A DNA stretch of 64,000 nucleotides from an uncultured Chloroflexia bacterium (lineage in GTDB: Bacteria; Chloroflexota; UBA6077; JACCZL01). The translations under genes were made by a program, and so were the position numbers. The notes under the pieces were generated by a model that was given only the letters and a program-made list of their open reading frames with translations, was not told the origin of the DNA and searched no databases. Below are positions 1 through 64,000 of this stretch, in pieces (positions within the stretch are counted from its first letter, which is position 1; each line of letters starts with the position of its first letter). The stretch covers positions 128,001 through 192,000 of the forward strand of contig CAVXYC010000023.1 in NCBI GenBank assembly GCA_963765765.1. The letters run 5' to 3'.

Positions 1-665
1 TGCTATTCGCGGTCTATATGATCCGGATGCTTCGCTCCACTCAGCAGCAGGTGGAGCAGGCCGTGGCGAGAATTGACCTCGATGCACCGATAGCTCCTCC
101 GATTTCATCGGGTGGCATGGCGGCGGCCATGCCACCCGATGAACCAGAACGGCCACGCCGATTTGCAGTGCGCCCTCGCTGGCGCTGGGAGCATCTACTC
201 TGGCTGGCGCTGGCGGCCTGGGCCGGCGGCATCATCTTCCGAGAGAGCTTGCGCTATACAGGGCCGGCGCAGTTCTTCCCGCTGCTGGCCAGCTCAGGGT
301 TTCTCTTGATCCTGGTGGGGCTAGTCATTACGGACCTGCTCAGGCCTGACCAGCGCGCCAACGAGATCATGGACATCGGCATGCGGACCGGCACGGGCAA
401 GGAAGCATTCCGAGCATTCTTACCCATCGTTGGCTGGATCATCGGGTTCATTGCGCTGATGGGTATTCTGGGACTGCAGCTCGCCAGCATCGTGTTCCCG
501 GCGATCTATATCACCGCGTCGCTTCGATGGCGGGGGAAGAAGGCCTTGTGGGTACTCGCACCAGTCGCGCTCTCGACGTTTGTGTCGGTGATCATTATGG
601 AAAACGTCTTGAACGTCTACTGGCCTGAGCCATTCATTACTTCATGGGTGCAGCGCCGGTTCTAG
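1..665 (+). CDS. 3' part of a tripartite tricarboxylate transporter-like membrane protein (TctB-like C-terminal domain), probably partial at the window edge
   Basis: Several hydrophobic helices, 'PAQFFPLL' and C-terminal 'LNVYWPEP' resemble TctB-type domains; the frame is open from the window start. Confidence 0.5.
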   Translation, partial: LFAVYMIRMLRSTQQQVEQAVARIDLDAPIAPPISSGGMAAAMPPDEPERPRRFAVRPRWRWEHLLWLALAAWAGGIIFRESLRYTGPAQFFPLLASSGFLLILVGLVITDLLRPDQRANEIMDIGMRTGTGKEAFRAFLPIVGWIIGFIALMGILGLQLASIVFPAIYITASLRWRGKKALWVLAPVALSTFVSVIIMENVLNVYWPEPFITSWVQRRF

Positions 666-789
666 ATCAGCGCAAAGCACTTCAGAGTGCGGTGCGGCGT
701 GGGTAGGGCCGCCCTCCACTCTACCCACTGCCCGTATCGGTGATGTCGCCGGAATCCAAAGCGGCCTTCTCCACGCCGCTTCGCACGGG

Positions 790-1351
790 TCAGCGGGTGA
801 TTTCAGCCAGCTTCGCATCGATGACCTGGGCAAAGGTCTCGACGTTTTGCGGCAACGAGGCGCTCACCGTTGATGACGAAGACCGGCGTGGCGATGATGC
901 CGATACTCCGTCCGTTAGTAAGGTCGTCTCGAATCGACGGCAAATCTTCGGCCGAATCGAGACAGGCGCTGAATGGCTCCGGGCTCAATCCGAGATCCAC
1001 GGCGAATTGTTTCAGATTGGCAGATGAGAACTGGCCCTGGTTGTATCCGCGCTGATTCCAGAAGAGAAGATCGTGGTAGTCCCAGAATAGCTCTTCCTGC
1101 CCGGCGCAACGCGCCGCCTGCGCGGCCATTCGACTCTCTTCGCCGATCCAGGCAAAGTCATTCCAGACAACTCGTAGCTGCCCGGTACCGACGTATCGTT
1201 CGATGAGCTGTGGTAACACCTCACGGGTGAATCTTCCACAGCCGGGTCATTGAAAGTCGGCGTATTCCTCCATTGTTACCGGAGCGTCGAGCGAGCCTAG
1301 ATAGCGCTGAGGGTGGGGATCGGACCGTGGAGTTGTGAGGACGTGGAGCAT
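790..1351 (-). CDS. DsbA/thioredoxin-fold oxidoreductase, probable selenoprotein (U-P-G-C); likely indel near 850
   Basis: ORF 1247..1531 ends 'LGSLDAPVTMEEYADFQ' at TGA 1247-1249; the frame continues 'PGCGRFTREVLPQLIERYV' into ORF 803..1219 with cis-Pro 'ATPVFVING'. A one-base shift near 850 gives 'VETFAQVIDAKLAEITR*', similar to the paralog's C-terminus. Confidence 0.85.
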
Positions 1352-1394
1352 AGAATCACCAGGAGTCCACCGCGGTTGATGAATGGGAGGCCCG

Positions 1395-2243
1395 ATGCCA
1401 ACACTCCGCTTTGCCAATGCAGAAGACCTACCGCCCGAAGAGCGCGCCGTCCTTGAGCGGATCGCCAAGCGTATGGGGCGCGCTCCCGATGATTTCGGGG
1501 AGATCTTTCGCGCGCAAGCACATTGGCCCACATACCTGGAAGCGAATCACCAGCAAACACTGTATGGCTTTCGGATCAAGGGCCAATTGCCAGAGATCAC
1601 CAAACAAGCTATGCACGTCGCCGTCTCGATGGCGAATCGGTGCGAGTATTGACTTAGCAGCCATGTAGCCGCCGTGCTGCGGCTGGGACTGACCGAGAAG
1701 GGCGTGACCGAGATCCTCGCAGTGTCCGAGCACACCGTGAGCGTGTGTGCCGCGGCCGAGGGACTGCGTATTCCTTCCGATGTGCCAACTGGGAGCACGC
1801 ACCCGGCCACTGCGATCGTTGCTCCGTTGAGCGATGCCGAACTGGGCGATGCCATTTCCACCATCGAAGCAATTGCCGCCTGGAGCCGCGAGCACCTGGA
1901 CACCGCAACCGCGCCGGCATTCTGGCGAACCATCGCGCACCAGCCGCGCTTTCTACAGGCAACCTGGGCCAAGGACCGACTCATAATGGGGGATGGGGAG
2001 CTTGACGCTGCCGCCAAGGTCTGCACGGCCCTCGCCGTGGCGATGTTCCGTCAGAGCTCGTACTGGACCGGGTACCTTGCGCAACAGCTTCGGCACGACT
2101 TCCGGATGAGCGACGCCACGCTGGTTGAGCTTACGGCCGGCGTGATGCACTACGTATCGTTCAATACGGTGGCGCACGGCATGCGCCTGGCCGCGCCACA
2201 CACAGACATGACCGCGAGCGCATTTCGTGAGCCGGCCCGCTGA
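1395..2243 (+). CDS. Two-domain AhpD/carboxymuconolactone decarboxylase-like protein, probable selenoprotein (C-E-Y-U)
   Basis: 'AVSMANRCEY' + TGA 1650-1652 + 'LSSHVAAVLRLGLTE' joins ORF 1674..2243 in frame; matches the AhpD CxxCxxxH motif with the second Cys as TGA. Confidence 0.85.
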
Positions 2244-2244
2244 G

Positions 2245-2502
2245 TCACCGCTCCACGCTCGCCAGCCTATTTGATGTTCGACGGCTCCTTCCTCCAAGCA
2301 AACTGGGCACGCGGTAGGGATACGGTGTCCGAAGATAGCGCGGCGATTTGTGCACGACGCCCGGGATCGCAGGAATGGGGATACATGTTCCGGTGCCGGG
2401 ATCCCCGGGCTCGTGGAGCGAGATCGCCGCGCTACCCGTAGGGCGCCCATTGTGTGGAAGAGCGTCCGGTGCAGTACTGGCTCTCGCCGTGGAACTATTC
2501 AT
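2245..2502 (-). CDS. Small hypothetical protein, possibly translationally coupled to the upstream AhpD-like gene
   Basis: ATGA overlap at 2499-2502; no recognisable motif. Confidence 0.25.
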   Translation of the reverse strand: MNSSTARASTAPDALPHNGRPTGSAAISLHEPGDPGTGTCIPIPAIPGVVHKSPRYLRTPYPYRVPSLLGGRSRRTSNRLASVER

Positions 2503-3143
2503 CCCCCTTCGAGTTGCCAGATCGGCTTGGGCAATGCCGCGTCACGAACGTCTGCCAGACGACTGGCGCGCTCGCGTCCGGCAACAGCCGACTCGACCGT
2601 GCTATCTGAGAGCTCGAGGCCCAGGGCGTCTACCACCCGCAGGCGAAAGTTGAAATACGCGCAGACCTGCACGATGTCAAGGATGTCGCGGTCGGTCCAG
2701 CCATGGTAGCGGAGCGTCTGCACATCCGCCGCGGTCATGCCGCTGGGATTAATCGTCAGCTTTTCGACGTACTCCAACATCGCAAACTCTGCCGGGCTCA
2801 GGTCCGCTGACCGCCAGTCAGCCTTGAGCGTTTCGGCCACCAGGTCATCGCCGCCCTCTTTACGCAGAGCCTCTGCGTGAGCGGTCGTTCAATACTTGCA
2901 GTTCGCGGTCAGCGAGGTAACCGTGGCAATCATCTCGCGCTGCTGCGTGGTGAGTCCGGAAGGGCCGCGCATGACCTCCCACATCAGCTCCGCCGCGTGC
3001 CACATAGCCTTCGGATTGAGGCTGTGGAGCGAGGAGGGGCTGGGATGCACCCGCTGTTGGCCGCGTTGCTGACGAATCTTCTCGTAGTAATGTAGGAGGT
3101 CCCCGTCAGCCTCGTCGTCGGGGATTGTTCTGATCCAGGTCAT
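2499..3143 (-). CDS. AhpD-like peroxidase-related enzyme, probable selenoprotein (C-K-Y-U)
   Basis: 'MTWIRTIPDDEA...REMIATVTSLTANCKY' + TGA 2889-2891 + 'TTAHAEALRKEGGDDLVAE' joins ORF 2499..2840 in frame, ending with the typical 'YFNFRLRVVDALG'. Confidence 0.9.
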
Positions 3144-3327
3144 GCGCTTCCTCTCATGTGCTCCAAGCACTCGGTATAGCTCACTTCACGGCACTCAACT
3201 CGCTTAGCCCGCGTTATTCACCGCTCACAGCCTACCTGCCACTGAGGATCCTGAGTATCGCGAGAACGTCAACAGGGCATAAGCTTCTTCAGTCAAGGAC
3301 AGCAAGGTAACTCTCCTTGTTGTCATG

Positions 3328-4143
3328 TTAAGGAATGACGGGATCAGGCAAACGTGCCGTGAGCAGCACGTAGCTCAGAATCCCCTGATCGACGGCCTGC
3401 GCCGCGACGCGGGCGAGCGCTGAGGCCTCGTCGAGGTCGACACGGTCGAGCCCGATGCCATGAACCTTCGTCAGTAACTCGCCGCCGGTCAGGCGCAGGC
3501 GAATTTGGCGCACCATCGCAACGAGCGCGGCTCGGTGATCTTCTGTGCGATCGATGGCGAAGCCAGCCTGCTCCAGTTGGCGTACGTATTGCTCCAGCGG
3601 CTGAGCATCGGCAATGCAGCTTACCCAGGCATGGAGCGTCAGGAGCTCAGCGGGCAGAGCTCTCGTTCGGACGAGGTCGCTCAAGCCCAGCCGGCCGCCG
3701 GGGCGGAGGACGCGCGCAAACTCGTTGGCCGCCGTGGGTTTGTCTGGAAACGTGCAGAAGGCGCACTCGCAAATAACGACATCGAACGAGTTGTCGGGGA
3801 ATTGAAGCCGCTCGGCGTCGCCTTGATGGAAATGCACCCGTGCGTCAAGGCCCGCCTCCCTGGCCGTCGTGTCAGCCAGGGCCACGTTCTCAGCCCCGAA
3901 GTCCACGCCGGTCACAGAGCATCCCACCGTCCGGGCGAGGTGGATCGCCGACTCGCCCCGTCCGGAGGCAACATCCAGAACGCGATCCCGCGGAGATAGC
4001 AGGATCAACTCTGCCAGCCGCTCGGTGAGCATCGTCCCACCTGGATGGAACGAGCCAGCCAGGAGCCAGCGCGCCCAATCGCCCTGGTACGCCGCCGCGC
4101 AGCAGGCCTTGAGAATGTCGGGCGAGGGCAACGCTTCAGACAT
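3328..4143 (-). CDS. Class I SAM-dependent methyltransferase, ArsM (arsenite methyltransferase)-like Cys pattern
   Basis: Motif I 'VLDVASGRG', 'RVLRPGG', N-terminal 'CC', and 'VVICECAFCTFPDK' and 'WVSCIADA', which resemble ArsM 'ISNCVINLSPDK' and 'WxGCIAGA'; overlaps the radical SAM stop. Confidence 0.8.
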   Translation of the reverse strand: MSEALPSPDILKACCAAAYQGDWARWLLAGSFHPGGTMLTERLAELILLSPRDRVLDVASGRGESAIHLARTVGCSVTGVDFGAENVALADTTAREAGLDARVHFHQGDAERLQFPDNSFDVVICECAFCTFPDKPTAANEFARVLRPGGRLGLSDLVRTRALPAELLTLHAWVSCIADAQPLEQYVRQLEQAGFAIDRTEDHRAALVAMVRQIRLRLTGGELLTKVHGIGLDRVDLDEASALARVAAQAVDQGILSYVLLTARLPDPVIP

Positions 4144-5644
4144 CGAGACGCGCAGCCGTCACGGCAGGATCGAACGAAAAGCTCAAGGGGATCACGCGTG
4201 CGGTGCGGCCTTCATGTTCAGCTTGCTGTCGCTCCCGCTGACGCCAGGCAAGCTGCGCCCGGGCCTGCTCGCGATAGCCCACGCTGTTGTACGCGCAGAA
4301 CGGGATCTGCTTCCCATCCGGCAGGAGCATCGCCTTGCAGCACTTCATGAGGTTCTTCTGATTGAACGTCCATGGGTCCATGAAGTCCTGGAACATAATC
4401 ATGAACACGCGCTCGGCAAGCGATCCGAGGCTAAGACCATCGGGAAGATCGCAGGCCGCGCAGGAGATCGCAAAGTTGCTCGCCGCGGTGTCCGAGCCGG
4501 GTACAGATGAGCTCGACCACAGCCCCTCCAGCGCGCCCTGGATATCCGCGCCAAGATCGGGCAGGACCCGGTTGGTGATGTAATCCAGGTAGTCCTCCAC
4601 GTTGATCAGCCGAGGCAGCGGCATGATCCTCTCGCCGTCCACATACGCGTAGGTGACGGCGTTGCACGTGGGGAAGCAACAGGGGACAGGAACGAAGTCC
4701 GAGGCGACAAAAAGTTGCTCTGTCTGAGATTCCAGCGCGCCGATGATATCTGGAATCGTCACTCGTTTCAGTGGGTCGTGCGCGCCATGACGGCCAGCGT
4801 GGAACGCGGGTTGAAAATTGACGCCACGGACGGCCGGATGTTCTAGCCCGAAGCGAACGATGCGCCCGACCTCATGCAGGTTCACGTCCCGCTCGATCGC
4901 CGGCACCAGGATGACCTGACAGCCGATCGAGGCGAGTCGGTCAAGCGCCCGCAGCTTCTCATCCAGGAGGTCCGGCTCACCTCGGATGATTTGATATGTC
5001 TCCAATGCAAAACCATCAAATTGAAAATAGATGGACGGCTGCACGGCCGCGAGCTCGGCGAGAAACGCGTCATCACGGGCAATGCGCTTCCCGTTGGTGT
5101 TGAGCATGACATGCGGGATCTGGCGCTCCTGTGCCGCCCGGAGCATCGGAATGATTTGAGGATGGATACTCGGCTCGCCACCTGAGAACTGGACGACTTC
5201 CGGCCGGCCTTCGGTCGCCACGAAATTGTCCAGGATCGCTTCCACGTCATCGAGTGTCAGGCTGAAGCCTACCCCTGCGTTGGCAAAGCACAATGGACAG
5301 TCCATGTTGCAGGCGCTGTTGACCTCGATGATTCCCAGGCAAACGTGCTGCTGGTGGTCCGGACAGAGCCCGCAATCATGCGGGCAGCCGCGGTCAACCT
5401 GACTGCCAAACGCAAGCGGGAACGTGCCTGGCTTGTTGAACCGCGCCAGTCGCACATAAGCTTCGGCGTCTCCGTAGATCAGCGCCTCTACCCGGCCGTG
5501 ATCAGGGCAGCGCTTGCGCATGATGACCTGATTGTCGCGCAGGAGCACCTGAGCGTCGATCGGTCGCCGACATTCGGGACAAATACTGCGGGTGAGCTCA
5601 TGGAACACGTAATCCGCGTTCCGTGGCGAATCAATCACGAACAT
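4136..5644 (-). CDS. Radical SAM enzyme of the MJ0619/Tes (GDGT-MAS, tetraether synthase)-like family
   Basis: N-terminal 'TRSICPEC...KRCPDHG', 'GCPHDCGLCPDH', radical SAM 'CNMDCPLC', 'FSGGEP' and C-terminal 'FMDPWTFNQKNLMKCC...PDGKQIPFCAYN' match the family architecture. Confidence 0.85.
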   Translation of the reverse strand: MFVIDSPRNADYVFHELTRSICPECRRPIDAQVLLRDNQVIMRKRCPDHGRVEALIYGDAEAYVRLARFNKPGTFPLAFGSQVDRGCPHDCGLCPDHQQHVCLGIIEVNSACNMDCPLCFANAGVGFSLTLDDVEAILDNFVATEGRPEVVQFSGGEPSIHPQIIPMLRAAQERQIPHVMLNTNGKRIARDDAFLAELAAVQPSIYFQFDGFALETYQIIRGEPDLLDEKLRALDRLASIGCQVILVPAIERDVNLHEVGRIVRFGLEHPAVRGVNFQPAFHAGRHGAHDPLKRVTIPDIIGALESQTEQLFVASDFVPVPCCFPTCNAVTYAYVDGERIMPLPRLINVEDYLDYITNRVLPDLGADIQGALEGLWSSSSVPGSDTAASNFAISCAACDLPDGLSLGSLAERVFMIMFQDFMDPWTFNQKNLMKCCKAMLLPDGKQIPFCAYNSVGYREQARAQLAWRQRERQQAEHEGRTARVIPLSFSFDPAVTAARLDV

Positions 5645-6198
5645 GCTCCTGTTCTCGGCGGTGAGCGGCTGCCGCCGCCCGAACGGCGTCCACTATCGCA
5701 GAAGGACTGGGGCGGTCCGCGGGCTCCCTGCTGCGGTGGGCGAAGACGATTCGGCCAGCATTATCCAGGACAAAATCGCCGCCAAGCTGGGTAATGTCGG
5801 TTCGGGGCAAACGGAGGGATCGGCCACGCCAAATTCCTCGGACGTACACCATGAGACTCCGCCAGTTCCAGAGTTCGCCGAAGCCGCCCCGCTCCAAGGC
5901 CGAAAGCCCCGTATGCGCGCCGGGTCGGATCACGCAGAAGAGGAAATGGGACATGCTCTCGGTCCGCAAAAAGGGCAGCGCGCTCAGGTGATTCGAACGA
6001 GATAGCCATTACTCTAGCTCCAAGCTCCTCTAGCTCGGTTTGATGATCGCGCAACCGCGCGAGATGCTCTCGGCACGGTATTCAACCCAGCCACCGCAGA
6101 AACACCAGAACCAGCGGTCGCCCGCGCAGCTCAGACAGATGAACCTCGCGTTCATCACGATCCATCAGTACTACGTCGTGAGCGCGCTCACCGATCAC
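5631..6198 (-). CDS. AhpC/TSA (peroxiredoxin-like, PRXL2/SelL-type) protein, probable selenoprotein (U-I-P-C); frameshift near 5900
   Basis: From GTG 6198: 'VIGERAHDVVLMDRDEREVHLSELRGRPLVLVFLRWLG' + TGA 6082-6084 + 'IPCREHLARLRDHQTELEELG...DPTRRAYGAFGL', then shifted to 'QLGGDFVLDNAGRIVFAHRSREPADRP'. Confidence 0.85.
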
Positions 6199-6208
6199 TC
6201 GACGGGCC

Positions 6209-7597
6209 TCACCGGTGCCGCGCCATGAATCGCACAGTCGCACCTCTCCACCCCTGAGTGAGTGCTTTCAGGGTCACGTCGGCGCTGAGCTGCTGAAGAC
6301 CAAAGCTCAATGTTGGGTAGGCATGCATGGTGCCCGCAAGGTCAGCCACCGAGGACCCAAGCCGCAGAGCAACGGCGAGCTCGTTGATCATCTCGCTCAC
6401 ACCACGGCCCACGAGTGTGGCGCCGATGAGCCGGCCGTTCGCTCGGCAGATGAGCTTAATGAAGCCGCGCGTACTGCCCAGCGTCTGTGCGCGGTCCACG
6501 CGGTCCAGCGGTAGGGTATGCACCCTCGTGTCGGCGTTCCTCGCGCGGCAGGCGATCTCGCTCAGGCCGATATGCGCGACCTCGGGGTCTGTGAAGACGA
6601 CCCAGGGAAGCGCCGATCCCGTGCCTGGCAACGCCCCGGGGAGAAGCGCGTTCCGCGCCGCGACGAATCCCTGCCAACCAGCCAAGTGCGTGAATTGCGA
6701 CGCCCCGGTAACGTCTCCCGCGGCGTACACGTGCCGCTGCGATGTGCGTAGATTGCGGTCAAGTTTCAGCCGACCCGCACGGATCGTGATGCCCGCGCGC
6801 TCCAGACCAAGCTGCCGCAATCTTGGGTGCCGACCAGTAGCCACCAGCAATCCGTCGCCCGTGACCGTTCGATCGCCGAGGCTGACTGTGATCTCCGCGC
6901 CATGTGACCGGATGCGGGTGACGGCGTGCTTCAAGAGCAGCGTCACGCCATCGTCCACGAGTGCTCGAGCGAGCGTCTCGCTGGCGGCCGGATCCGCCAC
7001 GGTCAGGACACGATCGGCATGGTCAATGATGGTGACGCGCGCGCCCAGGCGAGCAAATGCTTGGCCCAGCTCAAGACCAACCGGCCCAGCCCCCAGGACG
7101 ATGAGTCTGTCCGGTGTCTGGGTGACGTTGAAGATGTCACGGTACGTCCAGTGCGGCGTGTCTGCCAGGCCCTCGATCGGTGGCTCAGCGGGGCAGGCGC
7201 CAGTGGCAAGGATGATGCGGCGCGCGGAATGAGCCACTTGGCCCACGCACACCGTGTGCGGTCCTTGCATCTCCCCGCGACCAGTGAGGACTTCCACACC
7301 GAGTCGGCTGAGCTGCGCGGAAGACTCTTGCTGACCGACAACTCGAGCGACTTCCTGAACTCGAGCCTGGATAGGTCCGAGATCGGCTAGTCCTGGCCGA
7401 TGGGCTTGAACGTGCGTGTTGGCCAATTCAATCAGCGTCTTGCTCGGGACGCAGCCATACCAGGTGCAGTCGCCGCCCAGGCGCTCCTCCTCGACAATGC
7501 CGACACGCAGGCCAAGCCGACCCGCGAAGTTGGCCGCAGTCAACCCAGCGGACCCGCCGCCGAGCACAAGGAGATCAAAATCTGTCGTTTGCTCCGC
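6209..7597 (-). CDS. Pyridine nucleotide-disulfide oxidoreductase (dihydrolipoamide dehydrogenase/mercuric-reductase-like, not MerA); start codon uncertain
   Basis: 'DFDLLVLGGGSAG', redox 'GGDCTWYGCVPSK', 'GAGPVGLE', 'YAAGDV', 'HAYPT'; lacks the MerA C-terminal Cys-Cys. Confidence 0.85.
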   Translation of the reverse strand, partial: AEQTTDFDLLVLGGGSAGLTAANFAGRLGLRVGIVEEERLGGDCTWYGCVPSKTLIELANTHVQAHRPGLADLGPIQARVQEVARVVGQQESSAQLSRLGVEVLTGRGEMQGPHTVCVGQVAHSARRIILATGACPAEPPIEGLADTPHWTYRDIFNVTQTPDRLIVLGAGPVGLELGQAFARLGARVTIIDHADRVLTVADPAASETLARALVDDGVTLLLKHAVTRIRSHGAEITVSLGDRTVTGDGLLVATGRHPRLRQLGLERAGITIRAGRLKLDRNLRTSQRHVYAAGDVTGASQFTHLAGWQGFVAARNALLPGALPGTGSALPWVVFTDPEVAHIGLSEIACRARNADTRVHTLPLDRVDRAQTLGSTRGFIKLICRANGRLIGATLVGRGVSEMINELAVALRLGSSVADLAGTMHAYPTLSFGLQQLSADVTLKALTQGWRGATVRFMARHR

Positions 7598-7770
7598 CTA
7601 ATGGACGACGTTAGAACTTATTATGCAAGCTCTTTACGACAGAATATGATTTAAAGTTGCTATCCTTCTACTTCAACTAAAAATCCACCGTAAGCCATCC
7701 GTTTCATCGCGCCTGCTCAGCGAGGCTGGTGGCTCGCTCACAACCCAGACAGTAGGCGGAGACGAAGATG

Positions 7771-8730
7771 TCAAGCGTGGGGGCCATACGATTCCACGCG
7801 GGCGTCACCCCGAGAGCGCGCCGGCTCTCCAGTGCGCGAGCCTGTCCGCGTGGCCACACCTGGAGACCTAGCTGTCGTGGGTGAACGGCGGAACCAGCGA
7901 AGGGCGATAACAGTGCCCGCCAGGCCGAAGCCGGCGAGGATCAGCCAGGCCACCGGAGCGAGGTTCGGGCCTTGCTCTGCGATCCATGCCTGGGCATGGA
8001 AGCCGGCGTCATCGAATCCAGCAGAGGCGTAGACGCCGCTGAGTGCTGAAGCGCCTTGGAGGTGGATGAAGCTCGCCCCGAGCAGTATGAGCAGCGTGCC
8101 TGCCAGAAGGCTCGTTGTGTGCGTGTGGAGTGGTCCGATGGGCAGGGTCCGACCGCGGAGCCAGACGCGTCGTCCGAGCTGGAATCGATCCCACAGCCAG
8201 GCAATGACGAACAGCGGCGCCGCCGTCCCAAGCGAATACGTGAAGAGCAGGGCGGCTCCTGCAAGCGGGTTGGCGGTTGACCCGGCAATGGTGAGCACGG
8301 CCCCCAGAAGCGGTCCCGCGCAGAAGCCCGAGACGCCGTATACCAGGCCGGTGAGGTACACGGAGAGCATGCCGCGACCGGTCTGAACTCGTCCGGCTAG
8401 TTGCTGCGGAATGATGGTGAAACCTGTGCCCGTGATCTCGAGCACGCCGAAGCCGATTAACAGCAGGCCAGCGGCGAGGATCGTTTGGTCGCGATAGTCG
8501 AGCAGCAGCGCGGCCACGAGCGACGCGCCGAGCCCGAGGGGAATGAAGATCGTGCAGAGTCCGGCGAGGAAGAGCATCGTCCGGCCGAGGAGCTCTGACT
8601 TGCTTGTGAACGCATAGGCAAAGAACGCTGGTAAGAGGAGCGCGCTGCACGGGGCGAGCAAGGAGAGGACTCCGCCAGCGAATGCCGCGACGAACGCCGC
8701 CTCAAGCATGCCGTGGCCGAATTCGATCAT
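7771..8730 (-). CDS. CcdA/DsbD-family transmembrane electron transporter (cytochrome c biogenesis protein)
   Basis: 'AFAGGVLSLLAPCSALLLP' and 'GFCAGPLLGAVL' with two membrane Cys; multiple TM helices. Confidence 0.85.
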   Translation of the reverse strand: MIEFGHGMLEAAFVAAFAGGVLSLLAPCSALLLPAFFAYAFTSKSELLGRTMLFLAGLCTIFIPLGLGASLVAALLLDYRDQTILAAGLLLIGFGVLEITGTGFTIIPQQLAGRVQTGRGMLSVYLTGLVYGVSGFCAGPLLGAVLTIAGSTANPLAGAALLFTYSLGTAAPLFVIAWLWDRFQLGRRVWLRGRTLPIGPLHTHTTSLLAGTLLILLGASFIHLQGASALSGVYASAGFDDAGFHAQAWIAEQGPNLAPVAWLILAGFGLAGTVIALRWFRRSPTTARSPGVATRTGSRTGEPARSRGDARVESYGPHA

Positions 8731-8809
8731 GACCGTGACCTCAGACGGACCTCAACCCGCACGCCCGAGCCACCGTGAGGCGCGTGCCGATGCACGGCGA
8801 ACGCGTCCA

Positions 8810-9633
8810 CTATCGACTGCCTCGGGCGAGCTCGGCCTCGATGGCCTGCATGAATGAGCTCGCACTGAGCGCGCCGACGAGACGCTGACCGTTGAGAAGA
8901 AACGACGGTGTGGCGCTGATGCCGTGGACGCGGGCCGTTGCCAGGTCCTGCTGGATAGCCGAAAGATCGGCGCTAGCCTCCAGGCAGGTCGCGAACGCGA
9001 CCGGCTCGAGTCCTATGGCTGCCGCGAACGACTTGAAATTCGTTGCGCTGAACTGACCGCCGTTCTCGCCGCGCTGGTTCTGGAAGAGATAATCGTGATA
9101 CGGCCAGAACTGCTCCTGCTGACCGGCGCAGCGCGCCGCCTGGGCCGCCTGCCGGGACTCCTGGCCAATCCAGGCGAAGTCATGCCATACGATACGCAGT
9201 TTCCGGTATCGACGTAGGCTGCGATGAGCTGTGGGGCCACCTCACGGGTGAACCGGCCGCAGCCCGTTCACTGGAAGTCGGCGTACTCGTCGAGCACGAT
9301 CGCCGAGGCCGCGGATCCCAGAAAGTAAGGCCCGGGATATACGCCACTGGCCAGCGTGGGCCCCGACAAGCCGGACGCCAGCGGAGACGGCAGGGCCGAT
9401 ACTGTGGGACCAGGTTTGGACGCCACCGGCGTGGTGGGCGCCGCGGTGGGCTCGGTTGCCCGCGCGGTCGGTGACGGAACCGAGACGGTCGCTGTTGGTG
9501 ACGGCGCGCCGGCAGGCGCGCAGGCGGCAGCCATGATGACGATCGCCAGCGCCGACAGCCACGTCGCGGGCGAGGGGCGCGCGCAGACTGTCCAGAGCCG
9601 TCGCTGACAGATTGAAGCACGAACCTGAGACAC
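8810..9633 (-). CDS. DsbA-family lipoprotein, probable selenoprotein (U-T-G-C); frameshift near 9200
   Basis: Lipobox 'MAAAC', Pro/Thr linker, 'LGSAASAIVLDEYADFQ' + TGA 9268-9270 + 'TGCGRFTREVAPQLIAAYVDTG', then shifted 'LRIVWHDFAWIGQES...SATPSFLLNGQRLVGA...ELARGSR*'. Confidence 0.85.
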
Positions 9634-9743
9634 TAAATAAAGCTCCTGCTGACGTAGTCACTGAACGCCGCCCGAGGCCATTCTAGTCGGGACGCACGGG
9701 CACATTGCTAACGAGGGTTACAAGGCACAGGACGTCGCATGTG

Positions 9744-10433
9744 TCAGCCCTCCGTTCCGACATCGTCGGGCACCAGTCCGCGGCGTACGGCAAAGATCGC
9801 GGCCTGCGTTCGATCCCGCAGACCTGTCTTGGCAAGGATCACTGAGATGTAATTCCGAACCGTGCCCTCGGAGATCATGAGATGGGCGGCGATCTCTCGA
9901 TTGCTGGCGCCACGTCCTAGGAGCGCTAGGACTTCGAGCTCACGGGGGGTGAGTGATTCGCCGCTACCGAGGGCAAGAGGCTCAGTGGTCGCAACGCGGC
10001 CGGCGTGGCGCGCTCGCAGATGGTGCAGGAGCTTCCGCGCGACGGTGGGCTGCAGTGGTGACTCGCCCCGGGCGACCGTCCGGATCGCCTCGGCCAAAGC
10101 GTCCGATCCGATATCTTTGAGAAGGTAGCCGGCAGCCCCTGCTTCAATGGCCTGGAGAACGAGCTCGTCATCGTCAAACGTCGTCAGGACGAGAATCTGC
10201 GCTGACCCTCGGTGGCCGAGGACTGCCTTGGTTGCTGCGATGCCGTCGCGTCGGGGCATGCGCAGGTCCATGAGCACGATGTCCGGTTCATGGTCCCGCA
10301 CCACCCGCTCCGCCTCCAGACCATCCGCCGCCTCGCCGATGACATCGATGTCGGCGTGCAGCTCCAGAAGAGTCCGCAGCCCTTCCCGCATCAGGCTCTG
10401 ATCATCCACGATGACGACGCGAATCGGCTTCAT
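9744..10433 (-). CDS. NarL/LuxR-family response regulator
   Basis: 'VVIVDDQ', 'DIVLMDLRMP', C-terminal HTH 'LTPRELEVL...SNREIA'. Confidence 0.95.
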   Translation of the reverse strand: MKPIRVVIVDDQSLMREGLRTLLELHADIDVIGEAADGLEAERVVRDHEPDIVLMDLRMPRRDGIAATKAVLGHRGSAQILVLTTFDDDELVLQAIEAGAAGYLLKDIGSDALAEAIRTVARGESPLQPTVARKLLHHLRARHAGRVATTEPLALGSGESLTPRELEVLALLGRGASNREIAAHLMISEGTVRNYISVILAKTGLRDRTQAAIFAVRRGLVPDDVGTEG

Positions 10434-10454
10434 CCGGCGTGCATGCGCCGTTCG

Positions 10455-11594
10455 TCAGGCTGCCGCACGTGCCGCGCTCCCAATTGGAATCTCGGCCCGG
10501 AGTTCCCCACCGCCTCCGTCCGCCGTACCAAAGCTTAGTTGGCCGCCGCAAAGCTCAACGCGTTCACGCAACCCGGTAAGTCCGAAGCCTTGCCTAGGTC
10601 CGGAGCCGGCCATCGTCGGCCCTGGCCCATCGTCGCGCACATACACGGAGACCAATGTGCTAGAGCCCTCGAGAGCCACGACCACCTGGCGAACATGAGT
10701 GGCATGCTTCTGCACATTCGTGAGCCCTTCCTGGGCAACTCGATAGAGCGCCTGGGCAACGTCGGACGGAACGTGTTGATCCGGTGGGAGTGAAATCCGC
10801 AGCTCCACCTCGATCGTCGTCGCATCCGAGAAGTCTCTGGTGAGCTTCTCTAGCGCGTGAGCCAGGCTTAGCTCCTCGAGGGTCGCTGCTCTTAGAGCGC
10901 CAACGGATCGACGCACGTCCTGGAGCGAGTCTAGTGTGAGACGGCGCGCCAGGCGCACCGCGGCCAGAGCCCGCTCCTGCTGGGTGGCCGCGAGCTTTTC
11001 GGCCGCCTCGAGCTGCACATTGATGACGGTTAGATAGTGGGCCAGTGAGTCGTGAATCTCACGTGCCATGCGGTTCCGCTCTTGTGCAACCGCGGCCAAG
11101 CGGGCGCGCTCGCTAAGGTCCTGAAGTTGTTGGTGCGCCTTGGACAGTTCGTCGTAAAGCGCCTGTAGGCGGTGCCGGCTGGACGCCTGTCGCAGGACGG
11201 CGAGCGTCAGCACGATCGTGAGCAGATAAAGCGGCAGGACGAAGGAGACGTAACCCGGCAGCTCCGCCAGGCGGTCGGGCCAGGCATACTGCAGCAGGTT
11301 CACGCCGTAAGCCGCCCATACCAGCAGGCTCAGGAGCACGCCGGGCCGCTCCTCGAAGAGCAGCAGCGCTCGACTGGCCGGGACGAGGTAAATCAACGTC
11401 GGCCGAATAAGGGTCCCGTGCGCGCGCACAATCAGGTACCCGATTACGAGCTCCAGCAACAGGCAGCCGATACGCTTCCAATAGGGCGCCTCGGTGCCTG
11501 GCGCTCGGAGCTCGACCAGCGCCATCAACCCCGCCAGGGACGTAAACGTGACGACATACTCTGGTGTCAGGCCGTCCCGCGGTGGTGACAGCAT
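10455..11594 (-). CDS. Membrane sensor histidine kinase (HisKA_3, DesK/NarX-like)
   Basis: TM N-terminus, 'ERNRMAREIHDSLAH', 'QEGLTNVQKHA', 'GFGLTGLRERV'. Confidence 0.95.
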   Translation of the reverse strand: MLSPPRDGLTPEYVVTFTSLAGLMALVELRAPGTEAPYWKRIGCLLLELVIGYLIVRAHGTLIRPTLIYLVPASRALLLFEERPGVLLSLLVWAAYGVNLLQYAWPDRLAELPGYVSFVLPLYLLTIVLTLAVLRQASSRHRLQALYDELSKAHQQLQDLSERARLAAVAQERNRMAREIHDSLAHYLTVINVQLEAAEKLAATQQERALAAVRLARRLTLDSLQDVRRSVGALRAATLEELSLAHALEKLTRDFSDATTIEVELRISLPPDQHVPSDVAQALYRVAQEGLTNVQKHATHVRQVVVALEGSSTLVSVYVRDDGPGPTMAGSGPRQGFGLTGLRERVELCGGQLSFGTADGGGGELRAEIPIGSAARAAA

Positions 11595-11664
11595 GCCCAG
11601 GACCCAGACCCCCAGTGGGAGCGCGAGGCCGGCCAGGCGCAGGAGGCGAATATCTTCCGTTGAG

Positions 11665-12545
11665 CTACTCCACGATCAAGCGTGCCTTCATATTCTGGTG
11701 GAGCGTGCAAAGGTATTCAAATGTGCCCGGCTCCGAGAACGTTACGCTGAACGTCGAGCCTGGGCCCATGCGGCCGGAATCAAAGCCCTTGTCAGTCCCT
11801 GTCACCGTGTGCGCCAGCGGGTCATCGTTCGTCCATGTTACCGTGGACCCCACCCGGACCGCGGCGGTCGCGGGGAGAAACGAGTAGCTCTGAATCCCCA
11901 GGCGCCCGAGCGCTGCTGCCCCGAGCGTGTCGGTTGGCACCGCGCCGCTCGCCCCACTGAAGTAGAGGTTGGCGCGCATCACCCAGTCCCGGGTCGCGCC
12001 AGCGTCCTGATGGCAGAGCGCGCACGCGTGGCTGTCCTGAGGTGGCGTGGCATATGTGCGATCGGGCCGGAAGGCCACCCACTCCCACTCACCCGCGCGC
12101 GCGACCTGGTAGGCCTCTCCAAAACCGGGCTCCTTGCGCTCTACAAATATTCCCGTGAGCTGCTCCTTCTGGAAGCGACGTCGACATCGAGCTCCGGGTT
12201 GCCGTTCGCATCGAGCTTGGCGCGCCACGTCTCCATGACCATGATTGAGCCATAGGGAAATACCTGATTGGGTGGCGCGGAAGGATTTCCCGCCGCGGCC
12301 TCCGCGTTGCCGTAAATTACCCGGACCTGGCGATTGTCCGGTCGATCGAAGACGTAGAGTTGGGGCCATTGTTCATAGCCCTCGGGGAAACCCACGCGGT
12401 CCTCGCTTGGTGCTGGTTTGGGCTGTGCGGCGGTCTGGGCGTGGGCGTCCGATGGTGTCGAATTGAGCCGGGCCAGCTCGATTGGAACGAGTACGACGCT
12501 TGCGAGGACGGAGATCAGCGTGATCCTGAGCACGGAGACGTTCAT
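11665..12545 (-). CDS. Secreted cytochrome P460/c'-beta-family heme c domain fused to a cupredoxin domain; frameshift near 12180
   Basis: Signal peptide; 'VGFPEGYEQW', 'FPYGSIMVME', 'GEWEWVAF', heme motif 'CALCH'; C-terminal 'HTVT...YLCTLHQNM' type-1 Cu ligands. Confidence 0.75.
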
Positions 12546-12636
12546 ATCGCAGGTCCTCTTCTCAGTACTGCCGCCAGAGTAGACCTGTGAGGCGGCTGCT
12601 TCCAGTGGCCCGCGTCATGTTTCAAGTGAAGATTCT

Positions 12637-12650
12637 GTGACATTTGTCAT
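12637..12650. promoter_or_regulatory. Putative response-regulator operator (TGACA..TGTCA palindrome)
   Basis: gtgacatttgtcat lies about 90 nt upstream of the cytochrome-cupredoxin/HK/RR genes. Confidence 0.4.
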
Positions 12651-13021
12651 ATTCAGGACCGGTGGCCTAGCCGCGTAAGCCCAGAACGCTTGCAATAGCT
12701 AGGGGCGTTTGTTCAGGCCTCGCGCCTCCGAGCCTCGAATTGTGTGTGGGCTCCGAACTGATGCTCGACCCCGTGACCTGTTTCGTACGTTCCGCAATTG
12801 GCCAGTTCTCTCCTCGTCGCGGTCCCGCCAATTGGAAAATGCTCGGGGAAGCGACGCACTTGGTGTCTTCGGCTCGGTGGTTGATACGGTCAGTGTCCAA
12901 AGAGTCAGCGCGGCGACAGACTAGACGGCACGAGTCAACTGTGGCATAAGTTTCCGTAACAACACGTTGCCGCGGGCGAATTCAGCGATTCGGCGGCTCA
13001 GCTCGAGGAGGAGACTGGTCC

Positions 13022-14095
13022 ATGCCAACGATTGACTCAGATGCTCATGTGGTGGAGAGCATCCATACATGGGAGCACATGGACCCGTCTGAGCGGGAGT
13101 TCATGCCTCAGCTTGTGCGTCCGTCCGGCGATGGCAAGCGCGAGTACTGGATGATCGACGGGAAGCTTCGCGGTCTGGCTCGACAAGTCATCAATACTGA
13201 GCAGTTTCAGGAGCTGTCAGAGCGTGCCGGGCGGAGAATGGATACTCCGCAGGAAACGCGCGAAATGGAGAACATCCCCGCTCGACTCAAGCATATGGAC
13301 GAGCTGGGAGTGGATATTCAGGTGCTCTACCCCACCGTCTTCATCGAGCACGTGGCCGATCGACCAGAGGTCGAGATCGCTCTGTGCAAGAGCTACAACC
13401 GCTGGATGGCGGACATCTGGGAGCAGGGCAAAGGTCGTCTTCGCTGGGTGACGCCCTTACCGCTTCAGACCATCGACGAGGCGGTGGCGCAGCTCAAGTT
13501 TGCTCACGAGCACGGTGCTTGTGCTGTCTTCATGCGCGGCATTGAGGGCCAGCGCCTGACCCACGATCCGTACTTCGACCCGGTGTTCCATGCGGCCAGC
13601 GAGCGGAACATGGCCATTGGAGTTCACATCGCCAACTCTAATCCGTACATGTGTGACGTACTTTCTCAGCGCAACGGTGGCGGCGCCTTCTGGAAATTCC
13701 GGCTTTCGAATGTTGGATCATTTCATTCGCTCATCATGAATGGACTGCCACAGCGCTTTCCCAACCTCCGAGTCGTTTACGCCGAGGCGGCCGCGCAGTG
13801 GGTCCCGTTCGTACTCAAGGACCTAAAACGGCGTTGGGCTGCTCAGGGCAAAGAGTTTCCGGCCGATGCCATGCATCAGTTCGGCCTTTATGTCACATTC
13901 CAGAACGATGACGATATCGACTACCTGATCAAGTACGTGGGCGAGGACAACGGCCTGATTGGCACCGACTACGGCCACAACGATCAGTCAACAGAGATCG
14001 AGGCCATCCGCAACCTACGCACCAGCGGCATTCTGAACGAAGAGCAATATCGGAAGATTACCTGGGACAATCCGAAGGCGCTGTACGGGCTGTAG
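13022..14095 (+). CDS. Amidohydrolase_2-family protein
   Basis: 'IDSDAHVVE', 'MDELGVDIQVLYPT', 'GTDYGHND'; RBS GAGGAGG. Confidence 0.9.
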   Translation: MPTIDSDAHVVESIHTWEHMDPSEREFMPQLVRPSGDGKREYWMIDGKLRGLARQVINTEQFQELSERAGRRMDTPQETREMENIPARLKHMDELGVDIQVLYPTVFIEHVADRPEVEIALCKSYNRWMADIWEQGKGRLRWVTPLPLQTIDEAVAQLKFAHEHGACAVFMRGIEGQRLTHDPYFDPVFHAASERNMAIGVHIANSNPYMCDVLSQRNGGGAFWKFRLSNVGSFHSLIMNGLPQRFPNLRVVYAEAAAQWVPFVLKDLKRRWAAQGKEFPADAMHQFGLYVTFQNDDDIDYLIKYVGEDNGLIGTDYGHNDQSTEIEAIRNLRTSGILNEEQYRKITWDNPKALYGL

Positions 14096-14152
14096 CTGCG
14101 ACGAACGACGGCGCACCGCAGGCAAACGCTTCCTATAGCTACCGATAATCTA

Positions 14153-15356
14153 TTGATAACTGAGACTTTCCTCGAGACGGATGAGGTCGTCCGCCATCCC
14201 TCGTCTCTCTCTCGCGACATACAGCCGCGCGCCGTTGCTGGCATCGCAGCAATCCTTGCTGTGGCGTTCCTGACTGCGGTCCTTGCGCCGCAGCACTTCG
14301 ATCTATCCGCGCTGGTGAATGCCGGCACATCGCTCAGTGACTCCGTGTCGGTTCCGCCCAGCCTGACAACTATTCGTCAGGGGAACGGGTATGACGGTCA
14401 GTTTTCATATCGACTGGCGCTGGATCCCTTTACGGCAGAGCGCGCGGCGGAGGGCATGTCTCTCGATCTGCCAGCATACCGCCAGCAGCGGATTCTGTAT
14501 CCAGCCATCGCGTGGGTACTATCGCTCGGTCGATCGACGCTTCTTCCAGCAATTCTCGCGCTGATCAATGTGGCAGCGTTCGCGACGCTGGCCTGGCTGG
14601 GTGCGCACTACGCACGGCTCCATGGACGTCGAGCCCTCTGGGGGCTTGCGATCGCAGCCTTCCCCGCGTCCATCATTGCGCTGGCCAATGACCTTGGCGA
14701 GATTCTGCTCACGGTCTGCCTGGTGACGGCGGCTATCGCAATGGAGCGAAGTAAGCCGGTGGCCACCACCCTGGCACTAAGCCTTGGCCGTTCTCTCGCA
14801 CGAGCATGGAATCCTGCTCGTGCTCGCCGTGGCGCTCGTGACCGCCTGTGCGCCAGAGCTGCGTAGCCGAGGATGGTGGTTGACGTGGCTCATTCCTCTT
14901 GGCTTGTTCGTCGTCTGGCAGATCCATCTCACGACCCTGTGGAGCGAAACTCCGATTCGCGTATCGATCGGATTCTTGAGCGGTCCATTCCGTGGCATTG
15001 TGTCGGTCGCACTTCACCTTATTACGTCGGATACCACAACTGACATCCTTCAGCTCGCAGGCTTTGCTTTTGCGCTGGCGCTTCCCGCGGCATGTCTCTG
15101 GGCGCTGCGCACCACGGGTTCCCACCGCGCCATTTGCATGGGCTGGGTTTTTGCCACCGCGCTGCTCTTTCTCGGCACGGGGATTGTTTGGGAAGCGGAG
15201 CTCTCGTTCTGGCGGGCGGCGGCAGCGCCGCTAACGCTTGGTGCGCTGGTCTTGCTTGGGTCACGCACGTGGATGGCGCCGGTGACGCTTCTCGCTGGCT
15301 GTGCGTTTGGCATCGTTACGGCGACGCGAATTGTATGGACCGTCTGGCACGGATAG
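14153..15356 (+). CDS. Polytopic membrane protein, GT-C-like cell-surface glycopolymer family; frameshift near 14785
   Basis: 'GYDGQFSYRLALDPF...YRQQRILYP' N-terminal motif followed by many TM segments across ORFs 14153..14866 and 14784..15356. Confidence 0.6.
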
Positions 15357-15470
15357 GGCGGTGCCCTATGCATGTGCCGCCCAATACGTTTGAGTCGGAC
15401 GCGCTAGCCTGGCCCGCCAAATGGCCGACTATACTGGCGATATAGAGCCGGACGGGGGTTCCGACGTACC

Positions 15471-15974
15471 GTGCATCGTCATTTGCTTACGCTCTGCAGC
15501 CTGCTCGCGCTCGCGTGTAGCGTATGGCCCTTGCCCGCTCACGCCCAGGCGAGCATTCCCGAAGCCTGCGTCGATGTTCTGGCCACTGAAGAGAATCGAT
15601 GGGATGGAATACCCATGGATGTCTTCGTATGGGACGGCGCCGCGATCAACCTAGGCGAGATTGACGTCAATCCAATCTCTCTCTGTCGCGCTTCTGGACC
15701 GCTTGAGATCTTGCCCCCCTCTCAGCTCATTGGCTGCGTTCTCGTTGGGGTGACCCCGGCGCGGGTGGGCGATGATCTCGCATGCGGCGCTTATCGGGAG
15801 ATTCGCCTGCTGGACGATGGCTCACTCTTGTGGATTGCTCGCAGCAGTGCCGCCTCAAATGAGGTCATGGTTCTCCCGTGGGACGGCGTGCGTTTCTTCC
15901 GTGGATCCACATACACCGCGTGCTGGGATGACCCACTGACTCCTATCGTCGATCCCATCGATTGCGGACGATAG
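15471..15974 (+). CDS. Secreted hypothetical protein
   Basis: Signal-peptide-like N-terminus ending 'AHA'; several Cys. Confidence 0.5.
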   Translation: MHRHLLTLCSLLALACSVWPLPAHAQASIPEACVDVLATEENRWDGIPMDVFVWDGAAINLGEIDVNPISLCRASGPLEILPPSQLIGCVLVGVTPARVGDDLACGAYREIRLLDDGSLLWIARSSAASNEVMVLPWDGVRFFRGSTYTACWDDPLTPIVDPIDCGR

Positions 15975-16060
15975 TGCTGTAGCATCTCGAGTCATCGCTC
16001 TTGAGTGGGCGGGTGACGCGCACAACAATTGGTTCAACGCAGCTACGTGAGGAGCCGCTC

Positions 16061-17098
16061 ATGCACATTGGCATCGGCCTGGACCAGCGCCTTCGGTTGT
16101 CGTTCGATGAACAGAAGACACTCGTCGCGGAGGCGACGCGCCTGGGTTATCAGTCGGCCTGGACGCCACACAACGTCACACAGGACGGTTTCCAGATATG
16201 CAGTCACTGGTGGCGTACGAGCGACGAGATCAGTCCAGGCGGAATCGGTACTGGTATCTCCGTGGTGCCGGTGCCAGGCTGGTCGCCCGTCAATCTCGCC
16301 GTCGCGGCCGGGACGGTGGCAGAGCACAGCGGCGGGAAGTTCATTCTTGGCGTGGGTTCCGGATCGATCTACGACGAGAATGCTCGGCGTCAGAACAACT
16401 GGCCGGCGCTCAAGCCGATTGGCATGATGCGCGAGTATCTCACGGCCTTGCGCACGCTTCTGGATGGCCAGCCCTTGAATCACGAAGGCACGGCGTTCAC
16501 AGTGCGCGGTGCTTCGCTGTCGTTCAAGCCGCCGCGCGTGCCGATCTACCTGGGGGCACTTGGCCCACAAATGGTGCGCCTGGCGGGTGAGCTTGCGGAT
16601 GGCGTAGCGTTGAATTGGTCATCGGCGGATCAAATCGCCTGGAGTCGCGAGCAGGTTGCAGAGGGCGCGCGCCGGGCCGGTCGAGATCCCGCGCAGGTGA
16701 ACATCATGCAGTACATCCGCATCTGCGTTGACGAGGACGAAGACGTGGCGCGCAGGGCGTACACAAAGGCGACACTGGGCTATGCGATGGCTCGCCCGGG
16801 TGCTTCGCTGGAGCACGGATATCGCGGGCACTTCGGCCGAATGGGCTTCGAAGATTCACTGCGAGAGCTTGAAGCGATGCGCGATCGTGGTGAGTCAGAA
16901 GACGCGATCATCGAAGCGTTCCCCCGAGACCTGCTACTTAAGGTGGGCTACTACGGAACGCCCACTGGTGCGAAGGCCGCGTTCACCCGCATTGCCGAGG
17001 GACTCGACACCGCCGTGGTGCGCGTCGTAGCCGCGCGGCCGGGCGTCGACTCAGTGGCCGCGGTAATGAAGGCGTGTGCGCCAGGGGCGAGTAAGTAG
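16061..17098 (+). CDS. LLM-class flavin/F420-dependent oxidoreductase
   Basis: 'GKFILGVGSG', 'PIYLGALGPQMVRLAGELADG'; RBS GAGGAG. Confidence 0.9.
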   Translation: MHIGIGLDQRLRLSFDEQKTLVAEATRLGYQSAWTPHNVTQDGFQICSHWWRTSDEISPGGIGTGISVVPVPGWSPVNLAVAAGTVAEHSGGKFILGVGSGSIYDENARRQNNWPALKPIGMMREYLTALRTLLDGQPLNHEGTAFTVRGASLSFKPPRVPIYLGALGPQMVRLAGELADGVALNWSSADQIAWSREQVAEGARRAGRDPAQVNIMQYIRICVDEDEDVARRAYTKATLGYAMARPGASLEHGYRGHFGRMGFEDSLRELEAMRDRGESEDAIIEAFPRDLLLKVGYYGTPTGAKAAFTRIAEGLDTAVVRVVAARPGVDSVAAVMKACAPGASK

Positions 17099-17118
17099 AT
17101 CTCGTCCTGGAAGACCTT

Positions 17119-17225
17119 GCGAGACCCCACCCCAGCCCTCCCCGCGCGGCAGGGAGGGAGCATGTCTGTTATTATTGGTCCGGCTCCCTCCCTGCCGCGC
17201 GGGGAGGGCTGGGGTGGGGTCTCGC
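17119..17225. repeat. REP-like palindromic doublet, family A (CCCCACCCCAGCCCTCCCC...GGGAGGGAG), copy 1
   Basis: About 43-nt inverted arms around a short spacer, between convergent genes. Confidence 0.9.
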
Positions 17226-17240
17226 CGTACGGGTGCCGGA

Positions 17241-17794
17241 TCACCGAAACGCGTAGATAAAGTCCACTGGCGCGCCGGCCACTTTGATCCAGCGGGTATC
17301 GATCTGGCCGCGCTTCCAGTTCTTATCTCGAACATACACCCAGCCGTTGGTGTATTCCTCCACCCAGGCTACGTGGCCGAGCGACGGGAGGGTTGTCTTG
17401 TAGACGACCCCGTCATTGCGCTTGATCTCGTACTTGTAGCCTGGTGGCGATTGCATGACCAGAACGGAATTCACTTCGGGCTTCTTGCCCACGGTCCACC
17501 CAGCGGCGCGCGCCTCCGCGGTCCATTTGTAGGCACTGCCGCGCACCTTCATCCAGAGGCCCGTCGCCTCGTACATCCTATCGAGGGCATATGCGGTGCA
17601 ATACGCACCATACCGGCAGCGCGAAAGACGTTTTGACCCCACGTCCGCCGCAATGGCCGCAGTCGAGCGGCGGCCGTCTCAGGGGCCGTCGTCTTCGTAT
17701 CTGCCGTGGCATACGCCGTTTCGCTAATCAGTGGTGTGAGCGCGCATGCTCCCACCATTTGCGCAAACGACTTCAAAAATTTTCTCTTGTCCAA
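17241..17794 (-). CDS. Exported CHAP-domain peptidoglycan hydrolase with Tat-like signal; frameshift near 17620
   Basis: 'KRKFLK' + hydrophobic segment + 'AYA'; 'YCTAYA', 'GSAYKW', 'GHVAWVE' CHAP Cys/His dyad. Confidence 0.7.
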
Positions 17795-17993
17795 CCTCGA
17801 TCTCCATCTCCTCGCCCGGGAGAGCATGCTGCACTTTAACTTGCAAAACGCCAGAAATGGAGGAGGTGATCCAGCCCATCAGGGTAGTTTCTGTAGGCCC
17901 TTGTCCGATCAGATTCCAAGTCATTGACACGGGGAGGAAGCGTCATTAGCATCCCCGTTTAGGTCAGTCAGATGTACTAACGCGGAGGCGCGG

Positions 17994-18404
17994 ATGAACA
18001 AGTATGTGGTTCACTTCAACGAGGGAGTGAAAGGCAAGCTGCCCGTTCCGGGCGGCGGAGGCGATTTCTGCATTCTCATCGACAAGCAGATGAGTGGCGC
18101 TGAGCATTTCTCGCTCCTGGTCAACTCGTTCCAGCCCGGCTACGTGGGACCGATGCACCAGCATGAGGTCGAGCACGCCTGGTACATCCTGAGCGGTCAG
18201 GGCACCATCACGATCGGTGACGAAACCTGGGATATCGGCCCTGATATGGCGATCTTTGCGCCCATCGGCGTGCCGCACCAGGTTGCGTGCACTGGCAATG
18301 AGCCCATGCGCTACGTGGTGGTTTACGCGCCTGCAGGACCGGAGCAGGATCTACGGGAGCGTGGAGATCAGGCCTTCAGCGGTTATGGAGAGAAGAAAAC
18401 TTAG
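17994..18404 (+). CDS. Cupin-domain protein
   Basis: 'MHQHEVEHAWYILSGQG', 'PIGVPHQ'. Confidence 0.9.
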   Translation: MNKYVVHFNEGVKGKLPVPGGGGDFCILIDKQMSGAEHFSLLVNSFQPGYVGPMHQHEVEHAWYILSGQGTITIGDETWDIGPDMAIFAPIGVPHQVACTGNEPMRYVVVYAPAGPEQDLRERGDQAFSGYGEKKT

Positions 18405-18431
18405 AGGCTCAGCGACTTATGTATTTGGGCG

Positions 18432-18698
18432 TCAGGATGGGTTGAGCCAGGGATCCGCGCCGGGGTCCCTGCCTTCGCCAGCCACGACGAGCCGTTCCAG
18501 GTAATGCTCCCAGCCAATTGCGTGCTGCTCAGCAGCCTCAGCGGGCAGCCCACGGTGCGTTAGTCGCACGAGCGTGCTCTTGCCCTCAGCGATAAGATCC
18601 ACCTCCACGCGGGTTGAGCCGGGCGGAATGAATACGAGCTCCGGCGGCGCCGAAATTCGCACTTCGCGAACCACAGCGTCTTGCTGCTCAGTGGTCAT
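18432..18698 (-). CDS. Short SRPBCC/AHSA1-like protein, apparently with an internal deletion
   Basis: 'VVREVRISAPPELVF' joins directly to 'IPPGSTRVEVDL...LTHRGL...GWEHYLERL'. Confidence 0.6.
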   Translation of the reverse strand: MTTEQQDAVVREVRISAPPELVFIPPGSTRVEVDLIAEGKSTLVRLTHRGLPAEAAEQHAIGWEHYLERLVVAGEGRDPGADPWLNPS

Positions 18699-19005
18699 GC
18701 CCGATTCCTCCGCGCTCCAATTCCGCGACCTCCTTGAGTCGTGCCAGGCTGTCGCCCCACAGCTCATCAAGAAATTCGCGCAATTCGGTAAAGCGCTCAG
18801 GGCGTGCCCGGTAGAGGCGCCGCGTTCCCAGTCGTCGTTCCACGATGAGCCCCGCATCCTTCAAGATGCGTAGGTGTTGGGATATCGCTGGACGCGACAC
18901 ATCAAAGCACGCGGCGATTTCTCCCGCGGTGTGCTCTGAATCGAGGACAATGCGCAGAATATCCCGACGTCTTGGCTCCGCTATGGCCCGAAGCGCTCTA
19001 TCCAT
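18688..19005 (-). CDS. ArsR/SmtB-family transcriptional regulator
   Basis: 'LRAIAEPRRRDIL...AISQHLRILKDAGLI'; typical pairing with an SRPBCC gene. Confidence 0.9.
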   Translation of the reverse strand: MDRALRAIAEPRRRDILRIVLDSEHTAGEIAACFDVSRPAISQHLRILKDAGLIVERRLGTRRLYRARPERFTELREFLDELWGDSLARLKEVAELERGGIGHDH

Positions 19006-19136
19006 CCGCTTTAAATTAAGCGAACCCTTACAAAGTGGGCAAATTCGCACCCGGGGCTACTTGTTGTGATGCACACTTCGAACTCAGGCGTCCTTCGACC
19101 GCGTTGTGGTACGGTCCCTCCAAGGAGTGACTATTA

Positions 19137-20656
19137 ATGGCCGAGACGTTGCGATTCTCCGAAGTGTTTGCCGGTACGGCGGGTGAGGTGATGCCGCTGG
19201 CGATCCGTGTCGGCGACGCCGTTTACTCCTGGCGTATTTCGGGCCTGGGGCCCGCCGCCGCCAAAGCCCCGGCGAGCCGGTCCAGTAACGCAGATGGGGC
19301 AAGCTATCAAGAACATGCAAGCTGTCCTCGATGCAGCTGGGCTGAGTGTGGACAACGTGGCTCGAGCCACGGGTTACATCCGCGATCCCGGTGACCGCGA
19401 AGTCGTGTATGAGCCGTGGGATGCGCTCTATCCGGACCCTCAGGACCGCCCGGCGTTTAAGGTCCTCATTGACGCGCTGCCGGAGGGCGTCGAGGCCTGG
19501 ATGCAGATGCTTGCCTATGCGGGGGCGCGACGATCGCGATTTGATATCGAAGGCGTCTCGGCTCGAGACCCCACGGTGAAACTGGGGCCGTGGGTGTTCA
19601 GCTCACGCGTTCACGGTACTGATCGATCCACAAAATCAGTGCCGTCCGGAGCGGAGGCGCAGGTCAAGCTTGCCTATGAGAATCTGAAGACCTTGATCGA
19701 GCTCGCGGGCGGATCTACTCGGGATATCAAGCAGATCACGGCCTACATGCGTGAGCTGGATGTTGCGCAAACGGTGGACGCTCGTCTGCGCGAGCTCACC
19801 GAGGTGGAGCTTCCCGGCGTTGCCAAGCGAATCGTGCAATCGTTCGTACGGCCCGAGATGGAAGTAATGCTGGAGATGAGTGCCGCACTTCTGGACGGTC
19901 CGGCATTCCTGGAAATGAGCACGCCGCTCTCGCCGGGTCGGCCGGTGCCTGCCGGTGTGCAGATTGGTCCCGTCATCTACCTGCCTGAGCTACGCGGCGT
20001 AGATTTCGCCAGCGGCGAGCTACTGCAGGGCTACGAGCAGCAGATCAGGCAATCGCTCCGCAATGCCGAGCTGACCCTTGAGCAGACTGGCGCGACGCTG
20101 GACAACGTGGCTCACGCGACGGTGTACGTGCGGGAGCTCGGTCCGGGTCATGAAGCGCTCAATAAGATCTGGCCCGAGTTCTTTCCCGACGCGGCGGACC
20201 GTCCGCCGCACAAGTACCTACCCGCGTCATTGCCCGGAAGGCGTGCTGACACAAGTGCACGTTACTGCGATTCGTGGCTCCCGCCGCACGGTGCTCGAGA
20301 TCCCGGGCATGAAGCACGGCGATCCAATGTCCATGGGAGCGCGGATCGGGTCCATGATCTTTTCATCGCGGGTAGTGGGGACTGATACCAGGACTGGTTC
20401 CATGCCCGAATCGCCGGCGGAGCAGGCTAGCCTGGCGTTCGAAAACGTGAAAACGTTGCTGAAGCAGGCGGGCGCGGACATCGCGAACCTGACTCAAGTG
20501 AACGCCTTTGTTCCCGACGCTAGCCATCGTGACGTTGTGCAGGCAGCTTTCGCCAAGCGCTTTCCGAATGCCGCGAGTGCGCCAGCATTCAACGTGCTCG
20601 AGGTTGATCTACCGGCCGGTGCGGTGGTTCGGCTGGAGATTACCGCCAGCCTCTGA
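19137..20656 (+). CDS. Protein of four tandem RidA/YjgF-like domains; frameshifts near 19260 and 20240
   Basis: Repeated 'A/G-x-R/K/Q-V/I/L-G-x-x-V/I-Y/F' starts, 'Q...A..N...L..AG...DN' helices and 'DRP' motifs across ORFs 19137, 19207 and 20078. Confidence 0.7.
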
Positions 20657-20741
20657 GCTGAGAGGTCAGGGGCTAGAGGTTAGGGGCTATGGACCGGCTC
20701 CGATCGTCTTTCACTCCTTGACCTCTAGTCCCTGACCTCTC
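20655..20741. repeat. Inverted heptamer-repeat element (GAGGTCAG/GGGCTAG-type units)
   Basis: 'gagaggtcaggggctagaggttaggggc' and complementary 'ccttgacctctagtccctgacctctc' between convergent genes. Confidence 0.7.
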
Positions 20742-20743
20742 GT

Positions 20744-21049
20744 CTATCGTGCTGAGCGAACGCTGTCCAGTGTGAAATGGCCGACGCCGAGGGCCTGGGT
20801 CACTCGCCACTCGTAAATCTCGCATTCGCGCCAACCGCGCTCGACCCATGGGTGCGTCTTCACGAGCGCCTCGGCTTCTTCGCGCGATCCAACGTGGAGA
20901 ATCCAGATGCCCACACCCTCGGTGGTTGGGCCCGAAAAGAGGACTTTGCCTGCCTCGTGCTGAGTCTTCATCCAGGCAAGGTTATCCGGCTCGGTTCCCG
21001 CGATCGTTTCGCGCGGAACAATGCTCTTGCTCATGACGACGTACCACAT
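20744..21049 (-). CDS. YciI-family protein
   Basis: 'GKVLFSGP', 'SREEAEALVKTHPW'. Confidence 0.75.
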   Translation of the reverse strand: MWYVVMSKSIVPRETIAGTEPDNLAWMKTQHEAGKVLFSGPTTEGVGIWILHVGSREEAEALVKTHPWVERGWRECEIYEWRVTQALGVGHFTLDSVRSAR

Positions 21050-21201
21050 GGTTTAGCCTCCTCACTTCGATGCAATCGTACTACGGCCCCTTAGTCGCTT
21101 AGATGCATAATGCTGGCATCCGACAACTCCACTCGGCGTTGGATGAGCCACCAGCGAAGTCCACGCCGACCGTACGACCGAACCCCTGGAGGTGACGCAC
21201 C

Positions 21202-22803
21202 ATGGCGGTGACGATGGCAGCGCCAGCGCAGCACGAGCCAGACGGCGCCTATTCGCGGCTGGAGGAACGGATTCTCGCGCGCGATCAGGTCGGCGCCAGC
21301 TCAATCTTCTATGAGCTGATCAAGGCAGGCCGGCCTGTTGATGAGCTGGTCCGCGAGACTGTTCGGATCCACGCGCCCTTCACCCATGTGCCGTTTCACC
21401 AATGGAATGACAACGGCGACATTCGGTTCGTCAACAACGACCATTGCCTGCTAAGCATGCGCGCCGCTCTCCAGCTAAAAAAGCTCGTGCCAGATGAAGC
21501 CGCCTTTCTACCGATGGCCCAGACCATCTGGTACATCCCAACCGGACTGGATCCGTGGAACCAGGTGCGTGGTCTTGCTCCCGGTCACTACAACCGCGTC
21601 TACAACACGGAGCTCTCAGGTACGCCAACGCCGCCCGTCGCGCACTGGGTCGACGGCGAAGCGCGGCCCTCAGATGGCTCGTTGCAGGAGCGGCTCGACC
21701 ACTGGCTGACCCTGGTAATGCGCTGTCAGGTGGACGAAGCGTACGGGGCGTTTCTCAACCTGCTGGAAAATCCGGCCGATCGCGAGAAAGTGCTGGCCCA
21801 ATTGATGTTCGCCGGCCTTATCGATGTGCAGGATCGGACGGTTTTCCGGCTGTCGTTCACCACGGGGCACCGCTCGTACCGGGCTCGCGCGACGATCGAG
21901 CTGGCGGAGACCGTTGGTTGGGACAAGGCCCACGATGTCATCTACGCCGGCGTGATGGATCTTGGGGTCGGGCCGCACTGGTACTCGATGTACGAGATGG
22001 CCTGTACTTTCAGCCGCGTGGTCTTGCAGGGCCAGGACGTCGAGATGCGGCACAAGAACGTTAAGCCGCTTTCACGCCGTGACGTCAAGCAGACGATCGA
22101 CGTAATCCAACATGGGAACGAGATTTCGGTCGTCAAGCACATTGGTGAATTGCTTCAAGCTGGCAAGTCGCTTCGGTCGATTATCGACGCGATTCAGCTG
22201 GCGGCAACGGAGACGATCCTCGAATGCGGTTCGCCACTGGCCTACAACATGCCGATGCATGCCTACGAGTACGTCAACACCGTCCGTTGGTTTTACGACC
22301 GCTTCGATCACCCGCACATGACGAAACTGCTGTTCGTCGCGGGCTCGTTCGTTAACGAGGTCTACCAGGGCCAGCAGGCGTTCCCCGGCAACGGCCCACG
22401 CCACATCAAGGCGCCGCGCGCCGCCAGCGGCTGGTCACAGGGGCAGCTGCTGGAGAAGCTGGACGAGGCCATTGTCGGACTGCGGCCGGATGACGCGGTG
22501 GCGCTGGTGCAGGCCTATCTAAAGGCGGAGCACGATCACCAGCCGTTGATTTCTACAATCGCCTACGGGGCCAGCAAGATGGGCAACGATCCGCACAATC
22601 AGGAGATTAGTCTCGTGCAATTGGAAGACTTCCAACGGAATACCCACGCCGGCCGAGAGCGTCTCCTGATGGGGGCCGCAGCGTTTGCGGCCGGGCATCG
22701 CAAGTACGCTGATCCACTCGAATCGTATCGGCGCTTCGCCGAGTCGATGGGAATCTCCACGCGCCAGGAAGCAAAGGACGACGGCGATGTGGAGGAGGCT
22801 TAA
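21202..22803 (+). CDS. Hypothetical helical protein with His-rich motifs
   Basis: 533-aa ORF with RBS GGAGGT; 'HVPFHQ', 'NNDHCLL', 'TTGH', 'DPHNQE'. Confidence 0.8.
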   Translation: MAVTMAAPAQHEPDGAYSRLEERILARDQVGASSIFYELIKAGRPVDELVRETVRIHAPFTHVPFHQWNDNGDIRFVNNDHCLLSMRAALQLKKLVPDEAAFLPMAQTIWYIPTGLDPWNQVRGLAPGHYNRVYNTELSGTPTPPVAHWVDGEARPSDGSLQERLDHWLTLVMRCQVDEAYGAFLNLLENPADREKVLAQLMFAGLIDVQDRTVFRLSFTTGHRSYRARATIELAETVGWDKAHDVIYAGVMDLGVGPHWYSMYEMACTFSRVVLQGQDVEMRHKNVKPLSRRDVKQTIDVIQHGNEISVVKHIGELLQAGKSLRSIIDAIQLAATETILECGSPLAYNMPMHAYEYVNTVRWFYDRFDHPHMTKLLFVAGSFVNEVYQGQQAFPGNGPRHIKAPRAASGWSQGQLLEKLDEAIVGLRPDDAVALVQAYLKAEHDHQPLISTIAYGASKMGNDPHNQEISLVQLEDFQRNTHAGRERLLMGAAAFAAGHRKYADPLESYRRFAESMGISTRQEAKDDGDVEEA

Positions 22804-22834
22804 TACTGCCCGTATTCGAGCAAACCCACTTCAG

Positions 22835-22945
22835 GAGGGACCCCACCCCAGCCCTCCCCGCTGCGGCAGGGAGGGAGCCGGATGCTCCTTTTTCTTAAAC
22901 ACGCTCCCTCCCTGCCGCAGCGGGGAGGGCTGGGTGGGGTCCCTC
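22835..22945. repeat. REP-like palindromic doublet, family A, copy 2
   Basis: Same arms as 17119..17225, between convergent genes. Confidence 0.9.
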
Positions 22946-22958
22946 GTACAAGCAAAGC

Positions 22959-24530
22959 CTACCTTGGCCTCATCACCCGCCCAGCGGCAGCGCCGGTGTC
23001 CTCTCCACTCTCGATGACCATCTGGCCGTTCACGAGGACGTACTCCACACCGCGGCAATACTGATGCGGATCCTCGTATGTAGCGACTTCGCCAACGGTC
23101 TCGGGATCGAACACGACGAGGTCTGCCTGGCATTCCGGCACCACGCGACCCAGATCTGAACGGCCCAGCCGGGTGGCGGGCAGCGATGTCATTTTTCGGA
23201 CTGCTTCCTCGAGCGGCAACACTCCCTCTTCACGCACGTAGTGACCCAGCACACGCACATACGTACCGTAACTGCGCGGGTGCGGTTTGCCGCCGGCGTC
23301 CGGGCTCAGGGTCCACCCGTCGCTGGCAACGGCCACCGATGGGTGTTGCATCACGCGGCGCACGTCGTCTTCGGACATGGAGAATGTGATCATGCCGATC
23401 CGCGCTCCTTCGGCGGTGATCAGGTCGAGCGCCGCGTCAACCGCGTCCTCACCGCGCCGCGCGGCGATCTCGGCGAGACGCAAGCCTTCGAACTGCTTGA
23501 ACGGGCCATCCGGAATCGACGCGACCAGCACCGTTTCGGCGCCGAAACGCTCCGATTTGAAGATATCTTCGCGGATGCGAGATCGGGTGGCGGGATCGCG
23601 CAGCCGAGCCTGCATCGCTTCCACTCCTCCTTCCACGGCCCAGCCAGGTAGGAGCGCGGAAAGCGTCGTACTGCCGGCGGTGTACGGATACTGGTCGGCC
23701 AGGACGTCGAGACCCTCGCCGCGCGCGGCGTCGATCAGCTTGAGCGACTGCTCCGTACGGCCCCAGTTCCGCTCATCAACAGCTTTGTGATGGCTAAGCT
23801 GTACGGGCACGTGGGCTTCTCGTCCCACGGTGATTGCTTCAGTCACCGAGTCCAGCAGTGTTGCGCCCTCACCGCGGATGTGGCTGGAATAGAAGCCGCC
23901 GAAACGCCCGGCCACCTCGGCCAGGGAAATCAGCTCGGTCGTGTCGCTGTAACCGCTGGGTGAGTAGATCAAGCCGGACGATAGTCCCACTGCCCCATCT
24001 TCCATGGCCTGCGCGACGAGCGCCTGCATGTGCTCCATCTCGGTAACTGTCGGTGCGCGGTTCTCGAATCCCATCGCGGCGATGCGGACCGCGCCATGGC
24101 CCACCTGGAGGGCGATGTTGCAGCCCAGCGGCAACGATCCCAGCATCGCCGCGTATTCAGCCGCTGTGCTCCAGCTCCAATCGATGCCGGCGTCCAGAAA
24201 CGCGGAATAAGAGCGCATAAGCTCGAGTCGCTCGGGTGTGACGGGGAACGGCGAGAAACTGCAATTCCCGCCCACCACCGTGGTCACACCTTGCCGTACC
24301 ATCGCCTCAGCGCGTGGAAAACGTGGAAGCGTGAAGTCACAGTGGGTGTGAATATCGATGAAACCGGGCGCGATACAACGTCCTTCGAGATCGATGGTCC
24401 GCCTCGCGACGCGACCTGTCAGATCACCGATATCCGCGATGCGCTCTCCCTCAACGGCCACATCGGCATGCCTGCCCGGTGCGCCGCTACCGTCAATTAC
24501 ACGACCGTTGCGGAACAGAAGATCATGCAT
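22959..24530 (-). CDS. N-acyl-D-amino-acid deacylase (D-aminoacylase) family
   Basis: 'PGFIDIHTHCD', 'QGVTTVVGGNC', 'DQYPYTAGST', 'KPHPRSYGT'. Confidence 0.9.
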   Translation of the reverse strand: MHDLLFRNGRVIDGSGAPGRHADVAVEGERIADIGDLTGRVARRTIDLEGRCIAPGFIDIHTHCDFTLPRFPRAEAMVRQGVTTVVGGNCSFSPFPVTPERLELMRSYSAFLDAGIDWSWSTAAEYAAMLGSLPLGCNIALQVGHGAVRIAAMGFENRAPTVTEMEHMQALVAQAMEDGAVGLSSGLIYSPSGYSDTTELISLAEVAGRFGGFYSSHIRGEGATLLDSVTEAITVGREAHVPVQLSHHKAVDERNWGRTEQSLKLIDAARGEGLDVLADQYPYTAGSTTLSALLPGWAVEGGVEAMQARLRDPATRSRIREDIFKSERFGAETVLVASIPDGPFKQFEGLRLAEIAARRGEDAVDAALDLITAEGARIGMITFSMSEDDVRRVMQHPSVAVASDGWTLSPDAGGKPHPRSYGTYVRVLGHYVREEGVLPLEEAVRKMTSLPATRLGRSDLGRVVPECQADLVVFDPETVGEVATYEDPHQYCRGVEYVLVNGQMVIESGEDTGAAAGRVMRPR

Positions 24531-25284
24531 CGGACTGTGCCTCCTGACCGATGACCTCGATGTAGACCATTGCCGCGGGGGTTTGGGGATAGAGAACGGT
24601 ACGAACGACCGGGCGATCCGCGCTTCCCTGGAAGAACGCGTTCCAGTGCTTCTGCACCGTCGAAATGAGTGCACGATCCGAAACAAAGAGCCGCGCCTGG
24701 CGCAGCTCCGACCGATCCATTCCGGCGGCTCCCAGAAACGTCTGGAGGTTCTGAAACACGAGCTCGCACTGGCGCTCGAGGCCATCACCGGGAGCATTGG
24801 TGGAGGGCTCAAACGGCAGAATTCTCGACGAGAACACGTAGCCGCCGATTTTGACGCCCATGGGGATGGGATTGGTATGGGCTACAGGCGGCGTATAGAT
24901 CACCCGGCGTCGTCCATCAAGGACGGCCCACATCTCCGCCTGAACGAGCGTGCCGTCCGGTAAATCCGCGGCCATGAACTTGTAGGTCGGGCGATCCTGA
25001 TCATTGGGGAACATGGCTACCCAGGGCGGGTTGATGAGAGGCCGGTCGTCGAATTGCTTCAGGAAGAAGCTGACTTGGGCGACATTGTCGAGCGTTCCCC
25101 CGGCGGCCTCCACCACGTGCCTGATACCGTCGTGGACGAGCTCCAGCTGCTTTTCGACGCTATCTCCGAGTTGCCCGGTTTGGAGGTCGATTCCGGTAAT
25201 CCGCGACGCATGGACAAGATTACCGACGCGGATGCCGAGGGGAATTGGGTCAATGTCTGGATTGCCGAAGATCTCGGAGAGCAT
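24523..25284 (-). CDS. Tandem two-domain RidA/YjgF-family protein (2-aminomuconate-deaminase-like N-termini)
   Basis: 'PIPLGIRVGNLV', 'HTNPIPMGVKIG', 'DQDRPTYK'. Confidence 0.8.
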   Translation of the reverse strand: MLSEIFGNPDIDPIPLGIRVGNLVHASRITGIDLQTGQLGDSVEKQLELVHDGIRHVVEAAGGTLDNVAQVSFFLKQFDDRPLINPPWVAMFPNDQDRPTYKFMAADLPDGTLVQAEMWAVLDGRRRVIYTPPVAHTNPIPMGVKIGGYVFSSRILPFEPSTNAPGDGLERQCELVFQNLQTFLGAAGMDRSELRQARLFVSDRALISTVQKHWNAFFQGSADRPVVRTVLYPQTPAAMVYIEVIGQEAQSDA

Positions 25285-25355
25285 CAGGTCGGTCGCCTCG
25301 CCTTTCGTTGCGTTGTGCGTGCGCTCTTGATGTTTGTCTTCAATCGCCGATTTCG

Positions 25356-25817
25356 TCAGGACCAGTCTAGGCGATGCCTGAACCCAGGCCCCAGCGCCGC
25401 CAGGGCGAACTCGGCGAAGTCCACATCTTCCAGCCCCGGCGTTCCATTGGCGCCGCCGCTATTCCCTATGCCGCCAACGACCTGGTCGCCGTGGACTACC
25501 ACGAATCCACCCGGCAGCGTGGTGAGCATTGGATCATTCCAGTCGTGTGGACCCTGATGTCCGCGAGCCTCGTTCTCTTTCCACCAGGCCATGAGACCTA
25601 ACGTGTCCCGCTCGAAGACGGCGGCCGTATACGCCTTGCGGTGAGCAGCTTTCACGTATCGGCCAGCCAGACCATCCATGCGGGCACAGGCCAGCAGATC
25701 ACCGAACTTGTCCACCACGACAATGGCAACCTTGCGGTTCTTGGATCGCCCGGCCTCAAGCACGGCTGAGACGGCCTGTTGGGCTGAATCTAAGTTGAGA
25801 GAGCGCATCTCGATCAT
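25356..25817 (-). CDS. GlcG/HbpS-family heme-binding protein
   Basis: 'IVVVDKFG', 'RMDG', 'KAYTA', 'VVGGIGNSG'. Confidence 0.85.
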   Translation of the reverse strand: MIEMRSLNLDSAQQAVSAVLEAGRSKNRKVAIVVVDKFGDLLACARMDGLAGRYVKAAHRKAYTAAVFERDTLGLMAWWKENEARGHQGPHDWNDPMLTTLPGGFVVVHGDQVVGGIGNSGGANGTPGLEDVDFAEFALAALGPGFRHRLDWS

Positions 25818-25837
25818 GTTTAGGTCCGTTCTCAAAT

Positions 25838-25935
25838 GCTTCCGTAGCTTCGGGCTTCCAGCCCAAGCGCATAACGCCGGCTTGTACCTGTGTACTTTGC
25901 TACGCGTTCGGCTGGAAGCCCGAAGCTACGGAAGC
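25838..25935. repeat. GTAG-type REP doublet
   Basis: 'gcttccGTAGcttcgggcttccagcc' ... 'ggctggaagcccgaagCTACggaagc'. Confidence 0.8.
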
Positions 25936-26034
25936 GTAAGCTTGTGAAACCAATGCAAGTGGCCGATGATCGATGATCATTGTTGAACATTTATATCGGT
26001 CGTGGTACAGTTTCCAGACCCTGAAAGCTGAATA

Positions 26035-26303
26035 TTAAACGCGACGACGGGGAGTACTACGTGACTCGAGGTGTCCAGAGAGCCGGGGCTAGGTGAGAGC
26101 CCGGTACACCAGAAGCGCTGAACTCGCCCCTGAGCGGTCACGGTGAACTTGATGACATCAGAAGTAACTGTGAACGGGGTGACGGGCGAGAGACCGTTAT
26201 GAGTGAGCCAACTTCGGAGATTTCAATCGCTCCGATGCGCTAACCAGGGTGGTACCGCGAGGCTTAACCCTCGTCCCTGTCTATCGGGGATGAGGGTTTT
26301 TTG
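26035..26303 (+). ncRNA. T-box riboswitch, predicted Leu (CUC) specifier, with terminator
   Basis: Stem I with AGAGA bulge and GGTGAGA loop, 'GAA CTC G' specifier region, T-box 'AACCAGGGTGGTACCGCG' (26242-26259), terminator 'aaccctcgtccc...ggggatgagggttttttg'. Confidence 0.9.
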
Positions 26304-26435
26304 TCGCCCCGATCGGCGGCCAGGGTACGGGGAAGAGAAGAAGGTGGGCTCAGCGTCAGCGTAGCCGCGGAGCTTCAGGTGGGTCAGGGTAGACCCGTTC
26401 AGCGTGACTCACCTGTGTGAGAGAGGAGCATCCAT

Positions 26436-28204
26436 ATGCGGCTCAACGGATCGCAAATCGTTGCGGAGAGCCTGCTGCGTGAAGGCGTGGAGGTCATGTT
26501 TGGCCTGCCCGGCGGCGCCATTATGCCGCTCTACGATGTCTGGTCACAGTATCCACAGATCAAACACGTACTCGTGCGACACGAGCAGGGGGCGGCGCAC
26601 ATGGCTGACGGCTATGCGCGCGCAAAAAACACCGTAGGCGTGTGTCTCGGGACGAGCGGCCCGGGCGCAACAAATCTAGTCACTGGCATCCTGAACGCGC
26701 ACATGGATTCGGCTCCGATCGTGGCTATCACGGCCAACGTGGCCAGCAAGTTCATCGGCTCCGATGCGTTTCAGGAAGCCGACATCACCGGTATCACGAT
26801 TCCGGTGACCAAGCAGAACTATCTGGTGCGTCGCGTTGAGGACTTGCCGCGCGTCATGAAGGAAGCCTTCCATATTGCACGCACGGGTCGACCCGGTCCG
26901 GTGCACGTGGACATTCCTAAGGACATTCTCGTGGCAACAACCGAGTTCAAGTATCCAGACTCGGTAAACCTGCCCGGTTTCCAGCCATCCGCCGAGGGCA
27001 ACATCGCCCAGATCCGCAAGGCGGTGCGGCTGATCGAACAAGCTAAAAGGCCGGTGATCATCGCCGGGCACGGTGTGATTCTCTCTGCCGCGTTCGATGA
27101 GCTGCGTGAGTTTGCCGAAGCCACCAACATCCCGGTCGTCACGACGCTGCTCGGAATCGGCTCGTTCTCAGAAACGCACCCGCTGTCGCTGCAGATGATG
27201 GGCATGCATGGCTGGGTGCACTGCAACTACGCCGTCCACAACGCCGACCTGATCATTGGCATCGGCAATCGCTTCGACGATCGCGCTTGCGGCGATTTCG
27301 AGCGCTTTGCGCCACATGCCAAGATCGTCCACATCGATATCGATCCAGCCGAGATCGGCAAGAACGTCAAGGTTGACGTGCCGATCGTGGGCGACGTGAA
27401 GCGGGTGCTCCAGAAGCTGCAGCCAGAGATCGACGCGTGCGCGGACAAGAGCGAGTGGCTGGCGCAGATCGATGAGTGGCGGCGGACCTATCCGCCCAAG
27501 TCGCTATCCCGGACGACACGCCGAAGTGCTGTATCAGCCACAGGTGATGCGCGCGATCGCAGGACGCGACGCACGGCGACGCGATCATCGTGGCCGACGT
27601 CGGTCAGCACCAGATGTTCGCGGCGCAGCATTTCACATTCACCGAGCCGAATCGCTTCATAACGTCCGGTGGCCTGGGCACGATGGGCTTCAGTCTGCCC
27701 GCGGCTATCGGCGCTCAGTATGCGCGGCCTGACAAGACGGTCTGGTGCGTCATCGGCGACGGTTGCTTCCAGATGGTCTCGCAGGAGCTTGCCGTCATGG
27801 CGATCGAAAACGTGCCGGTGAAGGTGGCCATCATCAACAACGGCTATCTGGGCATGGTGCGCCAGTGGCAGGAGCAATTCTTCGATCACAACTACTCGCA
27901 AGTGGACCTGGAAGGACCGCCTGACTTTGTCAAGCTGTCTGAGGCGTACGGCATTCCTGCCTGGCGAGTGAAGAAGCCGCAAGACATGGCTCAGGCAATC
28001 GGAGCGGCCATGGCTTACCCGGGGCCCGCGCTGATCGATTTCCGGGTTTCGCGTGAAGAGAACGTGTTGCCGATGGTCGTGCCAGGCACGTCCCTCGCGG
28101 AGGTCATCCCTGATGAAGCATACGTTGGTAGCGACAGCGGAAAACAGCCCGTCCATGCTGAATCGCGTAGTGAGCTTGTTCCGTCAGCGGGGTTTCGCGA
28201 TTGA
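26436..28204 (+). CDS. ilvB: Acetolactate synthase large subunit; frameshift(s) near 27510-27580
   Basis: 'FGLPGGA', 'RHEQGAAHMADGYAR', 'TSGPGATN', 'GDGCFQM...INNGYLGMVRQWQ'. Confidence 0.95.
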
Positions 28205-28634
28205 CAGTCTAGCCATCGGCAGGACGCACGAAGCGCACATCTCACGCATCACGATGGTGGTGGACGGCTCAAAGACTGGCATCGAACAAGTCGTCAAGCA
28301 GCTCTACAAGATCATCGAAATCCGCAAGGTCTCGGACATTACGGATGACAAGAGCGTGGAGCGCGAGCTTGCGCTCCTGAAGGTCACCAGCAAGAACGCC
28401 GCCATGCGCGCCGAGATCATGCAGATCGTGGATATCTATCACGCCAAGGTCGTGGACGTGGCGCTGGGATCCTTGACCGTTGAGGTCACGGGCCCAACCG
28501 ATAAGATCGACTCCGTTGTCGGGCTCCTGCGCGGCTACGGAATTAAAGAGATGGTACGCACAGGTGTCGTGGCTATGACCCGCGGCGCCGGCGTGGCGGC
28601 CGCTGATTCGAGCAAGCTGCAAGTCGTAGCGTAA
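28113..28634 (+). CDS. ilvN: Acetolactate synthase small subunit
   Basis: '[33 protein letters not shown]', 'ERELALLKV'; RBS GGAGG at about 28099. Confidence 0.95.
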
Positions 28635-28659
28635 CGAGTCATGGGGGAGGAGATTTAAA

Positions 28660-29653
28660 TTGGCAACGGTGTATTACGAGAAGGATTGTGATCTCTCGCT
28701 TATCAAGGGCAAGAAGATCGCCATCATCGGCTACGGCAGCCAGGGACATGCCCACGCGCTGAACCTGCGCGACAACGGCTGCAACGTGATGGTGGGCCTG
28801 TACGAAGGCAGCAAGTCTTGGCAGCAAGCCGGCAAAGATGGCCTGGAAGTGGCCACCACCGATCGAGCCGCGGCCTGGGCCGACGTCGTCATGATCCTGG
28901 CGCCTGACCAGTACCAGAAGGCGATTTACGAGAAGGACGTCAAGGAGAACCTCGAGGCCGGCAACATGCTCATGTTTGCCCATGGCTTCAGCATTCTGTT
29001 CGATCAAGTGGTCCCGCCAACGGATGTGGACGTGACAATGATTGCGCCCAAGAGCCCGGGCCATGTCATGCGTGACATGTTCAAAGACGGCGTGGGTGTG
29101 CCCGGGCCTTCTGGCGGTTCAGCACGATGCCACCGGTCAGGGCAAGGCGCTGGCGCTGGCCTATGGCGCGGGGATTGGCTGCGCCCGCGCGGGCATCGTG
29201 GAGACCACGTTCAAGGAAGAAGCCGAGACAGATCTCTTTGGCGAGCAGGCTGTGCTGTGCGGCGGCGTGACTGCACTGATGCAGGCGGGCTACGAGATTC
29301 TCGTGGACGCCGGCTACCAGCCAGAAATGGCCTATTTCGAGTGCATCAACGAGATGAAGCTCATCGTTGACCTGATCTTCAAGGGCGGCATGGGCATGAT
29401 GCGCTACTCGATCTCAGACACTGCTGAGTTCGGGGATTACACCGCTGGCCCGCGCGTGATCGACGATCATGTGAAAGCCAACATGCGTCAGCTTCTGGCG
29501 GAGATCCAGAATGGCGAATTTGCCAAGAAATGGATTCTGGAGAACCAGGCCGGTCGGCCCAGCTTCAACGCCATGCGACGTCGCGCCAGGGAGCATTCCT
29601 CCGAGCAAGTAGGCGCTGAGCTCAGGGCCATGATGCCCTGGATCAACAAATAG
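28660..29653 (+). CDS. ilvC: Ketol-acid reductoisomerase; frameshift near 29105
   Basis: '[17 protein letters not shown]', '[14 protein letters not shown]'. Confidence 0.95.
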
Positions 29654-29667
29654 GAAGGGAGCGTCAG

Positions 29668-30831
29668 ATGGACCGCGTCCTCATTTTCGATACCACGCTG
29701 CGCGACGGGGAGCAATCGCCGGGCGCGTCACTGACGTCCGAACAGAAACTCGAGATTGCGCATCAGCTTGCTCGTCTCGGTGTGGATATCATCGAGGCAG
29801 GCTTCCCGGCCGCTTCGCCTGATGACTTCGCCGCTGTGCAGCGGATTGCACGCGAAGTCAAAGGGCCGATCATCGCCGGCCTGGCGCGCGCCGTGCCTGA
29901 AGACATCGATCGCTGCTGGGAAGCCATCAAAGATGCCGAGCGACCGCGCATCCACACCTTCCTCTCCACATCCGATATTCATCTGGAGCGCCAGTTCCGG
30001 ATGACGCGCGATGAGGCGCAGAAGCAGGCCGTGGATATGGTCCAGCGCGCTAAGTCGTACACAAACGACGTCGAATTCAGTCCGATGGATGCAACGCGTT
30101 CCGACTGGGACTATCTCTACTCGGTGCTCGATTCGGTCGTAGAGGCCGGCGCGACCACACTGAACATCGCCGATACGGTTGGCTACGCCGTTCCGGACGA
30201 GTTTGGGGAGCTCATCGCGGGCATCTTCGGTCACGTCCGTAATTCGGACAAGATCACGGTCTCTGTGCACTGCCACAATGACCTTGGTCTTGCCGTAGCC
30301 AACTCGCTGGCCGCCGTGCGTGCGGGCGCACGCCAGATCGAGTGCTGCGTGAACGGAATCGGCGAACGGGCCGGCAATGCCGCGCTCGAAGAGATTGTCA
30401 TGGGGCTCACGATTCGGAGCGACACGTTCGGCGGTGTGGGACACAACATCGACGTTACGCAGCTTCATCCCACCAGTCAGATGGTTCGCGAGCTAACGGG
30501 CCTGATGGTGCAGCGCAACAAGGCGGTCGTGGGAGAGAATGCTTTCTCTCACGAGGCTGGCATTCACCAGGACGGCATGCTCAAGGATCGCGACACCTAC
30601 GAGATCATGCGCGCTGACGCCATCGGGTACGGTCAGACCAAACTCGTGCTCGGCAAGCACTCCGGTCGTCACGCTCTCCGCGTGCGCCTCGGAGAGTTGG
30701 GCTACACCCTCACGCCCGAGCAGCTCAAAGACTGCTTCGCGATGTTCAAAGATGTCGCCGACTACAAGAAGGAAGTAGACGACGATGATCTGAAGGGCAT
30801 TATGGGGCGGATGACGGTGAGCGCGGGCTGA
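29668..30831 (+). CDS. leuA: 2-isopropylmalate synthase, short form lacking the C-terminal regulatory domain
   Basis: '[13 protein letters not shown]', 'HCHNDLG', 'GERAGNA'; 387 aa. Confidence 0.9.
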
Positions 30832-30853
30832 GGCCTTCAGGCATCAAGAGTTA

Positions 30854-30891
30854 TTCGGGGGTGGGGCGGATGTCCTGCCCCCGAGTTGTTT
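30854..30891 (+). terminator. Hairpin/possible intrinsic terminator after leuA
   Basis: 'ttcgggggtggggc ggat gtcctgcccccgag ttgttt'. Confidence 0.5.
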
Positions 30892-30935
30892 GGCGGAGAT
30901 GTGAAGCAAAAGGTCGATGTGATCCGCGAGAGTTA

Positions 30936-31031
30936 CCCTACCCCAGCCCTCCCCGTGCGCGGGGAGGGAGCCGGGTTCTCGATTTCTGAGTCTCCGGCCC
31001 CTCCCCGCGCACGGGGAGGGCTGGGGTAGGG
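30936..31031. repeat. REP-like palindromic doublet, family A, copy 3, abutting the DUF559 gene
   Basis: 'ccctaccccagccctccccgtgcgcggggaggg' and its inverse, ending 5 nt before ATG 31037. Confidence 0.9.
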
Positions 31032-31036
31032 CTCCG

Positions 31037-31447
31037 ATGAGAAATCAACGGCACAGGGCGCCTCCTATTACCTACCAACGAGCGCGCGAGCTTCGTAGGA
31101 ACATGTCCTCACCTGAGCGCATCCTCTGGAAGCTCCTTCGCGCCAATCAGCTTGGTGTGAAGTTTCGGCGCCAGTATCCGATAGGCCCCTACATCGCCGA
31201 TTTCTACTGCGCTGAAGCAGAGTTCATCATCGAAATAGACAGCAACACCGCCCACGGCACTGAAGTGGCAGAAAACCATGACAAGCGTCGAGACCAATAT
31301 ATGAGCAATCTCGGTCTGAGCGTATTGAGAATCCGAGCCAACGACATCTTCTACAACCTCGATGGCGTGATCGATACAATCAAGACTGCGTTACCTTATG
31401 AGCTGCGGGAACAAGAGGGGGAAGGGGCGATAGCAACATGGCAATGA
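31037..31447 (+). CDS. DUF559 (Vsr-like PD-(D/E)xK) endonuclease-domain protein
   Basis: 'RARELRRNMSSPERILWKLLR', 'KFRRQYPIGPYIADFYC', 'IEID', 'DKRRDQYM'. Confidence 0.9.
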   Translation: MRNQRHRAPPITYQRARELRRNMSSPERILWKLLRANQLGVKFRRQYPIGPYIADFYCAEAEFIIEIDSNTAHGTEVAENHDKRRDQYMSNLGLSVLRIRANDIFYNLDGVIDTIKTALPYELREQEGEGAIATWQ

Positions 31448-32703
31448 CAGCCGTCTCAAAAATCATCGCTGCCAGGTCTGGCCAGAAAGAGGTCGAGCCG
31501 GGGCAGTTCGTTTCGGCCAAGGTAGACCTGGTGATGTGCAACGACATCACAGCGCCGCTGGCGGTGCAGACCGTGAAGGACCTGGGCGTCAAGAAGGTCT
31601 TCGACAGGGAAAAGATCACCTTCGTCGAGTCGCATTACGTGCCTGCCAAGGACATCGCCTCGGCTATCAATGTGCAGCAGCTGCGCGAGTTCGTGAAGGA
31701 GCAGGACATCAAGTGGTTTTTCCCGAACGCTCGTGGCGGCATCGAGCATTCGCTGTTGCCTGAGGAAGGCGTGGTTGTTCCTGGGCAGCTCATCGTTGGC
31801 GCGGATTCGCATACGCCGACGTACGGCGCGCTCGGTAATTTCGCCGCGGGTTTCGGATCGACCGACGCGGGCGTTGCCATGGCGACGGGAGAGGTCTGGC
31901 TGCGTGTACCCGAGACGATCAAGGTCACCCTGACCGGGACCAAACACCCCTGGGTCGTTGGCAAGGACCTGGTGCTACGCGTCATTAGCGAGATCGGGGT
32001 CGAGGGCGCTAATTACCAGATGCTCGAGTACCACGGACCGATCCTGCAGCAGATATCGGTGGACGATCGACTCACAATCGCCAATATGGCTGCCGAGGCT
32101 CAAGCGAAGGGCGCATTCTTCCACGTGGACGACATCACGCGTGAGTACATCAAGGATCGGGCGAAATTCCCGGTCGAGATCTTCGAGAGCGATCCTGATG
32201 CGAATTACGTTCGCGAAGTCGAGATCGACGTGACCGGTATGGAGCCGCAGGTTGCTTTTCCGTACTCACCTGACAACGTGCATCCGTTGCGCGAGGCGCT
32301 GGGCGTGAAACCTGCTCAGGTCTTCATCGGCTCCTGCACCAACGCCCGCATCAGCGACATGCGAGTGGTCGCTTCGATCATGAGAGGCAAGAAGGTCCAC
32401 AACGACGTTCAGTGCATCGTCATTCCGGCTACTCAGGACATCTATAAGCAGGCGCTGAAAGAAGGCCTGATCGAGATCTTTGCCGACGCCGGCGCCGTTG
32501 TTGCGGCGGGCACCTGTGGCCCCTGCCTGGGCGGCTACATGGGTGTCATGGGCCCGAACGACGTGTGCATCTCCACCAGCAATCGTAACTTCCCGGGTCG
32601 CATGGGCCACAAGGACGCTCGCGTCTACCTGGCAAATCCGGCCGTTGCCGCGGCAGCCGCTGTGGCTGGCGAGATTGTCCCGCCGGAAAGCATTCAAGGC
32701 TAA
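31438..32703 (+). CDS. leuC: 3-isopropylmalate dehydratase large subunit (short LeuC/HacA type)
   Basis: 'GADSHT', 'FIGSCTN', 'CGPCLGG', 'STSNRNFPGRMG'. Confidence 0.92.
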   Translation: MAMTAVSKIIAARSGQKEVEPGQFVSAKVDLVMCNDITAPLAVQTVKDLGVKKVFDREKITFVESHYVPAKDIASAINVQQLREFVKEQDIKWFFPNARGGIEHSLLPEEGVVVPGQLIVGADSHTPTYGALGNFAAGFGSTDAGVAMATGEVWLRVPETIKVTLTGTKHPWVVGKDLVLRVISEIGVEGANYQMLEYHGPILQQISVDDRLTIANMAAEAQAKGAFFHVDDITREYIKDRAKFPVEIFESDPDANYVREVEIDVTGMEPQVAFPYSPDNVHPLREALGVKPAQVFIGSCTNARISDMRVVASIMRGKKVHNDVQCIVIPATQDIYKQALKEGLIEIFADAGAVVAAGTCGPCLGGYMGVMGPNDVCISTSNRNFPGRMGHKDARVYLANPAVAAAAAVAGEIVPPESIQG

Positions 32704-32706
32704 TTC

Positions 32707-32785
32707 GAGTGGTGAGTATTGAGTAATGAGTGATGAGTGGGACGGACCTGCTCATGACTCATCACTCATTACTCATCACTTCTCA
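32707..32785. repeat. Inverted heptamer-repeat element (TGAGTxx units)
   Basis: 'gagtggtgagtattgagtaatgagtgatgagt' ... 'actcatcactcattactcatcact' between leuC and leuD. Confidence 0.8.
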
Positions 32786-32801
32786 TGAGGAGAAGTAGAA
32801 A

Positions 32802-33302
32802 ATGAAGCACGTTGGTCGCGTCTGGTGGTTTGGTGAACACATCGACACCGACGTCATCATCCCGGCGCGCTATCTGACCAGCAACGACGAGAAGGAGCTG
32901 GCGCAACACTGCATGGAGACAGCCGATCCTGATTTCGCAAAGAACGTCCGGGAAGGCGATTTCATCGTTGCCGGACCGCTTTTCGGTATGGGCTCGTCGC
33001 GAGAGCATGCACCTATCGCTATCAAAGGTTGCGGCGTGCGGGCGGTCATCGCGCCCAGTTTTGCGCGTATCTTCCAGCGCAATTCGATCAACGTAGGCAT
33101 GCCCGTTCTAGAGTGCGACACGCTCTGGGAAGACGTGCAACAGGGCGACATGATCGAAGTGGACATGGACGAGGGCACGATCCTGCACCAGCGCACGGAG
33201 AAAGTCCACAAAGCGAGCCAATACCCCGAATTCTTGAAGGAGATCATCGCCGCGGGCGGTCTCGTCCCCTACACCCGCAAGAAGATCGAGGCCAGGGCGT
33301 GA
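32802..33302 (+). CDS. leuD: 3-isopropylmalate dehydratase small subunit
   Basis: 'IDTDVIIPARYL', 'FGMGSSREHAP', 'SFARIFQRNSIN'. Confidence 0.93.
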   Translation: MKHVGRVWWFGEHIDTDVIIPARYLTSNDEKELAQHCMETADPDFAKNVREGDFIVAGPLFGMGSSREHAPIAIKGCGVRAVIAPSFARIFQRNSINVGMPVLECDTLWEDVQQGDMIEVDMDEGTILHQRTEKVHKASQYPEFLKEIIAAGGLVPYTRKKIEARA

Positions 33303-34375
33303 CTGCCTTCAATATCGCCGTCCTCCCCGGGGACGGCGTTGGGCCTGAAGTGATGGCTGAGGCGCTCAAAGTACTCAAGGCCATCACCACTAAATACGGT
33401 CACACCTTCTCCGTGAAGGATGACCTGGTTGGTGGAGCCGGCATCGACGAGTTTGGGACGCCGCTGCGGCCTGAGACGGTGCAAATGTGCCGTGAGAGCG
33501 ACGCCGTGCTCATGGGTGCCGTGGGCGGCCCAAAGTGGGATGATCCCACCGCCGCAACCCGGCCCGAGGATGCAATCCTCGGGCTGCGCAAGCAGCTCGA
33601 GCTCTTTGCCAACCTGCGACCGGTCAAGCTGTTCGACCCGTTGCTGGGCTCATCGACTTTCAAGGAAGACGTGATCCGTGGTGTGGATCTCATCTTCGTG
33701 CGGGAGTCTACCGGGGGCACATACTTCGCCGAGCCCAAAAAAGTCTGGACGGAGAACGGCAAGCGCATTGGTGTGGATACCACCCAGTACGACGAGGACG
33801 AGATCGCCCGAGCCGTAAAGCTCGGCTTCGAGCTGGCGAGAGGTCGCCGCAAGAAGCTCGTCTCGGCGGACAAGGCCAATGTTATGGCCAGCTCTCGACT
33901 CTGGCGAACCGTGGCTACGGAAGTCTCCAAGGATTATCCGGACATCGAGTTCTCACACATGTACGCCGATGCCTGCGCCATGCACCTGGCTCGCCGGCCG
34001 AAGGACTTCGACGTCATTGTCACGGACAATCTATTCGGTGACGTGCTCTCCGATGAGGCATCGATGCTCGCCGGCTCGCTTGGCATGATGCCCTCGGCGA
34101 CGCTCGCAGCGGGCGGCAAATTCGGACTTTATGAGCCGATTCACGGCTCTGCGCCCGACATCGCGGGGAGGGGCATCGTCAATCCGTTGGCGATGATACT
34201 CACGACCGCGTTAATGCTGCGCATCTCGCTCGGCCTTGAGACCGAGGCCGCGGTCGTAGAGTCCGCCGTGGAGCGCGCGCTGTCCGGTGGCGCTCGGACC
34301 CCCGATATCGCGCAGCCTGGCGAAGCGACTCTTTCCACTAGCCAGATGGGCGACGCGGTGGTTGACAACATCTGA
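33299..34375 (+). CDS. leuB: 3-isopropylmalate dehydrogenase
   Basis: GTG start overlapping the leuD stop; 'LPGDGVGPEV', 'NLFGDVLSDEAS', 'YEPIHGSAPDIAG'. Confidence 0.95.
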   Translation: MTAFNIAVLPGDGVGPEVMAEALKVLKAITTKYGHTFSVKDDLVGGAGIDEFGTPLRPETVQMCRESDAVLMGAVGGPKWDDPTAATRPEDAILGLRKQLELFANLRPVKLFDPLLGSSTFKEDVIRGVDLIFVRESTGGTYFAEPKKVWTENGKRIGVDTTQYDEDEIARAVKLGFELARGRRKKLVSADKANVMASSRLWRTVATEVSKDYPDIEFSHMYADACAMHLARRPKDFDVIVTDNLFGDVLSDEASMLAGSLGMMPSATLAAGGKFGLYEPIHGSAPDIAGRGIVNPLAMILTTALMLRISLGLETEAAVVESAVERALSGGARTPDIAQPGEATLSTSQMGDAVVDNI

Positions 34376-34483
34376 AAACAGAGCCGCATCCCGTAAGGGT
34401 GTGGTTCTCCCGCGATCGCCCAATTGCGGGAATTACCCTCCGGCCGGGTTAGCCGGTTGGGAGGTGGTGCTTCGCGACGGCGA

Positions 34484-35344
34484 TCATCCGATCGCCAGTG
34501 CCGCCACTCCCAGCATCATGAGCGCGGAGCCGGCCAGGCGCTGAGCGGTCTGTCCTTCGGCGAGTAGCTTATGACCAAGAATGGCGCCAAAGAGAATGCC
34601 AATTTCGCGCATGGGCGCGACATAGGCCACGGGGCTGGTAATAAGCGCGGTGAGGACGAGCGTGTAGGCGAGTGCGATGAGCGCGCCAGCCACAATGGAT
34701 AGTTTCCAGAAGGCGGAGATCTCGACGCGGGCCCGCTTCCAATCGCGTAGCGCCCATGGGGTGCGGAAGAGTCCACAGGTCCCCATCAACACAGTAAAGT
34801 AGATGAGTGGCGGTACCCGTAGAGTACTCACGCCATGCTTGTCCCATACTGTGTAGGTCGCGATGATAGCTCCTGTGAGCAGCGCGTAGCCGACTGCCGC
34901 GCCATTCTTTGACTTAAGCAGCGTCCTTGGATCGCCCGTAAGACAGAGAACACCTAGCAAAATGCCTGCGATGCCGATCGTTGCCAAGATTGAAGGCCGT
35001 TCCCCAATGACCACGACGGACAGCACGACGGCTAGGAGCGGTCCGCTTCCCCGAGCAAGCGGGTAGACGAGTGAGAGATCGCCGGCACGATAGGCGCGAG
35101 CTAGTGCGGCAAAGTACCCTACATGGATCAGCCCGCTCACTGTGGGGTATATCAGAGATCCCGGGCTCGGCCACACCCCAGTGGCACTTGATTGGGCAAT
35201 CGCAAGCGGGGCAGTGACCACAGCGGCCGAGATCGTACACAGCCAGGGAAACAGGCGACTTTCGCTCGCGTTTTTGGCCAGCAGATTCCAGCTCGCGTGC
35301 GCCAATGCTGAGGTAAGCACCAGGGCCACCGCCAGAGGAGTCAT
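34484..35344 (-). CDS. EamA/DMT-family transporter
   Basis: About 10 TM segments; 'HASWNLLAK', 'DLSLVYPLARG'. Confidence 0.9.
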   Translation of the reverse strand: MTPLAVALVLTSALAHASWNLLAKNASESRLFPWLCTISAAVVTAPLAIAQSSATGVWPSPGSLIYPTVSGLIHVGYFAALARAYRAGDLSLVYPLARGSGPLLAVVLSVVVIGERPSILATIGIAGILLGVLCLTGDPRTLLKSKNGAAVGYALLTGAIIATYTVWDKHGVSTLRVPPLIYFTVLMGTCGLFRTPWALRDWKRARVEISAFWKLSIVAGALIALAYTLVLTALITSPVAYVAPMREIGILFGAILGHKLLAEGQTAQRLAGSALMMLGVAALAIG

Positions 35345-35388
35345 GCCGACGAGTCTAGCTCATGGTCAGCGAATCCAGTTGGAAACGT

Positions 35389-35483
35389 CGTGACGTTCCT
35401 TTAAGGGCGCCGTCTGAATATCTCCAACGGATATCGTCGTCTTGGATTCGGAGGTGGTGTCCGTAAAGGGACGCCACCTCCGA
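35389..35483. repeat. Degenerate REP-like doublet related to 37506..37598
   Basis: 'ggaggtggtgtccgtaaagggacgccacctcc' resembles 'aggtggcgcccgtgaagggacgccac'; decayed partner 'gtgacgttcctttaagggcgccgtc'. Confidence 0.55.
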
Positions 35484-35489
35484 CCTCTC

Positions 35490-36488
35490 CTATTGAGGCA
35501 GCAGGGCGTTGGTGAACGCCGCGGATCCATCCACTGTTTTCTGCATGAGCTGATTCTCGTACGCCCAGTTTGCGTAGCTCACCCAGCGCTCGGCGTTCTG
35601 GTATCCCCACCGACCATTCTCATCGATGAAATACGGCGCCAGTCGACCCATGCTCGCGCTCACCAGGTTGGCGTCCAGATCGGGCGCTTCCGCCAGCAGC
35701 ACTGCATTGGCCTGCGCATGGTCGGATACCGCGGCCTCGTAGCCGCGTTGCGTGGCGGTCAGGAAGCGTTGGATCGTCTCCGGCTTGTCGCGTATCGTGC
35801 GCTCACTGGAGATAAAGACGATGTTATACGTATCAGGCAGGCACCAGTCACTGAAGTGCATATAGTTCAGCTCGGTGCCGCCCATTTCCAGCTGAATTCC
35901 CTCCCACGTCCAGAGAAGCGACATGTAGTCAACGCGATCTGCGAGCAACGCCTGAGCGATGCCCTGGCCAACCGTCACCTCCTCAGCCTTGCTGGGGTCG
36001 GCGCCGTCGCACTGCATGATGGTGCGATTCTGTGCCTGGCTCTGCGGAACTCCGGCCGAGCCGTAGCGCTTTCCTTCGAAATGGAGTGGTCGAGTGATGC
36101 CGCTGGATTTTTTCGCGACAAATGCCCCCAGGTTATGCTGGACCAGCGCCGCTACGGACATCACAGGTATCTCCTGTGCTCGCCCAAACGTGACGGCAGA
36201 CTGGTAGCTGATGCCTAGCTCGGCCGTGCCGTTGGCAGTGAGCTTCGTTGCCGCGTTGACGTCCGATGGGGCCTCGATGCGTAGATCCAGCCCCGCCTCT
36301 TCGTACCAGCCGTTTGCTTTGGCCAGATAAATACCGGCGTGGTTCGTGTTGGGGAACCAGTCCAGCACGAGCGTGGCTGGGAGTGTCTGGCCTGCCGGCG
36401 CCGCGATCACTGGAACGGCTTGATTCCCAGGCATGACAGTTAGCGCGAGCAACGTGCTCGCGAGGGCGACGTTTCGAACCAATGTCAT
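35490..36488 (-). CDS. ABC substrate-binding protein, NMT1/THI5 (ThiY-like)
   Basis: 'LDWFPNTNHAGIYLA', 'GISYQ'; downstream of a TPP riboswitch. Confidence 0.9.
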   Translation of the reverse strand: MTLVRNVALASTLLALTVMPGNQAVPVIAAPAGQTLPATLVLDWFPNTNHAGIYLAKANGWYEEAGLDLRIEAPSDVNAATKLTANGTAELGISYQSAVTFGRAQEIPVMSVAALVQHNLGAFVAKKSSGITRPLHFEGKRYGSAGVPQSQAQNRTIMQCDGADPSKAEEVTVGQGIAQALLADRVDYMSLLWTWEGIQLEMGGTELNYMHFSDWCLPDTYNIVFISSERTIRDKPETIQRFLTATQRGYEAAVSDHAQANAVLLAEAPDLDANLVSASMGRLAPYFIDENGRWGYQNAERWVSYANWAYENQLMQKTVDGSAAFTNALLPQ

Positions 36489-36519
36489 AGGACCCCTCCA
36501 CTTCAGCTTCTATTCAAGG

Positions 36520-37362
36520 TCATTTACGGCCACCGACTTGCCGCCACGGAATGGCCAATCGCTCGATGCCAGCGATCAGCAAGAAGAATGCAATGCTCAA
36601 GACGGCACACAGGACGATCGCCGCGAACACGCGCTCGGTGAGCATTTGATCGGCGGCCCGAACCATGTAGATTCCAAGGCCGCGGCTGGCGCCTACCCAC
36701 TCGCCAACAACTGCGCCGATAACGCTGTACGTCACGGCGATGCGTGCACCCGAGAAAATGGACGGAAGTGCTCCGGGAATGCGCACGCGGCGCAGTACCT
36801 CTCGCTCGCTACCACCCATTGCGCGCACCAGGTTGGCGTAGTCCCGATCCACGCTCGCCAGCCCATCGATCGTGCTCACCACCATCGGAAAGAAGCAGAT
36901 CAGCGCGACGACCATGACCTTGGGGACGATGTCGTAGCCAAACCAGATCACTAACAGCGGCGCGATCGCAATGATTGGCACCGTTTGCGAACCAATCAGG
37001 GGCGGGTAGAGTACCCGTCGAGCAAGTGGCCAGGCGTCCATTGCGAACCCGAGTGAGATGCCAAGGATGGCCGCCACGATGAAGCCGATGGTCGCCTCCT
37101 GCACCGTGCGACCCACATGCATGGTGATGAGCTCGCGGTCCGCGACGATCGTGTTGGCCACGTCGAGTGGTGACGGCAGCAGCCATTTTGGTACGCCAGT
37201 TATCCCGACACCGATCTGCCACGCGGCGATCATGGCGACGATCAGCAACCCGGAAAGGCCGTATTCCGCGATGAACGAGCGGCGTGCCGGCTCTGTTGAG
37301 GCCTCCGGTGCTGTGCCAATGTTCGGCGGGGAATCCACGACCCGAGCGGCGTTGCCGATCAT
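36520..37362 (-). CDS. ABC permease (ThiX/SsuC-like)
   Basis: 'LLPSP', 'QTVPIIAIAPLLVIWFG', 'GAVVGEWVG'. Confidence 0.92.
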   Translation of the reverse strand: MIGNAARVVDSPPNIGTAPEASTEPARRSFIAEYGLSGLLIVAMIAAWQIGVGITGVPKWLLPSPLDVANTIVADRELITMHVGRTVQEATIGFIVAAILGISLGFAMDAWPLARRVLYPPLIGSQTVPIIAIAPLLVIWFGYDIVPKVMVVALICFFPMVVSTIDGLASVDRDYANLVRAMGGSEREVLRRVRIPGALPSIFSGARIAVTYSVIGAVVGEWVGASRGLGIYMVRAADQMLTERVFAAIVLCAVLSIAFFLLIAGIERLAIPWRQVGGRK

Positions 37363-37373
37363 CGGAGATATCC

Positions 37374-37473
37374 CGGTGCATGTAGTGAGCGCTTTAGCGC
37401 TTTTTCCCAGTGTCTCCGATCCCGGACTGCGGATATCCGCGAAAAAGCGCTAAAGCGCTCACTACATGCACCG
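37374..37473. repeat. GTAG-type REP doublet
   Basis: 33-nt perfect inverted arms 'cggtgcatGTAGtgagcgctttagcgctttttc'. Confidence 0.85.
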
Positions 37474-37505
37474 TGGCACGACCCGCTTGATCCGATGATC
37501 GGCGT

Positions 37506-37598
37506 GTAGTGGCGTCCCTTCACGGGCGCCACCTCGGGATCCAGGACAGCGACCACAACAGGGATATTCAGGTGGCGCCCGTGAAGGGACGCCACTAC
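37506..37598. repeat. Second GTAG-type REP doublet
   Basis: 'GTAGtggcgtcccttcacgggcgccacct' and its exact inverse. Confidence 0.85.
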
Positions 37599-37624
37599 GT
37601 CGGGGCTGCCAATTGGCCGCGGCA

Positions 37625-38401
37625 TTATGCGGCCGCCTCACCTGGGTTGCTCGATCGCAGCGCATCCAAAAGTTGCGCCTTGAGCTGCACGAGATGCGGC
37701 TCAGTCAGCAGGTGATAGTCGCGCGGGCGTGGGAGCTGCACCTCTAGCTCCAGCACCATGCGGCCCGGTCGGGGGCTCATGACGTAGACGCGATCCGAGA
37801 GAAAGAGTGCCTCGTCGATATCGTGCGTGACGAAGAGGATGGTGGGTCGAAGCTCATCCCAGAGGGAGAGCAGCCATTCCTGCATCGATTGTCGAGTCAG
37901 CGCGTCCAGTGCACCAAAAGGCTCGTCCAACAGCATTACGTCACGCCGGCAGAGCACGGTTCGCAGGAACGCCGCGCGCTGGCGCATACCGCCCGAGAGC
38001 TCTGCCGGATAGCGTCGCTCGAAGCCATCCAGGCCAAAACGATCGATTAGCGCCCGAGCCTCCATGCGCGCATTTGGCCGAGATACGCCCTGAATCTCCA
38101 GACCCAGCGTTGCGTTGTCGAGCACCGTCAGCCAGGGGAATAGCAAGTCCTTCTGTGGCATATATCCCACAAGCCCCGAGTGGCCGTTGGCGATACGGCC
38201 GTTGATGGAGATCTCGCCACGATCCGGACGATCGAGTCCCGCGATCAGGTTGAACAACGTGCTTTTGCCGCAGCCGGACGGGCCTACGACACTCACGAAC
38301 TCGTTGGGGGCTGCCACAAGCCTCACGCCGCCCAGGGCGTGGACGTGCGCGCCGCGGCCGGTGAAAGATTTATGCACGTCGCGTATTTCGAGCGCCGCCA
38401 C
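37625..38401 (-). CDS. ABC ATP-binding protein (ThiZ/SsuB-like)
   Basis: GTG start with RBS AGGAGG; 'GPSGCGKST', 'LSGGMRQR', 'LLDEPFGALD'. Confidence 0.93.
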   Translation of the reverse strand: MAALEIRDVHKSFTGRGAHVHALGGVRLVAAPNEFVSVVGPSGCGKSTLFNLIAGLDRPDRGEISINGRIANGHSGLVGYMPQKDLLFPWLTVLDNATLGLEIQGVSRPNARMEARALIDRFGLDGFERRYPAELSGGMRQRAAFLRTVLCRRDVMLLDEPFGALDALTRQSMQEWLLSLWDELRPTILFVTHDIDEALFLSDRVYVMSPRPGRMVLELEVQLPRPRDYHLLTEPHLVQLKAQLLDALRSSNPGEAAA

Positions 38402-38554
38402 CGTTGGTTCCTCCTTCTGGGCACAGCCAGTCAGTCCGTCGCGCGTGCGCGAACGCAAATGAGCGGCGGTTGCACCATGGCAACTGCCGCTCGAGGAGGA
38501 GATATGTCCAACGCACGACGCGACCACGCCAGTGGCCGACAGTCGTCCGCTGAG

Positions 38555-38665
38555 CCCGCTTCCCTACGCTCGTCTTCCGAGGGCTAGACCACTCGGCTTA
38601 TCGAGATCAGGTTCTATGAGTTGGTGGGCTTGACCCCGCCTCTCAGCTGCTCGCTCCCCCGCGGG
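38555..38665 (-). ncRNA. TPP riboswitch with an insertion in the P5 region
   Basis: Minus strand reads 'GGGGAG..CTGAGA..GAACCTGATCTCGATAA..GCGTAGGGAAGCGGG', upstream of thiamine-precursor ABC genes. Confidence 0.85.
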
Positions 38666-38812
38666 CGGAACGTCTGTTGTTGACATTACGATAGGAGGCG
38701 TAGACGCAGACGTCAAGTTTGCTTAGCTTTGCTGCCTCGCCGGGCCCCATGCTAGACTGCGTGTGCCCCTTGGTCACCTTTTCGGCGTTGAGCCTGATCG
38801 CGTAAGCAACGA

Positions 38813-41111
38813 ATGTCAGCGATCTCCTGGCGTGAGCAGCGCGCGCGACGCTCCGCCCCCTCCGAGCAAGCTCTAGCATCGAACCTTCGCATCATTCCCT
38901 GGCTGGGAATTGTCTGCGCGGCAGCGCTTGCCATCTATCCAAACGTCCTGGCCTGGCCGGCGGCTGTCGTGGGGCTCGGCGCTGTGCTTCTTCTTGTGCA
39001 TCAGCGGGTGGCGTTCGCTTCGCCCGCTGTCAATGCTGGACTGCTTCTCTTCTCCGTGGCAATGGTTGTGGGTCTGGGCGCGGCAGGATTCACAGATCCC
39101 GCTCTGGTGCGATTCACCGGATACGGCGCGGCAATCGTGCTGGCGTTCTCAATGCTGGCTTTGATGAGCTCCCCGGCCGCGGTGCAACGTGGCGCCGCGT
39201 TGCTGGTGGCGGTCGTTGGCATCGCCGAGCTTGTGGTTCTGGCGCTTCTGCGGGGATCGTTGCCCTCCAGCCCGTTCACGCGTCTTCTTCAGCCCTTCAC
39301 CCTACTTTTCAGCGGATTCCCCGGCATCAGCGGGGACACGCTGGAGGTCAATGCGCGTTTCGCGGTACACCAGTATGGCCTGGCGCATCTGGCGCTCGTT
39401 GCGGCTCCATTCGGGATCGCCCTGGCCCTCGAGCCGGGCACCCTTAAAGTGGCGGTTAGCGGGTGCAGCCTGGGCTGTACTGCACGTCGTGCTCTTGTTA
39501 GCAACGCAGTCTCGCGGAGCAATTCTGGCACTCGCCCTTGTGGGCGCCGTCATTGGCAGCACGCGAACCCGCTGGGCCTGGCTGACCATTCCTGGAGCGT
39601 TCGCTCTGCTGGGTGTGCTCATTGTTCGCGGCACGCTCTCACGACAGGTGGAGTCGGATTGGCTGGATTTCCGGCTTTCCGTATGGGGACGCACGATGCA
39701 CATGATGGGCGATTTCCCCTTCACGGGAGTCGGATTGGGCGCCCGGACCTACGCCGAGACGTTTGCCTGGTATTTCTCGATGCCCGATCGTTATACCGTC
39801 TCGCACGCGCACAACGTGGTGCTGCAAGCGTATGCGGAGCAAGGTTTGCTGGGCGCCCTGGGCCTTGTGGCGTTGCTGCTGGGTGGCTGCGCGGTTGCTG
39901 TTCGATCGATCACGAACTCACATGGATCCAATTGGATCGCGGGTGCCGGCGCTGGTGGTGCGTTTGTCGGATCGGCACTCTACGGCCTGACGGACCAAGT
40001 GGTGACATCCGCGTTGAGCTTTACCCTCATGCTGGCGCTCCTGGCGGTGGCCAGCCGCTGCGTTCCTGTAACTGCCAATCAGATCGTTGCCTGGCCCAGA
40101 GCACAGCTCGTGGGGATTGGCGGTGTAGCGGTGGTGGCGCTTGCCAGCGTGCTTCTCGGACTCTCATTGGGAGGCCGATGGATGAGCGGGCTCGCTCTCA
40201 ACGCTGGGTCGCTGGAGCTCGTCCATGCGCTTGCTTGGCCAGCTTACAGCGGGGATGCCAGGCAGACCGCACTTCGAAACGCCGAGAGCTGGCTCACCCA
40301 ATCCACCAATCTGAACTCCAAGAACATCGCGGCGTGGCGCAACCTCGGTTGGACCCGAACGGTGCGCAATGATGTGAGCGGGGCCCATCAGGCGCTCGAG
40401 CAGGCGTCTGGATCCGAAGGGCTCGGCGTCTTCGACCGGTTCATCCTGGGTCGTCTGTACCAGCAGCTTGGCTTTACCGAGCAGGCCATTGAGCAATGGC
40501 GTGGCGCCGGTGACATTGCGCGGTTGCGGACGGCGGCGGATGAGCTCACTTCCCGAGGCCGATGGCGCGAGGCGGTCGCCGCCCACGCGGCACTGCTCAC
40601 GCTGGAACCCGACAATCCGGACCACATGTCGAATCTGGCGGTGGCGGTGCTCAACAGCGGTGGCGACCTGGAGGAGGCGTTGCGCTGGTTCAGCTCCGCC
40701 ACACAGCTCAATCCCGAGGCGGCGCGCTCTCTGGCCCGTCAGCTTGTACTGCGCGGTGAGCCGTACCGCATCAACGAGGGCCGCGGCGGCGGTGACGCGA
40801 ACAAGGCAATCTTCTGGTTCAGCCTTGCGAGTCGGGTGGACCCGAGTTATGACAGGCCAGAAGTGGAGATTGGCGCGGTCTACATGAACCGTCAGCGCTA
40901 CGCCGAAGCAGAGCCTCACTTCCGCGCCGCGCTTGCGCGAGACGATTCGGATGCGTCGCTCTGGAGCTGGATCGGCGAATCCCTGGAGGGTCAGGGCCGA
41001 CTCGCCGAAGCAGTGGAGTTCTATCGGCAGGCCGTTGCCCGGCGACCGGATCGCCCGGTACTTCTGGAGAAGCTGCAAGGGGCCGAGGCGCGCCTGGCGG
41101 CGGGGCGATGA
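38813..41111 (+). CDS. O-antigen-ligase (Wzy_C)-like membrane protein with C-terminal TPR repeats; frameshift near 39450
   Basis: 'TQSRGA', 'RLSVW...FPFTGVGLG', 'HAHNVVLQAYAEQGLLG', TPR-like helices. Confidence 0.8.
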
Positions 41112-41126
41112 TCTCCGCAACCACCG

Positions 41127-41229
41127 ACAGCGTCGCATCCCGTGAGGGTGCGATTCCTCCACCGGGTACCTCACGTCCTCGGCTGGGGAAATCTAGAAGG
41201 AACCGCACCCTCACGGGATGCGACGCTGT
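41127..41229. repeat. CGTC-tagged REP-like doublet; a related single arm lies at 34381..34407
   Basis: 'acagCGTCgcatcccgtgagggtgcgattcct' and near-perfect inverse. Confidence 0.75.
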
Positions 41230-41243
41230 TTCTGGCAGTGCCG

Positions 41244-43442
41244 ATGACCATCGCTGATTCTCGGGCATCGTTGCTCGGGACGTTGCGGGCTGTGGCGCCC
41301 ACGCGATCCACGGACATGTCCGCCGCGTCCGCTCGCGTAGCCATGGTCGCGTTGTGTCTGGCTGCGCTGGTGCTGCAGGGCGGGCTGCTACAGCCCAAGA
41401 CGTGGTTCTGGACCGGCGACATGATCTACCACCATGCGCTCATGGCTGAGATCCAGGCTGGCGAGCTCATGCCGGGCGGCCCGTACCCAGGAATGCCGGC
41501 CTTTTATTCACCATTGCTGCACTGGATGTCGGCCGGCATTGGCTTACTTACCGGCGTTCGCATTACGGAGGCGATTCGAATCGTCTCGATTCTGTTTGCG
41601 CCGCTTCTTCCTCTGGCAACGTACTGGTCGGCCCGCTCGCTGGGACTTGACCGGGCAGTCTCCATTGTCGGCGCGGTGCTCGCGACATTCGCCGGCGGGT
41701 GGAAGACCACTGAGGACCGAGTCTGGGTGGACTCACTCTTTGTTGGCCAGCACAATTTCTTCCCGACGTTTCCGAGAGACATCGCATTCATGCTGCTGCC
41801 GCTGGGATTGGTGTGCGTTTACCGAGCGGTGGTTCATGATTGGCGTCCAGGCGCGTGGCTGGCTGGAATCGCGTTTGCGTTGATGGTGCTCGCGCACACG
41901 CAAACCGCCGTGTTCGCCGCACCGCTCCTAGCGCTTTACCTGGGCCTGCTCTTCATGATGCGGCCGGACTTGCTCGGGCGAATGCTTCGAGTAAGCGTGA
42001 TCACCAGTGCGCTCACCGCCGGGCTTTCGGCCTTCTGGTGGGTCTGGGAGCTTCAGGCGATTATGGCCAGCCAATCTTTCAGCGTGGAGATGCCGGCGTA
42101 TCGCGTGCCGATCAAACTCAGCCTGGCCGAGTTCCCGATGGAGTTCGGCCTCATTCTCCTGCTCGGGCCGCTGGGCATCTTCATGACCGCCCGCCAGCTC
42201 ATTCGACACAAGGACCCATCGTCCCTGCTACTACTCGTCTGGTGGACTGCGCCCGTGTTGCTGGCAATCCTTCGGCCCAGCGGATTCCCGGGCGGCGACA
42301 CGTTTTTTCCGCGCCGACTCTGGCAGTTTGCCTCGCAACCGCTCGTGCTCATGGCCGCCTTTGCACTGGTGTGCGGCGTGCTACCCGCGTTCCGACTTCG
42401 CGGAGTTGCGGCCGTGAGTCTCGTCGCGGCCGTCTGTTTGGTATCCACGCTCCCCGCGTCTCGCGGCACCTGGGATCGGATTGCTCAATTCTGGAATGAG
42501 CCGGAGTTCGTGGACCAGGAATGGGATTTGAACGGAAATTTCGCCGTTGGTCCCTGGCTGGCGCACGAGGCACGCGCTCATGGACCTGCTACGGTGCTAT
42601 CTCCAGTTACCGAAGCAACCCTCGTCTGGTATGAGGCTGGACAGAAGGTCGTCTATCTGCATCGAACGGCGGCGATCAAGCTTGCTTTTGACGTGGCACG
42701 CTTGAGCGGATTTGGTGAGACCGAGCGCCAGACTGACGTCACTCACGCGTATTCCGGTGACCCAGCAGAGCTTGCTAATACCGCATTGAAATATGATTCG
42801 CGGTATCTGCTCGTGAAACAGTCGGGGGAGCGCCTCGCTGGAATCGATCTTCCAGCGCGTGGCCTCGTGCCTGCTGGTGACGGCCGTGGAGTTGGTCGGC
42901 TCACCACGTCAAATCACTACGAGTTTCTGGCAATGGGTGCTGGCGATCAGGCGCGCTTCTCGATCTGGAGTCCGTCCGATCGAACCGCGGATTTCCTGCT
43001 ACGGGTCAAGAGGCGTGGTCGCGGTCCGACATCGCCCGGCGCGATGTCGGTGAACGGTGCCGATTTGCCAATGACGGACGCCGAGCTCCCGCGCGATGAC
43101 TGGGCGGATGTGCGCCGAACGGTGTCGCTGAGAAGCGGCTGGAACGATGTGGAGATACGCGCCACCCAGCAACTCGAGGTGTTGCGACTGACTGGGTACT
43201 CGCTTTTGGCGAGCGATCTCCCGAGCGGCTGGCCCATGGTCTACGAGGATGGGTATTACGCGGTGCTCTCACCGTCCACCAGCGCCGCGGAAACCCCATC
43301 CTTCTTTGGACTGGGACGATCTTCGCCGCTTTCTCGCGAGGCTGGAAGCCTACGTCCGTTTCTCTCCGCTCGGTATGAAAGCGGCGAAGACGGACTCAGT
43401 CGAAAGACAGAGCTTGAATCCATTCCAGGTGACTCAGTGTGA
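41244..43442 (+). CDS. Polytopic membrane protein, putative GT-C glycosyltransferase with extracellular domain (start uncertain)
   Basis: 'GDMIYHHAL', 'FYSPLLH', many TM segments, beta-rich C-terminal region. Confidence 0.65.
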   Translation: MTIADSRASLLGTLRAVAPTRSTDMSAASARVAMVALCLAALVLQGGLLQPKTWFWTGDMIYHHALMAEIQAGELMPGGPYPGMPAFYSPLLHWMSAGIGLLTGVRITEAIRIVSILFAPLLPLATYWSARSLGLDRAVSIVGAVLATFAGGWKTTEDRVWVDSLFVGQHNFFPTFPRDIAFMLLPLGLVCVYRAVVHDWRPGAWLAGIAFALMVLAHTQTAVFAAPLLALYLGLLFMMRPDLLGRMLRVSVITSALTAGLSAFWWVWELQAIMASQSFSVEMPAYRVPIKLSLAEFPMEFGLILLLGPLGIFMTARQLIRHKDPSSLLLLVWWTAPVLLAILRPSGFPGGDTFFPRRLWQFASQPLVLMAAFALVCGVLPAFRLRGVAAVSLVAAVCLVSTLPASRGTWDRIAQFWNEPEFVDQEWDLNGNFAVGPWLAHEARAHGPATVLSPVTEATLVWYEAGQKVVYLHRTAAIKLAFDVARLSGFGETERQTDVTHAYSGDPAELANTALKYDSRYLLVKQSGERLAGIDLPARGLVPAGDGRGVGRLTTSNHYEFLAMGAGDQARFSIWSPSDRTADFLLRVKRRGRGPTSPGAMSVNGADLPMTDAELPRDDWADVRRTVSLRSGWNDVEIRATQQLEVLRLTGYSLLASDLPSGWPMVYEDGYYAVLSPSTSAAETPSFFGLGRSSPLSREAGSLRPFLSARYESGEDGLSRKTELESIPGDSV

Positions 43443-45119
43443 TCGCCAGTGAGCACATTCCGCGGAATCGTCCGCGGTTTCCTCGACTCGCGGCGATCCA
43501 CTGGTTAGATGCTGTTGTCGTCGCGCTGATCCTGGCGTATATCGTCGCACTCATCCCCGGGCTCACACGCTGGCCCGCTCTGATCAACGACGAGGGCCGT
43601 GAGGCGAATATCTTCTGGGCTGCCACGGGAGCCGATCCCTCGGCAGAGCGTATGAACGCGCATCGAGGCTTCCCCACGTGGGGCAATGGCGGGATCCAGG
43701 GCTTTACGGCCGGGCTGATTTTCCGAGCGGCGGGTGTCGGAGTCTTTCAGGCTCGACTCACCTCACTTCTGTGGGCGGCGGGCTTGCTGCTGGCAACGTA
43801 CGCCCTGGGTCGCTACTACTGGGGGCGGGCTGCCGGGCTGGCAGCCGTAATTCTGCTGGCTGTCTCCGACCCATTTCTAGTCTCCAGTCACACGCTTCGT
43901 CCGGACGTTCAGGTCATCACGCTCGTACTCGCGTCGGTACTACTTGCCGAAATTGCCGTCGCTCGATCTCAACCCCGGTGGATGCTTCTGGCAGGGTATC
44001 TGCTGGGCCTCGCGTTCGACGTGCATCCCAACACCCTGGGACTCATGCCCATGGTTGGCGCTGTGTTGCTTGTTCGCCAGGGCTGGGGATTCTGGCGCCA
44101 GCCGCACATTCGGTTCTTGATCGTGGGGCTGGTCCTGGCGGCAGCTCAATATCTGTTGTTCCGCTTTGTTCCCGACCCCGGCGGCTTCATCGCCGGGCTG
44201 CGTTACTGGGTGGGTGTGGATAAGGCGCCACCAGCAGGGCGAGAAGGTGGGGGATTTGGAGCGTTGCTCGGCAACGAGCTGGCGCGCTACTGGGACTACT
44301 TCGGTGAAGAGCAGCTCGAGCTGGCCCTCGTCGCGGTCGGCGTGCTGGCCGCGCTCGTGTGGGCCGCCCGGGGTGATCGCGGCTCACGCGTGATCCTGCT
44401 GGGCCTGGTTGCCGCGTTTGTCTTCTTCGTGGTCGCGGTAAGCACGAAGTCCAAGTACTACATGCTGCTGACCTACCCGTTTTACATGCTTTTTGTTGGG
44501 AAACTGATTCAGGATGTTTCGTTCGGGTGGATTTCGAGGGCGAGACCCCACTCCAGCCCTCCCGCGTGGCGGGGAGGGGGCTAGGGAATTGACGAACCGC
44601 CCCTCCCTGCCACGCGGGGAGGGCTGGGGTGGGGTCTCCTCGTTCCTTAGCTCAACTTCCGCCAAATCGTTCGTGCTCGCCAGCGGCGTGTTCGTCATTC
44701 TCACGTCTCTAGCTGCCTACTACCCGCTCAAAGTCGAGGATCGCGCCTGGGAGAACTACATCCGCGCGCGACGATATCGCGCGGGGCAGGAGTACACGCA
44801 GCTCACCGCGCGACTGGATGAGCTTGCTGGCCCAGGGGCGCGCATCCTCGCGCCACCCGTGTATTGGATAGGTCTCAAAGAGCACCCCTACACCGACATC
44901 TACGTGTTCGAGCGCCTCTCGCGGCAAATGAACATGACGCCTGCGCAGTTTCTCGAGGAGACTCGTCCGGACATCGTGATCACCGATGCGAAGATCGCCA
45001 CAGACCGGCGTGTGGAGCGGCTGCTATACAACGAGCTCGACGCACGGTCGAAATTCGAGCTCGTGGTTCGACACAAGAACTACGGCGACGTGGCGATCTA
45101 CCGACTGACTTGGAATTAG
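43439..45119 (+). CDS. ArnT/PMT (GT39/GT83-like) glycosyltransferase interrupted by a family-A repeat and a frame change
   Basis: 'NDEG', 'QARLTS', 'LRPD', 'KSKYYM'; C-terminal part in ORF 44514..45119. Confidence 0.7.
44542..44638. repeat. REP-like palindromic doublet, family A, copy 4 (intragenic)
   Basis: 'gagaccccactccagccctcccgcgtggcggggaggg' ... 'ggggagggctggggtggggtctc'. Confidence 0.85.
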
Positions 45120-45131
45120 CCTCAGGTCCGC

Positions 45132-45626
45132 TTAGCGTGGATGATTGGTCAGCAGCCGTAGCTCCTCTCGCACAAGCCGATCGAGCTCCGCGTGCAGCTT
45201 GATGGCGCGCTCGGCTACCTCGTTGATGGCATCTGCTGAGATGAACTGGGACTGTGGTCGGTGCTGGCCATTGCGCACGGATGCATCCGGCCGCAGGATG
45301 CGAGCTTCACCGTTCGAGTCCGCCCGCCAGGCCGAATGAATAACATCGTTCCTATCGTCGCGAAGCCGATTGGCGTCATCGAACAACGTGTCCAGGCGTT
45401 GCAGAAGCGCGGGATTGTGGCCGCGGCGCTTGATCTCGCGGCGACAGAGCGACTCGAATGTCTGCAGCGATTCGTAGAACGAAAACTTGGAAGTAACGAT
45501 CTGGCCCACCTGTCGGTCGCTGGAGATCATCTCGCCGATAATGTTTCGGAGATACTGCTCTAGGGCGGCGACATTCACGGTCACTCGTCCAAGCGCGCAC
45601 AAATGCTCATCGGTGAGAATGCTCAC
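45132..45626 (-). CDS. Hypothetical helical protein
   Basis: RBS GGAGG; 'ALGRVTVN..ALE', 'RNDVIHSAW' (HEPN-like Rx4H motif). Confidence 0.7.
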   Translation of the reverse strand: MSILTDEHLCALGRVTVNVAALEQYLRNIIGEMISSDRQVGQIVTSKFSFYESLQTFESLCRREIKRRGHNPALLQRLDTLFDDANRLRDDRNDVIHSAWRADSNGEARILRPDASVRNGQHRPQSQFISADAINEVAERAIKLHAELDRLVREELRLLTNHPR

Positions 45627-45687
45627 ATGTCCTCCGTCTTCACGCCGCGATGTATTCGCATCGTACGCCTAGAGTCTTAGATTTAGT

Positions 45688-46342
45688 ATGCCCATCCGCG
45701 CGCTGATCTTTGACTTTGACGGGCTCATTCTCGATACGGAGACTCCGGATCTCATGGCCTGGCAGGAAATCTTTGCCGAGCACGAGCTGGAGCTGGACCA
45801 CGCTTTCTGGTGCCAGTTCGTGGGACGCCACGGGGGCATGCTCGATGTCGTTGCGCATCTGGAACAGCTCGTGAGCATCGGCCTGGATAGCGAAATCATC
45901 CTGACTCGTCGACGTGAGCGCTGCATGGAGATGATCTACGCGCTGGGTCCGCGGCCAGGGGTGGAGCGCTGGTTGCTGGATGCACAAGCGGAATCAGTGC
46001 GGTGCGCTGTTGCATCTAGCTCATCGCTCGTTTGGGTGGAAGGACACCTCGAGCGGCTGGGTCTTGCTGCAGCATTTTGCAGGCGTACGATGTCGTGACC
46101 ACGTGACTCGAACCAAGCCCGATCCCGATGTCTATCTCGCGGCCATCGAGTGCCTCGGTGTTGCCGCCGACGAAGCGATAGCAATCGAGGATTCTCCGCA
46201 CGGTGTCACGGCTGCTAAAGCGGCCGGGCTCTTCTGCATCGCGGTGCCCAATGAAGTCACCCGCCCGCTGGACTTTCGTCACGCGGACATGGTGGTGGAG
46301 TCGCTGGATCAGGTAGCGCTACGCGACGTACTTGATCGCTAG
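45688..46342 (+). CDS. HAD-family hydrolase; frameshift near 46080
   Basis: 'FDFDGLILDTE', 'KPDPDVY', 'IEDSPHG'. Confidence 0.9.
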
Positions 46343-46381
46343 CCTTTGCGCCGTCACGCGGACAAGGCACTTATGGGACGT

Positions 46382-47410
46382 CTAGCTCATTCCGACACCG
46401 AGATTTGCCCGCCAGACCATCTCCACGCGCGCCATATCTACCTCAGAGAGCGGTCCCGCGCCGGATGCTTGCACGAGCTCTTCCATCTGGTCGACCTCAG
46501 AGAACCCGCCCAGCACAGCCGTAACACCGCTCTTGGCAAGGATGAAGCGATACGTCGCTTGCGCCAACGAGTGCTCGCCAGGGCGCGAAAGGAAGCTGAA
46601 GGAGGCCGACTGATCGCGGAGACGCTGCGCTTCAGGTGAATCTGCGGCGCGTCGGACCGTTGCCAGCGGATGGCTGGGATTTCCGGCGATAGCCGTGTCG
46701 GTCAGGGCGCCACTGTTGAGCGGACTATAGATCGCAACGCCAGCGCCACTTAACTCGGCTTCGTCGATGACCTCTTCCCAGTCGGTCACGTCCAGACCAC
46801 GAGGCTTGGGGTAGCCAGCGGTTGGGTTCATGAGATGGTAAGAGACGTTGAGAATATCGAAGACACCGAGATCCAGCAGACGGCGCACCGGTCCGATGCC
46901 GTCGCCACGGCAAATGAAGCCGATTGCCCGCGCCTTGCCCTGTCGCATCACGCGCTCCAGGCCCTCCAGGGCGCCATTGGGGCGCAGGTAATCCTCAATG
47001 CCGATGCGGGCGTATACGCGCCCCTCGAGTTTTGGCGCGGGGTCCACCGGAGCGTTGTGGATTTGCAGAACGTCGACATAATCGACACCGAGCCGCTCCA
47101 GGCTTGCGTCCACCGAGCGAACTACATGGCCGGCGATATCGTCCAGATTCTCGGCGCGAATCTCTACCTTGGTGTTCAAGAACGGGTGTACGTGAAGCTC
47201 GCGCAGAGCTCGGCCCAGGTTGGTTTCCGCGTCGCCGTCGCCGTAGTCGGGCGAGTTGTCGAAATAGTTGATGCCAAGCTCGATGGCCCGGGCAATCGTG
47301 TCCCGCTGCTCGGTTGGCGTTCCTCGCACCATCAGTCCGGCGTTGCCGCCGCAGCCGAACCCGATTTCCGAAATGCGAATCCCGGTTGTTCCTATTTCTC
47401 GGTATTCCAT
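46382..47410 (-). CDS. Aldo/keto reductase
   Basis: 'ISEIGFGCGG', 'NYFDNSPDYG', 'SLERLGVDYVDVLQIHN'. Confidence 0.92.
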   Translation of the reverse strand: MEYREIGTTGIRISEIGFGCGGNAGLMVRGTPTEQRDTIARAIELGINYFDNSPDYGDGDAETNLGRALRELHVHPFLNTKVEIRAENLDDIAGHVVRSVDASLERLGVDYVDVLQIHNAPVDPAPKLEGRVYARIGIEDYLRPNGALEGLERVMRQGKARAIGFICRGDGIGPVRRLLDLGVFDILNVSYHLMNPTAGYPKPRGLDVTDWEEVIDEAELSGAGVAIYSPLNSGALTDTAIAGNPSHPLATVRRAADSPEAQRLRDQSASFSFLSRPGEHSLAQATYRFILAKSGVTAVLGGFSEVDQMEELVQASGAGPLSEVDMARVEMVWRANLGVGMS

Positions 47411-47489
47411 CTCACGCTCACTTCATAGAAAATGGTCGCTGACCCGCGATGATCCTACATGATCCCGCCGCGTTCTGGACTTCAGTGAC

Positions 47490-47927
47490 ATGCCGAATGC
47501 GCCGATGAGCAACCGAGCGCGGCCCCCTCTATTCGTCTACGGGACACTGGGCGATCCGCGGATCCAGCAGGCGCTCTTTGGACGCCAGATAAGCGGGGTC
47601 TCTGCGAGACTTTCAGGTTGGGCGGTGTACTGCTCCGATGCCGACGGATTTCTCTTTATCAAGCCGAATGCTGAGGGCACGGTGGCCGGTGTGATCATCT
47701 CTCTGGATGAGCGCGAGCTAGAAATCGCGGATGCCTGGGAGGATGTACCGCTCTATCACCGCGAGATCGTGTCAGTAATGTCGGAAGCCGGTGACTGTGA
47801 GGTCTGGACTTATACGCGCCGCGAAGCGCTTGGGCGGCTGCATGAGAATGATTCGACCAGTGGTCACCCGCACAAGGAGGTACTCACCATGGCTCTGGCG
47901 CTGCGGGCGGAGATGGACACGCGGTGA
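47490..47927 (+). CDS. Gamma-glutamylcyclotransferase (AIG2-like) family
   Basis: 'LFVYGTL', 'DAWE', 'VWTY'. Confidence 0.85.
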   Translation: MPNAPMSNRARPPLFVYGTLGDPRIQQALFGRQISGVSARLSGWAVYCSDADGFLFIKPNAEGTVAGVIISLDERELEIADAWEDVPLYHREIVSVMSEAGDCEVWTYTRREALGRLHENDSTSGHPHKEVLTMALALRAEMDTR

Positions 47928-48017
47928 GATGGTTGCGAATAGAGATTGCTTTTATCGATTCGATTGGCGCCGGTGTCTGGCAATCACCGTGATCCGTGTG
48001 CTTCAGGGAGACAGTGA

Positions 48018-48506
48018 ATGAGCAACAGATGGAAGAAGGGCCGCGGGAAGCTTGGTGTGCTTAAGCCATTGCTCGGCCAGTGGCAGACGCGCGCCGAATC
48101 GGACCTCGGTCCCGTTCGGTGCACGCGCATCTTCGAGCCGGTCATGGCAGGTAGCTTCGTCCACCTGAGGGCGCGCTGGGAGTACGGTGACGCATCCAGC
48201 GGCCAGACTCGAAAGCCATATGAGGAGATCGCGCTGATTGGGATGGGAGATGACGGGACGGTCACGTTCTGGTCATTCACGTCCGATGGCAAACGCTCCG
48301 TCGGTCGACTGGCTGACGTCAGCGACTGTCACCCCGAGGCCATCGGCTTCGAAGCCCAGATGCCTGCCGGCCTGGCACGCATGGTCTACTGGCCGGCCGA
48401 GGACGATGGCTTTATCTGGGTAGTTGAGGCAAGGAACGCCAAGGGCTGGTCGCGGTTTCTGGAGCATCATTACCGTCCGCTCGGCAAACAGGGCGACCTC
48501 CGCTAG
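48018..48506 (+). CDS. Hypothetical beta-barrel-like protein
   Basis: 'LKPLLGQW', 'FWSFTSDG'; 162-aa ORF. Confidence 0.7.
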   Translation: MSNRWKKGRGKLGVLKPLLGQWQTRAESDLGPVRCTRIFEPVMAGSFVHLRARWEYGDASSGQTRKPYEEIALIGMGDDGTVTFWSFTSDGKRSVGRLADVSDCHPEAIGFEAQMPAGLARMVYWPAEDDGFIWVVEARNAKGWSRFLEHHYRPLGKQGDLR

Positions 48507-48632
48507 GAATTCAATAGCGCGAGCGGCGTGCTGCCATGGCAAGGAGTCCGAGCCGGGGCGCTTGTTGTTTTGACCTTCCGCCAAAGAGGACCCCTGGAAA
48601 TCGCGCAATAGGTAATCGAGCAAATGCTTAAA

Positions 48633-48650
48633 TGGTATGCTGGCATATCA
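48633..48650. promoter_or_regulatory. Putative TA operator palindrome
   Basis: 'tggtatgc tg gcatatca' directly at the antitoxin ATG. Confidence 0.5.
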
Positions 48651-48874
48651 TGAAGCGTACGACGATCAAGTTGCCTGATGATGTGGATGCGAAGCTCCGG
48701 AACGAGTCGGCGCGACGCGGCGTAAGCATTTCAGAGCTTACGCGGGAGGCGATTGAAGCGCATCTCGGGGTAACTTCACGGCGCAAGTTTCTCTCGGCAG
48801 GCTCAGGTCACAGCGGTGAGCTCGACATCTCAGAGCGAATTGAGGAAATTCTCGGTGAGGAGCTAACTAAATAG
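48650..48874 (+). CDS. vapB: Ribbon-helix-helix antitoxin (VapB-like)
   Basis: 'MKRTTIKLPDDVDAKLR...SISELTREAI', 'DISERIEEIL'. Confidence 0.85.
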   Translation: MKRTTIKLPDDVDAKLRNESARRGVSISELTREAIEAHLGVTSRRKFLSAGSGHSGELDISERIEEILGEELTK

Positions 48875-49287
48875 CGCTCATAGTCGATGCAGGACCGCTC
48901 TATGCTCTCATCGACGCGGATGACAAATGGCACGCCGCTTGTCGCGAATTGCTCGAGACTCACGATGGTCCGCTTATCGTGCCTCAGCTCGTTATCACTG
49001 AAGTAGCGTATCTTCTCGGGACGCGACTGGGGCCGTCGGTGGAGGTCCGCCTTCTTGGAGACTTCGCCAGCGGAGCATTTATCGCGGAGCCAATCCAAGC
49101 CAGTGATTGGCTCCGAATTGCCGAGCTCGTCTCGAAATACCGGGATCTACCGTTAGGAACCGTTGACGCTGCAGTGATAGCAAGTGCCGAGAGACATGGC
49201 GAGAAGGAAATAGCCACGCTCGACCGTCGGCATTTCGCGATCGTTCGACCAAGGCATGTCGACGCATTTCATCTGTTGCCTGACTAA
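48871..49287 (+). CDS. vapC: PIN-domain toxin (VapC), apparent ATA start
   Basis: 'ALIVDAGPLYALIDADDKWH...VITEVAYLL...LGTVDAAVIASAER...IATLDRRHF'. Confidence 0.88.
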   Translation: MALIVDAGPLYALIDADDKWHAACRELLETHDGPLIVPQLVITEVAYLLGTRLGPSVEVRLLGDFASGAFIAEPIQASDWLRIAELVSKYRDLPLGTVDAAVIASAERHGEKEIATLDRRHFAIVRPRHVDAFHLLPD

Positions 49288-49307
49288 CACGGCGCTTCGC
49301 GCCGAGT

Positions 49308-50459
49308 TTAGAGCCCCAGTCCGGCTCCAACGAGTCTCCCGAGACTGAAGGTCACGGCCGCGGCGGCGAGACCGAAGGCCACCTGGCGGATGCCGGAGCC
49401 GAGTGGCTGGCGGCCGGTGAACAGCGTGATGCCAGCGCCGATGACGAATAGAGCCACGGCGCTGGCGATAGCGCTGGCAACCACGGCACTGATGCCCCCC
49501 AAGAATACGTAAGGCAGCACGGGAATAATGGCGCCAATGGCAAACAGCACGAATGACGTCATTGCCGCGGTCCAGGCAGAACCGCCCAGACTCCCCGGGT
49601 CAATGCCCAGCTCCTCGCGCGCAAGGGTGTCCAGGGCCGTGTCGGGATTGGAGATGATCTGCGTCGCCATGGCTTTTGCCTGTGACGGCCCCAGGCCCTT
49701 TGCCAGATAGATCAGCTCCAGCTCCTGGCGCTCCTCATCCGGGATCTCCTCCAGCTCGGACTTCTCCATACTGAGCTGGCGCTCGTAAAGCTCGCGCGAG
49801 CTCTGCACCGAAAGCCATTCCCCCAACGCCATAGACACGGCGCCGGCCAGCATTCCGGCGAGGCCCGTGAATAGCACTTCCTGGCGACCAAGCGTAGCCC
49901 CAGCCACTCCCATCACCAGACTGAGGTTGGATACGAGGCCGTCGTTGGCGCCGAGCACAGCGGCGCGTAGCGCATTACCGCCTCCAGCGCGATGCCGTCT
50001 CTCGACCTGAGCCACGGACGGACCGGAGAGACCTGATCGGCCGCCGTGCGCGATGTGACGGAATATCCGCGCGTGTGAGCGCTCGTCCTTGTCCATACCC
50101 AGGGCGCGCGCATCTTGCTGCGATTCGTAGGCGATACTTCCGCCCGATTCCATGCCTTGCACCAGGGGCAGGATCAGGCCCACGCCGAACTTTCGAGCCA
50201 GCCAGCCGATGAATCGAACCTTGGAGCTGGGCTGGATCGTTGATACGTCCTGGCCAGCCTCCCCGAGCTTGCGTCTCCAAAGCCTGGCGTGGCCTTCTTC
50301 GGCTATCGCCAGTCGGTGATACACGATAGACAGCTCGGCTTGCGGATCGGCGTCGGCCAGCATTCGATACAGCGCTGCACCGTCAGTCTCGTTCTGGAGA
50401 TTGTCCCGGTAGCGCTCTATGTCCTTCTTGCTGGCTGTACGTATCAACTTCGTGCCCAC
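49308..50459 (-). CDS. VIT1/CCC1-family transporter with N-terminal rubrerythrin-like domain
   Basis: 'ETDGAALY', 'EEGHA', 'DERSH', 'LRAAVLGANDGLVSN'. Confidence 0.9.
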   Translation of the reverse strand: MGTKLIRTASKKDIERYRDNLQNETDGAALYRMLADADPQAELSIVYHRLAIAEEGHARLWRRKLGEAGQDVSTIQPSSKVRFIGWLARKFGVGLILPLVQGMESGGSIAYESQQDARALGMDKDERSHARIFRHIAHGGRSGLSGPSVAQVERRHRAGGGNALRAAVLGANDGLVSNLSLVMGVAGATLGRQEVLFTGLAGMLAGAVSMALGEWLSVQSSRELYERQLSMEKSELEEIPDEERQELELIYLAKGLGPSQAKAMATQIISNPDTALDTLAREELGIDPGSLGGSAWTAAMTSFVLFAIGAIIPVLPYVFLGGISAVVASAIASAVALFVIGAGITLFTGRQPLGSGIRQVAFGLAAAAVTFSLGRLVGAGLGL

Positions 50460-50610
50460 GACGAACTGGTCATTGCGTTCACTCTACGCCGGAGCGAGCA
50501 GAAAAGTCGCCGGTGGGTCCACAGGCTGAATTGCAGCATTGTCGAGTCCCTAGCTTAGCGAGCTTGGAGGGCGATGCTCAGTATTTACCTAAACGCAGAA
50601 TCTGGACATA

Positions 50611-50640
50611 TTGACGCAATAGATTAGTGTGCACTAATAT
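50611..50640 (+). promoter_or_regulatory. Sigma70-type promoter overlapped by a DtxR/MntR-like palindrome
   Basis: TTGACG (50611) - 18 nt - TAATAT (50635); inverted repeat ATTAGTG-TG-CACTAAT at 50623-50638. Confidence 0.6.
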
Positions 50641-50819
50641 CGGGCAGTCGCATGTGCGAATTGGACGGGCGGCGCGCCGAACCGCGGTTGGTCCTCGCGA
50701 TGCGGAACCAGCTTTTGTGTCCACCTTGGAGCTTCGGCTTCGATTCCCGCGGGGGAGATTGATGTCATGACATTCATCGCTGACCTACTTATCCTTTCAC
50801 CCTCAACGCTGTTATTCGA

Positions 50820-51338
50820 GTGGTCGACATGGCATCGATGATGTTCGGCACAGTCTGTCGTCTCGAGGTGCGCGAGGTTCGACCATCCCTCATCGAGTCG
50901 CTGCCCGCCACCGTTGTGCTGACAACCGGAGCTCATAGCCATGGCCCATCGCTCGGCCTGTCGATTTCCAACTCCGATGCTCACGCCCTCGTTCACGAGC
51001 TGGCCGGCCGCGCCACGTTACGACGACAGTCTCTTCAGTTTGCAACACGGCTTGCAGACTCGCTCGGCTGCGCTCTGCAGTCCGTTCGGCTCCACTCAAT
51101 TGCTCCCGGCGTGATCCGGGCCACCGTTCAGTGCTCGCAGAATGGTCGCCCAATCGACATTCCGGCAGAGCCGTGTCAGTGCCTCACGCTGGCGATTGTG
51201 AACGACCTGCCGATTTTCTTCGACGGGGAGCTCGAGGACGATCTGGATCAAGCTCACGCTCACGCCGAAGGCTCGCTGGACAACTGTCTCGTAGAGCATC
51301 GAGACGGAGCCTTCCGGACTCATCAGGGGGCGGTGTGA
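50820..51338 (+). CDS. Divergent bifunctional-nuclease (DUF151)-like protein
   Basis: 'LSISNSDAHAL', 'IRATV', 'IDIPAEPCQCLTLAIVNDLPIF' follow the DUF151 layout with altered conserved residues. Confidence 0.5.
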   Translation: MVDMASMMFGTVCRLEVREVRPSLIESLPATVVLTTGAHSHGPSLGLSISNSDAHALVHELAGRATLRRQSLQFATRLADSLGCALQSVRLHSIAPGVIRATVQCSQNGRPIDIPAEPCQCLTLAIVNDLPIFFDGELEDDLDQAHAHAEGSLDNCLVEHRDGAFRTHQGAV

Positions 51339-51985
51339 TGACCATTTCCCCGGTAACTCCAACAGCGGAAGGCCGCTCCAGCGTCATTGAGGTCATCAGC
51401 TCCCGACGGAGCTCCGGACGCGTGAGCGAGGATGTTCCGACCCGCGAGCTCATCGAGACGATGCTCGAGGCCGCTACCTGGGCGCCGAATCACCGACTCA
51501 CCCAGCCCTGGAGATACGTCGTGCTCGCGGGCGATGCGAGATTGGAGCTAGCTTCGGCCACTGTCAGGGCACAGATTCGGAGGGAACAGCCGTCGCCAGA
51601 TGAAATAGACCGACTCCACGAGATCGCGCGAACCAAGGTTCTGCGCGCTCCGCTGATCATCGCGGTTGGCGTCGAGCCGAGCCCCGATCCCAAGGTGCCT
51701 GAGATTGAAGAGGTCTGTGCTGGCGCTGCGGCTATTCAAAATATGCTCCTCACGGCGCATGAGCTGGGTCTCGCCGCAGTCTGGCGCACGGGAGACGCGT
51801 GCGCCGCTCTGGAGGTGAAACAGTTTCTCCACCTGACCGCCTCCTCACTTGTTCTCGGTTTTGTGTACGTAGGCTACCCATCGGCGCCGGCTCCCTCGAA
51901 ATCGCGCAGACCGGCGTCCGATTTCACCACCTGGTTGGGATATCCAAAGTCCAGTGAGGCCACGAATCATGCTGCAAGCGTCTGA
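51338..51985 (+). CDS. Nitroreductase (YdjA-like)
   Basis: 'SRRS', 'WAPNHRLTQPWRY', 'AAIQNMLLTAHELGL..WRTG'. Confidence 0.9.
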   Translation: MTISPVTPTAEGRSSVIEVISSRRSSGRVSEDVPTRELIETMLEAATWAPNHRLTQPWRYVVLAGDARLELASATVRAQIRREQPSPDEIDRLHEIARTKVLRAPLIIAVGVEPSPDPKVPEIEEVCAGAAAIQNMLLTAHELGLAAVWRTGDACAALEVKQFLHLTASSLVLGFVYVGYPSAPAPSKSRRPASDFTTWLGYPKSSEATNHAASV

Positions 51986-52259
51986 CTCGTGGCGTCCCTG
52001 GTGGGACGCTGATCCCGCTGAGGCAAGTCTTGTGAGCGTTGCTGAGCGCGCCGTCCGTCAATCAGCCAAATCGGATGAACCTGCTCCGCTGTTCGATGAA
52101 TCCCACGGGCTGCTCATCGTGCTGGCGGGCTCGCTAGTCTTTGATCTCCTCCATCAGCTTGGGGATGTAGTCCGCCGACGATTGGGCGCGCCTAGCGTTC
52201 AGACAGAGCTGCCGGACTGGATCAGGAATGAGACCTGGTCCACACATGAGGGGCGATGA
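51969..52259 (+). CDS. Small hypothetical protein
   Basis: Fills the gap between co-oriented genes; no motif. Confidence 0.35.
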   Translation: MLQASDSWRPWWDADPAEASLVSVAERAVRQSAKSDEPAPLFDESHGLLIVLAGSLVFDLLHQLGDVVRRRLGAPSVQTELPDWIRNETWSTHEGR

Positions 52260-52328
52260 CGTCTTTGGCGCGAGGACATTTGCGTTAGATTGCGCGCTTC
52301 CAGATTCCAACTTTTAGGAGATAAGAGA

Positions 52329-53549
52329 ATGGGTTCCATCGGTAGTCTCGTTCATTCTGTGTCAGCGCGGCGCCTCGCCCGGCTTCGGCGTTTACACCTT
52401 TCCGCGCTGGCCCTAGCTGGCGTTGTGGTGCTCACGGCATGCAGCCAGGCTGCTCCTGTGGCTCCGACCGCGAAAGCAAATGTTGTAAGCCAGGTCAGCG
52501 TCACTGATGTGGTTGGCCGAACAGTCCAGCTCAAACTGCCTGTGGAGCGCATGATCTTTGGTGAGGGGCGGCTCATTTACCTCTCGAGTTTGTTGGAGAA
52601 GGAGGATCCGTTCAAGCATCTCGTGGGTTGGCAGGAAGACCTTCGCACTGCCGATCTGGATACCTGGAACAAGTACCGTGAAGCTTTTCCGCAGATGGAC
52701 AAGGTCACCGAGTTCGGGACGATCGCCGGCGGAGCGTTCAGCGCCGAAAAGGCGATCGAGCTCAAGCCCGACGTCATGGTGTTGAGCGTAGATACCTACG
52801 GACCGGCTCAGAGCTCCGGGCTCATGGACAGGCTGGAGAAGGCCGGGATCCCGAGCGTTGTCCTCGATTTCCGACAGCAGCCGCTCGAGAACACGGTGCC
52901 CAGCACCATCCTGCTCGGCCGCATGCTCGGCAAGGAGCAGCAGGCGCAGCAGTTCGTCGATTTTTATCTCCGAGAGACCAATAAAGTCTTCTCGAAAGTC
53001 GACGGTCTCAAGACCCCGATTCCTAGCGTGTTCATGCACCGCGCTCCTGGGCTGATCGAGTGCTGTGCCACATTCGGTCGGGCAAACCTCGGAATGCTCA
53101 TCGAGCGGGCCGGCGGGAATAACCTCGGGTCGGGGAAGATCATGGGATGGTCAGGTACCTTCAACCCTGAGCAGGTGTTGACCAGCGATCCCGAGCTGAT
53201 CATTGCAACTGGCTCCAATTGGGACCAATCCGCTACCAAGCGGTCGGATGTCCAGTTTGTCAGGTTGGGCTACGGCGCAAAGACCGACGAGGCGCGCGCC
53301 CAGCTTCAAAAGCTTTCCGACCAACCTGGCTGGGGCAACCTTCAGGCTGTCAAGAACAAGAAGCTCTTTGCCGTCTGGCATCAGTTCTATAACTCGCCCT
53401 ACCACTTCGCCGTTTTGCAGCAGTTCGCCAAGTGGCTGCACCCCCAGGAGTTCGCTGAGCTCGACCCCGAAAAGTCGTTCCAGGATCTCCACGATCGGTT
53501 TCTTCCGATCAAGTACAGCGGGACGTTCTGGGTGGGTATCGGTGGATAG
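52329..53549 (+). CDS. Iron-siderophore/cobalamin-type ABC substrate-binding lipoprotein
   Basis: Lipobox 'LTAC', 'VTDVVGRTV', 'ELKPDV', 'WHQFYNSP'. Confidence 0.88.
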   Translation: MGSIGSLVHSVSARRLARLRRLHLSALALAGVVVLTACSQAAPVAPTAKANVVSQVSVTDVVGRTVQLKLPVERMIFGEGRLIYLSSLLEKEDPFKHLVGWQEDLRTADLDTWNKYREAFPQMDKVTEFGTIAGGAFSAEKAIELKPDVMVLSVDTYGPAQSSGLMDRLEKAGIPSVVLDFRQQPLENTVPSTILLGRMLGKEQQAQQFVDFYLRETNKVFSKVDGLKTPIPSVFMHRAPGLIECCATFGRANLGMLIERAGGNNLGSGKIMGWSGTFNPEQVLTSDPELIIATGSNWDQSATKRSDVQFVRLGYGAKTDEARAQLQKLSDQPGWGNLQAVKNKKLFAVWHQFYNSPYHFAVLQQFAKWLHPQEFAELDPEKSFQDLHDRFLPIKYSGTFWVGIGG

Positions 53550-53588
53550 CCGACGATTCTATGAGTGCTCGTAGCGTCTCTCCAGACC

Positions 53589-54683
53589 ATGACGCCGACA
53601 GCAAAAGCCGGCGCCGTGCCAGGCAGTACGATCTGGCGCGCGGCGACCGGTCGCCAGACGTACAGCCGGATCACGGGCCGCAAGCGCCTCATTCTGGCGG
53701 GCATGAGCCTCGCATTGGTCCTGTCCGTCCTGACGGACGTCGCCATAGGCCCGTCCGGGCTGACGATCTCGACGTCATCAGAATTATTGTCTTGCCCGAC
53801 GCGGGCGATATTCAACAGCGCGTCATCGTCTGGGAGATTCGTCTGCCCATGGCTCTCATGGCGATCGTCGTGGGCGCGTCGCTCTCGGTGGCTGGCGCGG
53901 AGATGCAAACGATTCTGAACAATCCGCTCGCCAGCCCTTTCACCCTCGGAGTGTCCGCGGCGGCGGGATTTGGCGCGGCTATAGCTCTCGTGCTGGGTGT
54001 GAGCATTCTGCCGTTTGCCGGGATCTTCTTCGTGGCGGGTAACGCGTTTGTCCTGGCGCTCATCGCTGCGTTGCTCATCTACTCATGCAGCATGCTGCGC
54101 GGCGTCAACGCGGAGACCATGGTGCTTCTGGGCATTGCTCTCGTCTTTATGTTCAACGCGTTGCTGGCATTACTCCAGTACGTCGCATCGGAACAGGCAC
54201 TCCAGCAGGTCGTGTTCTGGATGCTGGGTAGTCTGACGCGCGCGGACTGGCCAAAGGTTGGTCTCACCGCGGGTGTATTGCTTTTGTGTGACGCCATGCT
54301 TCGCACGCTGGGCATGGCACCTCACCGCCTTGCGTCTCGGTGATGAGCGAGCCCTCAGCCTTGGCGTTCCGGTGCGCAGGCTTCGGCTCGGCGTACTTCT
54401 TGGAGTGTCGCTACTGGCGGCAACGCCGGTAGCGTTTGTGGGCACTATAGGATTCGTTGGCCTGGTCGGTCCCCATGTCGCGCGCATGCTGGTGGGCGAG
54501 GACCAGCGTTATTTTCTCCCGACATCGCTGATCTGCGGAGCCTTGCTGCTCTCGGTCACTTCGATTGTGAGCAAATCGTTGATTCCTGGCGTGATCATCC
54601 CGATCGGAATCATCACGTCGATCGTCGGCGTTCCGTTCTTCCTCAGCTTGATCTTCACCCGTCGACGGCAGCTCTGGTCATGA
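53589..54683 (+). CDS. FecCD-family ABC permease; frameshifts near 53770 and 54290
   Basis: 'WEIRLP', 'NNPLASPFTLGVS', 'GTIGFVGLVGPH'. Confidence 0.88.
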
Positions 54684-55555
54684 GAGTCAACGTCGAGAAC
54701 CTCTGGTTCAGATACGGGAAGTCGCCAGTACTTCACGGAATTACTACGGGCGATATCGAATCCGGGCTCGTCACGGCCCTCATCGGCCCCAACGCGGCCG
54801 GAAAATCGACATTGCTTAAATGCATCGCGGGAATGCTGCACGGCGATGGCAGCATCTTGCTCGACGGTGCACCCGCGGAGCGATTCGACCGTGGGGGCGA
54901 ACGTGCCCGCGTGGTGAGCTATCTGCCGCAGGAGTACCCGAGTACCGCTGCCCTGACGGTTTTCGAGGCGGTGCTTCTGGCTCGGCAACATTCATCGTCG
55001 TGGCTGGTGAGTGATTCCGATCTGGAGCACGTTGAGCGGATTCTTACGGAGCTACGGCTCGATATGCTCGGCCTGCGCTACCTCAATGAGCTGAGTGGTG
55101 GACAACGGCAATTGGTGGCTGTTGCACAGGCGCTGGCTCGGGAGCCACGCGTCCTGCTTCTCGATGAGCCAACCAGCAGCCTGGATCTCCAGCGTCAGCT
55201 CGAGCTTTTTTCACTGGTGCGACGTGTCGCACTTGAGCGCGAGATGACCGTGATCATCGCCGTTCACGATCTCAACCTGGCCGCGCGTTTTTCCGACCGA
55301 TTGGTGGTCCTTCACCACGGCAGCGTTGTGGCCAGCGGAGAGCCCGCCGACGTGTTGACGCCAGATTTACTGTCTACCGTTTACGGCATCGAAGCGCGTG
55401 TCTCGCTGGATTCGGATCAGATTCCACAGATCACGCCTATTCGAGCCATAGGCGATCACGAAAGGAGTGTCACTCTTGACCCAGGAATCAATGACCCCGG
55501 CATCGGTGAAGGAGATCGTGCGGCAGCACTGGGGCCAACGCGCAGCAACATTTGA
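54680..55555 (+). CDS. FecE/FhuC-type ABC ATPase
   Basis: 'GPNAAGKSTL', 'LSGGQRQ', 'LLDEPTSSLD'. Confidence 0.92.
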   Translation: MRVNVENLWFRYGKSPVLHGITTGDIESGLVTALIGPNAAGKSTLLKCIAGMLHGDGSILLDGAPAERFDRGGERARVVSYLPQEYPSTAALTVFEAVLLARQHSSSWLVSDSDLEHVERILTELRLDMLGLRYLNELSGGQRQLVAVAQALAREPRVLLLDEPTSSLDLQRQLELFSLVRRVALEREMTVIIAVHDLNLAARFSDRLVVLHHGSVVASGEPADVLTPDLLSTVYGIEARVSLDSDQIPQITPIRAIGDHERSVTLDPGINDPGIGEGDRAAALGPTRSNI

Positions 55556-56159
55556 CGATGCCCCCAACCATGGTCTTCATTCGGACGAGCAGACCAGTGG
55601 CTGGCTCGAGCGGCTGCGTGCATGGTCTGAACTCGGAATGTTGGAGGTGCTGGACGTCGGTTGCGGCACCGGCTTTCTGGCGCTACTGCTCGCGCAATTG
55701 GGTCACACCGTAACCGGTGTGGACATCGCTTCGGCAATGCTGGACCGAGCACGCGAGAAGGCGTCGGCTCAGGGGCTGACCGTGGAGTTTCGACTGTCGG
55801 ATGGCGATCAGCTTCCGTTTCCTGATGCGTCATTTGACCTGGTTGTGGAGCGCCACGTGATATGGACGATGCCGGAACCTGCTCGTGCCCTTGAGGACTG
55901 GTTGCGCGTACTGCGAGCTGGCGCTCACCTGGTGCTGGTTGAAGGTGACTGGCGATCCACGGGTCACCCGGATTACGCGTCGATCCGCGATGCGCTTCCG
56001 CTCTATGGGGGACGACCGTCCGGGGAGCTGAAGGTAGTCGTCGAAAAAGCCGGCTTCGTGAACGTTTCAGTTGAGCCGCTCGATGACGCCGTGCTCTGGG
56101 GAAGCACGCCGGAGCGTGAGCGTTACGCGCTGCACGCGTGGAAACCATCGGCGGTCTGA
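55491..56159 (+). CDS. Class I SAM-dependent methyltransferase
   Basis: 'VLDVGCGTG', 'LPFPDASFD'. Confidence 0.9.
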   Translation: MTPASVKEIVRQHWGQRAATFDDAPNHGLHSDEQTSGWLERLRAWSELGMLEVLDVGCGTGFLALLLAQLGHTVTGVDIASAMLDRAREKASAQGLTVEFRLSDGDQLPFPDASFDLVVERHVIWTMPEPARALEDWLRVLRAGAHLVLVEGDWRSTGHPDYASIRDALPLYGGRPSGELKVVVEKAGFVNVSVEPLDDAVLWGSTPERERYALHAWKPSAV

Positions 56160-56252
56160 TTCATCGGCTTTACTGATTGCTCGTACAGTCCGGTCCTTGC
56201 TGTCCCTTGATGGCAGGGACTGAGACTTCCTCGCGAGCTCCCCTCTCACACG

Positions 56253-56283
56253 CGCCGCGGACGTTTCCGTCCGCGGCGTTTTT
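56253..56283 (+). terminator. Intrinsic terminator
   Basis: 'cgccgcggacg tttc cgtccgcggcg ttttt'. Confidence 0.7.
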
Positions 56284-56355
56284 ATCTGCCTGGACTGGGA
56301 CCGAGCCGACAGGATGTCGGCGGTCCCGGATACCCCGTTTATTATTGCTCCGAAT

Positions 56356-57213
56356 ATGAAAGACATCTTGCACGAGGAAGTGGCCGAGCTTCTCCGCGAA
56401 GTCGCGGCGGACATCGTGCTTCCGCGATTGCGGGCTCTCCGGGATGACGAACGGTGGGAGAAGTCGCCCGGAGAGATCGTTACTGTCGTCGATCGCGAGG
56501 CTGAAGCACGCCTTGCGGGTGGCCTCCTGAAGCTCTTGCCAGACTCACGGGTTGTGGGCGAGGAGGCTGTGGCTGCCGACTCCAGGCTACTCGAGGGACT
56601 GAACGAAGGAACGGTCTGGCTGGTGGATCCGCTGGATGGCACGGCTAATTTCGTTGCGGGGAGCGATCAGTTTTCGATGATGGTGGCTCTCGTGCGAAAT
56701 GGAGAAACAGTCGCTTCCTGGATGCTCGATCCAGTCCGCGGCGAGCTCGCTTTCGCGGAATTAGGCGGCGGAGCGTCTCTCGGCTCCCGCTGGTTGCGGG
56801 CGAGCGAAGATGTTCAGAGCTTAGACCTGATGCGTGGAGCGGTGCTTACCGGGTTTCTCCCTAGATCGTTGCACAAGTTGATGGAGGAAAACTGCGCTCG
56901 CTTTGCTGAAGTATTACCCGGGATGCGCTGTGCGGGTCACGAGTACCCCGCGGTCGCGTGCGGAGTGCAGGATTTCGCACTGTTCTGGCGCACTCTCCCC
57001 TGGGATCATGCGCCAGGGGTATTGTTTCTAAGTGAAGCCGGCGGGAAGGTCGCGCGCCTGGACGGGCGGCCGTATCGTCCCGCTGATAAGGGGAGCGGGC
57101 TTTTACTTGCCCGCAATGAAGCTGTCTGGCGGTCCGTTCACGCCTGCCTTTTCACAAATATTCCGCAGCCGATAATCCAATCGATGTGCGGACATGATCG
57201 GGACCAGGGGTGA
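56356..57213 (+). CDS. Inositol monophosphatase family protein
   Basis: 'VVGEE', 'WLVDPLDGTANF', 'PWDHAPG'. Confidence 0.92.
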   Translation: MKDILHEEVAELLREVAADIVLPRLRALRDDERWEKSPGEIVTVVDREAEARLAGGLLKLLPDSRVVGEEAVAADSRLLEGLNEGTVWLVDPLDGTANFVAGSDQFSMMVALVRNGETVASWMLDPVRGELAFAELGGGASLGSRWLRASEDVQSLDLMRGAVLTGFLPRSLHKLMEENCARFAEVLPGMRCAGHEYPAVACGVQDFALFWRTLPWDHAPGVLFLSEAGGKVARLDGRPYRPADKGSGLLLARNEAVWRSVHACLFTNIPQPIIQSMCGHDRDQG

Positions 57214-57271
57214 CCTTCCCACCGGTTTGCGCTGTACACTGCCAACATAACCCAAGGATGGAGACAACCCA

Positions 57272-57796
57272 TTGATTCGAACCCGTGTCGCGCCGCTCAT
57301 TGCTGCAGCCGCGCTCATGATGTCAGTGATGCCGGGCCAGGCCCATGCTGAAGGGGAGGGCTGTCCGCTCATCACAGAGGCCGACATGACGGGTGCGGTC
57401 GGAGCGCCGACAACGCTGCTGCCATTTGATGGCGCGGTGAACGAGATTGGGCGCGTCACGAGCTGCATTTTCACCGGCGAGTCGGGCTTTATTATCGTTA
57501 CGAGAGCCGTTGACGCTTTTGATGCCGAGGCACCGAACGAGATCTCGCCGGAACAGATTGCCCTGGTGAAGCGCGGTGATGAAGAAGTGAATTACCGACC
57601 GATTCAGGGCATCGGGGATACGGCGTTGTGGGCTCAAGTCGCGGATCCCGAGCTGGCCAAGGAGCGCATGCCCTTCTTGCTGGTCAAGGGAGGCCCGGAT
57701 CTCTATACCATCGGGTCTGATGATCTCGATGAGGCCAACGCTGAGGCCACGTCATTGGCGGTAGCCCGAACCCTTCTGGAGAAGCTCGGTACCTAG
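57272..57796 (+). CDS. Secreted hypothetical protein
   Basis: RBS GGAG, signal peptide ending 'AHA', 'CPLIT', 'GIGDTA'. Confidence 0.7.
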   Translation: MIRTRVAPLIAAAALMMSVMPGQAHAEGEGCPLITEADMTGAVGAPTTLLPFDGAVNEIGRVTSCIFTGESGFIIVTRAVDAFDAEAPNEISPEQIALVKRGDEEVNYRPIQGIGDTALWAQVADPELAKERMPFLLVKGGPDLYTIGSDDLDEANAEATSLAVARTLLEKLGT

Positions 57797-57819
57797 ATCA
57801 TCTGTCCGTGGCGACGGGC

Positions 57820-57904
57820 GTCGAGTAGCGAGTAACCAGTAAATTCTCCCGCTGACCGCTTCCCCGTTGTTACTCGGTACTCGCTACTGGTTACTCGCTA
57901 CTCG
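57820..57904. repeat. Inverted heptamer-repeat element (CGAGTAG/CCAGTAA units)
   Basis: 'cgagtagcgagtaaccagtaa' ... 'ttactcggtactcgctactggttactcgctactcg'; the last unit contains the molybdoenzyme stop codon. Confidence 0.75.
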
Positions 57905-60225
57905 GCTTCGTCGAGCCCTGCGAACACACGTTCCGCTGTAACGGGTAGCGTCATGAGTCGCACGCCGGTCGCCGCGTAAACGGCATTGGCAATGGCTGGT
58001 GCTACTCCACTGTTCACCGTTTCGCCCACTGACTTCGCGCCAAAGGGCCCCGGCCCGATATCCGTTGGGACGTAGACCACCCGCAGCGGTGGAAGGTCCA
58101 TCTGAGTGGGCATCTTGTATTCGCCGAGGTTGACATTAGTAATGCGGCCGTCTTCGACGACCATCTCCTCCATCGTGGCGTGTCCAATGCCGTAGATGTA
58201 GCTGCCCTCGAGCTGCCCTGAGTGCGCCACGGGGTTGATGATCGTGCCCACGTCCGCGGCCATCACGGCGTCTTCCACGGTAACCTGGCCCGTATCAGGG
58301 TCAACTTGCACTTCGATCATGTAGGCGTAGAAGTTGTAGTCGTCCTCGCCATGGCCCGCATCGGGAACGGTATGGCCGCTGTCGTATTCGCCCTTCACTT
58401 CGATCGAACCCGAGGCCACGATCCGAGCGGCGATCTCCTCAAAGCTGGCGCGCTCTGATGAGCCGTCGCCAACTACGAACTCGTCGTCCCGTAGATGCAC
58501 ATCCTCGGCCGGCCAGCCCTGTAGCTCAGCGGCCAGCTCCTCAAGTTTGGCTTTCAATGTGGTGGCGCCGGCGATCGACGCGCGTCCCATGATGTGTGTA
58601 ACTCGGCTGGCGCCCGCACCCGGATCCAGTGGCGCCTCCGACGTCGTGCCATAGCGCGGCATGATGCGCTCGGGCTTCACGCTCAGCACACTGGACGCGA
58701 CCCGGCGCACCACGGTTTGCGATCCGCTTCCCTGGTCGGGCGTTCCATAGAGCGCGTCGATCTTTCCATCCTCGCGCAGTCGGAAGATAATGCCCGTCTT
58801 GCCCTGGCCCACTTCGCGATGAAGCAGCGCCACGCCGCGTCCGCGATTCGGCTTGAGTGGCTGACCCCAGCTCGTCTCATTCTTGATCGTCTCGAGCACG
58901 GCAATTGCGCGAGGGTTGCGGTAGCCTTCGCCGGCGTTTCCGCGATCACCTTCTCGTAGGGCATTCTTGAATCGCATCTCCAGCGGATCGATGCCAAGCT
59001 CACGAGCGATACGATCGATGTGCCCTTCGCCGGCGGAGCCCATCTGGATGGCGCCCGGCGCGCGCACGTGTCCGGCGGGAGTCGTGTTCGTGTAGGCCAC
59101 GAACTGCTCCAGCCGCGTGTTGGGAACGTTGTAGGCCTGTAGACAGACCCAGGTCGGCATAGGCCACATCATTGGCTTTGGCGCGGCATAGGCCCCGCCA
59201 TTGAAGTAGCCAATGTACTCGTGCGCCACAATGCGCCCATCGTTCATCACGCCCGTGCGTAGCGTGATAGTCGTGTTGTGACGCGGATTGCAGGCGCCGA
59301 GCTCCTCGGCATACGTCATCACGGACTTGACCGGACGCCCGGTCATCTTGGACAGGTAGTACAGCGAGAACTCGTCCATCGTGAAGCCTTTGCCGCCGAA
59401 GTCGGCGCCAATGAACATGCAGTCCACGACGATGTTCTCCAGCGGCTCGCCGGTGACCACCGAAAGCTGGCGGCGCAGACCGAAGGGCGATTTGTTCACA
59501 GACCATACCCGCGCCATTCCATCGTCCTGCACCCAGACGACGCTAGCGTGCGGCTCGATGTAGCCCTGGTGCTGGCGCGGCGCCGTATACGTGTCTTCGA
59601 AGACGCGGTCCGCCTGAGCGAAGGCCTTCTCGATGTCCGGCTCGCCCTTGGTCTGTAAGGTGTAGCCCTGGAGATTGGCATGCTCCTTGGGAGGCCACGG
59701 ACGGTTGCTTCCGCCGATCAGACTCTCCACGTGATAGCTCTCTGCATTGGGATGAAGAATCGGAGCATCCGAGCGAAGGGCTTGCTCGCAATCAAGCACG
59801 GGCTCGAGGTCCTCGTACTCCACCTGGATGAGGTTGATCGCGTTCTCGGCGATCTCACGCGAATCGGCGGCCACAACTGCCACGCGCTCGCCCGCGAACA
59901 GCACCTTGCCGTCGGCGAGTACCGGCCAGTCGAAAATATTGCGGCCGAACCGTTTGCCGGCCACGTCAGCGCCAGTTAACACAGCGTGCACGCCCGGCAG
60001 AGCTCTGGCAGCGCTCGTATCAATGGAGACGATCCGCGCATGGGCATACGGGCTGAGCAGGTACTTTGCCTCCAGCATGCCAGGCAGTTTGAGATCGGCC
60101 GTATAGCGTGCATTGCCGGTGACCTTGAGCCGGCCCTCCACGCGTAGCTCGGGCTGCTCAAAGACCTTCGCGGCTTCGGGCGTGAGCGTCGTTGGCAGGT
60201 CCGGAGCGTCGGGAAGATGAGTCAT
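57898..60225 (-). CDS. Xanthine dehydrogenase-family molybdopterin-binding (large) subunit
   Basis: 'KVTGNARYTAD', 'IGADFGGK', 'VRAPG', 'DQGSG', 'GPFGAKSVGE'. Confidence 0.92.
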   Translation of the reverse strand: MTHLPDAPDLPTTLTPEAAKVFEQPELRVEGRLKVTGNARYTADLKLPGMLEAKYLLSPYAHARIVSIDTSAARALPGVHAVLTGADVAGKRFGRNIFDWPVLADGKVLFAGERVAVVAADSREIAENAINLIQVEYEDLEPVLDCEQALRSDAPILHPNAESYHVESLIGGSNRPWPPKEHANLQGYTLQTKGEPDIEKAFAQADRVFEDTYTAPRQHQGYIEPHASVVWVQDDGMARVWSVNKSPFGLRRQLSVVTGEPLENIVVDCMFIGADFGGKGFTMDEFSLYYLSKMTGRPVKSVMTYAEELGACNPRHNTTITLRTGVMNDGRIVAHEYIGYFNGGAYAAPKPMMWPMPTWVCLQAYNVPNTRLEQFVAYTNTTPAGHVRAPGAIQMGSAGEGHIDRIARELGIDPLEMRFKNALREGDRGNAGEGYRNPRAIAVLETIKNETSWGQPLKPNRGRGVALLHREVGQGKTGIIFRLREDGKIDALYGTPDQGSGSQTVVRRVASSVLSVKPERIMPRYGTTSEAPLDPGAGASRVTHIMGRASIAGATTLKAKLEELAAELQGWPAEDVHLRDDEFVVGDGSSERASFEEIAARIVASGSIEVKGEYDSGHTVPDAGHGEDDYNFYAYMIEVQVDPDTGQVTVEDAVMAADVGTIINPVAHSGQLEGSYIYGIGHATMEEMVVEDGRITNVNLGEYKMPTQMDLPPLRVVYVPTDIGPGPFGAKSVGETVNSGVAPAIANAVYAATGVRLMTLPVTAERVFAGLDEAE

Positions 60226-60495
60226 GTTCGGATTCCTCGTGTGGCTCGAGTCTTCATTGAAGCGATTCACCGTGAATCCGTCGTCAAGCCGAATGGGGAG
60301 GCCCAATCCGAGGCTGACCGACGGCCGATTGGCAGATCGTACCACGGACGCACTTACGGCATTGACACCGTCCACCGTGCCAATACGAAGGCCACTTTCC
60401 TGCCCGATCGCTGATCTGGCTTGTTAATGAGGTTCGGAGAATCCTCGATCTGCGGACCGAATTCCATCTTCTCGAGCAACCCGCGATAGCAAAGC

Positions 60496-60525
60496 GAAGG
60501 GGCACGCCTTAGGACGTGCCCCTTA
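60496..60525. terminator. Hairpin between coxG-like and large-subunit genes
   Basis: 'aaggggcacg ccttagga cgtgcccctt'. Confidence 0.45.
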
Positions 60526-60560
60526 CGCGTGGGTGAGGCAATGAGAGCGGAGGCGCTTGA

Positions 60561-61010
60561 CTAGGCGCTGACTTCGTTGCTCAAGTTCTTGGCAAACTCT
60601 TGCATGATCTGGTCGGCCTTTTTGCGGATGATTGGCTGACCGAATTCGCCGATGCGGCCCATGACCTGGGCATCCGTAACTATGGTGAGGTTGGATGTAT
60701 CCGCGGAGGCTTCGTCGACTTGCATATCCATCGTGGCTTTTACCGCACCGCCCACGCGCTTGTCGGCAGCGTCGGCGCGCATGGCAGCTTTGCCGGCGCC
60801 CTCATCAGATTCCGTTATGGCAATGTCGCCCTCAAGCGCCAGCTTGATTGGACCGACCGAAACTTTGAGCGTCCCACGATATTTGTCGTCGCCGAGTGCT
60901 TCAACGCCCTCGACGCCTGGAACGCACTTCGCGACCCGTGGCACATCCATGAGTAGCTCGAACAGCTTTGTCTTGGATGCTTGGACCGATACGCTGTGCT
61001 CGAACTTCAC
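60561..61010 (-). CDS. CoxG/SRPBCC-family protein
   Basis: 'VAKCVPG', 'VSVGPIK', 'GRIGEFG'. Confidence 0.88.
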   Translation of the reverse strand: MKFEHSVSVQASKTKLFELLMDVPRVAKCVPGVEGVEALGDDKYRGTLKVSVGPIKLALEGDIAITESDEGAGKAAMRADAADKRVGGAVKATMDMQVDEASADTSNLTIVTDAQVMGRIGEFGQPIIRKKADQIMQEFAKNLSNEVSA

Positions 61011-61012
61011 GA

Positions 61013-61924
61013 TTAGCCCCTGGCTCGCGCGGGGATGAGCGTGCCGTGCTTGCCACCCAGAGGCGTGCTGTTGAGCAGCGATTTCAGCGCACGCGATGTC
61101 CACACGCGCGCCATGGCACGCTTGTATTCAGCCGAGCCACGGATGTCGGCGATGGGATCGACTTCTTCCGTCACCAGCTCGGCGGCGTCGTCGATGATCG
61201 CCTCCGTCAGGGTTTGCCCGCGAATGGCGTCCTCAACGCGCTTCGCTCGGAGCGGGACTGGCGCCGCGGCGCCAAGCGCTACGCGGACATCTTCGACGCG
61301 GTTGCTGGCGTCGAGCTGCAAACGTGCCGCGACGGCCACGGTGGCGTAGTCGTCTTCGGTGCGCGGTAGAAACTTGACGTAGCAGGTTCGTGCATTTGCA
61401 GGGAGAGGAGGGAGCTTCACCGAGGTGAGCATCTCACCTTCCTGGACAACCGTCTCGAAGTAATCGACGAAGAATTCATCCAGGGGCACTGTGCGCTCGC
61501 CGGAAGTCGAGCGGATCACCGCCTGCGCATCCAGCACCATCAGCATGGACGGCGGGTCCTGGGCCGGATCGGCGTGGACGAGGTTACCGCCCACGGTTCC
61601 CTGATTGCGGATACGGATCGTCGCGACGCGCGCGAAATTCTCCGGCAGCGTCGGGCAGTAGGCGTATGCGTCATCAGACAGCTCAACCTGGCGGTGCGAC
61701 GTGGTGGCGCCAATCTCGAGTCCACCATCTGCAGTCTTGTTAATGCCGCGTAGGCCCTGCACACCGCGCAAGCCAACCACGTGGCCGGGCTGCACGAGTC
61801 CCTGCTGCATGAGCAGCATCATGGATGTTCCGCCGGCCATAAAGTGTGCGTCATCGCCGTGCTGCGCCAGGATGGACAGCGCCTCGTCCACAGTCGTCGG
61901 CGTGTAGTATTCAAAGGTTTTCAT
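61013..61924 (-). CDS. FAD-binding subunit (CoxM/XdhB-like)
   Basis: 'AGGTS', 'IRNQGTVGGNLVHADP', 'DIRGSAEYK'. Confidence 0.93.
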   Translation of the reverse strand: MKTFEYYTPTTVDEALSILAQHGDDAHFMAGGTSMMLLMQQGLVQPGHVVGLRGVQGLRGINKTADGGLEIGATTSHRQVELSDDAYAYCPTLPENFARVATIRIRNQGTVGGNLVHADPAQDPPSMLMVLDAQAVIRSTSGERTVPLDEFFVDYFETVVQEGEMLTSVKLPPLPANARTCYVKFLPRTEDDYATVAVAARLQLDASNRVEDVRVALGAAAPVPLRAKRVEDAIRGQTLTEAIIDDAAELVTEEVDPIADIRGSAEYKRAMARVWTSRALKSLLNSTPLGGKHGTLIPARARG

Positions 61925-61927
61925 CGT

Positions 61928-62425
61928 TTAGCGTCCCATCACGGGCTCGCCCTTGGCAATAGCGTCAGCGGCCACTTGAATGGATTCGATGATCTTGTAG
62001 TAACCGGTGCAACGGCACAGGTTGCCCATCATGAACTCTTTGATCTGTTGCTCGCTCGGAAGAGGGATTTCTTCCAGCAACGCGGTGGCGGACATGATCT
62101 GTCCGGGCGTGCAGATGCCGCACTGGAAGCCACCGCACTTGATGAACGCTTCCTGAAGAGGCGTCAAGTGCTCATCGTCCGGAGCCAGCCCCTCGATCGT
62201 GGTGACCTTTGTGCCGTCGATGAATACGGCCGGCATGATGCAGGCCGACATGGTTTCGCCATCGACATTGACGGTGCATGCGCCGCACACGCCCACGCTG
62301 CACCCTTCCTTCGTCCCGGTCAGACCGATCTCATCTCGAATGAGATCGATAAGACGGCGGTGCGCTGGCACGGTGGCCTCGCGCTGCTCGCCATTGAGCT
62401 CAAAGCGAATGGTGTGAGTACTCAC
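61928..62425 (-). CDS. [2Fe-2S] subunit (CoxS/XdhC-like)
   Basis: '[12 protein letters not shown]', 'QCGICTPG', 'NLCRCTGY'. Confidence 0.95.
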
Positions 62426-62673
62426 TGCTCCCCCTCAGAAGGTGTCCTACTATCAAGTGCGCAACGAGGCTCAGTGTAGAACGCCCGGCGCCTGGGCGCA
62501 ACCGGGAGCGCTTGGGCGCGCATTTCCGGATCGTGGCTGTTGTCAACTATCACGCTCCGAAGAATCCCCCGCGTGAGAGGTTCTGCGCTCAGAGTCGTCG
62601 GTAAGTGCTCTATGTCTTCCACTTCAGCTGTGCTTCGTGACGTGCTCCGAACATCGAAGCTTTGGTTTGTCAT
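62422..62673 (-). CDS. Small hypothetical protein leading the molybdoenzyme operon
   Basis: RBS-like 'aaagggg' before ATG; stop overlaps the coxS-like start (GTGA). Confidence 0.4.
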   Translation of the reverse strand: MTNQSFDVRSTSRSTAEVEDIEHLPTTLSAEPLTRGILRSVIVDNSHDPEMRAQALPVAPRRRAFYTEPRCALDSRTPSEGEQ

Positions 62674-62834
62674 GTGGATGACCCCTTTGAAGAAATCACG
62701 CGCTGGTCCAGGACGCGTCCGCGGACGATACTTGACCGTCAGAGTTTGACACCCTTCTGGCACGCCAGTAAGGTTCACGCTCTAGGGACGCCTTGGCGCG
62801 TCCTTGTATATAGGTCAGACAGGAGCGAGTTAAC

Positions 62835-63695
62835 TTGGACCGAAGGCCTTTACTCTCTCGCGAAAAGCATGGCGTGTTGATTCGTGAGATCAACGCGCTA
62901 AGTCTTTTGCGACCAAAAAGTAAGGGCGTGGACGGAGCTGAATCACTTCTGCGTGCAATAGCGGAGCGGGTAACACCGCTCCTACCTGACGGTTCAGATG
63001 CCCTGGCTGATGGACATCTTATTTATACGCGCGTCTACGCAGAGTTTCTCGAACACGGTGGGAAGGATCCGGCGGCGGCTAAGAACTCTGCTGACCAGAG
63101 CTGGCGGTCAGCTTCAGGGAACTTTTATCAGCGTTACGTGCAGAATCGGATCAATGAAGAAGCCTCGCCGCACGGACTATTGGCGCTGACCGAGACCGAG
63201 CTACACGCAGCCCTTCCCAATCTCATTGAGTTCCTCAAGCTGCCAGCAAAACGCCGCTGCATCCAGAGCTCAATTAATGTCTGGCCGCACAATGACATCG
63301 TGCTGGTCACTAAGACGACTAATCACGAGTGGCGTGCCGTTGGAATCATTTCTTCCAAGACAAGCCTGCGTGAACGCGTCTTCGAGTCGGCGTTTTGGAG
63401 TTTGGCCACGCGTGACACAGGACTGCGCTCAGGCTTTGTGACAGCCGACCTGGATGACGAGTTAGCTGAGTGCGGCGGCAATGGTAAGAATCGACAAATT
63501 ATCGAGACCTACTTCGACCGTGCCTACTCCACCAACCCTGCGACCCGCTTCTGTCCTCAGGTGAGACCTTTTAGTGAGGCACCTGAGGACCTACTGCGCT
63601 GGCAAAAGGACGTAGTCGCGCAGCCTTTGACCGAACCATTGGACTATAAGAGCGGTAGTTGGGCTCCAGCGTTAGTCTGGGCCAATTCACAGTAA
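62835..63695 (+). CDS. Type II restriction endonuclease, BsaWI/Cfr10I-like
   Basis: 'QSWRSASG', 'IISSKTSLRERVFESAFW', 'FVTADLDDEL'; adjacent to a DNA methyltransferase. Confidence 0.7.
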   Translation: MDRRPLLSREKHGVLIREINALSLLRPKSKGVDGAESLLRAIAERVTPLLPDGSDALADGHLIYTRVYAEFLEHGGKDPAAAKNSADQSWRSASGNFYQRYVQNRINEEASPHGLLALTETELHAALPNLIEFLKLPAKRRCIQSSINVWPHNDIVLVTKTTNHEWRAVGIISSKTSLRERVFESAFWSLATRDTGLRSGFVTADLDDELAECGGNGKNRQIIETYFDRAYSTNPATRFCPQVRPFSEAPEDLLRWQKDVVAQPLTEPLDYKSGSWAPALVWANSQ

Positions 63696-64000
63696 CCGGG
63701 GTCAATCTCGACCCCAATAGAGCGACGGCCCAGGTTTTTGGCTGCCACACAGGTTGTGCCCGAGCCCAAAAATGGATCCAGAATGATGTCCTCTTTGTAG
63801 GAGTACAGGAGGATCAGGCGCTTGGCAAGCTCTTCTGGATACGGTGCGGGGTGCCCGACTCGCACCGGATTCGCTCCCGAGAACGTCCAGGTTCCGAGGC
63901 TCCACTCCATGAAGTCCTTGGCCTCAATTTCCCAGGTCTTTCCTTGGTCAGGCCGTTTCCAGGTCTCCTTGAAGAAGACCGGAATCATCTCAACCGGAGC
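63644..64000 (-). CDS. Site-specific DNA methyltransferase (N4-C/N6-A, beta class), 3' part
   Basis: 'HPAPYPEEL', 'ILDPFLGSGTT', 'GVEID'. Confidence 0.9.
   Translation of the reverse strand, partial: APVEMIPVFFKETWKRPDQGKTWEIEAKDFMEWSLGTWTFSGANPVRVGHPAPYPEELAKRLILLYSYKEDIILDPFLGSGTTCVAAKNLGRRSIGVEIDPGYCELAQTNAGAQLPLL

What the first reader, a model, noticed from the sequence alone, without database searches (positions are those of the whole stretch)
790..9633. Hidden cluster of five probable selenoproteins within 9 kb
Seen in sequence: five genes are split by one in-frame TGA each (1247-1249, 1650-1652, 2889-2891, 6082-6084, 9268-9270). In each case the frame continues without a shift and the TGA replaces a catalytic Cys: FQ-U-PGC and FQ-U-TGC (DsbA), CEY-U and CKY-U followed by xxxH (AhpD), and RWLG-U-IPCRE (AhpC/TSA-like). 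Established: DsbA-like, AhpD-like and Prx-like selenoproteins are each known in bacteria. Inference: this dense grouping with a disulfide reductase, CcdA, a radical SAM enzyme and a methyltransferase suggests a dedicated Sec-based redox system that standard gene callers fragment and miss.
Basis: partly seen in the sequence, partly recalled or inferred. Interest (0 to 1): 0.92.

Follow-up and report, generated by a model that had tools for sequence, protein, structure and literature searches.

The report
Five clustered selenoprotein genes, soil Chloroflexota
Five neighbouring genes for small redox proteins each use a UGA "stop" codon to insert selenocysteine at the catalytic site; they belong to selenoprotein families that are already known, so the notable points are how tightly they cluster and which genes they sit beside.

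Summary
All five in-frame TGAs are at the stated coordinates, each at the catalytic Cys position of a redox motif: FQ-U-PGC, FQ-U-TGC, CEY-U-xxxH, CKY-U-xxxH and LG-U-IPC. Independent short-read contigs undo two of these, and rpoB in the same assembly is also frame-broken, so I read them as assembly indels.

The evidence for selenocysteine is strong:
- The genome has selA, selB, selD and a UCA-anticodon tRNA.
- TGA sits at the same site in orthologues of 38-71% identity, while more distant homologues have Cys there.
- Downstream hairpins fit the bacterial SECIS model. Covariation supports them for two of the three alignments tested (SelL-like, DsbA-like) and not the third (CMD); the g2 hairpin was not put to this test.

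All five families are already catalogued: DsbG-like NF041057, AhpD-like TIGR01926, CMD-like, and Prx-like/SelL-related NF040769.

The nine-gene arrangement was not found in the 40 nearest genomes. Its core is a conserved radical SAM and methyltransferase pair (next-door in 75 of 80 loci), often with a flavin disulfide reductase nearby. This core recruits Sec forms of the SelL-like and CMD proteins in a minority of genomes. DsbA(U)-CcdA is a separate extracytoplasmic module.

Public protein collections hold the g2 family almost only as fragments cut at the TGA.

Verdict: real selenoprotein genes, new members of known kinds.

The parts
790..1351 (-). g1: DsbA/DsbG-like thioredoxin-fold selenoprotein, motif FQ-U-PGC. 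Sec codon at 1247-1249. No signal peptide. The frame is broken near 852 in this assembly.
   Evidence: Pfam Thioredoxin_4 96.8 bits and DSBA 40.1 bits. NCBIfam NF041057, Rcas_1661 (seleno)lipoprotein, 133 bits for the 167-aa N part against a cut-off of 190. The same-genus orthologue is 71% identical with TGA at the same site. Contigs of runs X1 and X4 put CC behind 852, which restores the frame. X1 record 2 matches 1093-1304 with no difference.
1206..1243 (-). SECIS-like hairpin of g1. Apical loop CGUGA, 21 nt after the UGA.
   Evidence: The DsbA-like alignment of 8 sequences is 84.4% paired, with compensatory changes in 4 of 12 pairs; 2 of 500 shuffles reach the covariation score.
1395..2243 (+). 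g2: two-domain CMD/AhpD-superfamily selenoprotein, motif C-E-Y-U-LSS-H. Sec codon at 1650-1652. Intact.
   Evidence: Pfam CMD 54.6 bits. TIGR00778 AhpD core domain 42.8 bits against a cut-off of 27.8. Orthologues in G032 and G028 (47-48% identity) carry TGA at the same site. Full-length Cys forms exist, for example P0248 at 44% identity.
1666..1685 (+). SECIS-like hairpin of g2. 7-bp stem, loop CGUGCU, 20 nt after the UGA.
   Evidence: hairpin dG -10.5. Qualifying hairpins this strong occur at 2.2% of 1500 random genome sites.
2499..3143 (-). g3: AhpD-like 'peroxidase-related enzyme' selenoprotein, motif C-K-Y-U-TTA-H. Sec codon at 2889-2891. Intact.
   Evidence: TIGR01926 130.9 bits against a cut-off of 81.8. 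The three best orthologues (G013, G032, G015) all have C-x-Y-U-xxx-H. X3 record 17 matches 2730-3098 with no difference.
2862..2878 (-). SECIS-like hairpin of g3. 7-bp stem, loop GGC, 17 nt after the UGA.
   Evidence: dG -8.2. Hairpins this strong occur at 4.5% of random sites. A common register across 8 homologues is not supported by covariation.
3328..4143 (-). SAM-dependent methyltransferase, ArsM-like and close to the DVU_1556 family. Not a selenoprotein.
   Evidence: NF045667 142.1 bits against a cut-off of 155; NF008823 112.7 bits against 263. It lies directly downstream of the radical SAM gene in 75 of 80 loci. Orthologues show no conserved internal stop.
4136..5644 (-). Radical SAM enzyme with an N-terminal HMPTM-type zinc ribbon, related to Tes and TrsS. 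Not a selenoprotein. Its reading frame overlaps those of g4 and the methyltransferase.
   Evidence: Pfam PF23545 62.5 bits and PF04055 60.2 bits. NF045702 Tes 315.4 bits against 450, and NF045646 TrsS 308.7 bits against 490, both below cut-off. 373 relatives in genome contigs, 69-76% identical in the 80 loci kept.
5631..6243 (-). g4: SelL-related, Prx-like thiol:disulfide oxidoreductase selenoprotein, motif G-U-IP-C. Sec codon at 6082-6084. The frame is broken at about 5887-5897 in this assembly.
   Evidence: AhpC-TSA 70 bits. NF040769 scores 87.9 bits (N piece) and 66.3 bits (C piece) against a cut-off of 120. The 10 best places in relatives all carry TGA. Motifs are GULPC or GULHC in 3 genomes and GULHU in 4. 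The frame switch is mapped.
6047..6062 (-). SECIS-like hairpin of g4. 6-bp stem, loop GGUU, 25 nt after the UGA.
   Evidence: In 14 orthologues, 91.8% of cells are paired and 4 of 7 pairs show compensatory changes; 0 of 500 shuffles reach the covariation score, and slid controls give 14-55% paired.
6209..7567 (-). FAD/NAD(P)H pyridine-nucleotide disulfide oxidoreductase, class I with a CxxxxC site, MerA/Lpd-like.
   Evidence: Pyr_redox_2 193.6 bits and Pyr_redox_dim 96.6 bits. Best NCBIfam hits are PRK06370 353.8 against 620 and MerA 333.7 against 454, all below cut-off. A homologue lies within 10 kb of the radical SAM gene in 37 of 80 loci.
7771..8730 (-). CcdA/DsbD-family membrane thiol-disulfide electron conduit.
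   Evidence: Only weak NCBIfam hits to TsoB and DsbD. 62-64% identical orthologues lie directly downstream of the DsbA(U) gene in G007 and G008, and the start of such a gene follows it in G003.
8810..9633 (-). g5: DsbG-like thioredoxin-fold selenolipoprotein, motif FQ-U-TGC. Sec codon at 9268-9270. Signal and lipobox-like N-terminus. The frame is broken at 9199-9202 in this assembly.
   Evidence: NF041057 scores 56.2 and 88.9 bits in two pieces. Orthologues in G008, G007 and G003 read FQUPGC. A 1809-nt contig of X1 at depth 13.4 puts G behind 9202, which restores the frame. All 20 of its substitutions are listed and none lies at 9268-9270.
9226..9265 (-). SECIS-like hairpin of g5. Apical loop CGUGA, 21 nt after the UGA.

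Best explanation
The region encodes five genuine selenoproteins. In each, UGA is decoded as selenocysteine by the organism's SelA/SelB/SelD/tRNA-Sec system, guided by a hairpin 17-25 nt downstream. Sec sits at the attacking position of a redox motif: UxxC in two DsbG/DsbA-like proteins and one SelL-related Prx-like protein, and CxxU-xxxH in two AhpD/CMD proteins. The three extra frameshifts are assembly indel errors, not gene decay.

The genes form two functional modules. This part is inference.

(A) An extracytoplasmic module: the selenolipoprotein g5 is kept reduced by the membrane conduit CcdA and acts as a disulfide reductase or isomerase outside the cell.

(B) A cytoplasmic operon running PNDR, g4, radical SAM, methyltransferase and perhaps g3. 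Its conserved core is the radical SAM and methyltransferase pair of unknown product. An NAD(P)H-driven flavin disulfide reductase would feed electrons to the Sec oxidoreductases (g4; the CMD proteins g2 and g3; perhaps the signal-less g1). These would serve or protect that chemistry. This resembles the Lpd-AhpD-AhpC relay, which I recall from memory and did not test.
For: Sec machinery in the genome:
- selA 555.5 bits and, adjacent to it, selB 312.4 bits plus its C-terminal piece on contig C14.
- selD 381.6 bits, itself containing one TGA.
- An 86-nt tRNA with anticodon UCA and a long variable arm on C15.
- selA is over its cut-off in 37 of the 41 genomes of the lineage searched.
- TGA is not generally reassigned: rpoB, rpoC, selA and selB contain no internal stops.

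TGA is conserved at the same site, with Cys in more distant homologues:
- g3: 3 of 3 best orthologues (38-40% identity) have C-x-Y-U-xxx-H, and 3 distant homologues have C-V-[YF]-C.
- g2: 2 of 2 orthologues (47-48%) have C-x-F-U. Cys stands at that column in 5 full-length homologues.
- g1/g5: 5 of 5 TGA-bearing loci inspected read FQUPGC, and 8 of 8 loci without TGA read [FY]QCPAC.
- g4: the 10 best places outside G000 all carry TGA, and the motif was confirmed in 7 relatives.

Other support:
- Coding potential continues in the same frame across each TGA.
- All five hairpins meet the published bacterial SECIS constraints. Covariation supports the SelL-like and DsbA-like hairpins.
- Frameshifts are assembly errors. 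Short-read contigs insert CC behind 852 (X1 and X4) and G behind 9202 (X1, depth 13.4), each restoring the frame. rpoB lies in three different frames within about 500 nt, and an EF-Tu-like gene is also split.
- Modules. DsbA(U) is followed by CcdA in G003, G007, G008 and L110. The PNDR, g4, radical SAM and methyltransferase reading frames overlap by 8-35 nt. A Sec-form SelL-like gene lies beside or near the radical SAM gene in 8 of 80 loci, and a Sec-form CMD gene about 2.3-4.9 kb from the start of the radical SAM gene in 5 of 80 (4 just past the methyltransferase, 1 upstream).
Against: - No experiment shows selenium in these proteins.
- Hairpin energies are not lower than those of dinucleotide shuffles (z from -1.7 to +0.1).
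- 64% of 1500 random sites in this GC-rich genome pass the loose SECIS model, and the upper hairpin of g1 and g5 is matched at 34% of random sites.
- A common hairpin register is not supported for the CMD group.
- The g4 frameshift could not be checked, because no listed contig spans it.
- The X4 contig that carries the CC insertion also lacks one base at 1005 and one at 1028. At depth 3 it is weak support.
- The genome is a bin with 6.85% contamination, and the Sec machinery lies on contigs other than the one holding the cluster.
- The functional model is inferred from gene neighbourhood only. The full arrangement was not seen in any of the 40 nearest genomes. Most radical SAM and methyltransferase loci had no selenoprotein neighbour that my queries could detect.
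Confidence: 0.88

Rival explanations
1. The genes are decaying pseudogenes. The TGAs are nonsense mutations and the frameshifts are further damage.
For: Three of the five genes carry a frameshift as well as the TGA, while the four neighbouring non-Sec genes are intact. g1 lacks the signal peptide that its same-genus orthologue has.
Against: The TGA sits at the identical catalytic position in orthologues from other genera at 38-71% identity. Two of the three frameshifts are absent from independent contigs. The essential rpoB gene is frame-broken in the same assembly. Codon usage stays in frame on both sides of each TGA.
Confidence: 0.04
2. The TGAs are sequencing or assembly errors for TGC or TGT, so the proteins are ordinary Cys proteins.
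For: The assembly clearly contains errors.
Against: The errors seen are indels, not substitutions. Contigs from other runs reproduce the TGA of g1 (X1, no difference over 1093-1304), g3 (X3, no difference over 2730-3098) and g5 (X1, all 20 substitutions listed, none at the codon). Other genomes have TGA at the same sites.
Confidence: 0.01
3. The five are true selenoprotein genes, but their proximity has no common function. Independent modules (DsbA-CcdA; radical SAM-methyltransferase; stand-alone CMD genes) merely lie side by side, for example in a variable or horizontally acquired region.
For: In the 40 nearest genomes only DsbA(U)-CcdA recurs. Orthologues of g2, g3 and g4 lie elsewhere, away from these partners. 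Radical SAM orthologues were found in only 8 of 40 relatives, a patchy spread, and not in the same-genus genome. g1 and g2 are transcribed divergently from the rest.
Against: The PNDR, g4, radical SAM and methyltransferase reading frames overlap. Sec-form SelL-like genes (8 of 80 loci) and CMD genes (5 of 80) recur next to the same radical SAM-methyltransferase pair in several phyla. One locus, L110, also has DsbA(U)-CcdA 2.4 kb away.
Confidence: 0.35

Closest known systems
DsbG-like / Rcas_1661-family thioredoxin-like (seleno)lipoprotein (NCBIfam NF041057; listed as 'DsbG-like protein, UxxC' in review PMC13188914)
   Same: g1 and g5 share the thioredoxin fold, the UxxC motif with Sec in the first position, and, for g5, the lipoprotein-type N-terminus. 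NF041057 is their only NCBIfam hit. Orthologues with Sec lie beside CcdA.
   Different: Scores are below the 190-bit cut-off: 133 bits for the g1 fragment, and 56.2 plus 88.9 bits for g5 in two pieces. This is at least partly because the frameshifts forced me to score pieces. g1 has no signal peptide or lipobox.
AhpD-like (TIGR01926, CxxU) and CMD-like (PF02627, CxxU) selenoproteins
   Same: g3 passes the TIGR01926 cut-off (130.9 against 81.8). g2 and g3 have C-x-x-U-x-x-x-H, with Sec at the second Cys position of the AhpD motif.
   Different: g2 is a 282-aa two-domain form. It reaches only the AhpD core-domain model and no family-level model: TIGR01926 42.9 against 81.8, NF041238 18.1 against 175. 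Its close relatives are recorded in public collections almost only as post-TGA fragments.
Prx-like thiol:disulfide oxidoreductase / SelL-related redox protein (NF040769; the review lists UxxC and UxxU forms). Eukaryotic SelL with UxxU is recalled from memory.
   Same: g4 has the AhpC/TSA fold and UxxC at the thioredoxin-like position. Relatives in G003, G004, G005 and G007 have G-U-L-H-U, a UxxU motif.
   Different: g4 itself has one Sec (UxxC). Membership rests on adding the scores of two frame-separated pieces.
Multi-selenoprotein operons: SAO (six selenoprotein genes), Tso (three plus adjacent ones), frhA-frhD-hdrA-glpC, and the Prx-like with AhpD-like clustering seen in ocean metagenomes (review PMC13188914, section 'Selenoprotein operon', passages seen)
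   Same: Several unrelated selenoprotein genes are packed into one neighbourhood together with non-Sec enzymes. A Prx-like gene next to an AhpD-like gene has been reported before.
   Different: The gene content differs: a Tes/TrsS-like radical SAM enzyme, an ArsM-like methyltransferase, a flavin disulfide reductase, CcdA and two DsbG-like proteins. I could not read Haft and Tolstoy 2025 (mSystems), which is not held. I therefore cannot say whether this neighbourhood is described there.
TrsS radical SAM (seleno)protein with a DVU_1556-family methyltransferase (NCBIfam NF045646, NF045667)
   Same: It is the same pairing of an HMPTM-zinc-ribbon radical SAM enzyme with this methyltransferase type, in a selenoprotein-rich neighbourhood.
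   Different: Both proteins score below the family cut-offs (308.7 against 490; 142.1 against 155). The radical SAM enzyme has no Sec codon here, and in the 80 orthologous loci the only internal stop is a single one, in one locus, at a non-conserved column. It scores equally well against Tes (315.4 against 450).

Membership tests
Bacterial selenoprotein gene (general) | An in-frame UGA at a position where homologues have a redox-active Cys | tested here: met
   Cys stands at the Sec column in homologues of all four family types. For g4, Cys-form homologues are inferred only from places that have no TGA; I did not inspect them residue by residue.
Bacterial selenoprotein gene (general) | UGA conserved in orthologues of other genomes | tested here: met
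   g1/g5: 5 loci. g2: 2. g3: 3, plus 5 next to radical SAM genes. g4: 7, plus 7 next to radical SAM genes.
Bacterial selenoprotein gene (general) | A bSECIS hairpin: 3-9 nt loop with G in its first two positions, stem of at least 4 bp, 16-37 nt after the UGA, MFE at most -7.5 | tested here: met
   All five meet every constraint (model quoted). The filter is weak, since 64% of random sites pass it. Covariation supports the g4-type and g1/g5-type hairpins but not the g3-type.
Bacterial selenoprotein gene (general) | selA, selB, selD and tRNA-Sec in the genome | tested here: met
   Rfam's generic tRNA model outscored the tRNA-Sec model on this tRNA. ARAGORN calls it tRNA-SeC with anticodon TCA.
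Bacterial selenoprotein gene (general) | Selenium shown to be incorporated into the protein | not testable with these tools
   Needs 75Se labelling or mass spectrometry.
NF041057 Rcas_1661 / DsbG-like (seleno)lipoprotein | Score over the curated cut-off (190 bits) | tested here: inconclusive
   g1 N part 133 bits. g5 pieces 56.2 and 88.9 bits. The frameshifts prevented scoring the whole proteins.
NF041057 Rcas_1661 / DsbG-like (seleno)lipoprotein | Lipoprotein signal peptide | tested here: inconclusive
   g5 has a hydrophobic segment followed by AAAC, aligned with the LALAC and LGAC of its orthologues. This was read by eye. g1 has none. No signal-peptide predictor was available.
NF040769 SelL-related redox protein | Score over the curated cut-off (120 bits) | tested here: inconclusive
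   87.9 bits (profile positions 3-99) plus 66.3 bits (100-172) on two frame-separated pieces, a rough sum of 154. Neither piece passes alone.
TIGR01926 peroxidase-related enzyme (AhpD-like) | Score over the curated cut-off (81.8 bits) | tested here: met
   g3 scores 130.9 bits. g2 scores 42.9 bits, which is not met for g2.
NF045646 TrsS radical SAM (seleno)protein | Score over the cut-off (490 bits) | tested here: not met
   308.7 bits. The gene has no internal TGA.
NF045702 tetraether lipid synthase Tes | Score over the cut-off (450 bits) | tested here: not met
   315.4 bits.
NF045667 DVU_1556-family methyltransferase | Score over the cut-off (155 bits) | tested here: not met
   142.1 bits, a near miss.

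The most novel reading that the evidence does not exclude
The radical SAM (Tes/TrsS-like) and methyltransferase pair, often with a flavin disulfide reductase, is a widespread uncharacterised pathway of soil Chloroflexota, Acidobacteriota and neighbouring phyla. In Sec-using lineages it recruits its thiol-oxidoreductase helpers almost exclusively as selenoproteins: 8 of the 9 SelL-like neighbours and 5 of the 5 CMD neighbours had a stop at the Sec site. This window holds the fullest version seen. That would imply that the pathway's chemistry specifically benefits from selenol reactivity, for example in handling a metalloid or another organo-element intermediate. In addition, the two-domain g2 type would be a predominantly Sec-containing CMD subfamily that has no family-level model and is stored in databases as fragments labelled 'hypothetical protein'.
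Probability: 0.3. Interest if true: 0.65.

Novelty: new member of a known kind. Interest (0 to 1): 0.5.

Why it matters
The finding adds five well-supported selenoprotein genes to a soil Chloroflexota lineage. Five in 9 kb is a density comparable with the largest selenoprotein neighbourhoods on record, which hold three to six Sec genes.

It ties Sec-dependent thiol oxidoreductases to a conserved radical SAM and methyltransferase pair whose product is unknown. That pair is present in cultured Ktedonobacteria, so the association gives a handle for working out what the pair does.

It also shows concretely how annotation fails. The g2 family is stored in public collections almost entirely as fragments cut at the TGA. 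A noisy long-contig assembly adds frameshifts on top, and these could be misread as gene decay.

Tried and rejected
- **Genome-wide selenoprotein count.** I tried a codon-score filter plus a Sec/Cys self-BLAST. It gave 232 'pairs', dominated by antisense shadows and by near-duplicate contigs in the bin. It was too noisy to count from, so I checked only a few candidates individually.
- **Folding energy against shuffles** gave no significant z-score for any of the five hairpins.
- **Rfam scan** of 1-12000 returned only a chance microRNA hit at E = 0.6.
- **Promoter and terminator scan** found no more sites than shuffled sequence does, so it was uninformative for defining operons.
- **First SelL covariation test** with 8 sequences was not significant (55 of 500 shuffles). 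I repeated it with 14 sequences, leaving out the unpublished genome.
- **Run coverage**. No listed contig spans the g4 frameshift or the g2 TGA. An X3 contig spans the g4 TGA with one difference whose position was not shown. For the X4 contig over the g3 TGA, only 7 of its 13 differences were shown. None of these is counted as evidence.
- **Pseudogene, sequencing-error and code-reassignment readings** were considered and rejected, as set out under the rival explanations.
- **Structure and complex predictions** were not run. The fold assignments were already clear, and CcdA with a thioredoxin-fold partner is a textbook pair.
- **Supplementary files of papers** were not requested. Supplementary tables of the review and of BSepDB may list these very families or genomes.

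Full report
**What is in the sequence**

The window is contig C23, 128001-192000, of a 6.49-Mb, 33-contig genome bin. The bin is 91.8% complete with 6.85% contamination. Reading 1-10500 directly and translating with TGA=U confirms five in-frame TGAs at exactly the stated coordinates:

| Gene | Strand | Extent | TGA | Motif |
|---|---|---|---|---|
| g1 | minus | 790-1351 | 1247-1249 | EYADFQ-U-PGCG |
| g2 | plus | 1395-2243 | 1650-1652 | NRCEY-U-LSSH |
| g3 | minus | 2499-3143 | 2889-2891 | ANCKY-U-TTAH |
| g4 | minus | 5631-6243 | 6082-6084 | RWLG-U-IPCRE |
| g5 | minus | 8810-9633 | 9268-9270 | EYADFQ-U-TGCG |

A codon-usage log-odds score trained on this genome's long ORFs is highest in the reading frame on both sides of each TGA, for all five genes and at all three window sizes tried.

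The intervening genes are intact:
- an ArsM-like methyltransferase (3328-4143);
- a radical SAM enzyme with an HMPTM-type zinc ribbon (4136-5644);
- a class-I flavin disulfide reductase (6209-7567);
- a CcdA/DsbD-family membrane protein (7771-8730).

g1, g4 and g5 each also change frame once, downstream of the TGA. tblastn with intact orthologues puts the g4 switch at about 5887-5897 and the g5 switch at 9199-9202. The g1 switch is near 852.

I read these as assembly indels, for three reasons.
- Short-read contigs from other public runs insert CC behind 852. These are X1 at depth 3.9 and X4 at depth 3, from two different studies.
- A 1809-nt X1 contig at depth 13.4 inserts G behind 9202. Both insertions restore the frame expected from the orthologues.
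- The essential rpoB gene of the same assembly matches its family model in three different frames within about 500 nt, and an EF-Tu-like gene is split as well.

Two caveats apply. The X4 contig also lacks one base at 1005 and one at 1028, which would break the frame, so it is poor support on its own. No listed contig covers the g4 frameshift, so that one is unresolved.

**Are the TGAs selenocysteine codons?**

*Machinery.*
- selA (555.5 bits) and the adjacent selB lie on contig C14. selD (381.6 bits) on C21 contains a TGA itself.
- ARAGORN finds an 86-nt tRNA with anticodon TCA on C15. Rfam scores it best with the generic tRNA model, but the alignment shows the UCA anticodon and a long variable arm.
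- selA is over its cut-off in 37 of the 41 genomes of this lineage that were searched.
- rpoB, rpoC, selA and selB have no internal stops. g2 and g3 both end in TGA. So TGA has not been generally reassigned.

*Conservation of the TGA, with Cys in more distant homologues.*
- g3: 26 of 41 genomes have a homologue. The three best (G013, G032, G015; 38-40% identity) all read C-x-Y-U-xxx-H. Three distant homologues read C-V-[YF]-C-xxx-H; one of these is from the unpublished genome G006.
- g2: 5 of 41 genomes match. The two orthologues at 47-48% identity read CRFULSGH and CDFULSSH, and two weak hits have Cys.
- g1/g5: 22 of 41 genomes match at E ≤ 1e-8. All 5 TGA-bearing loci inspected read FQUPGC, and all 8 loci without TGA read [FY]QCPAC.
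- g4: 28 of 41 genomes match. The ten best places outside G000 all carry TGA. My motif search hit 8 of the 14 loci examined, counting G000. Among the relatives, three read GULPC or GULHC and four read GULHU. The other six loci did not match the pattern, and I did not examine them further.

*Independent contigs.*
- The g1 TGA is reproduced in X1, with no difference over 1093-1304.
- The g3 TGA is reproduced in X3, with no difference over 2730-3098.
- The g5 TGA is reproduced in X1. All 20 substitutions of that contig are listed and none is at the codon.

*SECIS.* The model quoted in review PMC13188914 (passage seen) requires a 3-9 nt loop with G in its first two positions, a stem of at least 4 bp, 16-37 nt of spacing from the UGA, and an MFE of at most -7.5. 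All five sites fit it:

| Gene | Loop | Spacing (nt) | Stem (bp) |
|---|---|---|---|
| g1 | CGUGA | 21 | 4 |
| g2 | CGUGCU | 20 | 7 |
| g3 | GGC | 17 | 7 |
| g4 | GGUU | 25 | 6 |
| g5 | CGUGA | 21 | 4 |

This filter is weak.
- 64% of 1500 random sites in the genome pass it.
- Hairpins as strong as those of g2, g3 and g4 occur at 2-5% of random sites.
- The upper hairpin of g1 and g5 is matched at 34% of random sites.
- Shuffle z-scores are not significant.

Covariation is more telling.
- In 14 SelL-like genes, 91.8% of cells pair and 4 of 7 pairs show compensatory changes. None of 500 shuffles reaches the covariation score, and slid controls give 14-55% paired.
- In 8 DsbA-like genes, 84.4% of cells pair and 4 of 12 pairs are compensatory; 2 of 500 shuffles reach the score.
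- For 8 CMD genes, a common register is not supported (156 of 500).

**Family placement**

From NCBIfam:
- g1 and g5 hit only NF041057, the Rcas_1661-family thioredoxin-like (seleno)lipoprotein. g1 scores 133 bits and g5 scores 56.2 and 88.9 bits, against a cut-off of 190, all scored as pieces.
- g4 hits NF040769, the SelL-related redox protein, at 87.9 and 66.3 bits against a cut-off of 120.
- g3 passes TIGR01926 (130.9 against 81.8).
- g2 passes only the AhpD core-domain model.

The 2026 review lists the following as known prokaryotic selenoprotein families (passages seen):
- AhpD-like (TIGR01926, CxxU);
- CMD-like (PF02627, CxxU);
- DsbG-like (NF041057, UxxC);
- Prx-like thiol:disulfide oxidoreductase (PF00578, UxxC or UxxU).

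The review also describes multi-selenoprotein operons: SAO with six Sec genes, Tso with three plus neighbours, and Prx-like with AhpD-like clustering. BSepDB catalogues 57,630 selenoproteins in 111 families and subfamilies, including Dehalococcoidia (phylum Chloroflexota) with 46-49 each (passages seen). So the families are known.

**Is it one system?**

In the 40 nearest genomes only DsbA(U)-CcdA recurs (G003, G007, G008). Orthologues of g2, g3 and g4 lie elsewhere in those genomes.

The radical SAM gene has close orthologues (62-77% identity) in 6 of the 40 relatives and more distant ones (35-38%) in 2 more. None was found in the same-genus genome.

A scan of species-representative genomes found 373 relatives. 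The 80 loci kept are 69-76% identical and come from Chloroflexota (including cultured Ktedonobacter, Dictyobacter and Tengunoibacter), Acidobacteriota, Armatimonadota and Dormibacterota. Within those 80 loci:
- the methyltransferase is next door in 75;
- a homologous flavin reductase lies within 10 kb in 37;
- a SelL-like gene is present in 9, and 8 of them have a stop at the Sec site;
- a g3-like CMD gene is present in 5, all with a stop at the Sec site;
- CcdA is present in 2;
- a DsbA(U) gene is present in 1 (L110).

The methyltransferase, radical SAM, reductase and CcdA orthologues show no conserved internal stops.

In the window, the PNDR, g4, radical SAM and methyltransferase reading frames overlap by 8-35 nt. 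A roughly 200-nt AT-rich gap separates CcdA from the reductase.

My reading, which is inference, is two modules. One is an extracytoplasmic CcdA-to-selenolipoprotein reducing module. The other is a cytoplasmic operon whose conserved core is the radical SAM and methyltransferase pair, with Sec oxidoreductases as optional helpers. The pair's product is unknown. Database names for it are 'radical SAM protein', 'tetraether lipid synthase' and 'hydroxymethylpterin dimethyltransferase'. Bacterial Tes homologues have been hypothesised to make branched tetraether lipids (PMC8941075, passages seen). The methyltransferase is closest to the ArsM/DVU_1556 types.

**Gene-caller fragmentation**

- Of 192 database proteins matching g2 at E ≤ 1e-10, the 120 listed are all 167-225 aa long and cover 59-67% of the query. 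All 10 that I aligned begin 2-21 residues after the Sec site.
- An exhaustive HMMER search found 328 hits. Of the 8 hits with E ≤ 1e-30, one spans the Sec site and seven begin at query residues 90-105. Thirteen of the 150 listed hits end exactly at residue 85.
- The spanning homologues have Cys at the Sec column.

So this subfamily is mostly Sec-containing and is stored as fragments, but it is not exclusively Sec-containing.

**Verdict**

The selenoprotein interpretation is strongly supported. The claim of a single dedicated system is only partly supported. Novelty is modest: these are new members of known families in a neighbourhood type that is already recognised.

**Limits**

- Haft and Tolstoy 2025 could not be read.

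Noticed in passing
G000:C20:326017-329370 (rpoB) and G000:C20:253894-254767: rpoB matches its family model in three different reading frames within about 500 nt, and an EF-Tu-like gene is split between two frames. The assembly therefore carries indel errors even in essential genes.
   Followed up: partly
L058 (G005), L061 (G004), L063 (G003), L064 (G007): Orthologues of g4 in four related genomes read RWLG-U-LH-U. That is two Sec codons 9 nt apart (UxxU) served by one downstream hairpin, whose loop starts 25 nt after the first UGA and 16 nt after the second.
   Followed up: partly
window 3328-5644; L104-L183: The radical SAM and methyltransferase pair is very widely conserved: 373 relatives in species genomes at 69-76% identity in the 80 loci kept, and 4819 proteins at E ≤ 1e-30. 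It carries only generic or conflicting names and falls below both the Tes and the TrsS cut-offs, so its function is unknown.
   Followed up: partly
G000:C21:109024-109443 (next to selD at C21:109702-110619) and G000:C15:327546-327944: Two DUF427 (PF04248) genes have an in-frame TGA inside the domain, at T-x-U-P-W-[KR]-G. The same-genus genome G001 also has two TGA forms, while the matches listed in the other relatives have no TGA. DUF427 does not occur in the text of the 2026 selenoproteome review.
   Followed up: partly
G000:C15:164113-164766: A MEDS-domain (PF14417) ORF has an in-frame TGA at residue 166, inside the domain match, 3.3 kb from the tRNA-Sec gene. Two paralogues have Cys at that column. 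Not verified further.
   Followed up: no
G000:C10:99715-100170 and G000:C4:14110-14667: Two further probable selenoprotein genes lie elsewhere in the genome. One is a peroxiredoxin with FTAG-U-T (TxxU). The other is a YciW-related CMD protein with GCPF-U (NF053654, 158 bits, cut-off 310).
   Followed up: partly
G000 contigs C4/C5/C11, C13/C17, C22/C27: The self-BLAST showed long stretches of near-identical protein-coding sequence shared between these contigs, with E-values down to about 1e-100. The bin seems to hold duplicated or strain-variant segments, which fits its 6.85% contamination estimate.
   Followed up: no
window 7565-7600: The flavin reductase's first canonical start codon (GTG at 7567) lies inside the conserved N-terminal strand (…DFDLL-V-LGGGSAG). 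An in-frame TAG lies 11 codons upstream with no ATG, GTG or TTG between them. This points to a non-canonical start or another assembly error.
   Followed up: no
window 7600-7700: An AT-rich intergenic stretch lies between the end of CcdA and the reductase gene, in an otherwise 61% GC region. It is a likely promoter region for the cytoplasmic operon, but the consensus promoter scan found nothing there.
   Followed up: partly
window 790-1394; L042/L083 (G001): g1 lacks the signal peptide present in its 71%-identical same-genus orthologue. It abuts the divergently transcribed g2 with only 43 nt between them. It may be a cytoplasmic derivative of an exported selenolipoprotein.
   Followed up: no

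Follow-up and report, generated by a model that had tools for sequence, protein, structure and literature searches.

Gene organisation of the locus

The window that we analysed, a 64,000-nucleotide stretch of DNA from a soil Chloroflexota genome, carries five genes on the minus strand, all of which we could confirm at the positions assigned to them in the first-pass annotation. In minus-strand order they encode a flavoprotein disulfide reductase, a SelL-related redoxin with selenocysteine (Sec) in a UxxC motif, a radical SAM protein (rSAM), a methyltransferase (MT) and an AhpD-like protein with Sec in a CxxU motif. They are listed here with one gene upstream and one downstream that are given for context:

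7771..8730, minus strand: DsbD/CcdA-type membrane thiol-electron transporter (context, upstream)
6209..7597 (open frame), minus strand: MerA-like flavoprotein disulfide reductase, Pyr_redox_2 and Pyr_redox_dim
~5631..6198, minus strand: SelL-related/AhpC-TSA_2 redoxin with Sec, TGA at 6084-6082, UxxC
4136..5644, minus strand: rSAM of the Tes/TrsS superfamily, unnamed bacterial clade, Zn_ribbon_HMPTM and Radical_SAM
3328..4143, minus strand: cysteine-rich class I SAM methyltransferase (MT), near the DVU_1556 family, ArsM-like
2499..3143, minus strand: AhpD-like peroxidase-related selenoprotein, CxxU, TGA at 2891-2889, TIGR01926
803..1351 (start approximate), minus strand: Rcas_1661-family thioredoxin-like (seleno)protein, U-P-G-C, TGA at 1249-1247 (context, downstream)

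A gap of 10 nt separates the reductase stop codon from the GTG of the redoxin, while the redoxin and rSAM frames overlap by 14 nt and those of rSAM and MT by 8 nt. The sequence bears out the minus-strand arrangement originally described as an operon, in which the Sec-AhpC/TSA, rSAM and MT genes overlap and Sec-AhpD follows. A riboswitch search returned nothing real in positions 1-13000 of the window and no match at the gathering score in nine loci, and sites found in a promoter and terminator scan were no commoner than in shuffled sequence.

The genome carries tRNA-Sec, selB and selD, and Sec can therefore be decoded. The TGA of the redoxin lies in the motif FLRWLG-U-IPC and is found at the same position in all eight homologous redoxins that adjoin the pair in other loci, and the AhpD-like protein, with 130.9 bits, exceeds the TIGR01926 cut-off of 81.8 and has its TGA in the motif C-K-Y-U. 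Hairpins beginning 5-7 nt past the three TGA codons (z = -2.1, -1.0 and -1.3 as SECIS folds) lend weak support at best. The redoxin gene is frameshifted near 5885-5895, where one extra base lies between ...AYGAFGL and RGGFGELWNW...; its homologues are uninterrupted, and its two frame pieces reach 56.4 and 65.4 bits on NF040769 (cut-off 120). Contigs from four runs, compared with this region, leave 5808-6011 uncovered. The reductase frame begins right after a TAG at 7600-7598 and its sole canonical start, GTG 7567, falls within the FAD-binding strand DFDLLVLGGG, leaving no canonical start ahead of the FAD fold. Either these accessory genes are decaying or the defects are assembly errors.

Conservation and relatives of the rSAM-MT pair

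The core of the locus is a two-gene module, in which a multi-cluster rSAM and a cysteine-rich MT are encoded in overlapping frames. The proposal that the two form one conserved unit held when the pairing was checked across genomes: MT lies directly downstream of rSAM in 75 of 80 fetched loci, representing several phyla, and of the five loci with no MT match, four (L020, L050, L058 and L062) are on contigs that end at or just past rSAM and the fifth (L059) has only ~470 bases left downstream. Among Chloroflexota genomes with a strong rSAM match (at least 299 bits on the TrsS model), MT is found beside rSAM on the same contig in 28 of 39 (27 without the unpublished genome G227).

According to the accessible part of the review literature, the archaeal tetraether synthase Tes (GDGT-MAS) binds its metal centres through 3Cys+His, 3Cys+His, 3Cys (CX3CX2C) and 3Cys+Met. 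Alignment with the Tes structure 7TOL (E = 1.7e-76, residues 16-461), together with the invariant residues, shows that all four sites are present in rSAM, as the first-pass annotation had noted. These comprise a zinc-ribbon/rubredoxin-like site (C22, C25, C46 and H49), an N-terminal cluster (C87, C91, C94 and H97), the RS cluster (C112, C116 and C119) and a C-terminal cluster (C327, C435, C436 and C450), where M433, which aligns with the Met of 7TOL, is the probable Met ligand. The fold is likewise common to rSAM and Tes (7TOL/7TOM), but rSAM has additional invariant cysteines (C102, C322, C323, C395 and C398), an obligate MT partner and a bacterial, accessory distribution. On the Tes model (NF045702) it scores 315.4 bits, below the cut-off of 450, the fit being confined to residues 18-328, whereas the TrsS model (NF045646), although also below its cut-off (308.7 against 490), fits full length over residues 18-454; the substrate-side, C-terminal domain is therefore unlike that of Tes. 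In a quick tree with SH-aLRT support only, the window clade (99, 75 rows), Tes (100, the six rows passing the Tes model) and TrsS (99) are all apart. The window clade is tight, with 65-82% identity across phyla and 41% of positions at least 95% invariant among 77 sequences, and it lies within a large bacterial radiation distinct from both archaeal Tes and TrsS. We conclude that rSAM is not a Tes orthologue.

These comparisons bear on the possibility that the pair is a bacterial synthase of tetraether or other membrane-spanning lipids, with tail-to-tail alkyl coupling leading to brGDGT-type products and MT acting as a tailoring enzyme. Such a role would be in keeping with the four retained metal sites, with a CDP-alcohol phosphatidyltransferase that adjoins the pair in 12 loci and with lipid-type fusions in sister branches (LGT-rSAM in P0160; AMP-binding domains in P0281, P0282 and P0284). 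The clade also occurs in Bryobacterales and Terriglobia, and the accessible portion of the literature contains a proposal that acidobacterial Tes homologues synthesise brGDGTs; in the same portion, however, such homologues are recorded in only 3 of 14 Acidobacteria that produce iso-diabolic acid, with activity unconfirmed. We consider this role unlikely, given the partial fit to the Tes model and the separate clade. It also gives no reason for an obligate MT whose pocket is lined with thiolates, and fits poorly with a patchy, accessory distribution (0 of 5 genomes from its family, 50 of 401 from the phylum) and with the redox and metal-stress neighbourhoods in which the pair is located.

The closest named relatives of the pair are TrsS and the DVU_1556-family methyltransferase (NF045667), and the system is thus not wholly unnamed. 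TrsS was reportedly named by Haft and Tolstoy in 2025. In both systems an rSAM of the same full-length architecture is encoded adjacent to a methyltransferase with two ArsM-type cysteines, the two being sometimes fused in the case of TrsS. The window proteins nevertheless both fall below the model cut-offs (MT, for which DVU_1556 is the best family, scores 142.1 bits against 155). Furthermore, the window rSAM lacks Sec, and its partners are a MerA-like reductase and redoxins rather than the DVU_1551 NTP transferase or MbdU; in the three true TrsS genes among 401 Chloroflexota genomes we found no in-frame stop. By analogy with the TrsS neighbours, the pair might serve in maturation of a cofactor or metal centre, since true TrsS is found fused to a MocA-like DVU_1551 NTP transferase (P0231 and P0269), to an MbdU-like metal-binding selenoprotein (P0215) and to a DVU_1556 methyltransferase (P0270). 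This seems quite improbable, as MT is the only one of these TrsS partners to appear in the families that recur around the pair in the 80 loci, and the window clade stands apart from TrsS.

The literature searched contained no mention of the rSAM-MT pairing, although the paper naming TrsS may include one, and no papers on DVU_1556 or DVU_1555. Nothing was found there on a tetraether synthase together with an arsenite methyltransferase, and nothing relevant on GDGT-MAS in connection with a methyltransferase or a gene neighbourhood.

MT contains seven conserved cysteines (C14, C15, C75, C125, C127, C130 and C176). The first-pass annotation had likened some of these to the cysteines of ArsM, and for two of them the likeness stands: C127 and C176 align with the cysteines of the ISNC and WVGC motifs in the bona fide ArsM of the same genome, and also with the methyltransferase domain of the MT-TrsS fusion P0270, to which MT shows a full-length identity of 27%. 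MT also has the N-terminal CC, which stayed unaligned in the comparison with ArsM. MT shares with ArsM (NF008823) the class I methyltransferase fold and 38% identity over 154 residues, but differs in having FHPGG in place of GCGNP, an extra C-E-C-x-x-C motif and no ars gene context. ArsM is only its second-best NCBIfam match (112.7 bits; cut-off 263), and when compared by sequence with proteins of solved structure MT lies further from ArsM than from ordinary O-, N- and C-methyltransferases of small molecules. The Protein Atlas gave generic methyltransferase names only.

Radical SAM enzymes such as ArsS and ArsL pair with ArsM and form C-As bonds, and the window pair might by the same token constitute an organo-metalloid pathway, in which MT would methylate As(III), Se or Te like ArsM and rSAM would make the carbon-metalloid bond. 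Besides the retained cysteine pair and the match to ArsM, the MerA-like reductase, true mer genes and ArsR-type regulators found near the pair in some loci would suit such a pathway. Against it, MT lacks the GCGNP cysteine and is far below the ArsM cut-off, no ArsC is found near the pair in any of the 80 loci, and a MIP channel and ArsR occur in just two loci each, ArsR both times beside MerA. The bona fide ArsM of this genome belongs to its own cluster on another contig (C10), with two ArsR genes, a MIP channel and ArsC. By these data MT is not an ArsM, and we regard an organo-metalloid pathway of this kind as very unlikely.

Redox partners of the pair

The reductase, proposed from the outset as a partner, proved to be a recurrent third member of the neighbourhood. 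A MerA-like reductase is found within 7 kb of the pair in 30 of 80 loci (~40%), often directly upstream and on the same strand, and within ~5 kb in 11 of the 28 pair-bearing Chloroflexota genomes; any such match occurs in only 54 of 401 genomes. In common with MerA/RclA-type reductases, the window protein has a CxxxxC redox site and a Tyr in place of the catalytic His of Lpd/GR, and its closest matches among solved structures are mercuric reductases. It scores below the cut-off of the MerA model (TIGR02053; 334.9 against 454 bits), however, and lacks both an NmerA domain and the C-terminal Cys pair, ending in a basic tail, whereas the true MerA neighbours end in LSCCAA. The basic tail and the motifs GGDC..GCVPSK and H-x-Y-P-T are common to 25 of 31 full-length neighbouring reductases, that of the window included. 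True MerA was scored in four loci, one of them with MerB (L012), and a cut fifth copy (L053) was recognised by alignment only. Other neighbours include ArsR/SmtB regulators, thioredoxin reductase with thioredoxin, and ResA-like proteins.

The selenoproteins, to which thiol recycling had been assigned, are instead optional: of the 80 other loci, 8 have a SelL-like gene and two or three an AhpD-like one. It is conceivable, if somewhat unlikely, that the rSAM-MT pair and the selenoprotein and redox genes are separate units lying side by side in a common stress island. The scarcity of Sec redoxins near the pair favours this, as do the apparent damage to two accessory genes and the presence around the pair of three more thiol/selenol genes (DsbD-like, AhpD-like and Rcas_1661-like). 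The module lies here in an accessory thiol/selenol redox segment, which is absent from all five genomes sampled from the same family. Unconnected cassettes would not, however, account for a reductase clade that adjoins the pair far beyond its frequency in genomes, frequently lying immediately upstream in the same orientation, or for the overlap of the redoxin and rSAM frames.

Candidate chemistry of the pair

The initial interpretation of this locus is thus upheld for the conserved unit and the reductase partner, and is set aside for the assignments to Tes and ArsM. The thiol- and selenium-based redox genes that surround the pair suggest that it does something other than membrane-spanning lipid synthesis. 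On the basis of sequence we tentatively favour radical C-H functionalisation combined with thiolate-assisted methyl transfer, for which a dedicated reductase-redoxin chain would supply the electrons, while recognising that this may well prove incorrect. As in Tes, rSAM would act on a hydrophobic substrate, perhaps a lipid tail, by abstracting hydrogen from an unactivated C-H, and the carbon radical would be trapped at the C-terminal [4Fe-4S] site. A C-S intermediate between substrate and cluster is described for Tes in the accessible part of the published work. Sulfur, selenium or a metalloid could be the soft nucleophile, held for methylation by the thiolate pair C127/C176 and the extra cysteines of MT. 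The product would have a methylated heteroatom attached to carbon instead of a C-C link, and oxidised cysteine pairs would be re-reduced by electron flow from NAD(P)H through the reductase to the (seleno)redoxin. As Sec redoxins are found in 8 of 80 loci and 50 of 80 have no reductase within 7 kb, this reductant chain is either not obligatory or encoded elsewhere. We count against this scheme that the lipid hints (the 12 CDP-alcohol loci, P0160 and P0281/P0282/P0284) suit plain lipid chemistry equally, as well as the damaged accessory genes and the proximity of MT to ordinary O-, N- and C-methyltransferases. Prediction of an rSAM-MT complex gave a score of 0.04 against a mark of 0.32, which is uninformative either way.

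A highly improbable but more specific version is that a lipid or hydrocarbon tail receives from the module, at its terminal carbon, a methylated soft heteroatom (methylthio, methylseleno or dimethylarsino type). The terminal carbon radical would come from the Tes-like enzyme and the methylated S, Se or As species from the thiolate-lined MT, with the reductase-selenoredoxin chain resetting the thiols. If true, this would represent a new route to heteroatom-bearing lipids and may supply the C-As step for arsenic-containing hydrocarbons and fatty acids, which to our knowledge is missing.

Bacterial Tes homologues are counted in metagenomes as markers of brGDGTs or membrane-spanning lipids, with activity unconfirmed, and a Black Sea survey recorded them in 111 of 684 Chloroflexota MAGs. 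The clade described here is locked to a thiolate-lined MT, frequently accompanied by a MerA-like reductase and by U/CxxC redoxins, and resides in accessory stress neighbourhoods. If it performs a different chemistry, Tes-homologue counts overstate lipid potential, and a widespread pathway of soil bacteria awaits its product. The recurring reductase and redoxin partners provide handles for reconstituting the reaction. The types of redoxin found with the module are SelL-like and AhpD-like here and PrdB-like in Acidobacteria, the latter as a Sec/Cys pair with U161 in one locus (L029) and Cys in another (L025).

Gene cluster and distribution of the conserved pair

Five co-directional genes occupy the minus strand of the window between 2499 and 7597. 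The first-pass annotation had described a minus-strand row in which the redoxin, radical SAM enzyme (rSAM) and methyltransferase (MT) genes overlap, and this arrangement is borne out: the overlaps are 14 nt (redoxin/rSAM) and 8 nt (rSAM/MT), and the AhpD-like gene follows downstream of MT after a spacing of 184 nt. The cluster and its surroundings contain the following features.

Features of the gene cluster and its flanks (window coordinates)
7771-8730: DsbD-type membrane protein, flanking the cluster
6209-7597, minus strand: flavoprotein disulfide reductase, open frame (Pyr_redox_2 and dimerisation domain)
about 6198-5631, minus strand: SelL-related / AhpC-TSA_2 redoxin, in-frame TGA at 6084-6082 (motif FLRWLG-U-IPC)
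4136-5644, minus strand: radical SAM enzyme, 502 residues, with an HMPTM-type zinc ribbon
3328-4143, minus strand: class I methyltransferase, 271 residues
2499-3143, minus strand: AhpD-like protein, C-K-Y-U with TGA at 2891-2889 (TIGR01926, 130.9 bits against a cut-off of 81.8)
1428-2450, minus strand: two ORFs (170 and 165 residues) between the AhpD-like and Rcas_1661-like genes, with no Pfam or NCBIfam matches
803-1351, minus strand: Rcas_1661-family thioredoxin-like selenoprotein, in-frame TGA at 1249-1247 (U-P-G-C); this is the third selenocysteine (Sec) gene inside 7 kb

The conserved unit within this cluster is the rSAM-MT pair, which is obligate. The protein collection contains more than 4,800 relatives of rSAM. 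Identity to rSAM is 71-82% among the 120 highest-ranking, of which those with a named source are mostly from Chloroflexota. A relative of rSAM is also encoded in 373 stretches of the species-genome collection, from which we kept 80 loci (rSAM identity 65-77%) spanning Chloroflexota, Acidobacteriota, Dormibacterota, Gemmatimonadota, Actinomycetota and other groups. Cultured Ktedonobacter or Dictyobacter are among the carriers (L002, L007, L014, L017 and L030). In 74 of these 80 loci the gene immediately downstream of rSAM is an MT homologue (46-65% identity), and in L066 such a homologue lies upstream, so that the two genes adjoin in 75 of 80. No MT match was found in the other five; the contig ends at or just past rSAM in four, and about 470 bases remain downstream in the fifth (L059). 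Conservation of the pairing is also seen in an independent sample of 401 evenly drawn Chloroflexota genomes, 39 of which contain a match of at least 299 bits to the model of the TrsS radical SAM family (NF045646), with MT (E <= 1e-25) adjoining on the same contig in 28, or 27 once the unpublished genome G227 is left out.

The distribution is patchy, with any family member being present in 50 of the 401 genomes and in none of five other genomes from the window's own family. The DNA of these five genomes matches the window flanks (783-1303 and from 8037 onward) and, apart from a 60-base FAD motif, nothing between about 1300 and 8036, and this segment therefore looks accessory. Branches inside the window rSAM clade are short and do not track taxonomy. 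The rSAM genes of two metagenome-assembled genomes, one from Actinomycetota (L065) and one from Blastocatellia (L049), are almost identical (branches of 0 and 0.008), which fits either recent horizontal transfer or a binning error.

Relationship to Tes, TrsS and ArsM

The rSAM enzyme aligns with the archaeal tetraether lipid synthase Tes (GDGT-MAS, PDB 7TOL) over residues 16-461 (E = 1.7e-76). Fifteen residues are invariant in 43 aligned sequences (C22, C25, C46 and H49; C87, C91, C94 and H97; C112, C116 and C119; C327, C435, C436 and C450) and M433 is nearly so. As summarised in a review, Tes co-ordinates a rubredoxin-like Fe (3Cys+His), an N-cluster (3Cys+His), an RS cluster (3Cys) and a C-cluster (3Cys+Met), and the invariant residues agree with this scheme at all four metal sites. 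The full Tes cysteine architecture attributed to the enzyme in the first-pass annotation is thus present, but membership of the Tes family proper is not upheld. The curated Tes model (NF045702) excludes the protein, which reaches 315.4 of the required 450 bits and fits over residues 18-328 only. The TrsS model also excludes it (308.7 against 490), despite a fit over residues 18-454. In a 100-row tree (quick search, SH-aLRT support only, several long branches flagged) the six Tes-passing rows form one clade (SH-aLRT 100), thirteen TrsS-passing rows and three near-misses a second (99), and ten window-clade rows a third (99), nested in a 75-row group (91) that passes neither model. The window clade has five further invariant cysteines, C102, C322, C323, C395 and C398, for which 7TOL offers no counterpart. 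C102 and C322 also occur in a true TrsS.

The first-pass annotation also called the MT ArsM-like; some of its cysteines bear this out, but the protein is not an ArsM. Among NCBIfam families it scores best with the DVU_1556 methyltransferase (142.1 bits, cut-off 155) and second best with ArsM (112.7, cut-off 263). In plain sequence comparison with solved structures, ArsM is more distant from it than are ordinary small-molecule methyltransferases. The window genome encodes a bona fide ArsM elsewhere (339.9 bits). The two proteins share 38% identity over 154 residues, and C127 and C176 of MT align with the cysteines of the ISNC and WVGC motifs of this ArsM, respectively. The GCGNP motif of ArsM is replaced by FHPGG in MT. 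Seven cysteines are conserved in the MT family, C14, C15, C125, C127, C130 and C176 being invariant and C75 nearly so.

The same annotation had raised metalloid chemistry as one possible role, but as far as arsenic is concerned gene context lends it no support. The true ArsM belongs to a canonical arsenic cluster on contig C10 of the window genome (58000-76000), together with two ArsR genes, a MIP channel and a thioredoxin-type ArsC. When the proteins of this cluster were used as queries against the 80 pair loci, ArsC was found in none, MIP in two and ArsR in two.

NCBIfam already names a sister system in which TrsS occurs with the DVU_1556 MT; TrsS was introduced by Haft and Tolstoy (2025), as cited by other work. 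In one protein of the wider rSAM family (P0270) a DVU_1556 MT is naturally fused to a true TrsS, and the MT domain of this protein retains the equivalents of both C127 and C176. This fusion ties the two enzyme types functionally in the sister (TrsS) system. Other natural fusions of the wider family are of the TrsS-MbdU (P0215) and DVU_1551 NTP transferase-TrsS (P0231 and P0269) types. Bacterial Tes homologues are still treated as unconfirmed brGDGT candidates in the printed accounts consulted, and no earlier account of the pairing with MT came to light in the literature searched, the paper introducing TrsS lying outside that search. The window adds three points: the association with a clade of MerA-like reductases is put in numbers, (seleno)redoxins with a U/CxxC motif are seen as partners in two phyla, and the pair is placed in an accessory segment.

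Redox partners and selenocysteine

In 30 of the 80 loci a reductase homologue is encoded no more than 7 kb from the pair; often it adjoins the pair on the upstream side, in the same orientation, or closely follows MT. In the Chloroflexota sample, a reductase (E <= 1e-80) lies within about 5 kb in 11 of the 28 pair-bearing genomes, while a match at this threshold occurs anywhere in only 54 of the 401. We compared 31 full-length neighbouring reductases, including that of the window. Of these, 25 share GGDC(T/L)(W/Y)xGCVPSK, a basic tail and H-x-Y-P-T, in which Tyr replaces the catalytic His of Lpd and GR. Five others possess a GGTC site of the MerA type. Four of these have LSCCAA at the C-terminus and score 544-566 bits with TIGR02053, above its cut-off of 454; MerB follows one of them. 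The fifth (L053), incomplete at the locus end, was left unscored. The nearest solved structures to the window reductase are mercuric reductases, although it lacks the C-terminal Cys pair of MerA and falls below the MerA cut-off. At locus L012 a true MerA followed by MerB (8522-11416) lies about 4 kb from the pair, and a DsbD-like gene and a SelL-like redoxin are also present.

SelL-like Sec redoxins occur near the pair in eight other loci, and TGA is found at the identical motif position in all eight homologous redoxins adjoining the pair. The window genome (6.49 Mb, 33 contigs, 91.8% complete, 6.85% contamination) contains tRNA-Sec together with selB and selD above their cut-offs, the latter (contig C21, 109702-110619) being a Sec-type SelD with one in-frame TGA. 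On these sequence grounds, decoding of TGA as Sec in the window genes is justified. Hairpins downstream of all three TGA codons are not clearly better than those of shuffled sequence. The redoxin frame shifts near 5885-5895 (within 5880-5900, minus strand), where one base must be skipped, while homologues read uninterrupted through this site (...AFGL(E/Q)RG...); this may reflect a sequencing error or gene decay. The public contigs compared with the window leave this site uncovered. The reductase frame starts directly past a TAG (7600-7598), and the one canonical start codon available to it (GTG 7567) falls within DFDLLVLGGG, a strand of the FAD fold. The stretch upstream of this frame (7600-7700) is AT-rich.

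Possible chemistry and further neighbours

The module combines Tes-type metal sites, ArsM-type thiolates in MT and, frequently, a dedicated reductase with U/CxxC redoxins, and its identity is far more certain than its mechanism. Tes is described as trapping a carbon radical at its C-terminal cluster through a C-S bond. In the scheme that we propose, rSAM would act on an unactivated C-H to give a carbon radical, which its own C-terminal cluster would trap; MT would use its cysteines to hold a soft nucleophile and would methylate it; and the reductase-redoxin chain would re-reduce the cysteine pairs. We regard this as the most likely mechanism, but offer it tentatively and consider it somewhat doubtful as a whole. 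A lipid tail is one possible substrate. Fusions of rSAM with LGT (P0160) and with an AMP-binding domain (P0281, P0282 and P0284) are found in sister branches, and a CDP-alcohol phosphatidyltransferase is encoded near the pair in 12 loci, mostly from Ktedonobacteria.

Other genes near the pair encode Crp/Fnr regulators (11 loci), DUF3179 proteins (8 loci) and a second MT (8 loci). Further recurrent neighbours are ResA/TlpA-like and thioredoxin-like proteins, ArsR/SmtB regulators, ECF sigma factors and a thioredoxin reductase and thioredoxin pair. Acidobacterial loci encode a PrdB/GrdB-like protein immediately past MT (L029, 9316-10033; L025, 9316-10053), with the motif V-U-P-F-C (U161) in L029 in contrast to V-C-P-F-C in L025. 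The copy of this gene in a further locus, L028, looks frameshifted.
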